DNA of 64,000 bases, from the NCBI GenBank assembly GCA_951406725.2, contig OX597817.1, positions 104,222,001 through 104,286,000 of the forward strand. The letters run 5' to 3'. Source of the stretch: Octopus vulgaris. Lineage: Eukaryota. Under the pieces are notes generated by a model, which was not told the DNA's origin, made no database searches, and was given only the letters and a program-made list of their open reading frames with translations. Of the stretch, positions 1-64,000 are shown piece after piece. The position numbers and the translations under genes are program-made. How positions within the stretch are numbered: the first letter of the stretch is position 1; every line of letters begins with the position of its first letter.

Positions 1-480
1 TAAGTCTTACATTCAAAATTAAGAACAATTGTCCATCTAACACTACAAAATTTTACACGGTTTTGGTAGACCTAAGGCTTTGGTCAAAGACATTTGTTCA
101 AGGTGCTTTGCTTTAGAATCGAACCCCAAAACATCCAGTCGCGAAGCAAATTTTTAAACCTGTGCCCACCATTTTGTGTAGTGAGGGGACAACTGCACAG
201 CTGGTTTAGGTATATCCCTCGGTATCAATGTGTTTCCTCAGTTGATTTCAAGGGACATTTCGTTAAAATAAACTCTGTTTCGCACAACTTATTACTGTAT
301 CTTCTTAGTAGACAGAAATGACGAATTAACGGATACTGCTTCATTCTTATAGAAGATCAATAACAAAGATTATTAGTTACACACTCAACGAACACTGAGC
401 CGAATAACGTGCTTTACTGGCAAACTACAAGTTATATACCATACGATTTATTAACTACTAAATATATATATATATATATA

Positions 481-563
481 TGTTGTGGCGAGAGTCACGA
501 CACCACCTGCGAGAACAGACTGACTGAACGAGTATAAATAGTAGCGGTCTGAGTGAGATAGGA
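481..563 (+). mobile_element. Gypsy-type LTR, 5' portion (TG start, TATA-like box), interrupted by Tx1-like inserts
   Basis: Starts TGTTGTGGCGAGAGTCACGACACC after a (TA)n run, with TATAAATA at ~533. Aligns with the reverse complement of ~41930-41988 (GTTATGGCAAGAATCATGACACTCCCTGTGAGAATGAACTAACCGAACTCGTATAAGTAGC). Confidence 0.7.
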
Positions 564-599
564 CTGAGTTGGGGTTAGCTGCTGCGGAGATTGGGGACT

Positions 600-1094
600 A
601 TGGGGGTGGGAAGACCCGCGTGATCTGTGATACGGTAGAAGTGCGACGGCAGATGCAGATGATGTTACCATCATCGTGTCTGATGAAGGGCAGCTACCTC
701 GTGTAGAAGACGCCATCAAAGGATACGAAGCGGTAGCAGGGGAAAAAATTAACCAGGAGAAATCAGTTGGTTTGCAACTCGGCACCTGATATGGCAAGTC
801 AATGCCTCCCAATAGCCTCGTCGGACGATGGACAGAGAGCCCGATTAAATTGCTCGGAATCTGGTTTGGACCAGATCTTCAGGTGGAGGAAAACTGGAGC
901 GAGGTGACGAGTAAGGTGACGGCCATAACCCAGACCTAGTCTGGGAGGACGTTATCCTTGCTAGGAAGGGCCGCGGTTGTACAGGTGTTTATAGCACCTG
1001 ATTGTAACCCTATCCCCCTGTAAGACTGTCCCTGTTTCGTCCCCGCCCCTGTTCTGTACCTTGTATATATGCCGTTATAGGCGAATAAAGAAAT
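600..1094 (+). mobile_element. 5'-truncated L1/Tx1-like LINE fragment (RT C-terminal part plus 3' tail)
   Basis: Translates to ADDVTIIVSDEGQLPRVEDAIKGYEAVAGEKINQEKSVGLQLG*...IKLLGIWFG...RTLSLLGRAAVVQVFIAP, closely similar to the RT in ORF 46324..47253. Has in-frame stops and ends AATAAAGAAAT. Confidence 0.85.
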
Positions 1095-1095
1095 T

Positions 1096-2945
1096 CTGAG
1101 TAGGAGTTAATTCGTGCTGGCAGCACTTGTGTCATTTGTCACTTTTACATGTTTGATTTTTTGCTGGGAGTTTTCTCGCGCGAGACATTGTTGAAGTTTC
1201 TGTTGAAATTGTTGTAGCTTGTTTGCCAGTTTTGTTTTGTTGTTCGTTTCCCCCATTTTGGGGCGAAAATTGATTTTCATCCCAATATGGAGGTGGACTC
1301 CATACCAAGCTATGCGGCTGCCGCAGGAGCAGGAAAAAATGCTGTTGCCTTGCTGGAGGTGAAGAAGCTAGAAACTAGCCAAGAGATGTTGAATGAATGT
1401 GGAGAGTACATTCAAAAGAAGTGGACGGCTTTGAAGGTGGGCCCCTCCTAAGGAAAGTGTCGAAGAGAAGCAAAGAAGAACGTTGGTCTATCGTACACAA
1501 TCGGCTACATCACGGAAGATCGAAGTAGCGACGGAAAATGACATAGAGAGTTGCTTGCTATCAATAATGGAGGAAGCAACCTTCATTAATAGAGGAAGGA
1601 AGTTTGGCACGGTGGAGGTACGGTTTACCACCGAGGAGGAGGCAGTGAGGCGCTTGACGACAACGTTAAGGTCGGCAGGCTTGATACTTCTGCCGACCTG
1701 CATGGGAAGAAGAAATGTTAGAGTGCGGATTGGAAGGATCCTATCGGAAATAAAAGAAGTGTGGCCGGTGACAGGCATTATGGCTGCCACTCAGGAGGAC
1801 GCTAAATTGATGCGCGTCGGTAGAACGCAACAAGTGAATTGGTGGGGATATCACCTGGAAGTCTTGCTCCATGTCACCCACCATGACATCGAAGAATTAC
1901 CGTACGAAATTGTCATACCGGAGGAAAATGCGTTGAAGGTAGTTGTTGAGGGAAGACCCAACTGTTACCTATGTGGACGGAGAGGACACATAAAGGTCCA
2001 TTGCCCCGATTATAAGCCGCCCCAGACGGAGAAGACTACGGCGGAGCCCCACACTGAGAAGACAACGGCGGAGCCCCAGACCGAGAAGACTATGGCGGAG
2101 TCCCAGATCGAAAAGACTACGACGGTGCCCCAGAGCGTTGCTGAAGAAGCAACAGAGAAAAAGCAGAAACCAGTAGAGGGAAGTAGTGACGAGAGTGACT
2201 ACATTGTGAAGCACAAAAGAAGGAGGAGTGAGACGAAAGGATCCCCACCAAATGGTACAAACAAGGAGGACAAAACACCCACATATAAAAGACACGAAAA
2301 CCCATTTATGAACATCTCAACCCCATCCACACCACTGAAAAAAAAAAACATCGTAGACAATCCGGACAGGTATACAAAGACACATACACGCGCAGACATA
2401 CATAAGCAGGAAAACACACACGCAGCCAAACCATTCAGGTCCCCACAGAAAACCAAATACACCGCATACACAACAAAAGTGTGAATATACACAAAAGTGT
2501 GAATATAGAAAAGATGTTAACGAAATGGAAGAACATAACAAGAGTAAAACTGCCTGCAGGGGAGTTCCTCCCAATAAAAAGTGCGTCCTACTGGACCTGG
2601 AAAGAAATAAAAATTTTAAAAAGACTTTCGGGTCTGATGTAGACCCCATAGGGCCGGAAGTAGGGTTTGATACGCTGCCTCCTGTCATTGAATATAAGGA
2701 GGTGGAAAGCACTCAAAGCAAGTAAATGTAATTTTAAAACTAAATTGTTTACGATGAACTAGTAAGAAAAAACAATTGTATTAAATGTAACTACTCGAGT
2801 GCGGGGCTCGAGTAGCCATCGCACCCCCACATTCATATATCATCCTTTCATTAATTCATTCGTTTTACTTTTTCCCCGCTGCATGTTTTGTCTGTCCTTG
2901 CGTTGTCCCCTCTGTGTTGGGCCCTTGGTGGCCAAATAAAGAAAT
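1096..2945 (+). mobile_element. ORF1-only (HAL1-like) Tx1/L1-related non-autonomous element
   Basis: T-rich 5' UTR, ATG at 1287 (MEVDSIPSYAAAAG...), frameshifted ORF1 to ~2725, then ~220 bp 3' UTR ending TGTCC...CCCTCTGTG...AATAAAGAAAT. No ORF2 sequence seen. Confidence 0.65.
1287..2725 (+). pseudogene. Tx1/L1-like ORF1 (RRM-like region plus CCHC zinc knuckle), frameshifted
   Basis: ORF 1483..2484 contains GTVEVRFTTEEEA (RRM-like) and CYLCGRRGHIKVHC (CX2CX4HX4C), followed by ~27-bp tandem repeats (QTEKTTAEP) and a basic low-complexity tail. Confidence 0.75.
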
Positions 2946-3112
2946 GAGAGTAAAGGTTAATCGCAGGAAGTCGTAAGGTATCTATTTGGTAGTTTGTCGG
3001 AATATAGTTTGTTGGTTTGTGAAAAGTTGTTGTTACCCTGCTTCGTTATATATTTTATTGTTACTATGCGGTTATAGTGTACAAAAGTATCGTCATAATT
3101 GGCGAAATAACA
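2946..3112 (+). mobile_element. Gypsy-type LTR, 3' portion ending ...TAACA
   Basis: AATCGCAGGAAGTCGTAAGGT matches the sister LTR (reverse complement of ~41878-41898). Ends in CA four bases before a PBS. Confidence 0.7.
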
Positions 3113-3116
3113 ATAG

Positions 3117-3129
3117 TGGGGACGAGGAT
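3117..3129 (+). promoter_or_regulatory. Primer binding site (tRNA-Ser-like)
   Basis: TGGGGACGAGGAT is one mismatch from TGGCGACGAGGAT, the complement of a tRNA-Ser(GCU) 3' end, and lies between the LTR end and gag. Confidence 0.7.
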
Positions 3130-3173
3130 TCGAAATTCATGCAGGTCAGTTAACAAAATTTTGTGATATAAAG

Positions 3174-4570
3174 TTGCTAATTATGGCAGACCTATTAGCT
3201 TCCATAATACAGTTGAAAAAGCAACAGCAAGAACAGCAACAGGAGTTACAAAATCAACAACTACAGCCACAAGAAAAACAACAGTTAATGGAGCTATGTT
3301 TCAAGAAGTCCGGAAACACTATCAGTTCGTTTTCACCAGACGGTGTATCGAACTCTATAACAGAATTCAGTTGTTTGCAACGTACTTTAAAGGGTACGAA
3401 GAAATCTTCAGGGAAGATTGCAAGTCGTGGACAGATGAGGAAAAAGTAAGACTATTATTACGTAAATTAGCTCCGTCAGAACATGAAAAACGTTGTAATT
3501 TTATACTACCCCAAAAAAACTAGTGAAATTTGTTTTCAGGAAACAGTCGAATTACTTTCAAAAATGTTCAGATTACTATCAAAAATATTCAGTGATAAGA
3601 GTTCCTTATTTAGCACTCGATAAGAGTGTTGGAATCTAGTTAAAAAGAGGATGAAGACTTTATCACATATGCCGTGATCGTAAACAGAATGTGCGAAAGG
3701 TTTAAACTGAATGATCTAACTCCTGATATGTTTAAGTGCCTCATTTTTGTACAAGGTTTGACGCCAAACAAAGATGCGGAAATACGTGCAAGAATTCTCA
3801 CAAAACTTGAACAAGCGAACCAGAGTTTAATCCTGCAAACAATTGCAGAGGAATGTCAAAGAATGGTAAACTTGCGACAGAACGTAAAAAAAGTTGAAGG
3901 GAAGTGCAGGCATGTCGACCGGGAAGGAATAAACAAAAAAAAATTTTAGGACCAAACCCATGCCACAGATGTGGAGGCCTACATTTCAAGAAGGACTGTC
4001 CTTTCAAAATGCGGAAATGTTACAGTTGCCAAAAGGTAGGACACAAGAGCTCACATTGCAGAGCAAAGTTAGGAAGGTCGGAAAATAAAGTTTTCTCCAC
4101 ACGGAAAGTAGAAACGACACCAAGTTACGTGTTTTGGCTGACAATGGATCGGGACATTGAAAATTTGGTGAAATCATGTAGAGGTTGTGCACTAGCAGCC
4201 AAGGTACCACCGGTGTAATACCAAACGTGGTCTGAGACTGATGGCCCGTGGTCCAGGGTACGTATAGATTACGCTGGACAGGTGTACACGAATACTACTT
4301 GATCATTGTTGATAGTTTTACCAAATGTCCGGAAATATGTAGGTGCAGTCAACCAACGCTGAAGGCAACAATAAAGTTCCTGCACGAACCTTTTACTCGA
4401 TACGGTGTTCCGAACACCATAGTGTCGGACAATGGAACACAATTTACAGGATACGAGTTCAAAAATTTCTACAAAATGCATGCAATCAACTACATTTTAC
4501 TCCGCTCTACCACCCGAGATAAAATGGGCAAGCAGAACGATTGATTAGTAGACACTTTTAAGCGAGCCAT
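3174..4570 (+). mobile_element. Ty3/Gypsy (Mag-like) internal region: degenerate gag plus integrase, PR-RT-RNaseH deleted
   Basis: gag-like WTDEEKVRLLLRKL and two Zn knuckles CHRCGGLHFKKDCPFKMRKCYSCQKVGHKSSHC, followed directly by integrase SYVFWLTMDRDIENLVKSCRGC, YLIIVDSFTK and YGVPNTIVSDNGTQF. Several frameshifts. Confidence 0.9.
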
Positions 4571-4753
4571 ATAGTACACAATTCCTAAAACCATATAATA
4601 CACAATTTAAATTTATTTACTTCTGTATTATTCTGACAACGCTCGCGCACTAAATTTGAATCCATAAGGTGTAAAGATGGAGCTGTCTTGCGCATGTGTT
4701 TGCCTCGCGTTTTCGGTACGTATTACTGCTACATAATTATGCATTCTTAAGCG

Positions 4754-4823
4754 ATCCTACTGACGAGATACAGATACCAAATTAATTTATTTGGTCATTA
4801 ATAGCGAAATTCAAGTATAGGAT
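4754..4823 (+). ncRNA. Type I hammerhead ribozyme motif
   Basis: Stem I ATCCTA/TAGGAT; core CTGACGA; long stem II closed by G-C with inner hairpin ACCAAAT-TAATTT-ATTTGGT; GAAA; minimal stem III; GTA cleavage triplet at 4815-4817. Confidence 0.65.
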
Positions 4824-5023
4824 TAACTAATTTTTTATTCACTCTAGTGCCTATTAGCAGCGTGCCTTAAAAATTCCTTTTGTTCGTGGTTTGAGGTTAA
4901 CTGCCCTTTTTATCATGTAAGAAGTCCTGTCAAGTGTCTTCTTTCCGTGTATAAATCTTTATAAACTCTTATATATGCATGTATGTATATATGTATGTAT
5001 ACATACATACATACATACATACA

Positions 5024-5058
<35 letters not shown>

Positions 5059-5506
5059 GTATGTATGTATGTACAGGTATATGTATATATAACATATTTA
5101 ACATACGTCTATCGTTTAAAAGTCAGAAGCTAATGTTCTTCGTACGAGAAAATCCCTTTGTAGACGTATTGTGTTAAGAAGAGCAATATATTTCAGAGCA
5201 AGGTCGGAGGAAATCGCACTGGAAGTGACTGTGAGAGCGACACATAAGTATTTCCCCGTTGTTGTAGCTTGTCAACGTCACATGTTTGTCTCTCTCCGAA
5301 GAGAGGGCGAATGTATATAGAGATAGTGCATAAACAATGCATTGGTTTGCAATGGCGTCGCATGAGCAAAATAAAACTAGCACGATGCAAAAGAAGCAAG
5401 CAGCTGCAAAGTAGAATCTACATCCTATATAGCATAACGCGTATCGTTACAAAACTTTATACAGATAAAAATTTCATTCAAGAGCTACTTCTGTTACGTA
5501 ATTAGA

Positions 5507-5537
<31 letters not shown>

Positions 5538-6539
5538 TGTATGTATGTATGTATGTATGTATGTATGTATGCTTGTGTGCGGTTGCACATGCGTGTACAA
5601 TTACACGTTTATATATAATGGGGAGTAAGAAAATATATATTAGTAAATATTAAAATAATTTTCGAATTAAAATTGCTTCAGGCATTAATTAATGTTTCGT
5701 CAGACTGGTATTCATCTGTGGGGTGGAAAAGAGAAATGATAGGCGCAAGTATGCGTTACTTTTAATGGTTAAGGCTATGGTAAATTTCTTATGGAACGAT
5801 GAAACGTGATGTCACTTTTTCTAGAGGATGATGGAACGAAGTAGGCCAGAGAAGTAAACAAGTGAAATGCACTTACAATTTCCGTTAATGGCTAATATTT
5901 CAAACTGCACACGGCCTGTTCATTAATTTCGTTCTATCATGTGAAATTTTCACTGCCATATCTTTTCCATATACGAAAGCGATATCGCCACATGAGTGCA
6001 CCAAACTACTAAAAATAGCGGACATGTATGAAATATTTCTTTTCTCTTCTTCACCAAAGATTACTCGACTTAAGAAATATTAATTAGTGTCTAGAGTAAC
6101 TTTCATTAGTAATTCATTTTAATCTCATTACAAGTATAGATTGCGCTGTTGCTAGTTACATGTACATGTGTGCATAACTACATACAATTATGTCGCTCTG
6201 TTTTGATTATCCTGCTACAAGATCGAGCACTCGTGGCATTTTTTCTTTTGTCAATAGAAAAGATATAGCATTGTACAGCAATGTATATATTATGTAAAAT
6301 AATTAGAATAGATATACGTACACATAAACACGCATACATTCACATATATTTATATATGCATACGTATACATACAGTGGTGTAAAGACGATAACTGTTGTA
6401 AAGAACAATACATGAAGATCAAAATTTCACATGTAGATTATTTAACGCTTCAATGGAAAAAATAGTGAACTAACATTTCGGACGTCAGTTCCTCATCAGA
6501 TAAAAACAAAGCGACGATAGATGTGTCAGGGTATATTTT

Positions 6540-7194
6540 TCTTACTTCAGTCATTTGACAGCAGCCATGCTGGGGCACCGACTTGATGTGTTTTTATTAG
6601 AACAAATCGACACCAGGATTTATTTTTTAAAGCCTGGTACTTATTTTATCGGTCACTTAGACCGAACTGCTAAGTCACGAGGACGTAAATACACCTACAT
6701 CGGTTGTCAAGCGGTGGTGGGAGGACAAACACAGGCACAAACAAATAAACACATACACACACATATGCGCGCGCTCTCACACACACACACACATACTCTT
6801 TAATTCTTTTACTCGTTTCAGTTATTTGACTGTGGCCATGCTACGGCACCGCCTTCAGTCGAAGAAATCGACCGAAAGACTTATTCTTTGTAAGCCTAAT
6901 ACTCATTCTATCGGTCTCTTTTGCCGCACTGCTATATTTCGGGGACATAAACACACCAACATTGGCTGTCAAGCGATGGTGGGGGACACACATAGACACA
7001 AAGACACACACACATAAATATATATATATATACGACGGGCTTCTTTCAGTTTCCATCTACCAAATCCACTCACAAGGCTTTGATCGGCCCGGGGCTATAG
7101 TAGAAGACATTTGTCCAAGGTTCTACGCAGTAGACTGAACCCGGAACCATGAGGTTGGGAAGCAAGCTTCTTACCACACAGCCAGGCCTGTGGC

Positions 7195-7195
<1 letters not shown>
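6540..7195 (-). mobile_element. SINE family B (tRNA-derived, CORE-like segment): one near-full copy plus an extra 3' half
   Basis: Reverse complement reads GGCTGTGTGGTAAGAAGCTTGCTTCCCAACC...GGTTCCGGGTTCAGTC (A/B boxes), CCTTGGACAAATGTCTT, internal microsatellite and 3' ...CATGGCCACAGTCAAAT... Confidence 0.85.
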
Positions 7196-7267
<72 letters not shown>

Positions 7268-7288
7268 ACGTATTCGTATGTATGTATA

Positions 7289-8179
7289 TACTAGATGACG
7301 TACCCGGTAATTCCCAGGAAAGCGAGGCTTATCCTTTGGTTCCGTTCTCATAATTGTTTCACTAATCCAATAAAAAAATACAAAGTTTGTAGCCCTTAAA
7401 ACAGTTTTTGTACATTCACAGAGAATACCGAACTGTCTTACACAGGATCTTGTTTTTAGGAATTTCCAATAAATTATGAATACCAAAATTGTGAAGTCAG
7501 TTATGTAATAAAAGAAAATTAGTTACCCGATAGTAAAAATTCAAATAAAGTAGCCCCGAAAAGGGCTTTAATGCGTTCCCAGAGCATATAGAACTTAGGA
7601 GGAAATAATAAAGTATGTATACTAAAATCGTGAAACATGTTACGTAATAACAGCCTAATCAGATATGAGATAATAACATTTCAAAGTAAATAACTCTGAA
7701 AAGGGCTGTTGTGCGTTCCTAGAGAATATTACCCTCAGCAACGCTAGTGTTGGTATATTCGTGAATAAGTGACTAACCGAAATAAGTGGATCTATTTTTT
7801 AGGAAAATACTATTTACTTGTTTAAGGATTGTACTGGATAAATTGCGAAAATAAGTCTAACAGTTCAAATACTCAAAAATAAGCATACTCAATTTGATTT
7901 ATACCAAATGATTTAGGAAAATGACTGGGTTATTTCTTTTGGCTGTTAAAATCTGGGCGAAGGGGTTATTTCCCTAGGCTGTTAAAATGAAATATTTAGC
8001 TATATATAAGGATACCTTCCAGAGGCCCTATTATCGATTTTTACAACAATATCAGCATACCATGAGGATTACAGACATGAGTTCTTCTCACGTGTCAACT
8101 TTCATCAAAATCGATAAAACGATGTAGGAGGAGTTAGCTAACAACTCCACAAACACACCCACAGACAGAATTCCCCACA

Positions 8180-8185
<6 letters not shown>
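7289..8185 (+). mobile_element. Non-autonomous Helentron/DINE-1-like element
   Basis: Begins TACTAGATGACGTACCCGGTAATTCCCAGG and ends ...CAACTTTCATCAAAATCG...ACAGACAGAATT between TA microsatellites. Internal ~140-bp direct duplication (~7480-7740). Confidence 0.45.
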
Positions 8186-8268
<83 letters not shown>

Positions 8269-8332
8269 GCATGTATGTATGTATATATGTATTTATATAT
8301 TTATAACTATATATATATGTATATAGTTAGGA

Positions 8333-8442
8333 GTGGCTGTGTGGTAAGTAGCTTGCAAACCAACCACATGGTTCCGGGTTCAGTCCCACTGCGTGGCATC
8401 TTGGGCAAGTGTCTTCTGTTATAGCCTCGGGCTGACCAAAGT
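8333..8442 (+). mobile_element. SINE family B, 5' part
   Basis: GTGGCTGTGTGGTAAGTAGCTTGC...GGTTCCGGGTTCAGTCCCACTGCGTGGCATCTTGGGCAAGTGTCTT. Confidence 0.85.
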
Positions 8443-8444
8443 CA

Positions 8445-8601
8445 ATGGAAAAATGTGTCGATCTAGAAGGACTTAAGTTTGAACAATTTTCATGATGTTT
8501 CATATTTAGATGCTTTTATTAAATTCATTCAGTTGTTAAACATAAATCTTGGAATTAAATGGTCTTGATTTACTGTCAGGTGACATTTGGCCAACCCTGT
8601 A
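8445..8601 (+). mobile_element. Tc1/mariner 3' end remnant
   Basis: Encodes EKCVDLEG..FEQF (mariner/Tc1 C-terminus-like) and ends TGGCCAACCCTG followed by TA. Confidence 0.5.
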
Positions 8602-8692
8602 TATATGTGTGTGTGTGTATATACACATACAAACATGCATACATATATATTTACATATATATACATGCATATAATGTGTGTGTATGGGTATA

Positions 8693-8790
8693 TACGAGGT
8701 GCGTTCAAAAAGTATCCAACTTCATTCTTTCTCACCAAAACTATGTCGCGTGAGTGAACTCGTTTGGGTGGGACGTGACACCACCTTTCT
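8693..8790 (+). mobile_element. mariner-like terminal inverted repeat remnant
   Basis: TA followed by CGAGGTGCGTTCAAAAAGTATCC, typical of mariner TIR starts. Confidence 0.5.
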
Positions 8791-8879
8791 TGTGCATGAA
8801 TGAGAACTTTTGCGTCGGTAGGCAGCGTCAGTTCCTGGCTGTTTCGCCTAGAGAACAGACGTGTAGTGCGCAACGTGTT

Positions 8880-9220
8880 GGTGAAAGAATCTTTAGAACG
8901 CCAGGGAAAATGTCTAATAGCATTTCTTCCGTCTTTATATTCTGGGTTCAAATTCCACTGCGGTCGATTTTTGCCTTTCGTACTTTCAAGGTCGATAAAG
9001 TAATGTATCAATTGCATACTTCGATCTATGTAATTGACCTTCTCCCTCCTCCAAAATTTGAAGCCTTGCGCCTAAAGTTGAAAGGATGGCAAAGGCCAGC
9101 AATTTTAGGGGAGGGATAAGTCGGTTTCATCGATCTCAGTACTTGATTGGTACTTATTTTATCGACCCTGAAATGTTGCGAGGCAAAATCAAACCTTGGC
9201 AGAATTTGAATAAAGAACGT
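8880..9220. mobile_element. Two diverged SINE family A copies, tail to tail
   Basis: Plus-strand GGGTTCAAATTCC...GTCGATTTTTGCCTTTC...GTCGATAAAG and its reverse complement TACTTATTTTATCGACCCTGAAA...GGCAAA. Confidence 0.7.
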
Positions 9221-9447
9221 CGTACGAGCCTCGTACGAACCAACCTACCAGCCTAGTTCGTGTTTCGATTACTTAACGTTCCCTTCAATTAGGCTTTTAA
9301 CGATCTTGAACGTGGCATAAACAAGCTTGTGGACTGTTAGATGAACGCTATCAAGTAAGAAGTAATTTCTTGATGAACTTTACAGCAATGAAATTAGGAT
9401 ATTTTGTTAAGTATTTTGTCGAGATATACAGACATATAGACACAGAC

Positions 9448-9600
9448 GTGGCTGTGTGGTAAGAAGGTTGCTTCCCAACTACATGATTCTGGGTTCAGTC
9501 CCACTGCGTGGCACCATGGGCAAGTGTTTTCTATAATAGCCTTGGGCTGGCTAAAGCCTTGTGAGTGAATTTGGTAGACGAAAACCTAAAGAAGCCCGTC

Positions 9601-9662
<62 letters not shown>

Positions 9663-9865
9663 TGTGTTTGTTCCCCCATCACCGCTTCACAACCGGTGTT
9701 GGTGTATTTACATCACGTAACTTAGTTTGGCAAAAGAGACCGATAGAATAAGTACTTGGCTTTAAAAAAATAATGAGGTTGATTTGTTTGACTAAAACAC
9801 TTCAAGACAGTGCTCCTTCATGGCTGCAGTAAAATGACTGAAACAAGTAAAAGAATAAAAGAATA
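9448..9865 (+). mobile_element. SINE family B, full-length
   Basis: GTGGCTGTGTGGTAAG head, internal (TA)n, 3' CATGGCTGCAGTAAAATGACTGAAACAAGTAAAAGAATAAAAGAAT. Confidence 0.9.
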
Positions 9866-10267
9866 TTACAATACCCTGTTTATTCATTTCCTACAAAATA
9901 TATATTTACCCTAATATTTAACATGTTTCAGTTATTTTACTGTGGCCTTGCTGAAGCACCGCTCCGAAGGCTTTTAGTTGGGCAAAACGACTCCAGTATT
10001 TCTTATTTTGAAAGCCTGGTATTTATACTAGCGCTCCTTTTTGCCGAATTGCTCGATAATTTGTACGTAAACAAACCAACACTGTTTGTCAACTGGTGTA
10101 GGAGACGAACAGGCATACGTACATATATATATGTACACACACACACACACACACATATATATAAGAGGAGGTATATTTCCACGCAGAAAATAATATAGGA
10201 AAATTTGTAGTTGAAAATGCATCTAAATTTGAAAACCTGTGCTTCCTGCGGTTGTAAAACTTTTTAA

Positions 10268-10772
10268 TTATTTCTTGCAATGTAGGTGCACCCTCATATA
10301 TATATATGAAGTGCCCTGCACCCTCAGACACAACTAGTGACAATTTAATTTTTCCCTTTTGTTTGTTTTATTTAAATCATATTTGTCACAACTAGTGACA
10401 ATTGAATTTTTCTTTTTTTTTTCTTTTTTTATTTAAATCATATTTGATATTATTTAATTTTGACTCAGTATGACCGAACTTTTGATGATCCACATTTCTT
10501 ATTTCTTTACTGCCCACAAGAGGTTACACACAGAGGGGACAAACAGACGGAATAAGTCGATTATATATATAACATTTCCAAGTATATGTATATATATTTT
10601 TTTTCTTTTTCACTTGTTTCAGTCATTTTGACTGTGGCCATATATATATATATATATATATGAAATAATGAAAGCAGCCATACGCAATATAAAACAAAAA
10701 AAAAAAGGAAAATTTCAATTGTCACTAGTTGTGATAGAGGGTGCATCGTAGCACCTACATTGCTAGAAATAA
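10268..10772. repeat. Inverted-repeat (MITE-like) structure enclosing SINE fragments
   Basis: TTATTTCTTGCAATGTAGGTGC...CACAACTAGTGACAATT on the left pairs with AATTGTCACTAGTTGTG...GCACCTACATTGCTAGAAATAA on the right. Confidence 0.6.
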
Positions 10773-10915
10773 GAGCTAAAAAGCCTTTGCAACTGCAAGA
10801 AGCACACACACACATACACACTCACACACACACACACATACACACTCACACACACACACATATATGTGCGCGCGCGTGTGTGTATACATTGATATAGGCA
10901 GACAGACAGACAGAC

Positions 10916-10956
<41 letters not shown>

Positions 10957-11379
10957 TTATAAATAATATTTAATACTATCCTATGAATATGAAAATGTCC
11001 TCACAAATTAACATGGGGTGTGTAGAAATGTGTGTCGAGATACATTAATAAAGTCTAAAAATTTCCATCCACAAGCCATTTTCGTTATTACTATATATAT
11101 ATATATAGACACACATACACACAAACACACAATAAGTTTCCAGACAGTTTCTGTTGGCCAAATTCACTCACATGATATTGGTTGGTCCGGGGCTATAGTA
11201 TAAGACACTTGCCCGAGATGTCGCACATGAGACTGAACCTGAAACCACATGCTTGCAAAGAGAACTTCTCAATCACATAACCATGCCTATCAACTATAGC
11301 TACGCCTGCATCTATAAATTATAGACCATCGATATTGGATTTATATATATTCAAGCTTTACTCATTTCAGAGAATAAAC

Positions 11380-12616
11380 TTGGTTTCAAATTTTGGTACA
11401 ATACCAATTATTTCAGGGGTTTGGGTAAGTCAATTACATTGACTCCGGTGTTCAGCTAATGCTTAATTTATCAACTCCGAAAGGATAAAAGGCAAAGTCG
11501 GTACCGGTGGAATTCGAACTTAGAACGTGAAGACGGACGAAATGCCTGACGTGCAAACTATACTGCCAGCTCACAGCCATATTTCAAGGAATGATATTGG
11601 TTTCAGATTTGGGCACAAGGCAAGCAATTTCAAAAAGGGGTTATGTCGATTACATCGACTCCAGTGCTCAACTGGTACTTATTTTATCGACCCAGAAATG
11701 ATGAGAAGCAAAGTCGATCCCAGTGACATTTAAACCCAGAACATAAAGATGGACGAAATATCACTTTTTGCCTGGCGTGCTAACGATTTTGCTAGCTCGC
11801 TGACTTTGTATGCATATCAATTAAGCATTGTTTATGATGAAATTATTTAATTTGTATTATACTGAAAACATGATCAATGCTTTTTGTTTTCATTATGTTT
11901 TTATCATTGTGTGAATTAAATTTGTTCTTGAAAATTAATGTTTTGAAATCGACATTTGGTGGGCCATATGTCGACTGTATTAAGTCAACATATGCTTGTC
12001 TATGGATGTTATATAAAGCTGTTGTAAGCCATGGCAGCAATAATCTTGATTTCAAATGTTGGCAAAAGGCCAGATTTTTCGGACCCCAGTGTTTAACTCG
12101 TTCTTACTTTATCGACTCCGAAAGTATGAAAAACAAAGTGAACCTCAGCAGAATTTGAATTCAGAATGTAAAGACAAACGAAATATGGCGAAGCATTTTT
12201 CCCGGCGTACTAACAATTATTTTCTTCTCTAGGCACAAGGCCCGAAATTTGGGGGGCAGGGGCCAGTCGATTAGATCGATCCCAGTACGCAACTGGTATT
12301 TAATTTATCGACACCGAAAGAATGAAAGGTAAAGTCGACCTCGGCGGAATTTGAACTCAGAACGTAAAGACATACGAAATACTTATTTCTTAACTACCCA
12401 CAAGGGGCTAAACACAGAGAGGACAAACAAGGACAGACAAACAGATTAAGTCGATTATATCGACCCAAGTGCGTAACTGGTACTTAATTTATCGACCCCG
12501 AAAGGATGAAAGGCAAAGTCGACCTCGGCAGAATTTTAACTCAGAACGTAAAGACAGACGAAATACTGCTAAGCGTTTCACCTGGCGTGCTAACGTTTCT
12601 GCCAGCTCGCCGCCTT
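11380..12616 (-). mobile_element. Cluster of SINE family A copies (three monomers plus one dimer), all minus strand
   Basis: Repeated reverse complement of GGCGGCGAGCTGGCAGAA...GAGTTCAAATTCCGCCGAGGTCGACTTTGCCTTTCATCCTTTCGGGGTCGATAAATTAAGTACCAGT. Dimer at ~12225-12616. Confidence 0.9.
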
Positions 12617-13379
12617 ATGGAGATATTAATATTGTACTGTGATTGGTTTAACTGCAGATCTATCCTGATTGAACGAACTTTGGGATTAAAGGGTTCTGGT
12701 AGTAACAATATATATCAAACTGCACAATACTTGTTCATCCAGTCAACACACATACACACACACAGATTATTATTATTATTAATTGGCAGAAGTTAGAGAG
12801 TGACTCAAGGACTGAGAGTTTCATGCGTTGGCACTTATCAAGCAGATATATATACCCGTCATAATGATTATTCTCTGTGGAGAATAAACTATAACAATTA
12901 CAAGATGATCTTGATAATGTATATTTTTTCAAAACGTTTACCTGTTAAGCAGTACAATAATGAATAAATAAATAAATAAATAAGGAAAAAAGTAATGTAA
13001 AAGATGTGTGCGTGTGTGTGGGTACATAAATACGCACATATACACACACAGGCGTCTAATTCTATTCACGACGAGTTGCCTAGCCCTGTAATTTACAGTA
13101 GAAGAAACTTACTCAAAGTACTGCGTGAACCCGGAACTACGTGGCTTGGAATTGAACTGCATTTTGCCAAAAAGCCATACCTACAAGCAAGTGATCTTCC
13201 CACTACACGTCATAAATGAAACGGTATATCTGATGCTGTCATCATTTCGATTCTTCCTATTTTCCGGAGCTTAATTCAATGCTAGCAGTCTAAATCATTC
13301 AGTCACTCCTCTAAGTTATGATTATGCCGATGTCAGCAAAAATTAAGAGTCTTTTCTTTTTCATCATTAATCGTGGTAG

Positions 13380-14570
13380 AGCTTTGGCAGAGACATTAGT
13401 GCCACACAGTATTTAGTTCCGACACTTTATTTTCTCAGTTTGAATTGGCCATGGTCAACATTATCATCAACTCCTGAAAGGGTTCGATTAAATAAACTAC
13501 CGGTCAAGTACTGGAGTGGATATTATCTATTATACTAAAGCGGCAACCTGGTAGAATCGTTAGCGCGCCGGGCTAAAATGCTTTGTGGTATTTCGTCCGT
13601 CTTTACGTACTGAGTTCAAATTTCGCCTTTCATCCTTTTGGGGTCGATAACATAAGTACCATTTGAGCACTGAAATTGATGCAATCGACTCGCCCCACTC
13701 CACCGATATTGTTGGCCTTGTGTCAAAATCGGAAACCGATATTATCGATTATATTCTTTCACGAAATGTAAAGCCATTAAAAATAATTGAGGGTTATAAA
13801 TTTGACCATCTTCAACGTTCTGAGCTCAAATTCCGCTGAGATCGGCTATGCCTTTTATCTTTTTGGAGTCGATAAAGTAAGTGCCAGTCATGTAGTCGAC
13901 TTTCCCCTTCCCTCAAAAACTACTAGTTTTGTGCCTAGAGTAGAAAGGATTATTGTTATTATTACTAAGGCGCAAGGCGGCGAGCTGGCAGAATTGTTAA
14001 CACGCTGGACGAAATTCGCCCGTCACTACGTTGTGATTTCCAATTGCGCCGAGGTCGATTTTACTTTTCATCCTTTCGGGGTCGATAAATTAAGTACCAG
14101 TTGAGTACTGGGATCAATGTAATCGACTATCCCTCTCTCCCAAAACATTTCAGGCCTTGTGCCTATAATTGAAAGGATTATTACTAAAGTGGTGAGCTGG
14201 CAGTACCGTTAGCACGCCGGCCAAAATACTTATCGGCATTTCGTCCGTCTTAGCGTTTTGCGTTCAAATTTTGCCGAGGTCTTTAACTTTCATTCTTTCT
14301 TGGTCGGTAAATTATCAGTGCAACGTTGGGGTCGATCTAATCGACTAGTCCCCTCCCACAAAATGTCAGGCTTTATGCCTTTAGTAGAAAGGATTACTAC
14401 TAAGGCGGCGAGCCAGTAGAATCGTTAGTACGCCAGACTAACTGTTCAGTAGCATTTCATCCGCCTTACGTTCTGAATTCAAATGCCGTTGTGGTCAACT
14501 TTACTTTTTATTTCTCTTCTACCAGTCAATTACTCCCTTGAAACTTGCTGGGTTTGTTCCTAAAACAGAA
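13380..14570 (+). mobile_element. Head-to-tail cluster of ~6 SINE family A copies, all plus strand
   Basis: Copies start near 13380, 13540, 13810 (partial), 13975, 14188 and 14403, separated by short ATT/ACT-rich tails. Confidence 0.9.
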
Positions 14571-15319
14571 ACTATTATTACTAATATAGGCTCAAATTTG
14601 TTATGTATGTGTGTACATTAATACACACATATACACACACAGGCGTCTAATTCCATTCACGACGTGTTGCCTAGCCCCGTGACTCATAGTAAAAGACACT
14701 TACTCAAAGTACTGCACAAACCCGGAACTACGTGGCTAGAAATTAAACTGTTTTACCTAAAAGCCTACAAGCAAGTGATCTTTATTTTATCAATCTCAGG
14801 AAGGCAAAGTTGACCTCGGCAGGATTCAAACTCAAAACGTAAAGAACCGGAAGAAAATACAGCGATCTACTAATTATGTTTTCTACGCCACCATAATAAG
14901 GTTGACGATGTTGATGATGAGGAGGAGAGGAAGGAGAAGGAGGCGAGGAGAAGGATTGTTTTTACAATGGCCTACAGTTACAATATAGCATTGCACTAAG
15001 TACCCCACCTCCTTGCCGAAATAATAATAAATAAGATGAATAAGTGGCAAGAGCAGTAGATTCGTCTTTTCATGTAAGATGAGCAACAGGAAGATCACCT
15101 GCTAACAGGTGTGACTGTGTAATAAGAGAGTACACTTTGCAAACATGTACTTCCGGGTTCGATGCCACTGAATAACACCTTATTGACTTAGGAATGATCA
15201 ATGCCTCGTAATTGGAATTTGGTAGGTAGAAACGGCAGAAGCCCGGCAGTTCAAAATTTACTCGAAAATTAGAAATAGAAAGAGAACATACATACATGCA
15301 TACGTACATATATACATCT

Positions 15320-16115
15320 GTTGAGAAATCTACAGTTACTCTACCCAGATTACAACTTCAGGTTTATACCTGTAATTATTGGAACACTGAGATATGAAAC
15401 ACATTGCCTAAGTACCAGTCTTAAGAAATTAGGCTTCTCAAAACCAGAAAGGAGAAAGCTGATTCAAAGACTTACAGAGCCAAGCCATCACTGGAACTTT
15501 AAAAATCTGTAAAACTTTTCATTTAAGTATATGAGCATATCCAGACATATAACTATATGCACGAGAATATATACATAAAACAAAACATATTAATCTGCAC
15601 ATACATACATACATACATACATACATACATACATACATACATACATACATACATACATACATACATACATACATACATACATACATACATACATACATAC
15701 ATACATACATACATACATACATACATACATACATACATACATACATACATACATACATACATACATACATACATACATACATACATACATACATACATAC
15801 ATACATACATACATACATACATACATACATACATACATACATACATACATACATACATACATACATACATACATACATACATACATACATACATACATAC
15901 ATACATACATACATACATACATACATACATACATACATACATACATACATACATACATACATACATACATACATACATACATACATACATACAAACAAAC
16001 AAACAAACAAAAAAAATGCCTTGTTGATGTAATTGAAATTCCAAAGAAGGAGCCTTGGATCTAGATTAGAAACCGGCTCTTTCTCTATTGACATGAAGTT
16101 TTTAAATAAAACTAA
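15320..16115 (+). mobile_element. 3' end of a REL-endonuclease (R4/Dong-like) LINE with (TACA)n in its 3' UTR
   Basis: FIPVIIGTL...LKKLGFSKPERRKLIQRL matches ~49920-50070. The sequence flanking the microsatellite is shared with 50100-50375 and 53850-54225. Confidence 0.7.
15599..15992. repeat. (TACA)n microsatellite, ~390 bp
   Basis: Near-perfect tetranucleotide run. Confidence 0.98.
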
Positions 16116-16139
16116 ATAACGACATACATGCAAATAGCA

Positions 16140-16280
16140 GAAACAAAATTCAGCCAAGATCGACTTTGCCTTTCGTCGTTTTAGGGTCGATGAAAATAGG
16201 TACCAGTTGAACGCTAGGGTCGATGTAATCGACTAGTCCCCTCCCCCAGAATTTCGAGCATTGTGCCTATGGTAGAAAAG

Positions 16281-16367
<87 letters not shown>

Positions 16368-17000
16368 GTTATTATTATTATTATTATTATTATCATCATC
16401 ATTATCATTATTATTATTATTAAGGCGGCGAGCTTGCATAATCGTTAGCACGCCAGGTGAAATGCTTAGCAGTCTGCCGTTACGTTCTGAGTTCAAATTC
16501 CGCCGAGGTCGACTTTGCCTTTCATCCTTTCTAGGTCGATAAATTAAGTACCAGTTACCCACTGGGGTCGATATAATCGACTTAATCCGTTTGTCTGTCC
16601 TTGTTTGTCCTCTCTGTGTTTAGCCCCTAGTGGGTAGTAAAGAAATAGGTATTTCGTCTGCAGCTACGTTCTGAGTCAAATTCTGCCGAGGTCGACTTTA
16701 TCTTTCAACCTTTCGGAGTCGATAAATTAAGCACCAGTGAAGTATTAGGGTCGATGTGATCGACTTACCACCTCCCCACAAAAATTTCAGACCCTGTACC
16801 CATTGTAGAAAGGATTATTATTATTATTATTAGCACGCCGGGTAAAATGCTTAGCGATATTTCGCCCTCTTTACATTCTGAGTTCAAATTTTGCCGAGGT
16901 CGACTTTGCCTTTCAGGGTCGATAAATTAAGTACCAGTGAAACACTAGGGTCGATGTAATCGACTTGTCTCCTCCCCCAAAATTCCAGACCCTATGTCTA
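16140..17000 (+). mobile_element. SINE family A cluster including a dimer (16422-16815), interleaved with (CAT)n/(TAT)n
   Basis: Family A consensus motifs. The dimer has internal TTGTCTGTCCTTGTTTGTCCTCTCTGTGTTTAGCCCCTAGTGGGTAGTAAAGAAAT. Confidence 0.9.
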
Positions 17001-17049
17001 TCATTATTGTTGTTGTTGTTGCTGTTGTTGTTGTTGTTGCTGCTGCTGT

Positions 17050-17190
17050 TGTTTTGACTCTCGCTGTTTTATTAGCGGTTGTTCTTTACTAGAAAGCAGG
17101 CAATAACAAATCACCAAAGGTTTCGAGTGGAATCTTCTCCTGTGACTCAAAGAGACAATATTCTCTTTAGAATGCGAGCTGTACCCAACT
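17050..17190 (-). mobile_element. R4/Dong-like LINE extreme 3' end
   Basis: Closely similar to 36903-37000 (encodes LGTARILKRILS on the minus strand). Confidence 0.7.
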
Positions 17191-17296
17191 ATTCTCCTCT
17201 TCCATTACACAACCTTCACAACACACCAATCGCCGTCCTCCTTCTTTCTTCTTTACATACAATCTTGACACATCACTCTTGGTGTGGACTGATGTA

Positions 17297-17361
<65 letters not shown>

Positions 17362-17364
<3 letters not shown>

Positions 17365-18490
17365 TCAGGGATTACCATGAAGGTATAAAATACCAGTTTT
17401 GCACAGAAGGAGGTCTATTAAACCTGAAAGGGAAAAAGACCAAGGAAGAGATCCTGTGTGACTTTCTGTTTGCTGATGATTGTGCTTTGATTTCTCACAC
17501 ATTTGAGGGAATTCAGGAAACGGTTAACAGGTTTTCTGCGGCAGCCCATGCATTTGGACTGACTATAAGTATCAAGAAGACTGAAGTTTTATTCCATCCA
17601 AGGCCTGGGGCAGGACATACTTAAGACTCAAACGTGATGATAAACAACAAACCACTCAAATGGGTCGGATCGTTTAAATATCTTGGAAGTGCAGTAAACT
17701 GTAAGAGTATTCTTGATGATGAAATCAATGTTAGAATAGTTATGGTTACAAGTATTTTTGGAAGAATTGTCCATCGTTTGTGGGATGAACACGATGTCAG
17801 TCTGAAAACTAAAATGAGTGTATACAAATCTTGTATTTTGAGCCCACTTTTGCATAGGACAGAAGCATAGACTCCCTACTACAAACATATAAAGTAACTT
17901 GAAACCTTCTATAGGTGCTATTTGCGCAACATATGCAACATAAAATCACAAGATAGATAATGCCAAAATCTTAGAAAAAAAGGAACATCTCTAGTATCCA
18001 AAGTACGCTGATAAGAATTCAGTACAGATGGGCAGGACATGTTCGAATGAAAAATTACCGCATTCCGAAAATTCTTCTTTATAGCTAACAAGTAGAGGGA
18101 TATCGCGGCAAAGGAAGACCTCTCCTTAAATATAAGGATAAGTTGAAGCAATCACTAAAATCTTAACTTGACATCTTGGGAAAGTAATTACCTAGATCGA
18201 CCTACATGGCGAAAAATGTGTCATGATGCATCCAAACAATTTGAGTTGAAGAAAAAGAAGCACAGAACTATATTCTGCGGCCAACAGACACACTAGCCCA
18301 ATCCCAGGCAAAATCAAAATCATCAATTTCCCCATTACGACTTCGTAGCAAAATCCATACCTGGACTGAAATTACATTCATGCATCCATCGCAAATAGAT
18401 GCAGCTTCTTTGTGTTTTTTCTTTCCTATTACTATCTGTAGCTTTAAGTCCTCTCCTTCAACAATCATACATCGAAACTGACGGGAGCGA
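17362..18490 (+). mobile_element. RTE-clade LINE, 5'-truncated and degenerate
   Basis: DFLFADDCAL, FGLTISIKKTEVL, FKYLGS, KTKMSVYKSCILSPLL, then RWAGHV and GRPLLKYKDKLK, typical of RTE/BovB-like RT and C-terminus. Confidence 0.9.
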
Positions 18491-19738
18491 CCATTATTGT
18501 TATTATTATTGTTGTTGTTGTTGTTCTTGTTCTTGTTATAGCAGTCAAGTACTGGGGTTGATGTAATCGACTATCTCCAACCACCAAAATTTCAGGCCTT
18601 GTGTCTATAGAAGAAAGGATTATTTTTATCACTAGCTGGACACGTGCCGTCAAAAATGACGGCTAATTGTAGTATTTTATATATAAATAAGGTACAAGAC
18701 CAAGTTTTTAGTTTAATAATTCTTTTATTACCAAATTTATAATATACCTTACAACTGTAGTCGTTTAATGTTCTTGATACTCTCAGGCAATAATTATTTT
18801 CTCTACTGAGTTTGTATATGTATATGTGTGTATAGGTGTGTGATTGTAATAATTATTTTTAACAAAACAGATAGAATATGGATGGTAAATCAAATTAATA
18901 CACTTGTCAATGTTATCTAGTGGTTGTCTTTTGAGATGTGACATCGATCATCGTTTGTTACTGTAAGAACACTGGTTCACACATACAAACATTCACATAC
19001 TTCCCTTATACACGCACACGCATACACATATATACTCACACAGTCCACCATCCTACTTCCGTTGCACACACACACGCGTACACACACACACAAACTTTCA
19101 CATACCTCCCCTTTTACATACACACACATATACTCACACATACTTCCACAGAGTTGAAACGCTGTTTGAATTTTGTTTTTCTTTTCACCGTAGAATTTCC
19201 ATTATCCCACTACCAGTTTGCCATCACCCCTTCCTTCCTTTCTCATTCATATGCTGCGACGGAGAAAAAAACACAAGAGTATTATTTTAGTAGATTATAC
19301 TTGATTCTTGATATGAATGCATATATTCAGCAAAGCTCCCGTTTAGAAGTTGATTTTCTATTCTCGAATGAAAAAGAAATGTTTACTTATACTTAATATT
19401 TGCTCGTTTTACTAGTAAAAGGCTTTCGAATTAGTTAAACACGTTTTTTAAACCTTGTTTTCGACTGTTTAGTAAAAAAGCCATTTCTTTTTTTTTCTTT
19501 TTTTTGCGGTTCTAAATGGCTACCGTTGTAAGAAAGGAAGAAGATGCTAGTTCAGCAGTGATTGTATTCTCATTAAATAGCCACTCCCCAAAATATACAT
19601 TACGTTTTGAAAAAATACATGCTTAGACAACTAATGCCAAATCACAATAGAAACAAACGAACAATGAGATGAAAATTGGCATAACGGAAATTCACACTAA
19701 TAATGCTATCATCATCATCACAGCCAACAACATAGAAA

Positions 19739-19809
19739 GGCGCAATGGCCCAGTGGTTAGGGCAGCGGACTCGCGGTCGTAAGAACGCGGTTTCGATTCC
19801 CAGACCGGG
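19739..19809 (+). mobile_element. Isolated tRNA-derived SINE head
   Basis: GGCGCAATGGCCCAGTGGTTAGGGC (A box) ... GGTTTCGATTCCC (B-box-like). Acceptor stem does not pair well enough for a tRNA. Confidence 0.6.
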
Positions 19810-19944
19810 AATATTTGCTGTAGCCCATCTTTTGCACCAATACAAAATATGCACATGTTAACGCTTCTAACTAGTTAATATCAGAAGTCATGAGAGTCAA
19901 TGCCTAGTATTGCGTCAGGGCAATTATTATTATTAGTAGTAGTA

Positions 19945-20370
19945 GTTAGTCTGTCCTTGTCTGTCCCCTCTGTGTTTAACCCCTTGTGGGTAGTAAAGAA
20001 ATAGGTATTTCGCCCGTCGCTACGTTCTGAGTTCAAATTCCGCCGAGGTCGAATTTGCCTTTCATCCTTTCGGGGTCGATAAATTAAGTACCAATGAAAC
20101 ACTGGAGTCGATATAATCGACTAGTCCCCGCTCCACAAATTTGAGGCCTTGTTCCTCCAGTAGAAAGGATTATTATTAGGCGATGAGCTGGCAGAATCGT
20201 TAACACGCCGGGCAAAACGCTTAGCAGTATTTCGCTCGTCGATACGTTCGGAGTTCAAATTCCGTCGAGGTCGACTTTGTCCTTCATTCTTTCGAAGTCG
20301 ATAAAATAGGTACCAGTCGATGTAATTGTCTAGTCCCCTCCCCCAAAATTTGGCAAAATTTGAAACCATT
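19945..20370 (+). mobile_element. SINE family A: truncated dimer plus monomer
   Basis: GTCTGTCCTTGTCTGTCCCCTCTGTG...GTAAAGAAATAGGTATTTCG followed by the family A body. Second copy starts at ~20178. Confidence 0.85.
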
Positions 20371-20479
20371 ATTATTATTATTAATAGTAGTAGTAGTAGT
20401 AGTCAGTGCTCACATTTTTAATGAGTACTTTCACTGTACAACCTAACGGAACCATGTTAGGCTGTACAGCTATGTTTAA

Positions 20480-20800
20480 GTTTTGTAGTTTTTAATCTTT
20501 TGCATCCACATCTCAGTGTTGATCAATTATTAATTTTAACAGCCACATGGTATTTTGCGGCATTCCTTCTGCTCTTCTGAAAACAAATTATTTTTTAGAT
20601 GCTTATTTATTCTCCGCGATTTTATCGGAGTTAAGTTTTGATGACTGTTGGAAAGCATGTTATGCTTTTGTAATTTTTATGGTTCACTGTTTTATCGTTT
20701 GGGAGATTAAAATAACTTTTTTGTTCAACGAGTCCGACAGGTGTTGTTTCTGGCTTCGTTAATATCCTATTAGATATCTCTATTGGCACCTAATGTGTCC
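20480..20800 (-). mobile_element. Degenerate R4/Dong-like RT fragment
   Basis: Minus strand gives NYKSITCFPT (cf. NYRPITCL) and EQKECRKIPCGC (cf. EQKGC..GCK). Confidence 0.5.
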
Positions 20801-21109
20801 CTATTAAATATTTTAACAAGTCTTAGTTCTTACCACGTTCTGTTACCTTCCATTATTCTGGTTGTTTGTTTGTTTTACTGTTCTGGGTTACTCTGTGTTG
20901 TTATGATGTCTCACGCTCGTTCAGGAGGCTTACATCCTGAAATATTCATCGTGTTGCATCAGTGACGAAGACATTTATCATTCCCATGACTCAGCCGATG
21001 ACACAGTTCTTGTGATAAACATTAAAACGTAGAGATTTGTAATTAAATACTGCAGCACATTGAGTTCGATATTCTACGTTTAAACGACCCTCATAATAAT
21101 GATAATAAC

Positions 21110-21315
21110 GATTTCAAATTTTCCCACAGGGGCAGCAATTATGGGGAAGGGGATGAGTCGATTATATCGACACCAGTGTTCAACAGGTACTTATTTTATC
21201 GACCTCGAATGGATGAAAGGTAAAGCCGACCTCGGCGGAATTTGAACTCAGAACGTAGCGGTAGACGAAATACTGCTAAGCATTTTGTCTGGCGTACTAA
21301 CGATTCTGCTAGCAC
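21110..21315 (-). mobile_element. SINE family A
   Basis: Reverse complement of the family A consensus. Confidence 0.85.
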
Positions 21316-21339
21316 GCTACTAAGAATAATAATAACAAC

Positions 21340-21768
21340 AATACTTGAAATCGAAAAAATGTGGCATCTCAAGACGTTTACAATATCAGTGATTGTAGGA
21401 GCGCTTGGAATGGATAAAAAAAAGGAACTGAAAATTGAGGATGGTCCCTGGCTTACCATCCGTGGAGGAAGTCCAAAAGATTATTTTGACTGGTATGTCA
21501 CATGTATTGAGAAGAGCAATGGCGCTGTGAAATTTCTTTCCTTTTCCCCCTTTATTCTCTTTGTTTTCTTTTTCTCATTTTTTTCCTATCTTTTAATTTT
21601 TCCGTTTTTCCCTTTTTATTCTTTCTTCCCCTTTTTTCGGTCACATGCCTTTGTAAATGAGCGATTTGGTGTTTCTATTTTAATGGCCTGCCAATGTATA
21701 CACTGAGTTTCTTTGCCCTAGGCGCCGGGAAGACAGTTGGCAAGAAATGGAAACAGAATTGAAAGAGG

Positions 21769-21826
<58 letters not shown>

Positions 21827-22089
21827 AGAAAGGTGAAAATGGTGAAGAAGGTGAAGATAGTGCCAATTATTGTTAGGTCCTTGGGAACAGTATCAAAAGG
21901 CATCAAAAGGAATATAATGGAAATTGGAATAGAACTGTTACAAAAGGTTTGCCTCCTTGGTACGGCTAGAATAATCGAGAACGTATTAGATAGCTGAAAA
22001 GAACGAATAACATGGTACTGTAAGCTGCAGGTAGTAAGCCCGCTATGCATGCAAGATTCCAGGAGCTCCAAAAAAGCCTGTGATAAAGT

Positions 22090-22095
<6 letters not shown>
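21340..22095 (+). mobile_element. Two R4/Dong-like 3' fragments separated and flanked by (TAA)n
   Basis: LEIEKMWHLKTFTISVIVGALG and KVKIVPIIVRSLG...LLQKVCLLGTARIIENVL, both REL-domain C-termini. (TAA)n at ~21770-21823 and ~22096-22143. Confidence 0.75.
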
Positions 22096-22144
<49 letters not shown>

Positions 22145-22330
22145 TGGTTTCAAATTTTGCCTCAAGGACAGCAATTTTGGGGGAGGGAACGAGTCGACTA
22201 CATCGACCACAGTGTTCAACTGGTGTTTATTTTATCGACCCCGAAAGATGGAAGGCAGAATCGACCTCGGCGACGAGAGAAATACCGCTAAGCATTTCGC
22301 CCGGTGTGCTAACGACTCTACCAGCTCATC
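22145..22330 (-). mobile_element. SINE family A
   Basis: Reverse complement of the family A consensus. Confidence 0.85.
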
Positions 22331-22696
22331 GATGATAATAGTAATAATCTCTGCTAGGAACAACCCACATCCTGCACAAGACACTATCAATTCAATACTA
22401 CAACTCAAACGAAACCATTCACAAATACAAGACACACTCCATAAAGTAAATATTAAAAAAAAATAAACTACCACCAGCAGGCTGCATACCCAACGCATTA
22501 CACACACAACACAACATAAACACAAATGCAACAAAGGACTGCACCAGACCTCATAACAAAAGAAACTGACGTAATTCAAAATTGGGAAAAATTTGCTCTC
22601 TCCCAACAACAAAAATAACACAAAGCTGCACATGACCCAGAAATACGGTGGTGTAGCAGGTGAGGCAGAAGAAATTTGCCTGAAATTACCAAATGT

Positions 22697-22751
<55 letters not shown>

Positions 22752-22753
<2 letters not shown>

Positions 22754-23610
22754 GATGGGCTACAGCAAATATTCTGCTCAATACCACAGATTTGCTTGTC
22801 AGTTGTTTGACCTTAACCAGTTGAGCATGTCCCTTAGTGGCTGATGATATGTGCATCTCTGATCACGAGCAGAAGTAGTGGGGTAGTATCATAGCCATGT
22901 GTTGAGAGGGATTCTTTGGGTTTGAATAATTCACCTCTGGAAACATAGGTGTTTCGTTCAACATCCTTAAACAACCCTTACTCAGGGACCTTTTGAGCAG
23001 GATGGGTTACTCGACCAGAAGAAAATTCTAACTGGGCCCCACCTACAAGGTCATGTGCTGTTTATCTTGATATGAGATCACCATGTCGCGCATATATGGT
23101 TGTGATGCATGTGCCTGGTGTACCCTTATCAGACGGGTAGTCATGATGGGTATACTGGGCTTCGTATATTTTTACCCCAGTGTCACTTTGATGGCATGCA
23201 CTGCTCTCTCACTCAGTAATAATAATGATAATACAGTCACTCCCGTCGAAGATGACGTATACGTGTTAAGCTTTATTGCCGAACGTCCTGCACAAATGAT
23301 TTGGTTATTGTGATCAAATGCATGTGCTATGCATTAGCTCACTCTCTCCATCGACTCGACGGTGTACCATACGTCAGGTGTCGAAATGATCGCAGAGCAA
23401 CGTGAGATGAAGTGTTTTGCTCAAGAACACAACACATCACCCGGTCTAGGAACTGAAATCACGATCTAGCGATTGTGAATGCAACACCCCAACCACTAAG
23501 CCATGCGTCTAATAATAATAGTAAGAAGAATAGTAATAATAATGTGGGTATACTGGGTTCGTATATTTTAACCCAGCGTCACTTTGATTACATGTACTGC
23601 TCTCTCACTC

Positions 23611-23668
<58 letters not shown>

Positions 23669-23875
23669 TAATAATAATATAATAAAAATTACACTGATGC
23701 AGTACTAGGCACTGACTCTCATGGCTTTTGATATTAAGTGATTGGAAGTGTTAAGATTGGCTACAGCAAATATTTTGTTCGATACCACAGATTTGCTTGT
23801 CAGTTGCTTGACCATAACCAGTTGATCATATCCCGTAGTGACTGACGTTATGTGCATCTCTGATCACGAGCAGAA
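22752..23875 (+). repeat. Interspersed repeat bounded by (TAA)n with partial local copies (probable LINE 3' UTR)
   Basis: 22755-22875 recurs at 23755-23875 and 23148-23215 recurs at 23546-23611. Units abut (TAA)n. Confidence 0.6.
23240..23508 (-). mobile_element. CORE-type tRNA-derived SINE (third family)
   Basis: Reverse complement GCATGGCTTAGTGGTT...CAGTTCCTAGACC...GTGTTCTTGAGCAAAACACTT (CORE-like). Confidence 0.65.
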
Positions 23876-24139
23876 CACCAAATCAAGCCAAATAAAACAA
23901 CGAGAAGGTTCTTTACAACGAGATTCAAATTTAAGCGGAAAACTCTTGGAATGGCAAACCAACAAGAAGAGGTATATTTTGACGATTTTAGTTGTTAAAC
24001 TACTATAATATTAAGTTTCGTTATAAGAGTCTGTCCAGAAAGTATAGAATTAGGTAACTGTATATTTAGACGTACACACCATTTACACATACACGCACAC
24101 ACACACTCCCATGCATACATACATGTGTATATAAATATA

Positions 24140-24330
24140 TCATCATCATTTAGCGTACACTTTTCTATGCTTGCACGGGTCGGGCGGAGTTAAGTCGGGG
24201 CATATTTTCTACGGTCAGATGTTCTTTCAGTCACCAACCCTCACTTGTTTTCAAGCAAACGTATCATCTTCCCTTGGCCAAACATATTTTCGCAGAATAT
24301 TGAAAATATTGAGAATGTTTCTGCTTGTAC
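24140..24330 (-). mobile_element. RTE-type retroposon 3' tail
   Basis: CATCATCATTTAGCGTACACTTTTCTATGCTTGCACGGGTCGG, i.e. a (GAT)n-tailed 3' end on the minus strand. Confidence 0.5.
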
Positions 24331-24541
24331 GACAATGAATGCAATGTCAAAACGAGGAAACAAATCGACCTACCAGTCTTTGGTCAGCCCAAGTTATAGA
24401 AGATACTTGCCTTAGGCGCCAAGCAGTGGGTCTGAACCCAGAATTATGTGGTCGAGAACCAAACTCCTTACCACACAGCCACACCTACAACTATATATAT
24501 ATGTATGTATGTATGCATATTTATGTGAATGTGTGCGTGTG

Positions 24542-24582
<41 letters not shown>

Positions 24583-24804
24583 TCAATATAGGGTGGCAAA
24601 AAAATTTTTGTAGAATTCTTTTGCCACCAGCGGCCTAGTAGGAAAAAATTAAAATAGTCATAGACCATTTTTAAGTTCAACATCAACAATAAAGGAACGG
24701 CCATAATAGGCCATTCACCCACTAGAAATAACAGCCAAAGCTTCAACCGCAAATAAAAGTTAATTCAGTAAACCAGGAGAAAATTTAAAAACATTTACCC
24801 TGTA

Positions 24805-24911
24805 ATTTCTTATACGATATACCGTTTCATCTGCTGATTAATGGCAAACTAACCTGATTAAATTAAATCAAGCCAATCCTCCACAGGCCCTCAGATTCGT
24901 CAGTAAGAAAT
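24805..24911 (-). ncRNA. Type I hammerhead ribozyme motif (mirror copy)
   Basis: Reverse-complement copy of 24929-25035 in the left arm, with the core intact. Confidence 0.75.
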
Positions 24912-24928
24912 AGAAATAGCTATGGGCT

Positions 24929-25035
24929 ATTTCTTACTGACGAATCTGAGGGCCTGTGGAGGATTGGCTTGATTTAATTTAATCAAGTTAGTTTGCCATT
25001 AATCAGCAGATGAAACGGTATATCGTATAAGAAAT
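24929..25035 (+). ncRNA. Type I hammerhead ribozyme motif
   Basis: Stem I ATTTCTTA/TAAGAAAT; CTGACGA; stem II ATCTG/CAGAT with a ~58-nt insert; GAAAC-GGTATATC-GTA; predicted cleavage after 25027. Confidence 0.75.
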
Positions 25036-25123
25036 TACAGGGTAAATGTTTTTAAATTTTCTCCTGGTTTACTGAATTAACTTTATTTGCGGTTGAAGCT
25101 TTGGCTGTTATTTCTAGTGGGTG

Positions 25124-25169
<46 letters not shown>

Positions 25170-25269
25170 GCACACATACATACACACATACATACATACA
25201 TACATACATACATACATACATACATACATACATACATACATACATAGGCGCAGCTTTTCAAAATAAACA

Positions 25270-25900
25270 TTTTGTGATAATATTTTTGAGTTTAACCCAT
25301 CCTTTGATTTCGAAAGTTTCACCGTAGATGGCAAGATGAAAAATTTTCCACTGGTACACAGAGAATACGAACTATATTCTTCAGAACATGATTTGGGAAA
25401 GTCCGCCATTGAAAACTGTACGTTGAAATTTGTTATACTTTCATCTTCTCGATCCCATACATTAGCTAGAGCAAGGTCATGTGTCTTCCCTTATGATGCT
25501 TAATAGAATATACGTTATGTGTAAATCTGCTCCTGAAGTTGCAATCTGTTAAGCTTAAGCAAGCACGTTCGCTCTGGTCGGTCAAAACCTCTTAACGACT
25601 TTATGCCAACTTCTTGTTGAGGTATTTACCGTCTAGAGGACATAAATTAATTTTGGCACAGTTCCACTGGGGTTTGTTTGCTGAAGGAATGCTGTTGTAA
25701 TTTTCGTAGTTTCCTTTATTAACATTTTGGAGATCGCTAGTATAGCTGTAGCTAACTCTTAGAATTTTCTTATTCAAAATTTTATGGTAACGATGACAAA
25801 TAAGGCAGTACCCCCAAATCATAAGAAAGTTTTGAGTAATATTGGATACGGTGCTTTAGGTGAAGGGATAGTTAAATTAAATAATATTGCACTTGTACAC
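25270..25900 (-). mobile_element. Degenerate Penelope-like element C-terminus (GIY-YIG region)
   Basis: HKILNKKILRVSYSY (cf. KIFN..TVKVSYSC), WNCAKINLCPLDGKYL (cf. CNC...CPL.G.CL) and SLCTSGKFFI (cf. C.LC..EK..I). Confidence 0.6.
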
Positions 25901-26779
25901 CTTCTTTGGTTTTTAGAGATATTATTGGATAGTGTATTTATTCGGGAAATCCACTTTCCTTACAGTTGATGGTAGTGTAAATAAAATAAAAATTACTTCA
26001 ACAAGCAAAATGTTAAAGTTGTGTTGTGGTCGATCAAAGATATTTACTAGATTATCTAAGGCTATGGATGCGTTGAAGTTTGAGGTATTAAGAAGTGGCT
26101 TACAAACAGAAGGGTAATGTTTTATATGGAACCACTTTGGTATTGTAGAATTTTATCCCTCAATTTCTCAGCCCCTTTTTATTAATAGTTTGGAGTTTGA
26201 CAATAATTTTATCCCTACCGTACTAATGATTTTGATTAACTTTTTGATAAAGACAACATTGGAATAAAACATAATGGCAACGAGCTATTCAATGCGCCTT
26301 TGGGCTTGTATGACTAGATTTAGATTTGTCTGCTTTTTCTTAAAACAGGAGGCACCTTTAATTTTATTTTTATCGCCATCTCTCTTCGCTGTTGAAGAGG
26401 CAGTTAAAACAGATTTTTGTTGAGCACACAGATTTTTGATAAAAAAAATCTTTCTCCTGTTTTTGTGTCTTTCAGTTTTGGGTGTACCTCCTATAAAAGC
26501 TCCAACAAACCGAATGATTTGCAAAAAAAAGCCAACTAGTTAAAAAAAACACGGATTTTACTTTTGGTGACTAAAATAGACGTCTATATATGCATTGGTG
26601 TGTGCATGTGTGTATGTGTGTGTGTGTGCGCGCGCGCCCGCGTGTGTGCGTGTGTATGTGTTTATTTCCCACCTATTTAAATTGTTCCTGCTACAAGGTT
26701 GCAATGAACTAATGTCCAGTGTCATCTTTTGGAGATGACACTAGACATCTCTACTAAACTCTTTACTCAAGATTCACTG

Positions 26780-27720
26780 CCCACATATATGTAGATTCCA
26801 TTCTCTTTGCCACACGTTTCTCTCACCTGCATACCAAAAGCATTCAATTTATCTGCTTCTAAATATATCTTCCCCCCTCTAGCGCTGTCTGAATGCCTCC
26901 ATCTTCCAATAACTATTCGACTAAATCTCTTCTTGCAATGCACAAAACCATTCTTGGCCTTCACACTCGACCCATACTTGTGCTGCCAGGGCAGAAACTG
27001 AATCCTTCGCAATATCTTAGTCGCTAATTAATTTACTTTCACCTGATACACGCATCCCTTAACGGACACGCAGCCATTCTAATCACTAACCTCTATTGGT
27101 TGAAGTGTTTGTGATTGAAGTGTCGCCAAAGCATCACAGTCTCTGAATACTACGGTATATACCATCCCATGTGGTTCCTAAGGCACTTCAGGCCAGAGTT
27201 GGCAAGTTCTGAGTTAAGTATCCTTCGCAGTACAAAATACAAGCTCAAAGTTCTAAACCCTCTAAGTGATTCACTTTTGGCAGCGCTACAACAACCCAGC
27301 TGATAAAAAAAGAAAAAAGCATGGTTTTCATCGTTTGACAGAAAAGAGATAGCGCTGCAAACTGGATTGTTTCCATTGATCAACACATTCACCAAGTACC
27401 TATGATCAGAAACGCAAACTATGCCACCGTACATCGCATCGTCTGCAAACTACATCTGACCCTTCTACATGCTTACTAAAACGATATCTACCAACTCTGC
27501 GAAATTCCACTCCCTTAGACTTCTCTATTATCTTGTTCTGTAAGCTGTGGTTCAACAGAGAAAGCTTCCGCATGCGTCTTCCGCACTCCACATACACGCG
27601 CGCGCGCACTATGTAAGCCTCCAAAACTCAATCTCTTTCCACTCCACAAACTGAGTCACAAGTACCCATATACGTCAACTGTGAAAGTACGTCTGGTTGT
27701 CTCAAATCAACAAGGTCATC
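26780..27720 (-). mobile_element. Highly degenerate non-LTR retrotransposon remnant (tentative)
   Basis: Coding-like composition and VCVSDHRYLVNVLI resembling the RT thumb (KYLG) region. No intact diagnostic motif. Confidence 0.25.
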
Positions 27721-27754
27721 TACTCCTGAAAGTGTCCCAGAGCTGACACGTATT

Positions 27755-28860
27755 CTCGCCTTTCATTCTATCGGGATCGATAAAATAAGGAGCAGTTAAG
27801 CACTGAAGTTGATGTAATCGATTTACCCACCCGCCTCACACCTAAAATTGCTAACATTCTGTCAAGATTTAAAAGAATTACAAAAATCTTCAGAATCCTG
27901 ATATTCACACTACTTTGATTTTTCACAAAAATTTAGTTTTCCTTGACTTTATCTCCTGCTCCGACTTTGGAGCAGTCATCCCGAGTGCTTCATTATCAAC
28001 CTTTCTTTGCATAAAGTATAAATTATGAATATAGCTGATTTTGTGCTTAGATTAATTATTATTTCTGAGTTCAAATTCTGCGGAAGACGATTTTGCCTGT
28101 TATCCATTCGGGATCCAGTTGACTTAACCACTCCTCTTAAAATGGCTGGCCTTGTACCAAATTAGAAAAAAATATTATTACTAGTATCATTAAGTCTTAA
28201 CCAGGTAGCGAGCCGGCAGAATCGTTAGCACGCCGGGCAAAATGCTTCGAGGCATTTCGTTTGAGTTAAAATTCCGCCGAGGTCGACTTTGCCTTTCATC
28301 TTATACGGATCGATAAAATAAGTACTAGCTGAGCACTGGGGTCGACTTAACTCTTCCCCCAAAATTGCCAGCCTTGTACCAAAATGTAAAACCAATATTA
28401 AACCTTAACAAGGGTCTAGAGAATTTGTTCAATTTCAGTATAAGTATTTATTTTATTGATCTCAGTTAAATTTGGGACTAGAAATATTCTTTTCTACTCT
28501 AGGCACAGGGCCTGAAATTTTTTTTTTTTTTTTTTTTTGGTACACAATTTATAGACCACCCCAAAAGGATGAAAGGCATATCGACCTCGGCAAAATTTGA
28601 ACTCAGAATGTAAAGACAGACGAAATACCTAATTTTTTACTACCCACAAGAGGCTAAACACGAAGAGGACAAACAAGGACAGACAAACAGATTAAGTCGA
28701 TTATATCGACCCAAATGCGTAACTGGTACTTAATTTATCGACCCCGAAAGGATGAAAGGCAAAGTCGACATCGGCGGAATTTGAACTCAGAACGTAACGG
28801 CAGACGAAATACGGCTACGCATTTCGCCCGGCATGCTAACGTTTCTGCCAGCTCGCCGCT
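27755..28860. mobile_element. SINE family A cluster: three plus-strand copies and one minus-strand dimer (28490-28860)
   Basis: Family A motifs. Dimer linker at ~28631-28687. Confidence 0.85.
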
Positions 28861-29147
28861 TTTGGGACTAGAAATATTGAACTATAGTTTACTCGCAACA
28901 TTACAACTATGTTGTGTATCGTACCGGCATTATCACCGAGCTATGTAAGAACTTCTAACAAGGCACAAGTCCGTAATCCAGAGAAAGATATGTAACCGAT
29001 TGCAATATGTCTGCTGGCTTTCCCAATTAAGCACAAAAGAAGGGGCGTAAAAATTTGCGCCATTAGCTTGCTCTATATATTTTCCCCCTGATATTTTAGT
29101 ACAAAAATGGAGCAATTAAACGACAGTACATACATACATTCATACAA

Positions 29148-29214
<67 letters not shown>

Positions 29215-30114
29215 GTAGAAAAATACAACATGGACAAGAACGTATAACTTAGAAGACGACACAATAAACACGGACAGGACATTCGAAACCCTCAGTCTTC
29301 AGTCAAGAACCGGATCATCGTAGTAATTTCGGCTGATTAATCTTGAGATTACTAGATCACGGCCAGCCCTCCAAGAAAAACAAGCAACGAGCATTAGAAA
29401 AACTTCTGGAAGCGTAGATTTCCTGGAAGAAGGATCGAATGCATACGAACACCAGGACAGCAAAAGGGACAGATATAAAAACAAAAAACAATAATGGAAT
29501 ACAGAAACATGAAATACAGAAGCATTAAACGGTGAAAACAACGGTGTCTTACGACTGATAACAAGCAAACAAATTTTTTCTCTCTGGCGCAATGGAAAAA
29601 GCCTTTATAGTGGCGGACGAAAACAGCGATGTTAATATATATTTACACACATAGTAAGGGAGATGAAGAGGTTGTTTTTTTTAAAAAACACTCCCGTCTG
29701 TTATCAATCATTTGACATACATAATTCCACTTGTCTTCTTTTTTCTTCTCCCTTTTCTTTTTTTTTTTCTTGTTTACGTAACTACAAATTATCTACTTGT
29801 TAGCAAAAGACAATTATCTAAGGGCATAAAAGAATTGAGATTATATATAATATTCATATCCTGCAGGGAAACGTTAGTAGTGCAAATTAAATTTAATGGA
29901 AATTGAAACCGGGTCGCAGACATGGTTTGCTTACCAAAAGTAAAAAGTAAACAATATTGATTTCTCAAGCACAAAGAAAAGATTTGGAAAAATGAAGGAA
30001 ATGGGATGGTACAAGATTCATGTTTCCTCAATTTGCCGTTTAAGTGAACCCAGTTTAACTGTACTCAGAGTTTTAAACTTATGCCGGGATGTAACCAATA
30101 TTTAGCAAGATATT

Positions 30115-30985
30115 CTTTTTTACTCTAGGCACAAGACCCGAAATTTTGGGAGAGGGAGCCAGTCGATTAGATCGACCCCCAGTACGCAACTGACACTTAA
30201 TTTAATCGACCCCGAAAGGATGAAAGACAAAAGTTGACATCGGCGGAGTTTGAACGCAGATCGTAAAGACGGACGAAATGCTGCTAATCATAAGGGCCTG
30301 GCGTGCTAACTATTCTGCCAGCTCGCCGCCTTAAGAATACGTATAATATTACCCATTCAAAGATTAGCTATTGCAACATATCAAAGACTGGCTTCATGAT
30401 GAAGTAATTATCAGGCGTAACAGTTGCTCAAGCAATCAAGCTATATTATCTAAATATAGAAACTGAAATGTTAACGATAATGATTTCCTTTAACTAAGGG
30501 ATATTTTTATTTATTCATTATTTTCTTTTTGTGGGGAGGAAGAAAGGTGAAGCCTCAGGATCCGATTGAAACGAAATCGACCCTAGTCATGATTTAAAAT
30601 CAGCACGTCAAGGCGCCTAGTTTCAATACAGTATGTCATCCAAAGCCGGCTTCTCTGCTGCTTCCATCAGCTGCCAAGACGATTTGTAATTAGCTTATAG
30701 TGCACTGACACAGATCCGATGGCGGTGAGGAAAAATAGAAGTTTTACAAAGGCTTCCTAATATTGGTTTCAAATTTTGGCACGATTTTTTGACAGCAATT
30801 TCAGAGGAAGGGGCTAGTCGATTACATCGACCCCAGTGCTCAACTGGTACTTATTTTATCGACCCCCGAAGGGATGAAAGGCAAAGTCGACCTCAGTGGA
30901 ATTTGAGCTTGGAACATAAAGACGGACAAAATGCCACTAAGCATTTTGTCCGGCGTGCTAACGATTCTGCCAGCTCACCGCCTTA
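30115..30985 (-). mobile_element. Two SINE family A copies (30115-30332, 30763-30985)
   Basis: Both end CCAGCTC(G/A)CCGCC, the reverse complement of the SINE head. Confidence 0.9.
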
Positions 30986-32478
30986 AGGCTTCCTTATATT
31001 GATGCTCCAGAGTTTCCTTAATAACATCTCATATTTATAGATCTCAGTTGCTGATTGAATAGAACTATGAATAAAGCCCCGGACTTCGTTATCCTATATC
31101 CCATATTGGTTTAAGAGTGGTTTCTGCGACATTTAGCGACTATTTTTAGCGAGTCAAGCAACAACCACTTAGAAATTACTACATAGACTCGAATCGTGGC
31201 TGTTGACAACTGATGCAATTTCACGACAAATATTGACAAATTCTAGCTTATAATCATAGATTCCCATTTTTGATATGCGGTTAAAACACGAACTTTCACT
31301 AACATCTAACGGAACGGTAAAGCTCAGTCGCCGGTTTTCTAACGCTATCAATGTACATGTATGTGTACATGCATGTATGGACGTATGTATACGTCCATAC
31401 ATGCAAATGTGTATGTGTACATACATTTATATATATATATTATATATCTGTATATATATATATAATATGTATACGTAAATGTATGTACACATACATATAT
31501 ATCCATATATGAATGCTTATATATATAATTATAAGCACTCGAAAGTAGATGGATGGACTTGTGTACATATGTATGTACATATACACGTATTAACGTATAA
31601 TGTAAGTACAAAATATAAGCATATACATGTATATACGAGATGTTTGAATACGCGCATATACATATAAAACACAGATGAATAAATGAGCGTGTGTAAGCTG
31701 GCTTGTGTGTGTATGTGTGCGCGCACTTTTGTATGTGTGTGTTCGTGCGCACACGCTTGCATGTACGTATATCTATATACTGTATATCAATTCTCTGTTT
31801 GATGCTGAAATAACATAAACACAAAAAAGAAAGTTAATACTTGTTAGAATCATTTACAAAATTATATAAATTGCAAAACAAACGCATTTAAAAATAAGTG
31901 TGTCTGTGTGCGCGCGCGTGTGTGTAAACGACGTGAGAGAAAAAGAGACAGCGAAAGAGGGAAAATGATTGTATATATATATGAATGTGTAGAAGAAGCG
32001 AGAGAAAGAGAGAAGAAAGGAAAGACAAAGAGAGAGAAAGAGAAAAATGTAAAGAAAGTTAAAGAAAAGAGGAGACGAAATCTTAAAGTATTAAAAGTTT
32101 GTCCGGCAACAGAAAAGCCTAACCAAAAGCTAAACAAAAGAAATGAACTTTTTTTCCACATCCATTAGCACAAAATTTTGACTAATTAGAAATTTAAAAA
32201 AAAGAAAAAAAGTTACATAAATCCTAAATTTATTTGCATATGGATGCATGCTTGTGTTTATGGGATCTAAAAGCTTACCTTTGTCGCTTTTTGAAGTGTA
32301 ATTTGCTGTTGATAGTGGTTTAGTAAACACGACAGTGTTGCGCGATGTATGCAATGAGTGTTACAAGCGGTGTGATAACGTTTACTAAGAGTGCGTGTTT
32401 CGTTAAAAACGACTAAAACGTTAGAGAGCACACAAAACTTATCTGAAGCTTCTTCACCTTTTCTTTCTCTTTTTTTTT

Positions 32479-32499
32479 TACTACTACTACTACTACTAT

Positions 32500-32597
<98 letters not shown>

Positions 32598-32598
32598 T

Positions 32599-32636
<38 letters not shown>

Positions 32637-32790
32637 GTGCTGCTACTGCTACTACTACTACTAACAACAACAACAACACATCATATGATTGGAGTAGGAA
32701 TATCACTAATACCATCACCACGTATAATAACATTCATACGCTTCTTTTTCCTTAACGTTATATGTACACACATGCATATATGCATTCGTA

Positions 32791-32834
<44 letters not shown>

Positions 32835-32875
32835 CATACATACATACATACATATATATATATATACGTACATAC

Positions 32876-32910
<35 letters not shown>

Positions 32911-33473
32911 ATTATATATATATATACATATATATATATAATTATATATATATACATATATATATATAATTATATATATATGCATGTATGTATGTATGTG
33001 TATGTATGTATGTATGTATGTATGTATGTATGTATGTATGTATGTACGTATGTATGTATGTATCTGTTATGCATTACACACACGCGCGTGCACATGTGTG
33101 TATTCATGACCAGACATTAACTTTATTACTTCAAAAAAAAAAATATATATATATATATATATATGCACGCGTGTATGTATGTATGTATGTATGTATGTAT
33201 GTATGTATGTATGTATGTATGTATGTATGGATGGATGGATGGATGGATGGATGGATGGATGGATGGATGGATGTACGTGCGTATGTATGCATGCATGTTT
33301 GTATATATTTATGTATGTAAGTGGCTTTTGCTCTAAATAACACATCCACTCCACCCAACGCGTGCATTGAGTGCCCATTTGAAATATGGCCTTACCAGTT
33401 TCATACATATATACATACATACATACATGCATGCATAATTCACACACACACACTTACATAAGTGTCTGTGTGT

Positions 33474-33512
<39 letters not shown>

Positions 33513-33879
33513 ACATACGTGCGTAAGTTGTTTGCGCGAGTGCGGTTGTGTTTTTGTTTACGTTGGTCTAAAGACCGGTATTGTTGTTTACGTTATGCTG
33601 CTATCAGTTCTGCAACTTAGTAATTGGATAAAGAGAAATCGATAAAATAATCATCGGAGTAAAGTAATTGCAGGGAATGATATATGCTCGCCTGTATAAT
33701 AATAATATTCATCGAACGCTGTGCTATAGCATGGCCGCAGTTTAATTACTGAAACCAGTAAAAGATTCCCGCCATATACATACATTCATACATATATACG
33801 TATATGTATATATATGTGTGTGTATGTATGGATGGATATATATGTCTGTATATGTGTGTGTATATAAGTGTGTATGTAT

Positions 33880-33963
<84 letters not shown>

Positions 33964-34110
33964 ATATAGGTGTATATAGTTAGTTAATTAATTAGTTAGT
34001 TAGTTAGTAAGTGAGTGAGTGAAAGAGTGAGTGGGTGAGTGAGTGAGTGAGTGAGTGAGTGATTGAGTAAGTGAGTGAGTGGGTGAGTGAGTGACTAAGT
34101 GAGTGAGTTA
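32479..34110. repeat. Compound microsatellite field: (TAC)n, (TA)n, (TATG)n, (TGGA)n, (TG)n, (CT)n/(GA)n, (GAGT)n
   Basis: Directly visible. Confidence 0.95.
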
Positions 34111-34481
34111 ATTGCTTACATAGTTTGGTTTAGTTACTTAAGAGTCTGTATGATTTTATTTTATATACTGAGTGCCCTTGAGGCAAAATAAATTCTGACT
34201 AAAACAATTTCTCCCCGCCGAAGATATTAGCATAGCCATCATTCTCACCAATCCTCATCATCAGTCATCACCATCGTCATCATCATCTTCACCAGCATCA
34301 TCTTCACCAGCATCATCTTCACCAGCATCATCATCATCAATAGCAACAGCTGCACCAGCAGCATTTTCATCATCCCCCACCGACACCACCACCATCACCA
34401 TCACCACCTCGTCATCAACATCATTGTTTATTATTTAGCATGAGTCACTCTCTTATGAGCAAAGCAGAAATATTCATCGCT

Positions 34482-34541
<60 letters not shown>

Positions 34542-35215
34542 CTTCTCTCTCTCTTTCTCTTCTTCTCTCTCTCTCTTGTGTATATTGCTTTTCTCGGGTT
34601 CTTCGCGTCGCTTTCCTTCAGTATTTCTCTCAAACTTCTTTTATTTCGTTTTCTTTCTTCTTTCGTTTCGATCGTTGTTGCGTAACCAAGTCTGAGTTAT
34701 TATTATCCATCCTAAGTGATAGTAAATAAGTTCATGCTTGTGCTTCAGTTCCAATATAGACGTCATTGTACTACGTAAGATTGTTGTTGTTTTTTTCTTT
34801 TTTACTTTTCCACTAAATATAATCCACGTGTTAAAGGAATAGTACATATGTGGGTGTGTGCGTGTGAGCACGAGTTTGACAACACGTGCTTGCAGTTGTT
34901 GTTTAACCTCAAGATAGACTCGAATAACCCAGACCTATAAACGAAGCTGTTACATCCTCATCCATCTGTCCTTTTTTACTTTTTTTATTTTATTAATTTT
35001 TTATTTGTTATTTCATTAATTATTCAATCTTTTTTGAAGACGCTAGGATATGATTTGAGACGTGTGTGTGTTCATGTAAAGTGTATTAAGAATTATATAA
35101 TTAAAAGCATTCTGAATTTCTTTTCGTAAGGTTGCTTTTCTAGCTGGTCGGGCGATCACGCAAAGACGTCGTTATTCGCTCCCAGTTTGAATAAAGTATA
35201 TTCATGGCGTGTTGA

Positions 35216-36857
<1,642 letters not shown>

Positions 36858-37290
36858 TGAAAGCCTCTCGGGGAGTTCTTAATTACTGGTTATTCTTTAC
36901 TTGAAAGCAGGCAATAATAAATCACCAAAGGTTTCAAGTAGTACCTTCTCCTGTAACTCAAAAAGACAATATTCTCCTTAGAATGCGAGCTGTACCCAAT
37001 AATGCTGTCTTCTGGATCACCTGGAGCCTGACAGCAGCTCCAATATTCTTAATATGTTCTTCAAAGCCCTTGGAAACTGCTCCAGTTACCACTGGTATCA
37101 CCATTACTTTCCCCATGCCCCATAACTTTCCTATCTCGTCCCGCAGTGGCTGGTATTTCTCATTTTTTTCTGTTTCCTTACATTTCACCCTCGAATCGCC
37201 TGGTATGGCAGCATCCATTATCTTTACTTCATTTTCATTCTTATAGATAAGTACGGTATCTGGCTCTTTTAAGTCTCCTTTCTGCAATCA
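36858..37290 (-). mobile_element. Second R4/Dong-like 3' fragment (REL domain)
   Basis: EPDTVLI...MDAAIPGD...EKYQPLRDEIGKLW...VIPVVTG...IQKTALLGTARILRRILS. Confidence 0.85.
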
Positions 37291-37354
37291 ATTTCATCTT
37301 TATTCTTCAAGAACTGACTGTGCATTTTCTTGTCCTGTCAAATTTTCTTCATCT

Positions 37355-37425
<71 letters not shown>

Positions 37426-37519
37426 ACTTTCTTAAATTGTATTGGATCTACGGCTTTTTTCACTTTTAAGGTTCCCTGCATTATTACTGAATTCCCCAGA
37501 AGGCATTCACTAAAAGAAT

Positions 37520-37678
37520 TAAGGGCATGGCTGATCTCAATTATTTGAACCGCCTAGAAGCATTGAAACTCTACTCTCTCCAGCGCCGCTGTGAGCGATA
37601 CCTCATTTGCACGATGTGGAGAATATACCACCAGCATTGCCCAAACGACCTCAACATTAGTTTCAGAATTCATCCAAG

Positions 37679-37680
<2 letters not shown>
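37520..37680 (+). mobile_element. CR1-like LINE C-terminal fragment
   Basis: LNYLNRLEALKLYSLQRRCERYLI, typical of the CR1 ORF2 C-terminus. Confidence 0.7.
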
Positions 37681-37757
<77 letters not shown>

Positions 37758-38100
37758 TGTATGTATGTATGTATGTATGTATGTATGTATTATGCGGGGC
37801 AGCAGATACCGTTTATCTGTTTGCCTCTAATACGACCGTCTTAGTTGTTTACGACCGTATTCAATGACATCTCCTTAAAGGCATGAACGTGGGTATGTAT
37901 GTTCATGAGACCACAGGGAGGGGTGTATGTACGTCTATATATGTGTTTATGGCAACACGTATATACTTGCCCTTCTTCATTTTATCTTTTAATTTTTATC
38001 CTTTGTCACTTTTTATTTTTAATCTTTTATTATTTTACTCTATGTCATGTATTCACTATGAACTATAGCCAGACCCAGTAACAGGTTATAACCCGGATAT

Positions 38101-38396
38101 TGTATCCATTCTCAAATCTAAAATTGAAGGAGTAGGACGAGTAAAATTCAAGCTACATGCTTCTTAACTAGCTGATACTCTGACGTAATAGTTACTCAAT
38201 GAGAGGTGCTCAACTTAGCTAATCATCAGGCCAAGAACACCTTAATTACATGAAGGCTACATTGTAGCTAAGTTGAGCATCCGCCACCACCCCCGCTGAG
38301 TAATTATTACATCAGAAGGTCAGCTAGTTAAGAAACATATGTAGCTTGGATTTTACATGTTCCACTCCCTCAGTTTTGAATTTGGGGATGGATACA
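38101..38396. repeat. Imperfect inverted repeat, ~120-bp arms
   Basis: TGTATCCATTCTCAAATCTAAAATTGA...CAAGCTACAT...TTCTTAACTAGCTGA...GCTCAACTTAGCTA pairs with TAGCTAAGTTGAGC...TCAGCTAGTTAAGAA...ATGTAGCTTG...GATGGATACA. Confidence 0.8.
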
Positions 38397-38545
38397 AGAC
38401 AGGTGAGGGAACAACAAGCAGGTGTATTAGCTTGACGTTTCGAGCTTATGAGCAGGAATTAACGGTTCAGCGTGATGAAATACACATACACACACACAGT
38501 TATATAGATATATAAAAGTGTGTGTATGCATGTGTGTGTGTGTGT

Positions 38546-38587
<42 letters not shown>

Positions 38588-39648
38588 TAAACATAAAACG
38601 CCCAGACACTCTTATATATATACATATTTAACATAAACACATACACAGGCGTGTATGGAATCAAAATAACTTTGTTTTGTTCAAGAGAAAAATAATATTA
38701 TTTCAACTCAAACGAAAGAGTTCATTGAGACGAATATTTCTGGTCAAACCCCGTCTAAAAATATTAAGCATTAAAAAATTATGTTTTTTGCGATTTCATA
38801 TCAATTTTTATTACTCTGTTTGCATATTAAAATATGCACCTATTAAAACATACTAACATAAAAAAATTTCATTCATCAAAAAAATCTGTTTATTAATTAT
38901 TTAATTAGAATATAAAGTTATTTTATAATATAAATTGTTTTAAATATATATTTATTTGTAACAGATATGGTGCTGTTAATCCTTTGTTATTTTTAAATGC
39001 AAACAAAATTTCTAAGTTAACAAAATCTTTAAATAAAATAATAATAGAATCTTTAAATAAAATAATAATGGGGGGGGGCGAGAATGAAAAAGCGGGCACA
39101 AAACGTGCACACACTATTTGATTAACAATTTCAAAGATATATTTAGCAAATTCCAACTTCAGCAGCAATATTTTAGGTTCTTTTTCTTCTTGTCCTCTAC
39201 TTGTCCAGGTTCAATGCATAAGAATATTCTAGCACTCTGTCCCCGCATTTTCATTCTATTACTGCTTGTGGGCCGCAGCCATAAGTAGTTTAACTCATAT
39301 TTCTAGTGATATATGTGCTTGTAATACATACAGTCACAATTAGCGACGACTAAATTTTGCCTGTACAGTTTATATTGCACCAAGCTGCCCACATTAATGT
39401 TATACTATAAGACTTGGCATTTCGCTAAATAAGCCATAAATACATATGGCAAATATACATACTGACGGAGAGAATTAGCTGCTCCATGGGAGCAATGGAG
39501 GCACACTGTTGGCAATCTAGTGTTCTACTTTTGCTTCGGTCATGGGGCAGTTGTCTACACTGTCAGACTGTCAGCATATTTAAATGTGCCATTAAGTAGT
39601 TATAAGTGATTTAACTCTTACTTCTAGCAATATATATGGTTTAGTGAC

Positions 39649-39717
<69 letters not shown>

Positions 39718-39718
<1 letters not shown>

Positions 39719-40030
39719 GTGGTAAGAAACTTCCTTCTTAACCATATGGTTTCGGGTTCAGTCTCACTGCGTAGAACCTTGGGCAAGTATCTTCTACTTT
39801 AGTCTTGGACCTACCAAAACCATGTGAGTGGATTTGGTAGCAGGAAACTGAAAGAAGCCCCTCATATATATATATATATATATATATATGCGTGTATGTG
39901 TGTCTATGTGTGTGTCTTTGTATCTGTGTTTGTCCCCCATCATCGCTTGACAACCGGTGATAGTATGTTTACGTCTCTGTCACTTAGCGGTTCGGCAAAA
40001 GACCGATAGAATAAGTACTAGGCTTAAAAA
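39718..40030 (+). mobile_element. SINE family B
   Basis: GTGGTAAGAAACTT...GGGTTCAGTC...CCTTGGGCAAGT...GACCGATAGAATAAGTACTAGGC. Confidence 0.85.
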
Positions 40031-40370
40031 TACATATATAATATATATACACACTTATATATATATATATATATCAAAAGGATGTATTATAATACTATTC
40101 CACAGCCATACCAACAATCCAACATACCTCCATCCTCAGCTACCCCACGGATATCATTATGGCTTCCACACCTGAGTAGTACCAATATATATATATATTA
40201 TACATTATATACATTATTAAAACCGAAACTTTAAACAATAAAACCTTCTACAATATCTTTCCATCAGAACTCACCTTGTAACCTAATTATCATTTTACAT
40301 AGCTCCATCCACACCAGAAAAAACAAATTTATTAAAGATTTTATAGAGCCAGCATAAACTTAAATATAGC

Positions 40371-40414
40371 ACAGTCCGATGAAGGGAAGCAAGCTGAAAC
40401 ATCAAAGTCACTGT
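40371..40414 (+). ncRNA. Minimal type I hammerhead-like motif with one core mutation
   Basis: ACAGT-CCGATGA-AG...CT-GAAAC-ATCAAA-GTC-ACTGT. Core CUGAUGA is changed to CCGAUGA. Confidence 0.5.
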
Positions 40415-40429
40415 TACCACTTGTGAAAA

Positions 40430-42570
40430 TGTAATATGTATGTGCTTTTGTTTTTCGTTTGAGGAGTGTGAATATAAAATTCAAGTTTGTGAGCGAAAAA
40501 TGCTTAAAGAAAAATGATTAAAGAATAAAAAAGAATTAAAAAGAATCCTTTTAAAGAATTGGAATCATTGACAGAGAGCATCAAGCTCCAATTGCATTAA
40601 AAAAATACTGAGATGTTTCGCACAAATTTTTCTCAATTGCATAAAAGTTTTAAGAGTCGTTAACCACTTAGTCACGAGGAACTCATACCTAGGAAGATAA
40701 AAAATAGTTTTGAAACCTCTTTGTTTGGGTTGGATATTAAAATTGTAGGCGAACTTTTGAATTTGTTATTAAAGAACATGTCATTAATATAGAAAAGAAC
40801 CTGTAATAATATTTGAATATCAACGCAGAATAAACGCATTCAGCTAATGGTGTGTATTGCTTGCCAGATATTGCAGTGTAGCATTTATAATGCCTAATAT
40901 TCTGGACCCATTTTCAGTTTGGTCACAGATCAAGTGCACTGAGAGCAATTGACCGAAATAGTTCGATATGTTAATATTGATTTTAAGAAGAAAACAGCTT
41001 TCATATAATAGTTTCTTCTTTGATTTATTCAGTTACAACGATGGATACTGAGAATGGTCTATGTAGTTTTTAGAACAATTTGTAGAAGACGAAATACGTT
41101 AGAAGACTGTCGGTTTCATTGCTATGGCAATACTGCAGTTATGGCTGTTTATATAAGTAATGTTAAACAGGATTAATGAAAACATTGCGAAGCTATTTTT
41201 GTAAGCTGCAATAATCATTGTGACAGTTTAGCCGGACTTCGTGTTGCTAAACATGATGCATTCTTTTTTCACTGCAATTCAGACGCTTTATTCGTTCTTG
41301 CCCTGTTCAACACCGCGTTGGTAAAAGCTGAAAGATGCTTCATCAATAGATGTCACCTCGATTTAAAACGTGATGAAATGTTAAAACAGAGACTGCAGTC
41401 AATTCATGAATTGTCTGGTATCATATTGGATTTTTTGTAGTTGATAATCGAAATCAAACTTTTTATTTCTTGGCCTTTCTTGGATTTTAGATGAAAATCT
41501 TTATTCGAATTGACTGTGTTCAAAAATACTTCCGAGATCATACTATTAGTTTTCACGATGATGCTTGCAATTTTAAGACTCGTCGAAGTTATTTTTGAAG
41601 TAGTCGAGAATAATTGACCAGTGAATCATTTGAAGCTGGCGTGAAGCTTTTATAACGCAGATATCCTTGTCTCCAACGTGGCGCTGTATGCCACTTTTAT
41701 AATGCGGACTTATACCAGGGTTATATACATATCCACATAACGGAGTAGACATCAACCGTCTCCACTTGATGCATTCCCAGATACTCTGCCAACAACTGTA
41801 ACCAATCCCAAACAACTCTCAACGAACTATAACGACTTCTCAAAAATGTCCTGTTACTCCACGAACTCAGGAACGACACCTTTCGACTTCCTGCGATTTC
41901 TCATCTCTCGCTGCTACTTATACGCTGCTACTTATACGAGTTCGGTTAGTTCATTCTCACAGGGAGTGTCATGATTCTTGCCATAACTGAAACTATGTGA
42001 AGAATGTAATATTGAAGGAGAAAGACACTCCAGAAGAAAGAAACAAACATCTGGGGAAAAGGTCAAGGATTAGCCGTTAAAGAAGAAATGATGAGAATAA
42101 CGAATCCATAATGAAATGAAAGAAAGATTTATCAGTCTTCATGTTTTGGATTCTGAATTTGGATTTCTTTTAGAAGCTAGAGTATTCCTGTTTTACTCAA
42201 ATGCAACAGCATTCATAATGTAAAAATCATAAAGGGAAATAGTCTCAACCTTGAACAGTTTTATAGTACAAATATAGACGGATTTGAGTTTTACAAATAA
42301 AAAAGAAAAAGGAAAAGGCTTGGATGGCATTCTCAGATGTTTCTGAAAAGTCATCAAAACATTTTCATGTCCAGCTGTTTCAAGTTAGTTAAAGAATTTG
42401 GTGCAGAATATGGAGCACACTTCATTAGTACCAATTTTCTAAGGAAGAAAAATTTTATTTTGCAAGGAATATAAACTTCAGAGTAACTTACTATTGCAAT
42501 TTTAATCACCAGCTGAGCACCAATTTTTCAGCAAAGTGAAACATGAAAGCTTTATTAAAAATAACCAAAA
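40430..42570 (+). mobile_element. Degenerate hAT transposase remnant, interrupted by an LTR
   Basis: EQLTEIVRYV (cf. EQLS..RYV), CRFHCYGNTAVMA (cf. CRGQ.YDNAA.M), AIFVSCNNH (cf. C..H), STPRW and a C-terminal FSKVK (hAT dimerisation-like). Confidence 0.65.
41663..41988 (-). mobile_element. Uninterrupted Gypsy-type LTR plus PBS-like site, related to the split LTR at 481-3112
   Basis: Homologous to both 481-545 and 2959-2985. Ends ...GCCACG followed by TGGAGACAAGGAT (PBS-like, 41663-41675). Confidence 0.65.
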
Positions 42571-43949
42571 TAGGTGCAAACAAGCTCTTTCTTAAGGTAG
42601 ATTTAGTTGCTATTTCTAGCATGTATTCTAATCGTGTAGAGCAGGGTTCAGGAACCACACGGTAAAAAGAAAATTCTCTTATATCCTAAGATCAAAGCAG
42701 TAATTAAGGTGCTTTCAATATCCAATAAGGCATGGACAAATTTGTATTAGCTATAAATTTTGTCTTGTGACATTAATCATGAGTCAAAAAGACATACGAC
42801 TGGATGACTTAGTTTCTGCACCTTTACTGAAGTCAATTATTATTTAGTATTTGTACTGCTCATCATCGACTCGAAAGCTCATTTGGGAACATGTGTTATT
42901 AGTTACGGACAATTAGTGTGAATTCACGTTTGTGTCTATGCTGATTCTCGTTAGGTCATTACAAATAAAGAGCAAAAATTTGCATGATGGTAACACGGTT
43001 CATTTTCTTCTTTTTATTAAATATTTTTATTAAATATATTTTTTTTTTGGTGCATATAATGTAATTCCTTTTGAACAATTAATTTTAATAAAACAACAAC
43101 AGTTCAGGGCAAAAGTTTTATCATATCTGTGGTTAATGGAAAAAAATTTTTTTCAGACAGTGCGTTTGTCATATCTGTAAAACTTAAGTTACACTTTATA
43201 AAATATACACTCTGGAACGCCACTGCTGGGCCAAGTATAAAGAATAACAAAGGATTGTGTGTTTAGACATATGAGCATTTTCAAAAAGATCTTTATGCAA
43301 GCACTGTTTTCAAGAGTCATATTAATGAAAATACTTCCGCAGGGCAAAAAAAGTTATGAGGTGCGGGAACTAATTGCAGAGAAAGGGATCTTGGAACAGA
43401 TTAAGATGATTTGTTGTGCCAATGTAAGGTTCGGTAGCAAAGGCCTTACATGTTCAAAGATGAAGTCAAGTTTTTCCCGAATACTAAAGTCTTTCCATTA
43501 CGGTCTTGGAGGATCAAAAATGATTTTGTTATCTGGTCACTAGTACATACAAAAGTTGGAAGCGAATAATCTTATTATTTTTTTTTTTATCGATATCAGG
43601 AGTTTTGAATTAAAACTGCAGTTGTCCATAACTCAACTTCAAAAAATGCCTCAACATAAAAAAAAAAAAACAGGTCCATAAAGATACTACTGAGAACAAC
43701 ATTTCCAACGTTGAAAGAACAGAATACAGAGTGTGTATGATGCAGAGTCTTTCAAATTCTGGGTCGATTTCCAAAGTGGTTTCCAGGAATATAGTCTCAT
43801 TTGCTGATTATCTGTCCGTTAAAATTACAGTTGTCAATTAATAGATTTATTTATTACATTGAAACAAAGATATTCATTTTAGGAGGCGAGACTAGGTAAC
43901 CGGTTTCATCGAACTAGTATACCGCAGACACTTGTTTTAACGCGCTAGT

Positions 43950-44130
43950 ATGTATGTATGTATGTATGTATGTATGTATGTATGTATGTATGTATGTATG
44001 TATGTATGTATGTATGTTTTGTTTTATGTATGTATTCTCATGCATATAGTTGCATGTCTAGACATGCTCAAATACAAGTTAGATGATAAATTTGTGGAAA
44101 GTTTAATCATAGGTATAAGCCTGAACTTAT
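43950..44130 (-). mobile_element. 3' UTR fragment of the (TACA)n-bearing LINE family
   Basis: Reverse complement ATGAGCATGTCTAGACATGCAACTATATGCATGAGAATAC...AAAACATAC(ATAC)n. Confidence 0.7.
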
Positions 44131-44143
44131 GTATATGTGTGTT

Positions 44144-44174
<31 letters not shown>

Positions 44175-44183
44175 ATGTGTGTG

Positions 44184-44235
<52 letters not shown>

Positions 44236-44687
44236 AATATATATATATATGTACATGCATATATGGCTACAGGATGTCACCAACGGTGCAGATAACATGA
44301 AATACGTAAACAACGAGAAGAAATGGAAAACAAGTCAAGTAAACACAGAGAAAGGACTCTTCATCAGTTGTTGGCTGTCTATCTACTCCACATTTCGAGC
44401 ATTTAACGACTCTTCAAAAACAGTTGCTCCCATAAATTCTAAAATAAAATCTAGGATTTATGGAGGATCAAATTTGGGAACAAAAAAAAATGACAGTGGA
44501 GACATACAAGGAATCCGAACGAAAACAAACATGGAAGGTCGTTAGACCAGAACGAGAGGAAAATAATGGACGATTGGAGAAACATTTTGATATATATATA
44601 TATATATCTGTAAATGTAATACGTGACAATTATTCGGTAGCCATAATATCGAGGTCGCTTTCATTCTTTTGTTGTCTTACCATTTCT

Positions 44688-44727
<40 letters not shown>

Positions 44728-44849
44728 GTATATGTATGTATGTATGTATGTGTGTATGTATGTATGTATGTATGTATGTTTGCATGTATATATATTACCG
44801 GCTTTAGGACTGGAACGCAGTCAGGCAAATTCTTCTTGACAAGTCAAAA

Positions 44850-44875
44850 GTGTGTGTGTGTGTGTGCGCGCGCGC

Positions 44876-44958
<83 letters not shown>

Positions 44959-44965
44959 TGTGTGT
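44850..44965. repeat. (TG)n-(CG)n-(CGTG)n microsatellite
   Basis: Directly visible alternating purine-pyrimidine tract. Confidence 0.95.
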
Positions 44966-45489
44966 AAATTCTTACGTATAAGTGGTTTCGATTCTCAATT
45001 TTAAAACAACACTAACACTTGAAAAAAAGGAAAAGAGATGACGTTAAATCAATCAATACAGGAAAATGACGTGACTATTGGTCAGCATGTTGACTTATTT
45101 TCATCTATAGATATAAAAATTATCAGCGCGGAAAAATGAGTCGTGCAAGTGAGATATGATAGCTAATCCATACGGTGAAAGATTGGCGGAAACAGCAGCA
45201 GAATATTTAGTGATGGAACGACGCTCTGTGCCACATATCTCTAGGCACAGAATAAATAATAAGGAACAATGACAAACAAAGTAACGGACAAGTCTTTGGG
45301 GAAAATAACTTGTTGGATATGAACTACTGGCATATTTTCAAGTTTCTGAAATTCCACATACTCATTCAAATGCAAATTAAAAGACACACATATGTAGGAT
45401 ATGATCTCATTACACTTCAAATGTGATTATTCTATTCTTTGGTTACGGACTGATTCACGACTGCCCTAATTTATTATATACACACAATC

Positions 45490-45581
<92 letters not shown>

Positions 45582-45751
45582 GTACATATATACCGGTGTA
45601 ATTGTACTAAGCAGTGTTTACGTATAATCACAATCTAAGTTAGTTGAAATATGTTTGTCACATATTTCAACTGCTAAAGGCTCTCTCTCGGGAATCTGGG
45701 ACATCGAAGTTTCGAGTTAGACTCTTGTCGATCACATGTACCTAAGAGGTG

Positions 45752-48700
45752 ATTCTTTATTACGATAAAAAAAAATATCATACATAGAGGGGAGATCACA
45801 GGACATTACAAACAAATAGTACGTTTATGAGTTCATTTTAGAAGTGTGTTTTTTTAAATATGATGATTATTAACTTCAAAATTTAACACATTTTACAAAT
45901 TTACACTTATATTTTAAGAAATTTTCAGTTTTACAACTTTTACCCTTGGTCATGGAGCCCAACGACTACAACATGCTTTTTACTAAGAATGAGATTAAGT
46001 AGGGTCATTCACATCCAACTTCCTTGCTACATCCTTCCATCTTTTCTCGAATATACTTCGCGACAGGTGTCTCCTCTCCAGCCCTATCTTGCTCTTCAGA
46101 TAATATCTGAAGTAATATAGCAACCCAAGGACAGAGATAAAAGTTTCCGTCGCAACACCTTTCATTCTAGTTCTCCATAAACACTCTTTCAACACTGCGA
46201 CTGTATATAAAAAACATACCTCACCTTCCTTTGATAGTCCGGGTGGCGGTACAATATTGATCATGGACTCAGCGGATAGCTGTACTCTTCCTTGGTGCGA
46301 CAACACGTGTTCTACGTAAATTATCAAGGCAGAAAGCTCCGGGCACTGTACAAGAGCGTGCAGAACGGCTTCATCGTCGTGTCCGCACCTTGGGCATGTC
46401 GGTAGCACAGACATTCCATTATCGTCTTGCCGCTCCAGCTGCCGAGCCCCAAGCCGATGGACTTGTCCTTGTTAATTTTTGCCCCTTCCACCACCTCGTA
46501 TCCTTTGATTGCATCCTCTACACAAGGTAGCTGATCTTCATCGGGCAGGGTGATGGTGACGTCATCCGCATATGCAGAAACAGACTTACCACTCTCCAAC
46601 CTCCGCAGCAATGGCTCATGAGCCAGTACATATAGAAGCGGAGACAGGGGACACGCTTGACGAACTGAGCGCTTGATCCCAAGTGGCACCGACAGGTAAC
46701 CGTTTATCTGGACTGCGGGTTTGATGCCGCCATAAATGGCAGTGATCCAACCACGGAAGTCTGGGCCTAGCCCAGCCGCCTCGAAGACCGCCGCCAGGTA
46801 CTGGTGGTCTACCCTATCAAAAGTTTTACTTTGGTCTAAATGGACCAGTGCCCCACCTTTACCAGATAATTTACCAACCCTGTCTAGGGTGTAGTGCAAG
46901 AGATGGAGATTGTCCTGGATTGACCTGCCTGGGATGGCGCATGTCTGCGCTCTCCCAACAAGTTTCTCCGCGACACCCGCCAGCCTTTTCGCTAGCACCT
47001 TCGCCAAACTCTTTAACTCTACATTAAGTAGACTTATGGGCCTAAAATTACTAATATGGTCTCCCTTGCTCATGTCTTTTCTGGTCAACGTCATCACTCC
47101 CCGACTCACAGAGCTGGGAATCCTCCCATTCTGCTGCCAGTTTGTGTAGACGCAGGCCAACAAGTGTCCGACCAAGTTTGGTATACTACGATAAAATTCA
47201 TAGGGCAGACTATCCAGCCCCGGCGACATGTCCCTGGAGCACTCAGCCAGCACCTCTTCAACCTCCGTAGCTGTTATAAGCCCTTCAGAACATTCCGCCT
47301 CCGTGCGAAGAGTCGCGGCCCACCGGCGAGGAAGTCCTTTAGGGACTCCCCACGGTCCATCCCGCCGCTCTCCCCGAACAACCGGGCGAAATGCTGGTGA
47401 AAAGCCTTCTGCATCTCCTCCTATACTTCAATCGTACGCCCATGTTCGTCGTTAAAGACTTGGTAGAAGCACGTCTGCCTCTCCGACTCTCCACACGACG
47501 TGCCGATCCGGCAACGTTAATACTCTCTCTCTCTCCTCACCGCACGAAACTTAGCTCTGACTCTAAACCCTTCCTCTTCGGCTTTGAGATGACGGAAAAA
47601 AACCACTTTCGTTGCCATCAATCTCGATGCAGAGCAAGATTCTATGGCCTCATTTAATTCCTTAATTAGGCTCCCTTCTATTCTAGTCTTCTCTAGACTG
47701 AGCTGTTAACTAAATCTAACAGACTCAGAACGAATGGCTCGCTTGAGGGCATGCCAACACCTATTATTAATGATGGCGCCGGTTAATACACTCAGCAATA
47801 ACTCCTTAACTCGGGCACGGACGGTTTTAGAAGTCAAAATAATAGACTTGTTCATCTTCCAGTACTCTGATCTATGCCTATGACACTTATCTAGGGTACA
47901 CCTCACGCGTCACAAACTTGTGATCCGTATAAGGGATATAACAAAAGCGTGGACAATTAACGTCTTCCTAACTCTATCCCTAACGAATATCGTATCTAAA
48001 TAAGATCTGAGTGAACCGTCGTTATTAGGCCACATCCACTGTGGAACCAGCGATTCATCCAGCCTGTATTTGTCCACTAGATTATAGCTTCCTAGGGTTT
48101 CCTCTTCTATCAGTCGAGCCAACACTATTCACCCGTGCGTCGAGAATAATGTTAAAGTCTCCTAGTACAACTAGAGATTTTGACGTCACTAAGAAGTTCT
48201 CCAGGTCCCAGAAAAAAACAGCTTGTCTACACTCCTTGGGAGCGTAGACAGCCACCAACTTGAAGGACGACTGTTTACTTACGTGTGTCACACCCAAGAC
48301 GACCAGCCTACCTTCTGGGTCCAGAAAGACTGTACTTACCTGTACGTCCAAGTTTTTCCTGAATAAGACCACTACGCCCCGCCTCCCCGTCTCCCCACCG
48401 ACTATCATCAGAGCTCACTTCAAAGCTCGAGTGTACAAAGCAACAAAAGACATTCCACCTTTGTACACTCGAGCTTTGAAGTGAACTGATGATTATTGAT
48501 AACACATCATTTCTTTCATTGAAAGATATAATTTTTTCTTGCGTCTTGGAGTGGGGTTTGGTGAAGGATTTTAACAAGGGGGTGGTGTGGTGTGTTTTTC
48601 GTATGTGTCTGTAGTATGCTTGCTTGTTTTCTTTGTATGGGGAGGAGCGTCCGTGGCTTGGGCCTTTTTTCTCTTGTGTGATGTAACCATGGTAAAATCC

Positions 48701-48790
48701 ATTTCTTCTTCTGTTACAGGAGTTGTGTCTTCTATTTTTTGTGTCTTTCCTTGTGTTTTTCTTTTGTTATTACCGTAAGGTGGGCTGCGA
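45752..48790 (-). mobile_element. L1/Tx1-like LINE, degenerate (ORF1 tail, APE endonuclease, RT, Zn finger, 3' UTR)
   Basis: APE: GRLVVL, LVAVYAP, VVLGDFN, SYLDTIFV. RT: SPGLDSLP, NFRPISLLN, LDQSKTFDRVDH, QACPLSPLLY, YADD. Zn finger CPRCGHDDEAVLHALVQC. Internal deletion between RT and Zn finger. 3' end ...CCCCTCTATG...AATAAAGAAT. Confidence 0.92.
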
Positions 48791-49079
48791 TTGGTCGAGA
48801 AAAGTCACGCGGTGTCGTGGTTTGATGTTGGTATATGGGTATCAGTTAGCTGGAAAATACCGCATGGTAAACAGGAAATTGACCACATGGAGGACAGGAA
48901 ATAGACCACGTGGCGATTAGGAAATCGGTCAGTTTATTGGGGACGAAGTAGGCATTGGGGCAAAGGCAGAGCTGGCAGTTCCAGGTGAAAATAGTGGCGC
49001 CCTGTCGACAATAGTCCACTTGATGCTGGGTATTTCATCTTAGAGAGAAGGAAGTAGAGTTCTCTTTGTCCCTGAATCT

Positions 49080-49482
49080 GAACGAATGCATATGCTGGGA
49101 GAATCTTCAACATAAACACAGAAGCAAAGGAGCTAGCCACCCGCCTTAATACAGAGGATCACGTGGACTGCCTCGCCACGCGACCCCCCCCCCCATATTA
49201 CACTCAAGGACCATAAGCCTAGCTTCCACTCCAAGCCCAAATGCAGGCTGATCAACCCCTCTAAAAGTGAGAGAAGTATTATTCTGCATGCTATCAACAC
49301 CGGTATCAGAAGAGCTACAGGGTTGACACAATGGAACTCCAGCGCAGCCGTGGTCGACTGGTTCCACAGTATCGAGAAAAAAATCAACCTGTAGATTCAC
49401 CCAGTTCGACATTGTCGACTTTTACCCTTCCATATCTGAGCCCCTCCTTCTGAAAGCCCTAACTTTTGCTAAGCAATACTTC
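49080..49482 (+). mobile_element. Penelope-like element RT fragment (Naiad-like)
   Basis: INTEAKELATRL...ITLKDHKPSFHSKPKCRLINPSKSE...QWNSSAAVVDWF...FDIVDFYPSISEPLLLKALTFA. Confidence 0.8.
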
Positions 49483-49487
49483 CTCCC

Positions 49488-50375
49488 ACTTTGAAGGGCA
49501 TGCTTTTGCAATCTAGGAACAGGAAATATCAACCAAATAATACCTGATGCACAAAAGGGACAGAGACGCAGGAAAAACAGTAATATGTGACAACCAATGC
49601 AGATTTTGTGAAGTTAACACCGAATATATCACCCACATCATAAGCAGTTGTCCGAAAATGTCATTACGTTATCATCTACTGATGAGATACGATATTATAG
49701 CTAGGACATTGTATAACTAGATCCGTCAAAAGAATAATCCCAAGGACCAAAAAATAAGAACCTACAGTATGGTGGAAGCCATAGCCACTCATTATAAAAA
49801 GGAGTACTGGTGGAATGTCCTAGTAAAAACTTCAATAAAATATAAACACAATAGACCTGATATAATGATTCGGGACAGAGAAAAGAAATTGTGTACAGTT
49901 ATGGTACAAGTCCAGGTTTATAACTAATTATTGGAGCACTGGAATATGTAATATACTGCCTAAATACCAATCTTGAGAAATTAAGGTTTCTTAGAACCAG
50001 AAAGGAGAAAGCTGATTCGAAGACTACAGATCCAAGCCATCACTGGAACTGTAAAAATTTGTAAAACTTTTCCGCACTTTATCATTTACGTATACATGAG
50101 CATGTCTAGATATGCAAGTATATACATGAAAAGACAGACATAAAGCAAAACATACAAACCTGCACGTATACATTCATACATACATACATACATACATACA
50201 TACATACATACATACATACATACATACATACATACATACATACATACATACATACATACATACATACATACATACATACATAGTTGTTGATGTCGAAATT
50301 CGAATGAAGGAGCCTTGGATCTAGGCTAGAAACGAGCCCTTTCTCTATTGGCACGAAATAAAACTGAATAAGGAC
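49488..50375 (+). mobile_element. REL-endonuclease (R4/Dong-like) LINE 3' part with (TACA)n in its 3' UTR
   Basis: CRFCEVNTEYITHIISSCP (CCHC), HNRPDIMIRD (PD motif), IIGALEY and LQIQAITGTVKICKTF. Confidence 0.8.
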
Positions 50376-51554
50376 ATATATGCATGCATAAATGCATACA
50401 TATATGCATAGATTCATACAAACTCCAAAGGTTACCTGTTCAAAGGAACGTCCGTGTTTTACACACTCACGCGCGCGCGCGCACATTTATACAGCATTAA
50501 CTGTTGTTTGGTTAAGAGACCATGCTTTATAATTTAAAATCTAAAAATCGGATGAGGACTGATCGCTTATGTTAAACATTTTCTAGATCTTAACGTTAGT
50601 GCAATTGGTACGAAGTTTGGCGATATTTGAACAAATCTTCATAAATGCAAATCCTACCTATATAAGTTTTAGGTTTCCCATTATTAAATTACATTCTCTT
50701 ACTCGTTTACTTTAGGTACGGTTTGTTACGTATGGTTGCTTATTATTGTTTATAGTTACTTCTGCCTTCCGCTTGTCCTTTTGTTGTTGTTATTTTTGGC
50801 TTGAACAGAAGCGTAAACCAAAGTGGCCGAGGAGTGGTTCACTTCGGACAGAACTGATGGGGATGGAGTATTTTGATGCATATTTTATCGTTTATCGTAT
50901 GTAAGGAGAAACTTAAGTCGCGCTGGCACGAATTTTAACTGCGCTGATAGATATGAATAAAGATGGATGCCGCATGGACTTCGCTTGTCGTTTGAAATCA
51001 GTGAAATCGACGTAGATAACATTCGAACAATTAAGAATCGGCAGTTTCAGGAAATACATGTGCAAGGTGAGTTCTCGAGAAGATTGTAGTTTTGTGGTTT
51101 CAGACAATTTCAATCTCGGTTTCAATCATTATTTTAGTTATACAGTTTGTGGATTTTACTGTTTAGGGCTACTGCTTTAAACTATTAAACTCACCAAGAA
51201 CCAGCATCTGTTATTAATTAATTAGACTGACACGTTGCCTAAACAAGCCACACGTTGTTGTCTATAAAATTTTAAAAATTTAAAAAGTACGAGCGCCGCA
51301 TTGGTCAGTATAGTCCTACATATAGGATAGTCATAACTGAAACGCATTTGATAAGTCTGTTGGTTCAGAGCTTGATTTAGTATCTGGTTGGTATTTGTAA
51401 GGAATATAATGCAACAGATTTGTAGCAACAGATTGTTGATTTAATTGACATCATTGTTTCTTTAATTAACTAATTAGATTGCAAATATGTGCCTTTTGAA
51501 ATAGAAGTATCATGCATAAACAGTCTGTATAGCCATATTTGCTGATTACTATAT

Positions 51555-51948
51555 TTTATCTTTTATCTTTTACTTGTTTCACTCATCAGACTGCAGTCAT
51601 GCTGGAGCACCGCCTTGAATAATTTTTAGTCGAAGGAATCGATCCCAGTACTTATTTCTTAGTTAAGCCTGGCACTTATGCTATTAGTCTTTTTTGCCGA
51701 ACCGCTAAATTACAGGGACGTAAACGCAACAACAACGGTTGTCAAACGCTTTAGGGGTGGAAAAATACAGACACAAAGACATACACACACACATATGACG
51801 GGTTTCTTTCAGTTTCCGTCAACCAAATCCACTCATGGGGCTTTGGACGGCCCGAGGCTATAGTAGAAGACACTTGCCCAAGGTGCCACGCAGCGGGACT
51901 GAAACCGGAACCATGTGGTTGAGAAGCAGGCTTCTTACCACACAGCTA
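51555..51948 (-). mobile_element. SINE family B, full-length
   Basis: Reverse complement of the family B consensus including its tail. Confidence 0.9.
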
Positions 51949-52056
51949 CGATCGACTTCATAAAATGCTGCCAAAAGGGATCGTTCTACGATGATATTAG
52001 ATACTATCTTGTAGAGATAAAAACGAATGGCCAAACAAAAACTTCAAAAATAGATT

Positions 52057-52300
52057 TAATCCTTTAGTATTTAAACTGGTCATATCTGACCATAATATTT
52101 TCCCTGTTTGGTGCTGAAACTAACTAGATTTGGCCTCTCATACCTGCCCTACAATATATTTCTAATAATAAAACAAATACATAAATGAAATCTTGAACCT
52201 ATAAGATAATGCATGGTTAATTCAAAACAAGTAGGAAAATAAGCATTACATTACATGTAAGTAAATAAGCATTACATTTGACAGAATAACCTAAAAGTTA
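52057..52300. mobile_element. piggyBac-like MITE (tentative)
   Basis: Starts TTAATCCTTTAG and ends CTAAAAGTTAA, i.e. TTAA sites with degenerate short TIRs. Confidence 0.4.
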
Positions 52301-52764
52301 AGAGCCCAGTTTTAGACAGAGCTTGGTCTAACAGGTACTCTGTACTGCAATTGGTAGTTCGCCACGTGGTAGACATATGACTCGAGTTATGTGAGTATGC
52401 CTATTCCTTCTTTTTTCCTGTCTCTAATTAATGTTTTAAATGACTAACATAATTTCACATTGAAGATGGTAGCTAATTGAATCATAATCATCCTACAGAT
52501 TTGGAACTATATTCAAAGTTATTATCTTTTAAATAATCAAATTTCTCCATCACCACTCTCCAGTATGTTACGGTTTCAATACATTTTCAATGAATGTACG
52601 GTTCTTTTTTTCTTTTTCTTTTTTATTTTATTTCACATAAATTAGATTAACAGAGTAAAAGTCTATTTTGATTATTAATATATGAAAACAATGTAAAATT
52701 TCATTTTCTTCACTTGCTTGTACATCGGGGACTCGATGTTCATGAACCGTTAAAACTTACAACG

Positions 52765-52807
<43 letters not shown>

Positions 52808-53849
52808 AGCGTGCGTGCGTGTGTGTGTGCGCGCGTGTGTGCGCGTGTGTGCGCGCGCGTGTCTGAGCATTTCGTACTGTTGAATTACATGGTGTATTTT
52901 ATATGTCATGGTCAACATTCATAGTTCTTTGGAACATGTCAATGTGGAATTTCCTGAAAAATTTTAACTCCTCTTGTCAATATCCGACTGCCAAAACTTT
53001 CTTACTTTCCTAATTTCTATTTCCACTCCAAAAATATTATAATAATAATTTATAACGACGTAAGTCGTAGAAGGACAATTGTACCGAATTTCCTGAATAT
53101 CTCACTTAACCAAATTATAACTTGATTTCAATGATTTACGACATGGAAGTTCTAGTTACTCAGACCCTCTGATAGCATGGAGGGACATATCCGCCGACTA
53201 CACATTCATGTAGTAGTATTTTTTAATCGAGTCAGTATTTTCTGACTTTCTTGGATCGCTACATAAGCATTTCATATTTGTCTTGTGAAATAACACCCAT
53301 ATCCAGGTTATTTAAATGTTGCATTCCCTTGTATTAGTAGTTCACCTCTGCAATTTTGAAAACATTTTTTTTTTGTTCACCTAGTGCATAATTGTTCCTT
53401 CCTGAACCAGTAAAAGAGCTTTTATGTGGTCATTCAGCCTACTAGAAACAGCAGCCAAGTCTCCCTCAAATTATGTTTTAAACTTTCCGTAGTCATACTT
53501 CCTATGTATTTCTATTAATTTGAAATAATCAAGAATTCAGTTGTAATTAGCTAAATAACCAATTTATGTATTCATTCCGAATTAAGCTTGTTTGTAATAT
53601 AATGGAATTTTTTTGCACAAACTATATTTGAAGGTTTAAATTGAATAACTACACTTTAAAACTGGTAGGATTTCTTTAATCATAGTACCGGAGGTGGTCT
53701 CTGGTACTTGGTTTTAAAATAGTGGAACCTTTATTTAGAAGGAACTAGCTTATAACAGCATTAAAAATATAAAAGAGAAAATTGTAATTTATGTCCTTAG
53801 TTTCAATCTTTTTAGAATCTCTTTTATTGCTCTACCAACAAATCTGTAA

Positions 53850-54225
53850 AACTTTCCGGAGGTTTGTCATTTAAATATATATGAGCATGTCCAGATATGC
53901 AACTATATGCATGAGAATACATACATAAAACATACAAATTTGCACATACATACATACAAACATACATACATACATACATACATACATACATGCATACATA
54001 CATACATACGTACATACATACATACATGCATGCATACTACGTCCGTATGCATGAGAATGCATACATAAAACATACAAATCTGCAGATACATACATACATA
54101 CAAACAAACAAAAATACTCCGTTGTTGATGTTGAAATTCCACTGAAGGAGTCTTGGATCTAGGTTAGAAACCGTTTCTGTCTCTATTGGCAAGAAATCTT
54201 AAAATAAACTGAATAATGACATACA
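53850..54225 (+). mobile_element. 3' end of the (TACA)n-bearing LINE family with internal duplication
   Basis: Same flanks as 15505-16115. The TATGCATGAGAAT...AAAACATACAAAT segment is duplicated. Confidence 0.75.
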
Positions 54226-54594
54226 TTCAAATAGCAGTGAAATCAACCTTTTAACCTCCCGCTTAGAAAGCTAAAAAGTAGTTTTAAAATCCTTGCGTTC
54301 CTCAAGCGTTCACATCAAAATCATCTGATTACCTTTCAATCAGTCCATTTACTTTATTATTGCAGTTTTTTTTCTGGGAGCATATTTTAGCAATGTTTTA
54401 TGTGAAGCATTGGTTCATAATATCAGGTTACACCGATGTTTCTATAACAACAGTATTTAGGAATTTGTTACCTATTTATCATCGAAGGTGAACAGAATAC
54501 AAAATTCTTTTACAGCAGGTTGACTTTGCAAGAGTGTTGTTATATAATGTTTCAAAACAATTATGGCGTAACGTAGTTCAAGGCGAAGTTTCTA

Positions 54595-56345
<1,751 letters not shown>

Positions 56346-57281
56346 ATGAGAGTGTCGTTGCATTTTGCATATGAATGTGTATGTGCTTGTGAGTGTGTGT
56401 GTGGCTCAGTTTATGTTTCTTATTCCACAGCTACACCAGCAATCTAATGCCAACCCTTCGCCTTTTGCAACATTTCAACAGTTCACTTCCTCGTTGCCGT
56501 CTCCCATTGTAGCCCATTTGCGGATTGTACCCATTTACGTACAATATCTCCATTACACCTACATTCGTTCGGCTGTCAACCATACGATGGGTCGTGCTAG
56601 ATGCAGCACCGACCGCCGCAAAAGAGAATATATCCACTGACAGCTTTTCGGTGCGTTCAAAATTCACTTACCCGCCAACACTAATTTTCCATGACAGGTT
56701 AGAGCCTGAATTTTTCCAAACGGACGCATGACATGTCACTTAGTCGAATTAGCCCATCATTTACTCCACAAATGTTTTGTCGTTAATGCTTCACTTTCCC
56801 GTATAATCCTGAGCAACAGCAGGTGTCTCTGCTAGTATTTATCCTATGACATCATTGCTGGAAATTTATTTTCTCGACCTATGAGAAAACTTCTACATAG
56901 TACGGCTATGTACTAGAAATAGCAGTTAAATCTTTCTCAAATCGCATCCTGCTAATTTTACATTAAGGAGAGACACATATTGGATAATCCTCTTCTGTAA
57001 CTGCAAAAGTCAGGATAGCAACGATTAAAACACATTTGGTCATAAATTTACTCGATCAAGGCTGAGAAAGTTAAATAACAATAACAACAATAATTTAACG
57101 CGCCTAATATTTTCTTCTTAATAATTTGTGCCTGAACTAGCTCAGTATTGCTTAGATATGATAGACATAATGTTTTCTTCTGGTTCACGTAACTCCTTAG
57201 TGTCAATCCAGTTTGGTATTATATTCTACTATATTATATTCTACTGGTATTATATTCTACTGGTATTATATTCTACTATAT

Positions 57282-57490
57282 TGTTTCAGTCATTAGACTG
57301 CAGCCATGCTGTGGCATCGGCTTGAATAATTTTTAGTCGAATGAATTGGCCCCAGTATCAAATTAAAAATTTTTTAAACCTGGTACTTAGAGTATCGTTC
57401 CCTTTTGTCGAACTTCTAAGTTGAAGGGACATAAACACAATAACATCGGTGGTCAAGCGGTGGTGGGGAACAGACACAAAGACACATACG

Positions 57491-57538
<48 letters not shown>

Positions 57539-57705
57539 ACGTGTGTGTGTTAGTTTCTGTCTTTTAGTTTCTGTCAACCAAATTCACTCAAAGCTTTGGT
57601 CAGCCCGAGGCTATGGTAGAAGACACTTGCCAGAAGTGCCGCGTAGTGGGATTGAACCCGGAGCTATGTTGTTTGGAAGCAAGCTTCTTACCACACAACC
57701 ACGCT
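57282..57705 (-). mobile_element. SINE family B, full-length
   Basis: Reverse complement of the family B consensus with internal (CA)n. Confidence 0.9.
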
Positions 57706-59468
57706 TGTACCTATTATATAAAATTTGTTTTTGTAGCACATTTAACCCGTTAGTTTTCGGTTTGAAGGAAAGTGCTGGTATTAGATACTCCTTTAAGTCA
57801 ATAGTGTTTGGCCTATGGATTAAATGGTCTAAATCAGTGGTTCTTAATTCAAGAGGTAGCGTCCCTTTGTGAATGACCACACAAAGGGGTGCTACGGGGA
57901 GCGCTTAGTGTATAGAGCGGTTGTATTTCTTAGAAATAAAATATTTAAGCCAGATACAATACTTACATTTTAAACATATTCTTTAAAAAATTTTTTGTCG
58001 AGATTGAAATGAGTTGGACATTGTGTTATCGGCGATCAGAAAACATGATAGGTGACGTGCTAAGGTCCATAATAATTTCGTTATGTAAGTCCTCGCCGAC
58101 TTCAGTAATTTCCATACAAATATGAAAATTTAATATAGGGGCACTAATCCCGCACATAACTAAAAAAAAACATGGCAGACAATGGTTGGAATAGAATTAG
58201 ATATGTGAACACTAAAAATTTGCTCATAATAAGCTTGTTTAATTAAAATAAATCTTAATGTTCGCAAAACATGTGATGATGGGATTTGCAAAGATTTTTA
58301 CATAAGTAATAACATGGAATTTTTTAATATAATAAATCATATTTAAAGCCGATGCACAATGTATTTGCAATATGAGAATAAACAAAAAGAATGAGATATG
58401 AAAGATGACGGCTTTTGTTACAGTAACAAAATACAACAATTGTCATAAAATGTTCTACTAGTTGTCCATCCTGAAAGTCCACAGACATACCTTAATCATC
58501 TGTAGAATGGAAAAGGTGCGCTCGTCCCTCCCTCTCCATGCTGCTTACAGGCATTGTTAAGGCAGTTTGATGCTACTTGAACAGTTCAAAAGATGCACTT
58601 CTGTAGAGGTACAAAATTCTAAGAATTCAGTCAGTTAAAAATTAGGTGTGGTTGATAGGGTTCATCACTTTGGTTGTTGAAACGGAAAAACAAAGAGAAA
58701 AAGGTGATTTTTGCGCAAATAAAATCATGGACATGTCTAACTTGACCTCGACCACCAAAAATTAGATATTATGATGCAACACTGTAATCCACATTTAGTT
58801 GATAGACTGGTTTTCGTTTACATTCCTTATAATATAATGCGAGGAGATTTGGGATCAGTTAATATGACTTTTTCCTTTTATTTATTTATTTATTACAAAT
58901 GGTTTAGCAAATAATATTTTTCAGGGCTTCCACGACGGCAATGAAGGAGGGAAGCTATCTTTAGTGTCGAGGTCTGGTCAGAATGCTCGCTATAGAATAA
59001 GCTCAGTTAAAGGTACCAAGGGTCAGGTGAACATATTAACCTGAGTGTTTAACCTTTTATGAGAGTTACTGTACCGACGTACATAACATTTCGTGTCACG
59101 TACTTTGGTTCCATAAAGCAATAGACATTCAATTTAACACATGACTTGTTAGATTTGTCCTCGATTCACTACAATAGATTTATATAATAACAGCCTAAAA
59201 TTTCAAATATGTCTTGTTTTGACAAGTCAACCCAAAATACACCCTCTTTTTGTTGATTCTAGTTGAAAGAATCAATAGTGAACTTTAAATGTGTTGATAC
59301 TTGAGCGTAAATAATTATAAAATTATATAAAATTGCAGAGGATTTTATAAATATCTATACATCTGAAGGGGAATGTTTTTATAACTGAACGATGCGGAGG
59401 CAACGTTCATTACTGTGCTCGTACTATGAAAACATACACACACACTCTCGCGCGCGCATTCACACATA

Positions 59469-59543
<75 letters not shown>

Positions 59544-59827
59544 ACACACACACATGCACACAAGAATACAAAGATTTGAACCGTTGCCTTCTATAATCTA
59601 AAATTTCGTCCATTCACGTTCCTCGCTGATTGATGTTGGTGACATTTCATGCATCTTTAAAATAATGTTGCACGCATGTACATATTAATGTATGTGAACT
59701 TGTATTTGTGTGAGTGGATGTTTGTGTGGGCTTATGGACTTATGTGCCTAGGTACATTTCATGTTAGTTTTATTAAATATATATCAAAATTTTGAATATA
59801 CTCCAAATTCAATTTTACATAAAGGCA

Positions 59828-60297
<470 letters not shown>

Positions 60298-61149
60298 ATT
60301 CAAATGACCACATTTGTATATAGCTCAATTTAACAAGTTTTGTAGATAAGTAGACAATAAGTAAACTACAAATGTATTGAGAGCGCAACTCTTTTCCGAT
60401 TCCTAGATAAAATCTTTCATATCAACCACTAGAATCATTTCACTCTGACAATTGGATACACGTTACAATCGCTATTCCCTTCTTTCAGACTTTCAAGAGT
60501 TTGCAATACGACAGAACGATCTTCAACGTGGTCTCGACCTACTTGGAATATCAGTCAAATGTCACTTGATCAAGATTGACCTGGGATCAAGTAATAACAA
60601 TAGCAACTTTAGCAGACAATTGGTTAGGTTCTAGGACAAGGTTATTATGTCTAATCACACTATGGCACAATAATAATGGACAGATTATAATGTCTAAATA
60701 ACACTAACATACAATAAAAATTGGTAAAGTGACATGATCTGAGACTGCATGTTAAAGTAAAATAAACTTTTAGTGGATGACTGAGGGTGGTTACCGTTTA
60801 GTCAAGGGAAAAGGAAAAGAAACAGCTTTCTTTATCCTTTATTTTCCAGATAGTCTGAGACCCGTGAAAAGGGAGAAAAATATCCTTAAACCAGCTTGCA
60901 ACAGAGAGGACCCACCTTAAAGAACCCAACAACCAAGTGGTGGCGTTAAACCGGTAGATGGATTAAGTCCACCAACCAACAACTCAAAACAGAAATTGCT
61001 TGAACAAATTCTGCATACTTCATGAGGATTATAAGATGTCAATTTGATACACCTTGTCTTACATAAAGGGAATGTTCCTTTAATAATTGATCGAAGCACA
61101 ATTAATCATTTTTTCGTTAATCAACAAAGAGTTCGTAGATGGAATTACT

Positions 61150-61530
61150 GTGCAGAGTATACCTGGGATTATGTTTTCAGAGAGGTGACGTGAAATAGAT
61201 ATTCTCGTTGCAGAACGGGAGATAAGTCAAACAAACGCTTGTGAAGAGAATGGAAGTGACAAGAGACTTTGAATAAGAGAGTATCTGTGAGCCAAAGTAA
61301 CTAGAAATATGTATTGCAGAAATATGTATTGCAGAGTGGTAGGGAGATTTGATTCTGTGCATGTCTAGACGCTAAATTTCAATCCCAAAAATGTTAGAAT
61401 ACAGAGAGTCGAGAGGACAGCGGAGATAAGTTGAAGACAGATGGTGAGACATCTGTATCTCAGTGCGGAACAAGATATGTAAAAATCTAGAGTATTGGGA
61501 AGATGTGTAGGATGGGCTGCACTTACAGAA
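61150..61530 (-). mobile_element. Degenerate CR1/Jockey-like LINE remnant (tentative)
   Basis: HPTHLPNTLDF resembles the APE C-terminal PT...TLDL motif. Downstream NIFGIEI and HI..SQIL resemble the post-RT region. Confidence 0.3.
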
Positions 61531-63319
61531 ATATTCTTCCTATATTCTCCTTAGTTACAAATTTGGTTGCAATGACATGACTGATGACTCAAATTAGAAA
61601 TAAAATAGTGAGAAATGTTTGATAAATAAAAAGGAATTCAAGGGGAATTTATTACAGTCATAAGTTATATACATTATTATTGAATCGAATACTTTGAACT
61701 TTGACATATTTTTTAAAGATAGCACAATATATATTGACCTTCCTTATACCCTTCCATAAATATTAAAAATATAGGTCACGTCTGAAATCTAATCACTTAT
61801 ATATTTTTGTATGCTTATGTGTGTGGAAGTCTGTTTACTTATTTGTAATCAGCTAGAACTTATGACTGTGCATGTGACTTTTGAAACGTTTTACAAGAAA
61901 ATTAGGGTCCTAATCTCCAATTTAAGCTTTTCTTTTGCCTTACATCGCTATCTTGCTTCCAAGCTATCTAAATTCCATCTATATTTATAGGAAGAGGGTT
62001 TAAATTCCAAATTATTTCTCATACTTTTACTATAAATCATAAGCAACTCGTAAACATCTTAGTTTATATAATCCAGACTATGATAGATAACTGGTGATAC
62101 ATAGGTAATTGTACATGCATAGTTTGTTTTATCTAAGTCCTTACTAAAGCTCTTCTCTCAGTAACTAGGCCTCTCTGTAAGAAATTAAAGATTTTTTTTC
62201 TTTCTGAACTGAAGGAATTGCAGTTATATATAATATTTTTAAAACTTTGAAATATTGTAATAAGTTATCAGAAAGTTATGCGAGTACGTTTTTATCTATT
62301 TATCATCGGCTACGTAGGCGAATAGAAGGAATAAAGAGGTCTGCTGTGGACACAAAACCATATATTTGGTGGGTAGGGGGTAGTCGATTTTATCGACTCC
62401 TTAGTACAAGTACTTACTTTTATCATTACGAGAACGATGAAAGGGGAAGTGGACTTTGGTGGGATTTAAACCCAGAACGTCAAGAATCGTTACTAAACAC
62501 CACAAAACATGTTATACGACGCTTTCATGATTCTACCAGAGGTAGACAGAAAAGAGAGTTTTAGCTATTGCTAACGGGAGAACGAGAGGGAGACAAAGCT
62601 GTTACCAAAACAGAAAATGATAGAACAATACTTCAGGTATCACAATTCAAGATAGTAATGAGTAATTTGAAGATTTGGTTGCTATTTCTAGTAAGTTGAA
62701 CGGCTATGTAACGGCTGCCTCGTTGACTTGAAATATGAAAGGTAAAATGATATTGTAGTAATTCGAGGAAGAAGAATAAAATCCAATGCAAATGGTCAAA
62801 CACCAAGTCAACTAAGTCTCTCGACCCTATCTGAGACCAAGTACGAACCAACAAGACAACCGCTACATGGTATCTCTACTTGCTAGAAATAGACTTCGAA
62901 TTACATCCTACCGTCTTAGAAAAACAGGTTCGATAATGGGATCCTGGGTTCCTTGTACATAAGAGAAATACAGGATGGGTCTGTTTAATCAGGGCTGATT
63001 TGGAATGAAACAGCAACAATAACCAAACAAAAGAAAATAACACGGAAGAAATGAAGATAAAGTAGAGAAAGAAAGAAAGAGAAAATGAAACCATAACCTG
63101 CCGCATCAATAAATCATACTATATTTGGTAATTGAGAGACATATGCTATACTGAGAGAGTGTGAACTCAGTTGACTCTCACACTTACCTCCTTCGAATTA
63201 CCAAAAGTATATTTTAGACAACACTGGTGCCTCTGCGAAGATAGTAATAATAAGAACAGACAAAACAAAATAGCAAATAAATGTAACAACTCGGGCAGGG
63301 GGCGTATAAAACTGATACG

Positions 63320-63495
63320 AGATTAGCTTAAAAGCTGATGTTGCTGTGTTTACGTTCACATAACTTAGCAGTTCGGTAAAAGAGGCCAATAAAACGTAAC
63401 AGGCATAAAAAAGAAAGAACTTGTATCGATTTATTCGATTAAAATTCTTGATGGCGGTGCCCCAGTTTGGCCGCAGCCAGATGATTGAAAAAGAT
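63320..63495 (+). mobile_element. SINE family B 3' half, diverged
   Basis: GTGTTTACGTTCACATAACTTAGCAGTTCGG...GGCGGTGCCCCAG.TTGGCCGCAG. Confidence 0.7.
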
Positions 63496-64000
63496 ATAAG
63501 AACCACTAAATTCTTTAAATCTAAAGGAGGTAATTCTTGTACTATGGCATTGAAACCTTTCACAGTCGCTTTACCTGCTAGAAATAGAACCCAAATGCTT
63601 TAAAATCACATCTCAATGCTAGATGTTCAAGAACCAAATGAAGGGCAGATTTTTTCAGTCCCGGGACCATCCTGATTCCAAAAAAGGTATAATATGTCTA
63701 TGTAAAGCAAATGTAGACTGAGATACAGCAGTCCCAGACGGACAGATAGAATTTTGCTTTTATTGATATAGAAGAAAAGTGACAGTGACTTTGACGTTAC
63801 GGCCTGCTAGCCTTTATCAGATTGTAGCTAGAAGGCTAGCTGGTCGAAAATTCGAAGTCACTGCCATCCTTCTTGTAAAAATTTGATAAGCATATATATA
63901 TATATAGTCTACAAAAAAGTATTGAGTAATTCTTCAATTCTATGATAAGTTGTTTCCCTACAACTTGTCATAACAATTATATATGTATAATGGACCATAA

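Follow-up and report, generated by a model that had tools for sequence, protein, structure and literature searches.

The choice of target by APE-type LINEs is usually credited to an endonuclease that reads DNA sequence. Within the Tx1 clade, the crocodilian families Tx1-8_Crp and Tx1-4_AMi prefer LTR elements, and tandem insertions around one duplicated site have been described, for which flank-driven transcription was considered possible (Kojima, 2015; PMC4494074). The available portion of that text gives neither a position within the LTR nor a link to a TATA box or start site for Tx1 families (PMC4494074). A survey of octopus repeats lists 13 recently active L1-Tx1 families, and the part accessible to us leaves their targets unmentioned (PMC13282606). 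Tx1 families that prefer LTR elements are thus known; TATA-anchored targeting across unrelated promoters was not found in print, and in the literature covered, mostly open-access papers, no LINE is reported to target the start sites of Pol II.

The stretch of DNA analysed here (the window, 64 kb) has near its beginning a Gypsy element with a 5' LTR into which two LINE insertions have brought 2.4 kb (Table 1). Our main reading, to which we assign a probability of about two in three, is that an L1/Tx1-type LINE lineage inserts in sense orientation some 30 nt past the TATA box of unrelated repeats, likely by homing to Pol II start sites, and that this LTR was hit twice. The lineage so defined comprises autonomous elements and derivatives that have ORF1 only, to which a SINE is added that shares their tail.

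Table 1. Features of the split Gypsy LTR and of related or neighboring sequences in the window.
Feature	Position	Strand	Basis or remarks
LTR upstream (U3-like) part, Gypsy	481-563	+	TATA box 533-540; aligns with empty copies
Target-site copy 1	564-578	+	Begins 31 nt past first T of TATA TATAAATA
Element 1 (ORF2-type LINE copy, 5'-truncated, internally deleted)	579-1095	+	RT C-terminal part to ~998, then 3' tail; AATAAA at 1084
Target-site copy 2	1096-1110	+	12/15 to copy 1; 10/15 to copy 3
Element 2 (ORF1-only LINE derivative, full 5' end)	1111-2945	+	3'UTR end is AATAAAGAAAT
Target-site copy 3	2946-2960	+	Alignment to empty LTR copies
LTR downstream (R/U5-like) part, Gypsy	2961-3098	+	Alignment to empty LTR copies
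PBS-like motifs past the LTR (presumed PBS role)	3100-3127	+	Sequence
Broken Gypsy internal part	3182-4570	+	gag, jump to integrase near 4123; DUF7083, zf-CCHC, Integrase_H2C2, rve
Abundant SINE	12355-12610	-	
Abundant SINE	16430-16760	+	
Abundant SINE	19945-20166		
Abundant SINE	28601-28860	-	
Near-perfect 158-nt inverted repeat	24756-25084		Spacer 13 nt
Diverged related LTR subfamily without insertion	41663-41988	-	Alignment; 14-nt duplicated TATA stretch
Second broken LINE of the same group	~45760-48800	-	ORF1 remnant, endonuclease, RT 79% like element 1, zf-RVT, AATAAAGAAT end

An earlier note on this DNA had placed the motifs TATAAATAGTAGC and AATCGCAGGAAGTCG at 533 and 2959 and had stated that both inserts end in AATAAAGAAAT; these positions are correct, and 1084 and 2935 are the only two occurrences of AATAAAGAAAT in the window. 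The same note took the outer segments for the halves of one LTR. When the 2.8-Gb genome was searched, the right half as query returned 29 other loci, and in 25 of these the counterparts of 481 to ~563 and 2946 to ~3098 are adjacent, which confirms this view; both halves also align to a single natural empty copy (L206). The three junctions that had been described as similar are indeed alike, with pairwise matches of 12, 9 and 10 of 15 positions between the 15-mers at 564, 1096 and 2946, values equaled in 3 of 200,000 random triples from 481-3130. Judged by alignment, these 15-mers are degenerate copies of native LTR sequence, that is, target duplications. The description of the sister LTR at 41663-41988 holds in that its second TATAAGTAGC ends 14-15 nt ahead of the shared motif, but this LTR belongs to a diverged subfamily and is not the closest relative of the split copy. 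Contigs of two other public runs span the junctions at 1096 (X5, X6) and 2946 (X5) with ~99% identity; the inner junctions are therefore bridged, and the split LTR is no assembly artefact. A gap in contig cover over element 2 in run X4 proves nothing. The host element displays Ty3/Gypsy features, namely an LTR, PBS-like motifs, gag and integrase, while neither a second LTR (by self-BLAST) nor its RT was found in the 64-kb window.

From their coding content, the two inserts paired in the earlier note are different in kind, one being an RT fragment and the other ORF1-only. Element 1 matches the intact L332 ORF2 at 65% over residues 671-797 of the latter, has DNA relatives at 80-90%, and lacks ~1.1 kb in comparison with L263. 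In element 2 the 5'UTR extends to 1286 and is followed by an ATG at 1287, a frame-shifted ORF1 and an open frame at 1435-2481 with a CCHC knuckle; the element is colinear along its whole length with L032/L083, and no ORF2 similarity was found inside it. Its zf-CCHC match (E 0.015-0.031) is below the cut-off, and the ORF1 of L330 gives a zf-CCHC match at E 7.5e-5. The relative L332 carries an intact ORF2 of 1132 aa with Exo_endo_phos, RVT_1 and zf-RVT domains and no RNase H match, and the best solved-structure match of this protein is human L1 ORF2p (E 6e-65). On the evidence of these relatives, with element 1 keeping only part of the RT, the lineage has the ORF1/ORF2 make-up of the L1/Tx1 group. 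It also shows the Tx1-type trait of target preference with 13-18 nt duplications in most copies that have both junctions. The Tx1 label is a putative one, based on domain order and target specificity; no named Tx1 protein was among the protein search matches. The organization of an ORF1-only family, 5'UTR, ORF1 and 3'UTR without ORF2, is seen in intact 1.78-kb array units on many contigs. Comparison of ORF1 with the fish ZCCHC3-type ORF1 gave no similarity outside the knuckle. A 'split' system with ORF1 and ORF2 on separate elements was dropped as an interpretation because the autonomous copies have both ORFs.

Element 2 probably arrived at the locus first and element 1 second, an order suggested by one shared base and by the 12/15 versus 10/15 matches among the target copies. 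The promoter-proximal element 1 is 5'-truncated and carries its own terminal AATAAA, so that no coding product would be driven at the locus now.

We refer to the LTR family of the window as family A. The proposal that a Tx1 lineage targets this family stands with regard to the LINE site ~30 nt past the TATA box, the tandem stacking, and the recurrence within the family, but family A is only a minor target. Its site is filled in the window and in L067, L068 and L157, and a copy of the sister subfamily (L283) has a tail at the matching place; by comparison, 0/11 exact-motif copies and 1/32 other LTR rows are filled. L157 mirrors the plan of the window, with a left half and three target copies, one of its inserts being a SINE with the same tail. 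The tails of the four A sites fall at four separate places in a 72-row tree of 3'UTRs, and the inserts differ in content; the separate places indicate that the A-site insertions are independent, with at least four hits.

The 60-nt tail of the SINE that is abundant in the window is ~80% like the end of element 2 and close to that of the young family. This likeness, together with the L157 copy that lies between duplications at an LTR target site, makes it likely that the SINE is mobilized by the LINE lineage. Within the window, the SINE tails run into SINE-internal sequence, as if SINEs had inserted into SINEs at one spot.

To see beyond family A, we used a flank-free tail search, which returned 29 other loci; six partial-query matches were set aside, leaving 23. 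Seventeen of the 23 tails are followed by the downstream part of an LTR, the mariner site, or a target copy and a further element, while 6/23 are without an assigned target. A second search, with a tail query that contained ~11 nt of family B flank, gave 28/30 tails with an assigned target and 2/30 without, as judged by eye; a TATA box was traced for only a minority of its ORF2-type tails. A joint tail-plus-target pattern produced two matches only, one of them an empty LTR.

Outside family A, the lineage has hit five or more LTR families, as well as a Helitron-like repeat and the promoter of a mariner. In the mariner the insertion lies 18 nt ahead of the transposase ATG (HTH_48, E 2e-16); another target is a repeat that ends with a hairpin and CTAG, which we take to be Helitron-like; and in L348 the target is a CCAAT+TATA promoter, where the duplication of 17 nt is perfect and lies at TATA+30. 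Occupancy among exact-motif copies is 11/27 for family B, 6/12 for D (three of the six filled copies being one duplicated locus), 1/7 for G and 3/3 for C, in scans that ignore the upstream side but whose motifs were taken from filled copies. Occupancy varies widely, between 0 and 50%, among families whose TATA boxes are alike. No antisense insert at the site was seen in the tail-search and exact-motif sets.

Several further loci were recorded alongside these targets. The CCAAT+TATA promoters ahead of the inserts of L348 and L343 are possibly those of host genes, and L343 has stacked 5' tags, one of which resembles a Helitron-variant target. L307 and L349 display a further recurrent TATA-bearing target with tandem inserts. 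ORF2-type copies end at two more recurrent flanks (L134, L140 and L143; L144 and L159); one of these flanks starts like an Initiator, and the other matches the target of L348. In L207 the start of a family G LTR recurs in inverted form behind that LTR, as a fold-back. The H target is the mariner; the Tc1 piece that follows L248 was dropped for this role, as it is not shared. A U2/Keno-type target is unsupported at 12 target loci, in which Rfam found nothing.

The position of the insertions relative to the TATA box was read in the 22 copies that have both junctions. With TATA boxes and duplication starts chosen by eye, the distance between them is 29-34 nt in 15 copies, 35-39 nt in five, and 18 and 23 nt in the remaining two. 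Automatic duplication finding was misled by short matches in 6/16 cases, the window included, after which the junctions were assessed by eye. Of the 11 filled B copies, automatic filled/empty calling missed four in one run and one in another. In family B, 14/16 empty copies have a TATA-like box 33 nt ahead of the anchor A, and the tails end 2-3 nt before the anchor. Most empty copies of B, D and G have a TATA-like box 32-34 nt ahead of the anchor base, with tails that stop 2-4 nt short. In core promoters the distance from the TATA box to +1 is ~30-31 nt. The spacing is variable, the young family being at 35-39 nt, and the site tracks the local sequence where the spacer is 3 nt shorter; both points, like the wide range of occupancy, speak against our main reading. 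A short (G/C)AG(T/C) start is common to five LTR targets, which implies that sequence matters too.

The 3'UTR tree shows how readily targets are exchanged. A seven-row tail group (support 85/97) spans targets A, B, C and G, and element 2 groups with a family C copy (99/86). The target labels change 35 times on the 72-row tree versus 44.3 times when shuffled (0/200), which indicates partial clustering of labels, chiefly B, and preferences among subfamilies. We do not see one conserved target sequence per family, as sister tails lie in A, B, C and G and the junctions drift.

A sequence-specific endonuclease, by which subfamilies would read short motifs at Initiator-like positions with no promoter protein involved, is the accepted rule for Tx1 in the available text of PMC4494074. 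It would account for the (G/C)AG(T/C) start of the LTR targets, for a site that follows local sequence, and for the partly clustered labels. We nevertheless think it unlikely as the explanation of the whole pattern: the mariner, Helitron-like and CCAAT+TATA targets have no motif in common with the LTR sites; near-identical tails occupy A, B, C and G; drifting junctions are still hit, in the upstream copy only; and L300 and L306 are hit at the same place, where they share the upstream repeat and their downstream sequence is unlike.

Young copies give further insight into how the insertions accumulate. An ORF1 protein search gave 12,666 first-look candidates, a figure that is no copy number (150 were scored), and many of the open frames are spaced 1.78 kb apart. 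Among the head-to-tail ORF1-only arrays at C7:100.087-100.128 Mb, C22:41.947-41.961 Mb, C9:94.208-94.214 Mb and elsewhere (L317-L336), that on C7 has ~20 intact 1.78-kb units. The young arrays lie in the Helitron-like repeat, the 3' part of which resembles by eye an old ORF1 remnant (no match by tblastn). Four RT fragments 8-15 kb apart at C25:34.69-34.74 Mb (L149-L154) have the look of a segment duplicated in tandem and not of an array built by insertions.

Ten young arrays were sampled at their two ends. An autonomous element with ORF1 and ORF2 is the 3'-most member in 6/10, and one of these members has the intact ORF2 of 1132 aa. The 5'-most units of the young family are 0.85% apart and the 3'-most units 3.5%; the 3'-most units of three arrays are mutual nearest relatives, ~3% from the 5' units of their own arrays, and the nearest relatives of array units are often in other arrays. 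Judged from these distances, the arrays grow through fresh insertions on the promoter side. Such growth means that the upstream context counts, without showing which part of it.

These relationships bear on the idea that each LTR family received a single old insertion, which was then amplified along with the LTR element or by duplication, and that unequal crossing-over enlarged the arrays. Duplicate copies do exist (L223-225, L192/193, L278/279), and the distance within arrays is slightly lower than between them (median 0.8% vs 1.2%). The mutual nearness of 3'-most units from three arrays runs counter to this idea, as do the differing content and tree positions of the four A-site inserts and the eight changes for the eight rows of family D. 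As a general account it is already contradicted by these comparisons, and we consider it highly improbable.

The earlier note had suggested a search for target-site duplications in young copies. Over the 13-nt junction, 3' flanks are target-like in 9/11 cases but 5' junctions in just 3/11. Variants of the 5' junction are kept from unit to unit of an array, and three arrays share a variant that has three changes, a pattern that fits a leader carried on the RNA. Among older copies, two elements at G sites begin, behind G-type duplications, with the family A 17-mer (16/17 and 15/17; 0/20,000 shuffles); a third candidate tag (L231) fails without gaps at 8/18 and, with a gap, is matched in 11/20,000 shuffles. 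The 5' tags that some copies have from an earlier target point to transcription from a captured promoter. A contig of a putative RNA run crosses the 5' junction of a young array by ~36 nt at a graph branch and is uninformative.

The choice of target might instead be guided by the RNA itself. Transcripts would end within the downstream target copy, 10-30 nt past the AATAAA, and would pair with a copy of this repeat that has been nicked; lineages sited at starts would then be selected through promoter capture. In favor of such a scheme, the AATAAA lies just 5-6 nt from the element end, and the R2 5' junction uses co-transcribed flanking target sequence, according to the part of PMC3774820 available. 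However, donors with an A tag have entered G sites, one with a B tag has entered family E, and the 3' flanks remain native while the 5' junctions vary. We rate RNA guidance as still less probable than recognition by an endonuclease.

Taken together, the copies of the lineage share their position past the TATA box, their sense orientation and duplications of 13-18 nt; they occur in unlike targets, switch between these, stack on the promoter side and carry tags. We regard this pattern as real and well supported, and from the spacing and the 5' tags we infer the start site and the gain of a promoter. Under our main reading, homing to Pol II start sites, a particle of ORF1p and ORF2p would be drawn to the pre-initiation complex or to the opened DNA at the start. 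The template strand would be cut close to +1, and the complementary strand ~15 nt beyond that point. Once the captured promoter drives a full-length copy, the resulting RNA would start with the first bases of the target, and these bases would anneal at the next 5' junction or remain as a tag. Each newcomer would land in front and take the promoter, and the AATAAA that it brings would deprive the older copies, as well as the host element, of transcription.

We tentatively extend this to a more far-reaching proposal, for which we claim less confidence than for the main reading. A still-active LINE lineage may read the Pol II core promoter, not DNA sequence, and insert at +1 of active TATA promoters; it would have no promoter of its own, its 5' tags would be those of former hosts, and ORF1-only copies would stack before autonomous ones and take their promoter. 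By placing a poly(A) signal at the transcript start of Gypsy, mariner and Helitron elements it would act as a promoter predator of transposons. Silencing of other transposons may follow, as 40-50% of sampled copies are filled in two LTR families. If true, promoter homing explains the ready target switching of Tx1 families, and the lineage would label those core promoters that are active in this large, cephalopod-like genome. Intact young copies with ORF1 and ORF2 exist, so that the lineage is directly testable.

A lineage that keeps one TATA distance in unrelated promoters would, if true, be for Pol II what Ty3 and TRE5-A, both placed by Pol III factors, are for Pol III. Ty3 of S. cerevisiae integrates a few bases from the transcription start via TBP and Brf1; it is an LTR retrotransposon with an integrase that acts at Pol III genes, whereas here a TPRT element occupies TATA-type Pol II promoters (PMC5911963). 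TRE5-A of Dictyostelium is an L1-clade LINE with APE, RT and zinc finger that is placed by position and whose ORF1p binds TFIIIB subunits; in contrast to the octopus lineage it inserts 44-54 bp upstream of tRNA genes, in opposite orientation and, in the available account, without promoter capture (PMC5911963). R2 is co-transcribed with its target, as we propose for the present lineage, and upstream target sequence on the RNA shapes its 5' junction, but it uses a single rDNA site and a restriction-like endonuclease, and its 5' end is made by a ribozyme (PMC3774820). HeT-A, HAL1 and Ag-Sponge are, like element 2, ORF1-only non-autonomous LINEs, and HeT-A also forms head-to-tail arrays and uses upstream promoter sequence; these elements belong to the Jockey, L1 and CR1 clades, not to Tx1, and the HeT-A promoter is its own 3'UTR at telomeres (PMC5786205, PMC5537684). 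In target type the lineage resembles Tx1-8_Crp/Tx1-4_AMi, Tx1-Mar, and Tx1L in Tx1D, APE-type LINEs that prefer transposons including LTR elements and mariner (PMC4494074). By eye, the Mariner-N4 duplication of that paper agrees with the mariner site here at 11/16 positions, a lead only, as the insertions there run in the opposite direction (PMC4494074). Each of those Tx1 families, as far as the accessible text describes them, has one target family, while the octopus lineage is found in many unlike targets at one TATA distance (PMC4494074).

What the first reader, a model, noticed from the sequence alone, without database searches (positions are those of the whole stretch)
4754..4823. Second hammerhead with the same extended stem II architecture (candidate new variant family)
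Seen: stem I differs in sequence from the 24.9-kb motif (AUCCUA/UAGGAU vs AUUUCUUA/UAAGAAAU) but the CUGACGA...GAAA...GUA core is the same. Both carry a long stem II with a hairpin capped by UAAUUU (ACCAAAU/AUUUGGU vs CUUGAUU/AAUCAAG) followed by CAUUAAU shortly before GAAA. Different sequence with conserved pairing suggests selection on structure. Established: described PLE hammerheads usually have short stems II. Inference: the extra domain may supply tertiary contacts or a protein-binding site.
Basis: partly seen in the sequence, partly recalled or inferred. Interest (0 to 1): 0.75.

Follow-up and report, generated by a model that had tools for sequence, protein, structure and literature searches.

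The report
Long-armed hammerhead ribozyme in jumping repeats
This is a worn-out copy of a likely self-cutting RNA (a hammerhead ribozyme) in a protein-free jumping repeat, with an extra hairpin spliced into the loop that normally braces the fold; such long-armed forms are likely present in tens of thousands of copies in this animal genome, and the one published search pattern I could read caps the arm too short to find them.

Summary
The motif is real. It is a type I hammerhead (predicted cut 4817/4818) in a 5'-truncated copy (4579-4974) of an old, non-coding, Penelope-type repeat with a ~486-bp unit. Across 96 copies in 7 subfamilies, helix I, proximal helix II and the distal extension all show compensatory changes. 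Rfam aligns it as canonical loop 2 (CA/AAUA) opened by a 27-nt hairpin. The 24.9-kb motif is not an independent convergence: its 3' flank is remotely homologous. The URNUUU cap marks this clan (56 of 75 copies, against 1 of 82 outside). It sits 17-32 nt into helix II, so it is unlikely to be a fixed catalytic contact, and other families keep the same proximal loop under other caps. The likely tertiary contact is the proximal C·A/R·R loop with U1.7 (suggestive, p=0.09). This copy is probably dead: its helix III can no longer dimerise. Spacers of 49-78 nt are about as frequent as short ones (58,603 vs 53,097 raw matches). No cleavage has been shown. The scan noted the 492-bp long-stem family before. 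Verdict: a new variant of a known kind.

The parts
4579..4974 (+). 5'-truncated copy (unit positions 99-483 of 486) of non-coding Penelope-type repeat 'family A'
   Evidence: blastn to the tandem unit of L028, 78% over 405 nt; 62 matches from 40 scored of 540 candidates, 76-92% identity apart from the self match
4748..4753 (+). 5' strand of helix Ib and loop I (family majority UUAG-CG; this copy has one substitution)
   Evidence: 0 of 6 columns vary among 7 subfamily majorities; pairing never covaries convincingly
4754..4759 (+). helix I 5' strand (6 bp with 4818-4823)
   Evidence: all 6 pairs show double-sided changes among copies; 8 of 8 variant subfamily states still pair
4760..4766 (+). 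catalytic core CUGACGA
   Evidence: sequence; Rfam RF00163 alignment
4767..4772 (+). helix IIa 5' strand (C>A at 4768 breaks one pair) and CA side of the 2x2 internal loop
4773..4799 (+). 27-nt hairpin inserted into loop 2: GAU/AUU, bulged distal stem, UAAUUU cap at 4783-4788
   Evidence: Rfam treats it as a 27-nt insert; MFE; double-sided changes at 2 distal pairs between subfamilies
4800..4805 (+). AA side of the internal loop and helix IIa 3' strand (the AAUA of canonical loop 2)
4806..4817 (+). GAAA core, short helix III (palindromic CUCGAG in the family, damaged here) and GUA; predicted cut after 4817
   Evidence: self-dimer energy 0 here vs -12.7 kcal/mol in intact copy L002
4818..4830 (+). 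helix I 3' strand, U1.7-A-A (4824-4826) and helix Ib 3' strand
   Evidence: UAACU does not vary in 7 of 7 subfamily majorities
4975..5100 (.). TA/TACA microsatellite at the element's 3' end (likely insertion target)
   Evidence: same context in L253 and L217
24929..25035 (+). family B hammerhead (68-nt helix II), remote homologue; 492-bp tandem family
24805..24911 (-). second family B hammerhead in the inverted arm (arms 24756-24913 and 24927-25084, 99% complementary)

Best explanation
The stretch is a decayed genomic copy of a type I hammerhead in a non-coding repeat that is likely copied by Penelope-like retrotransposon enzymes; its intact relatives are predicted to cut their own tandem transcripts, likely as dimers, with a hairpin grafted into loop 2. 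Shown: the core, a 6-bp helix I, a 3-4-bp helix IIa, a 2x2 C(R)/(R)A internal loop, a bulged distal stem, a URNUUU cap and a short palindromic helix III; tandem units and two-armed insertions in (TA)n. Inferred: two neighbouring ribozymes pair their palindromic helices III and cut after NUH. The internal loop sits where canonical loop 2 sits and keeps its 5' C and 3' A, so it would make the usual contact with U1.7 and the helix I loop. The distal hairpin is under selection for pairing, and its cap is a clan signature whose likeliest job lies outside catalysis (a binding site or a folding guard). Selection acted on the active master lineages; genomic copies, this one included, then decayed.
For: Rfam aligns CA...[27 nt]...AAUA onto the consensus loop CAAAUA. 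In 96 copies, 85.4% of cells pair and the covariation score is 0.257, against 0.143 for shuffles and 0.053-0.074 for slid partners. Among 7 subfamily majorities, stems differ 33-64% yet stay paired, flanks differ 14-18%, and loop I, UAACU, the internal-loop module and the 16-nt apical hairpin differ 0-10%. RNAalifold on those 7 rows recovers helices Ib, I, IIa and the extension (-19.1 kcal/mol). The module pattern has 1,936 matches vs 2 control, including young 534-bp tandem family D with another cap. A profile of the 3' flank alone pulls in families C (E 7.7e-5) and B (E 7.7e-7 in the next round); the reversed control gives 0 hits. The cap is in 14 of 14 clan representatives, 7 of which came from searches that did not ask for it. 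Literature: palindromic helix III and dimer cleavage (PMC4209133, PMC7229834), U1.7 Hoogsteen pair with a loop-2 A (PMC11875169), retrozymes as PLE pLTR derivatives (10.64898/2026.07.22.740005).
Against: No cleavage data. The link between the module and U1.7 across families is not significant (10 of 12 vs 16 of 30, Fisher p=0.09). RNAalifold on all 96 decayed copies returned no pairs, and 'pairs with a change on both sides' did not exceed shuffles (13 vs 13.9). Subfamilies are related, so the counts are not independent events, and the groups were drawn by hand from a tree. The core-proximal pair is not Watson-Crick in 5 of 7 subfamily majorities. Helix Ib and the GAU/AUU pairs hardly vary, so they are untested. 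No coding partner was found for family A: the two copies inspected beside PLE ORFs are separate insertions into the trailing (TA)n. In Xenopus 8 of 9 predicted retrozymes did not cleave in vitro (10.64898/2026.07.22.740005), and hammerhead cleavage was not needed for PLE insertion in vitro (PMC11167929).
Confidence: 0.62

Rival explanations
1. The UAAUUU cap itself supplies a tertiary contact needed for cleavage.
For: The cap is strongly conserved in the clan: 56 of 75 vs 1 of 82; 1 of 16 apical columns varies vs 63 of 205 flank columns.
Against: The cap lies 17, 19, 24-30 or 32 nt into helix II in different clan families, and no complementary partner sits at a constant place within -120..+160 nt in 14 representatives. 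Families with the same proximal loop use unrelated caps.
Confidence: 0.1
2. The hairpin is a recognition site for the Penelope RT/endonuclease or a host protein, so the ribozyme doubles as the cis signal by which these protein-free repeats get copied or switch cleavage on or off. This is compatible with the best explanation.
For: The constraint is on sequence and is independent of distance from the core. The D-type families conserve their own apical word. A young 899-aa PLE-like element also carries a 55-nt helix II in each 3,624-bp repeat.
Against: No binding data. The cognate coding element of this clan was not found. In the anole PLE the inferred protein-binding region lies in the first 172 nt of the ORF (PMC11167929, passages).
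Confidence: 0.25
3. The extension is neutral: an AT-rich fold-back expansion of loop 2, tolerated because helix II points away from the core and shared only through ancestry.
For: Helix II varies freely from 25 to over 70 nt across families. A and B are homologous. AT-rich near-palindromes arise easily.
Against: Double-sided compensations occur in the distal stem. The cap survives where flank identity falls to 0.64-0.70, close to the shuffled baseline of 0.62.
Confidence: 0.2
4. The long helix II weakens or blocks cleavage, and these motifs act mainly as structural or dimerisation elements.
For: PLE hammerheads cleave poorly in vitro (PMC4209133). The core-proximal pair is mismatched in several subfamilies. 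AAAUUAAUUU is self-complementary in family A.
Against: The core varies only at N7 and at the NUH base across subfamilies. Cap variants UACUUU and UAUUUU break the palindrome.
Confidence: 0.1

Closest known systems
Canonical metazoan type I hammerhead (S. mansoni Sm-alpha type; Rfam RF00163 Hammerhead_1; described in PMC4209133 and PMC6155905)
   Same: Core, 6-bp helix I followed by U1.7 and a putative internal loop, about 4-bp helix II, loop-2 letters CA..AAUA, short palindromic helix III.
   Different: Loop 2 is opened into a 2x2 internal loop by a 27-nt hairpin. The score of 24.3 bits is under the gathering score of 34.
Minimal and variant PLE hammerheads (Cervera and de la Pena 2014, PMC4209133)
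   Same: Type I, palindromic helix III, in pLTR-like units, single copies and opposite-strand pairs, U-rich 3' flank.
   Different: Their helix II is a plain 3-8-bp hairpin, and their descriptor allows at most 7 bp plus a 10-nt loop. Here it is 39-68 nt with internal loops, and helix I is the canonical 6 bp.
Animal non-LTR retrozymes (PMC7229834; bioRxiv 10.64898/2026.07.22.740005)
   Same: Non-coding, low-GC tandem units each with a type I hammerhead; monomers dispersed; PLEs in the same genome.
   Different: Units of 460-535 bp lie above the 170-400 nt of the first paper but within the range of the second. Long helix II is not mentioned in what I read. Circular RNA was not shown here.
Atypical type III hammerheads of toad and termite HDV-like RNAs (PMC7936874, passages)
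   Same: A terminal loop turned into an internal loop and capped by an extra hairpin of about 20 nt, with the internal loop keeping the tertiary contact.
   Different: There the extension is on helix I, the ribozyme is type III, and the contact is a GCCR/YGGC pseudoknot.
'Long helix II' type I hammerheads of chrysoviruses and megabirnaviruses (PMC13725137, passages)
   Same: Type I with a longer than usual helix II; the chrysoviral ones cleave efficiently.
   Different: Only 6-8 bp, a long helix III, no loop-loop contact, viral UTRs.

Membership tests
Type I hammerhead ribozyme (RF00163) | CUGANGA / GAAA / NUH core in a three-way junction, helix I open | tested here: met
Type I hammerhead ribozyme (RF00163) | Covarying helices I and II | tested here: met
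   helix III does not vary, so it is untested
Type I hammerhead ribozyme (RF00163) | Score at or above the Rfam gathering threshold | tested here: not met
   24.3 vs 34 bits; no hammerhead match in 8 related loci
Type I hammerhead ribozyme (RF00163) | Self-cleavage | not testable with these tools
   needs a bench assay
Canonical (tertiary-stabilised) metazoan type I hammerhead | 6-bp helix I, about 4-bp helix II, short palindromic helix III | tested here: met
   family majorities; palindrome damaged in the window copy
Canonical (tertiary-stabilised) metazoan type I hammerhead | Terminal loop 2 of 4-6 nt | tested here: not met
   an internal loop plus a 27-nt hairpin instead
Canonical (tertiary-stabilised) metazoan type I hammerhead | Conserved loop 1 / loop 2 contact (U1.7 with a loop-2 A) | tested here: inconclusive
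   invariant within family A; across families 10 of 12 vs 16 of 30, p=0.09
Minimal PLE hammerhead (min-HHR) | Helix II 3-7 bp with a 3-10-nt loop; no loop 3 | tested here: not met
   descriptor in the PMC4209133 supplement vs a 39-nt helix II and CUCGAG helix III
Non-LTR retrozyme | Non-coding tandem unit with a type I hammerhead per unit | tested here: met
   A: periods of 485 (L028) and 460 (L253); B 492, C 474, D 534; the window copy is a truncated monomer
Non-LTR retrozyme | Expressed as linear and circular monomer RNA | tested here: inconclusive
   no run on record as RNA; contigs cannot tell circles from DNA arrays
Penelope-like element mobilisation | 5' truncation, partial tandems, inverted 5' arm, microsatellite targets | tested here: met
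   hallmarks from PMC8557442 passages
Penelope-like element mobilisation | Shared pLTR with an RT + GIY-YIG ORF | tested here: inconclusive
   PLE ORFs exist, but none was found continuous with family A, B, C or D; the search was limited to fetched loci

The most novel reading that the evidence does not exclude
A large, descriptor-invisible class of animal hammerheads (at least 25,000 copies, dozens of families in one genome) has converted loop 2 into an internal loop and uses the freed tip as a clan-specific docking hairpin. That hairpin recruits the matching Penelope reverse transcriptase or a host factor, so that one RNA element both cuts the transcript and licenses its copying: a natural protein-gated ribozyme.
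Probability: 0.2. Interest if true: 0.78.

Novelty: new variant of a known kind. Interest (0 to 1): 0.5.

Why it matters
Published counts of animal hammerheads rest partly on descriptors that cap helix II at about 24 nt. In this genome roughly half of the core matches have a much longer one, so ribozyme censuses may be well short. The role of hammerheads in Penelope-like elements is an open question. Here natural variation separates a proximal module (constant position) from a cap (constant sequence, moving position), and young families allow a direct mutational test of which part serves catalysis and which serves copying. Natural ribozymes that tolerate large inserts in loop 2 would also be ready scaffolds for engineered switches.

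Tried and rejected
Rfam on the whole window listed no hammerhead among the 150 of 204 rows shown. The repeat finder was swamped by microsatellites. RNAalifold on all 96 copies gave no pairs. RNA evidence: no RNA holder was listed for the family B unit. A 523-nt contig closing on itself (492+31) in run X1 fits a circle or a DNA array equally. Splice-donor idea for D-type helix II: no joint in 4 contig sets, which cannot show absence. The module pattern in metagenome contigs gave 35 matches, 0 of 35 with at least 5 of 6 helix I pairs, so all chance. A GG(loop I)-CC(helix II) pairing in B, C, F and L178-type families was seen by eye, but offsets vary and it was not tested. No cap partner by complementarity at a constant place. 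L109/L136, L217, L253 and L101 first looked like pLTRs of adjacent PLE ORFs; the three read base by base (L253, L217, L101) are separated by (TA)n, and L109/L136 lies inverted. A genome-wide covariance-model count and R-scape could not be run. Rows dropped: 2 of 98 regex hits that were not family A. Lunse et al. 2017 was not held; Arkhipova et al. 2017 was not seen.

Full report
Observation. The window reads AUCCUA-CUGACGA-[39 nt]-GAAA-UUCAA-GUA-UAGGAU at 4754-4823. A scan of both strands for core words with at least 5 helix I pairs and at least 2 helix III pairs gave 4 hits: this one, two head-to-head copies at 24937 (+) and 24903 (-), and a weak one at 22841. Rfam Hammerhead_1 matches exactly 4754-4823 when 181 nt are searched (24.3 bits, gathering 34). 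It aligns CA and AAUA onto the consensus loop CAAAUA with the 27 nt between them as an insert.

The element. The genome is 2.8 Gb and microsatellite-rich; that it is an animal genome is my inference. A DNA search with 4500-4960 returned 62 matches from 40 scored of 540 candidates, many in opposite-strand pairs. Locus L028 holds a tandem with a 485-bp period. The window copy covers unit positions 99-483 at 4579-4974 and ends in a TA/TACA microsatellite. I saw no coding frame in the unit. The 24.9-kb family forms 492-bp arrays arranged head to head; relatives form 474-bp and 534-bp arrays. Truncation, partial tandems, an inverted arm and microsatellite targets are the PLE hallmarks given in PMC8557442 (passages). 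PLE ORFs with RT and GIY-YIG are present (781 aa). Where family A or C copies lie beside such ORFs, the three cases read base by base are separated by (TA)n, so I treat these families as non-autonomous.

Covariation. I gathered 98 regex hits from the fetched loci, dropped 2 that were not family A, aligned 96 and grouped them by hand into 7 subfamilies from a tree. Of the 168 CUCGAG-type matches, 100 were listed; 30 came as loci and I fetched 40 more chosen by eye. Among subfamily majorities, all 8 variant states in helix I pair, 3 of 3 in helix IIa beyond the first position pair, and 3 of 5 in the distal stem pair as double-sided changes (the other 2 pair after a one-base bulge shift). On all copies 85.4% of cells pair; the covariation score is 0.257 vs 0.143 for shuffles and at most 0.074 for slid partners; the count of pairs with a double change did not beat shuffles. 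RNAalifold found nothing on the 96 decayed copies but recovered helices Ib, I, IIa and the extension on the 7 majority rows. Between subfamilies the flanks differ 14-18% and the stems 33-64%, while loop I (0%), UAACU (0%), the CRRAU/AUURAU module (8-10%) and the 16-nt apical hairpin (1.8%) are held. The 29 BLAST-found copies depart from their majorities at 4-18% in every region, core included, as expected for decay after insertion, and 8 of 29 remain intact. The window copy has lost a helix IIa pair (helix II -6.4 vs -10.5 kcal/mol) and its helix III palindrome (self-dimer 0 vs -12.7).

Relation to the 24.9-kb motif. A profile built only from the 3' flank of family A, searched against 177 distinct flanks, hit 70 in round one, including families with other helix II sequences and family C (E 7.7e-5). 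It hit family B in round two (E 7.7e-7) and settled at 77-78; reversed flanks gave 0. So A and B are one clan. U[URNUUU]A is found in 14 of 14 clan representatives and 56 of 75 clan copies, against 1 of 82 outside (CUCGAG-type copies left out of the outside set). B and C were found by a pattern that asked for the cap, but 7 other representatives were not. Flank identity to A1 for the distant families is 0.64-0.70 against a shuffled 0.62. The cap starts 17 to 32 nt into helix II, and no complementary partner lies at a constant place.

What is conserved outside the clan. Families not linked by flank (D, L074, L295, L293, L306, L165, L296, L082+, L159) keep a 3-5-bp stem, a C-R/R-A loop and RAY/RUU, under GUAAAA, GNRA, UCAU or CUUGU caps. 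The module pattern has 1,936 matches vs 2 control. Most have U at 1.7, the residue that pairs with a loop-2 A in solved hammerheads (PMC11875169, passages). With a fixed rule the association was 10 of 12 vs 16 of 30, p=0.09, so it is suggestive only.

How common. Core patterns with a 4-nt helix III centre: spacer 8-30, 15,344 vs 1,196 control; spacer 31-48, 7,796 vs 1,002. With a 4-8-nt centre: spacer 8-30, 53,097 vs 5,470; spacer 49-78, 58,603 vs 6,994. These are raw matches. In the first 30 loci of each long class, 13 of 30 had at least 5 of 6 helix I pairs against a null of 3.7%, which implies roughly 25,000 for the 49-78 class (an extrapolation from the start of one contig). A young element with an 899-aa ORF in 3,624-bp tandems carries a 55-nt helix II in each repeat. 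Pfam gave it no hit and it matches the 781-aa PLE only weakly over the RT motifs (E 0.003), so its PLE status rests on motifs I recognise from memory and on its layout.

Mechanism. Shown: the anatomy, covariation, homology and decay above. Inferred: tandem transcripts, dimer formation through helix III, cleavage after NUH, a canonical-type contact from the internal loop, copying by PLE enzymes in trans, and a non-catalytic role for the cap. RNA data did not bear on this.

Literature seen. PMC4209133: main text parts 1-2 of 4, supplement file 2 parts 1-2 of 3 and passages of part 3; its Fig. S3 representatives have helix II of 3-8 bp and the descriptor allows 7 bp plus a 10-nt loop. bioRxiv 10.64898/2026.07.22.740005: parts 1-3 of 5. 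PMC7229834: passages and sections 13-14. Passages only: PMC8557442, PMC3088659, PMC6765202, PMC6155905, PMC13725137, PMC11167929, PMC11875169, PMC7936874. Nine searches showed no description of retroelement hammerheads with a 30-80-nt helix II. The nearest precedents are a mirror-image extension on helix I (PMC7936874) and 6-8-bp viral helices II (PMC13725137). Lunse et al. 2017 was not held and Arkhipova et al. 2017 was not seen; either may hold such variants. Earlier AI notes of this scan describe the 492-bp long-stem family; my look-ups by sequence and by words found none on family A.

Verdict. A real but probably dead copy of a new variant of a known kind. Interest 0.5.

Noticed in passing
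L063, L062, L074, L295-L300, L304, L310 (helix II of D-type families): A splice-donor-like word (GTRAGT or GCAAGT) lies in helix II in 14 of 24 hand-picked D-type copies, followed by an AG-poor U-rich tract after the cut site. It also fits a GNRA loop. No splice joint in 4 contig sets.
   Followed up: partly
L417 (G000:C1:119513500-119523400), L418, L419: Young tandem element, period 3,624 bp, with an 899-aa ORF bearing RT-like and GIY-YIG-like motifs but no Pfam hit; each repeat has a hammerhead with a 55-nt helix II.
   Followed up: partly
L138-L141: Young PLE with intact 781-aa RT + GIY-YIG ORFs in many copies; my filter found no canonical hammerhead next to the ORF.
   Followed up: partly
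window 24756-25084: Two 5'-truncated family B arms, 99% complementary and 13 nt apart, each with an intact hammerhead.
   Followed up: yes
B, C, F and L178-type families: A CC/AA internal loop in helix II and GG in the 5' strand of loop I occur together at similar distances from the core; a possible loop-loop pairing.
   Followed up: no
window 3117-4544: Broken Ty3/Gypsy-like gag and integrase fragments (zinc knuckle, integrase-like frames; recognised from memory) directly upstream of the element.
   Followed up: no
window 1435-2725, 35385-36494, 45995-48414: Fragments of other retroelements: a gag-like zinc-knuckle ORF and LINE-type RT/endonuclease remnants (labels from memory).
   Followed up: no
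G000:C1:3630032-3630187 and similar pairs: Two different hammerhead-core motifs directly adjacent on the same strand, seen at three loci.
   Followed up: no
window 22841: Weak core match with a 92-nt spacer; a similar sequence appears at L259.
   Followed up: no
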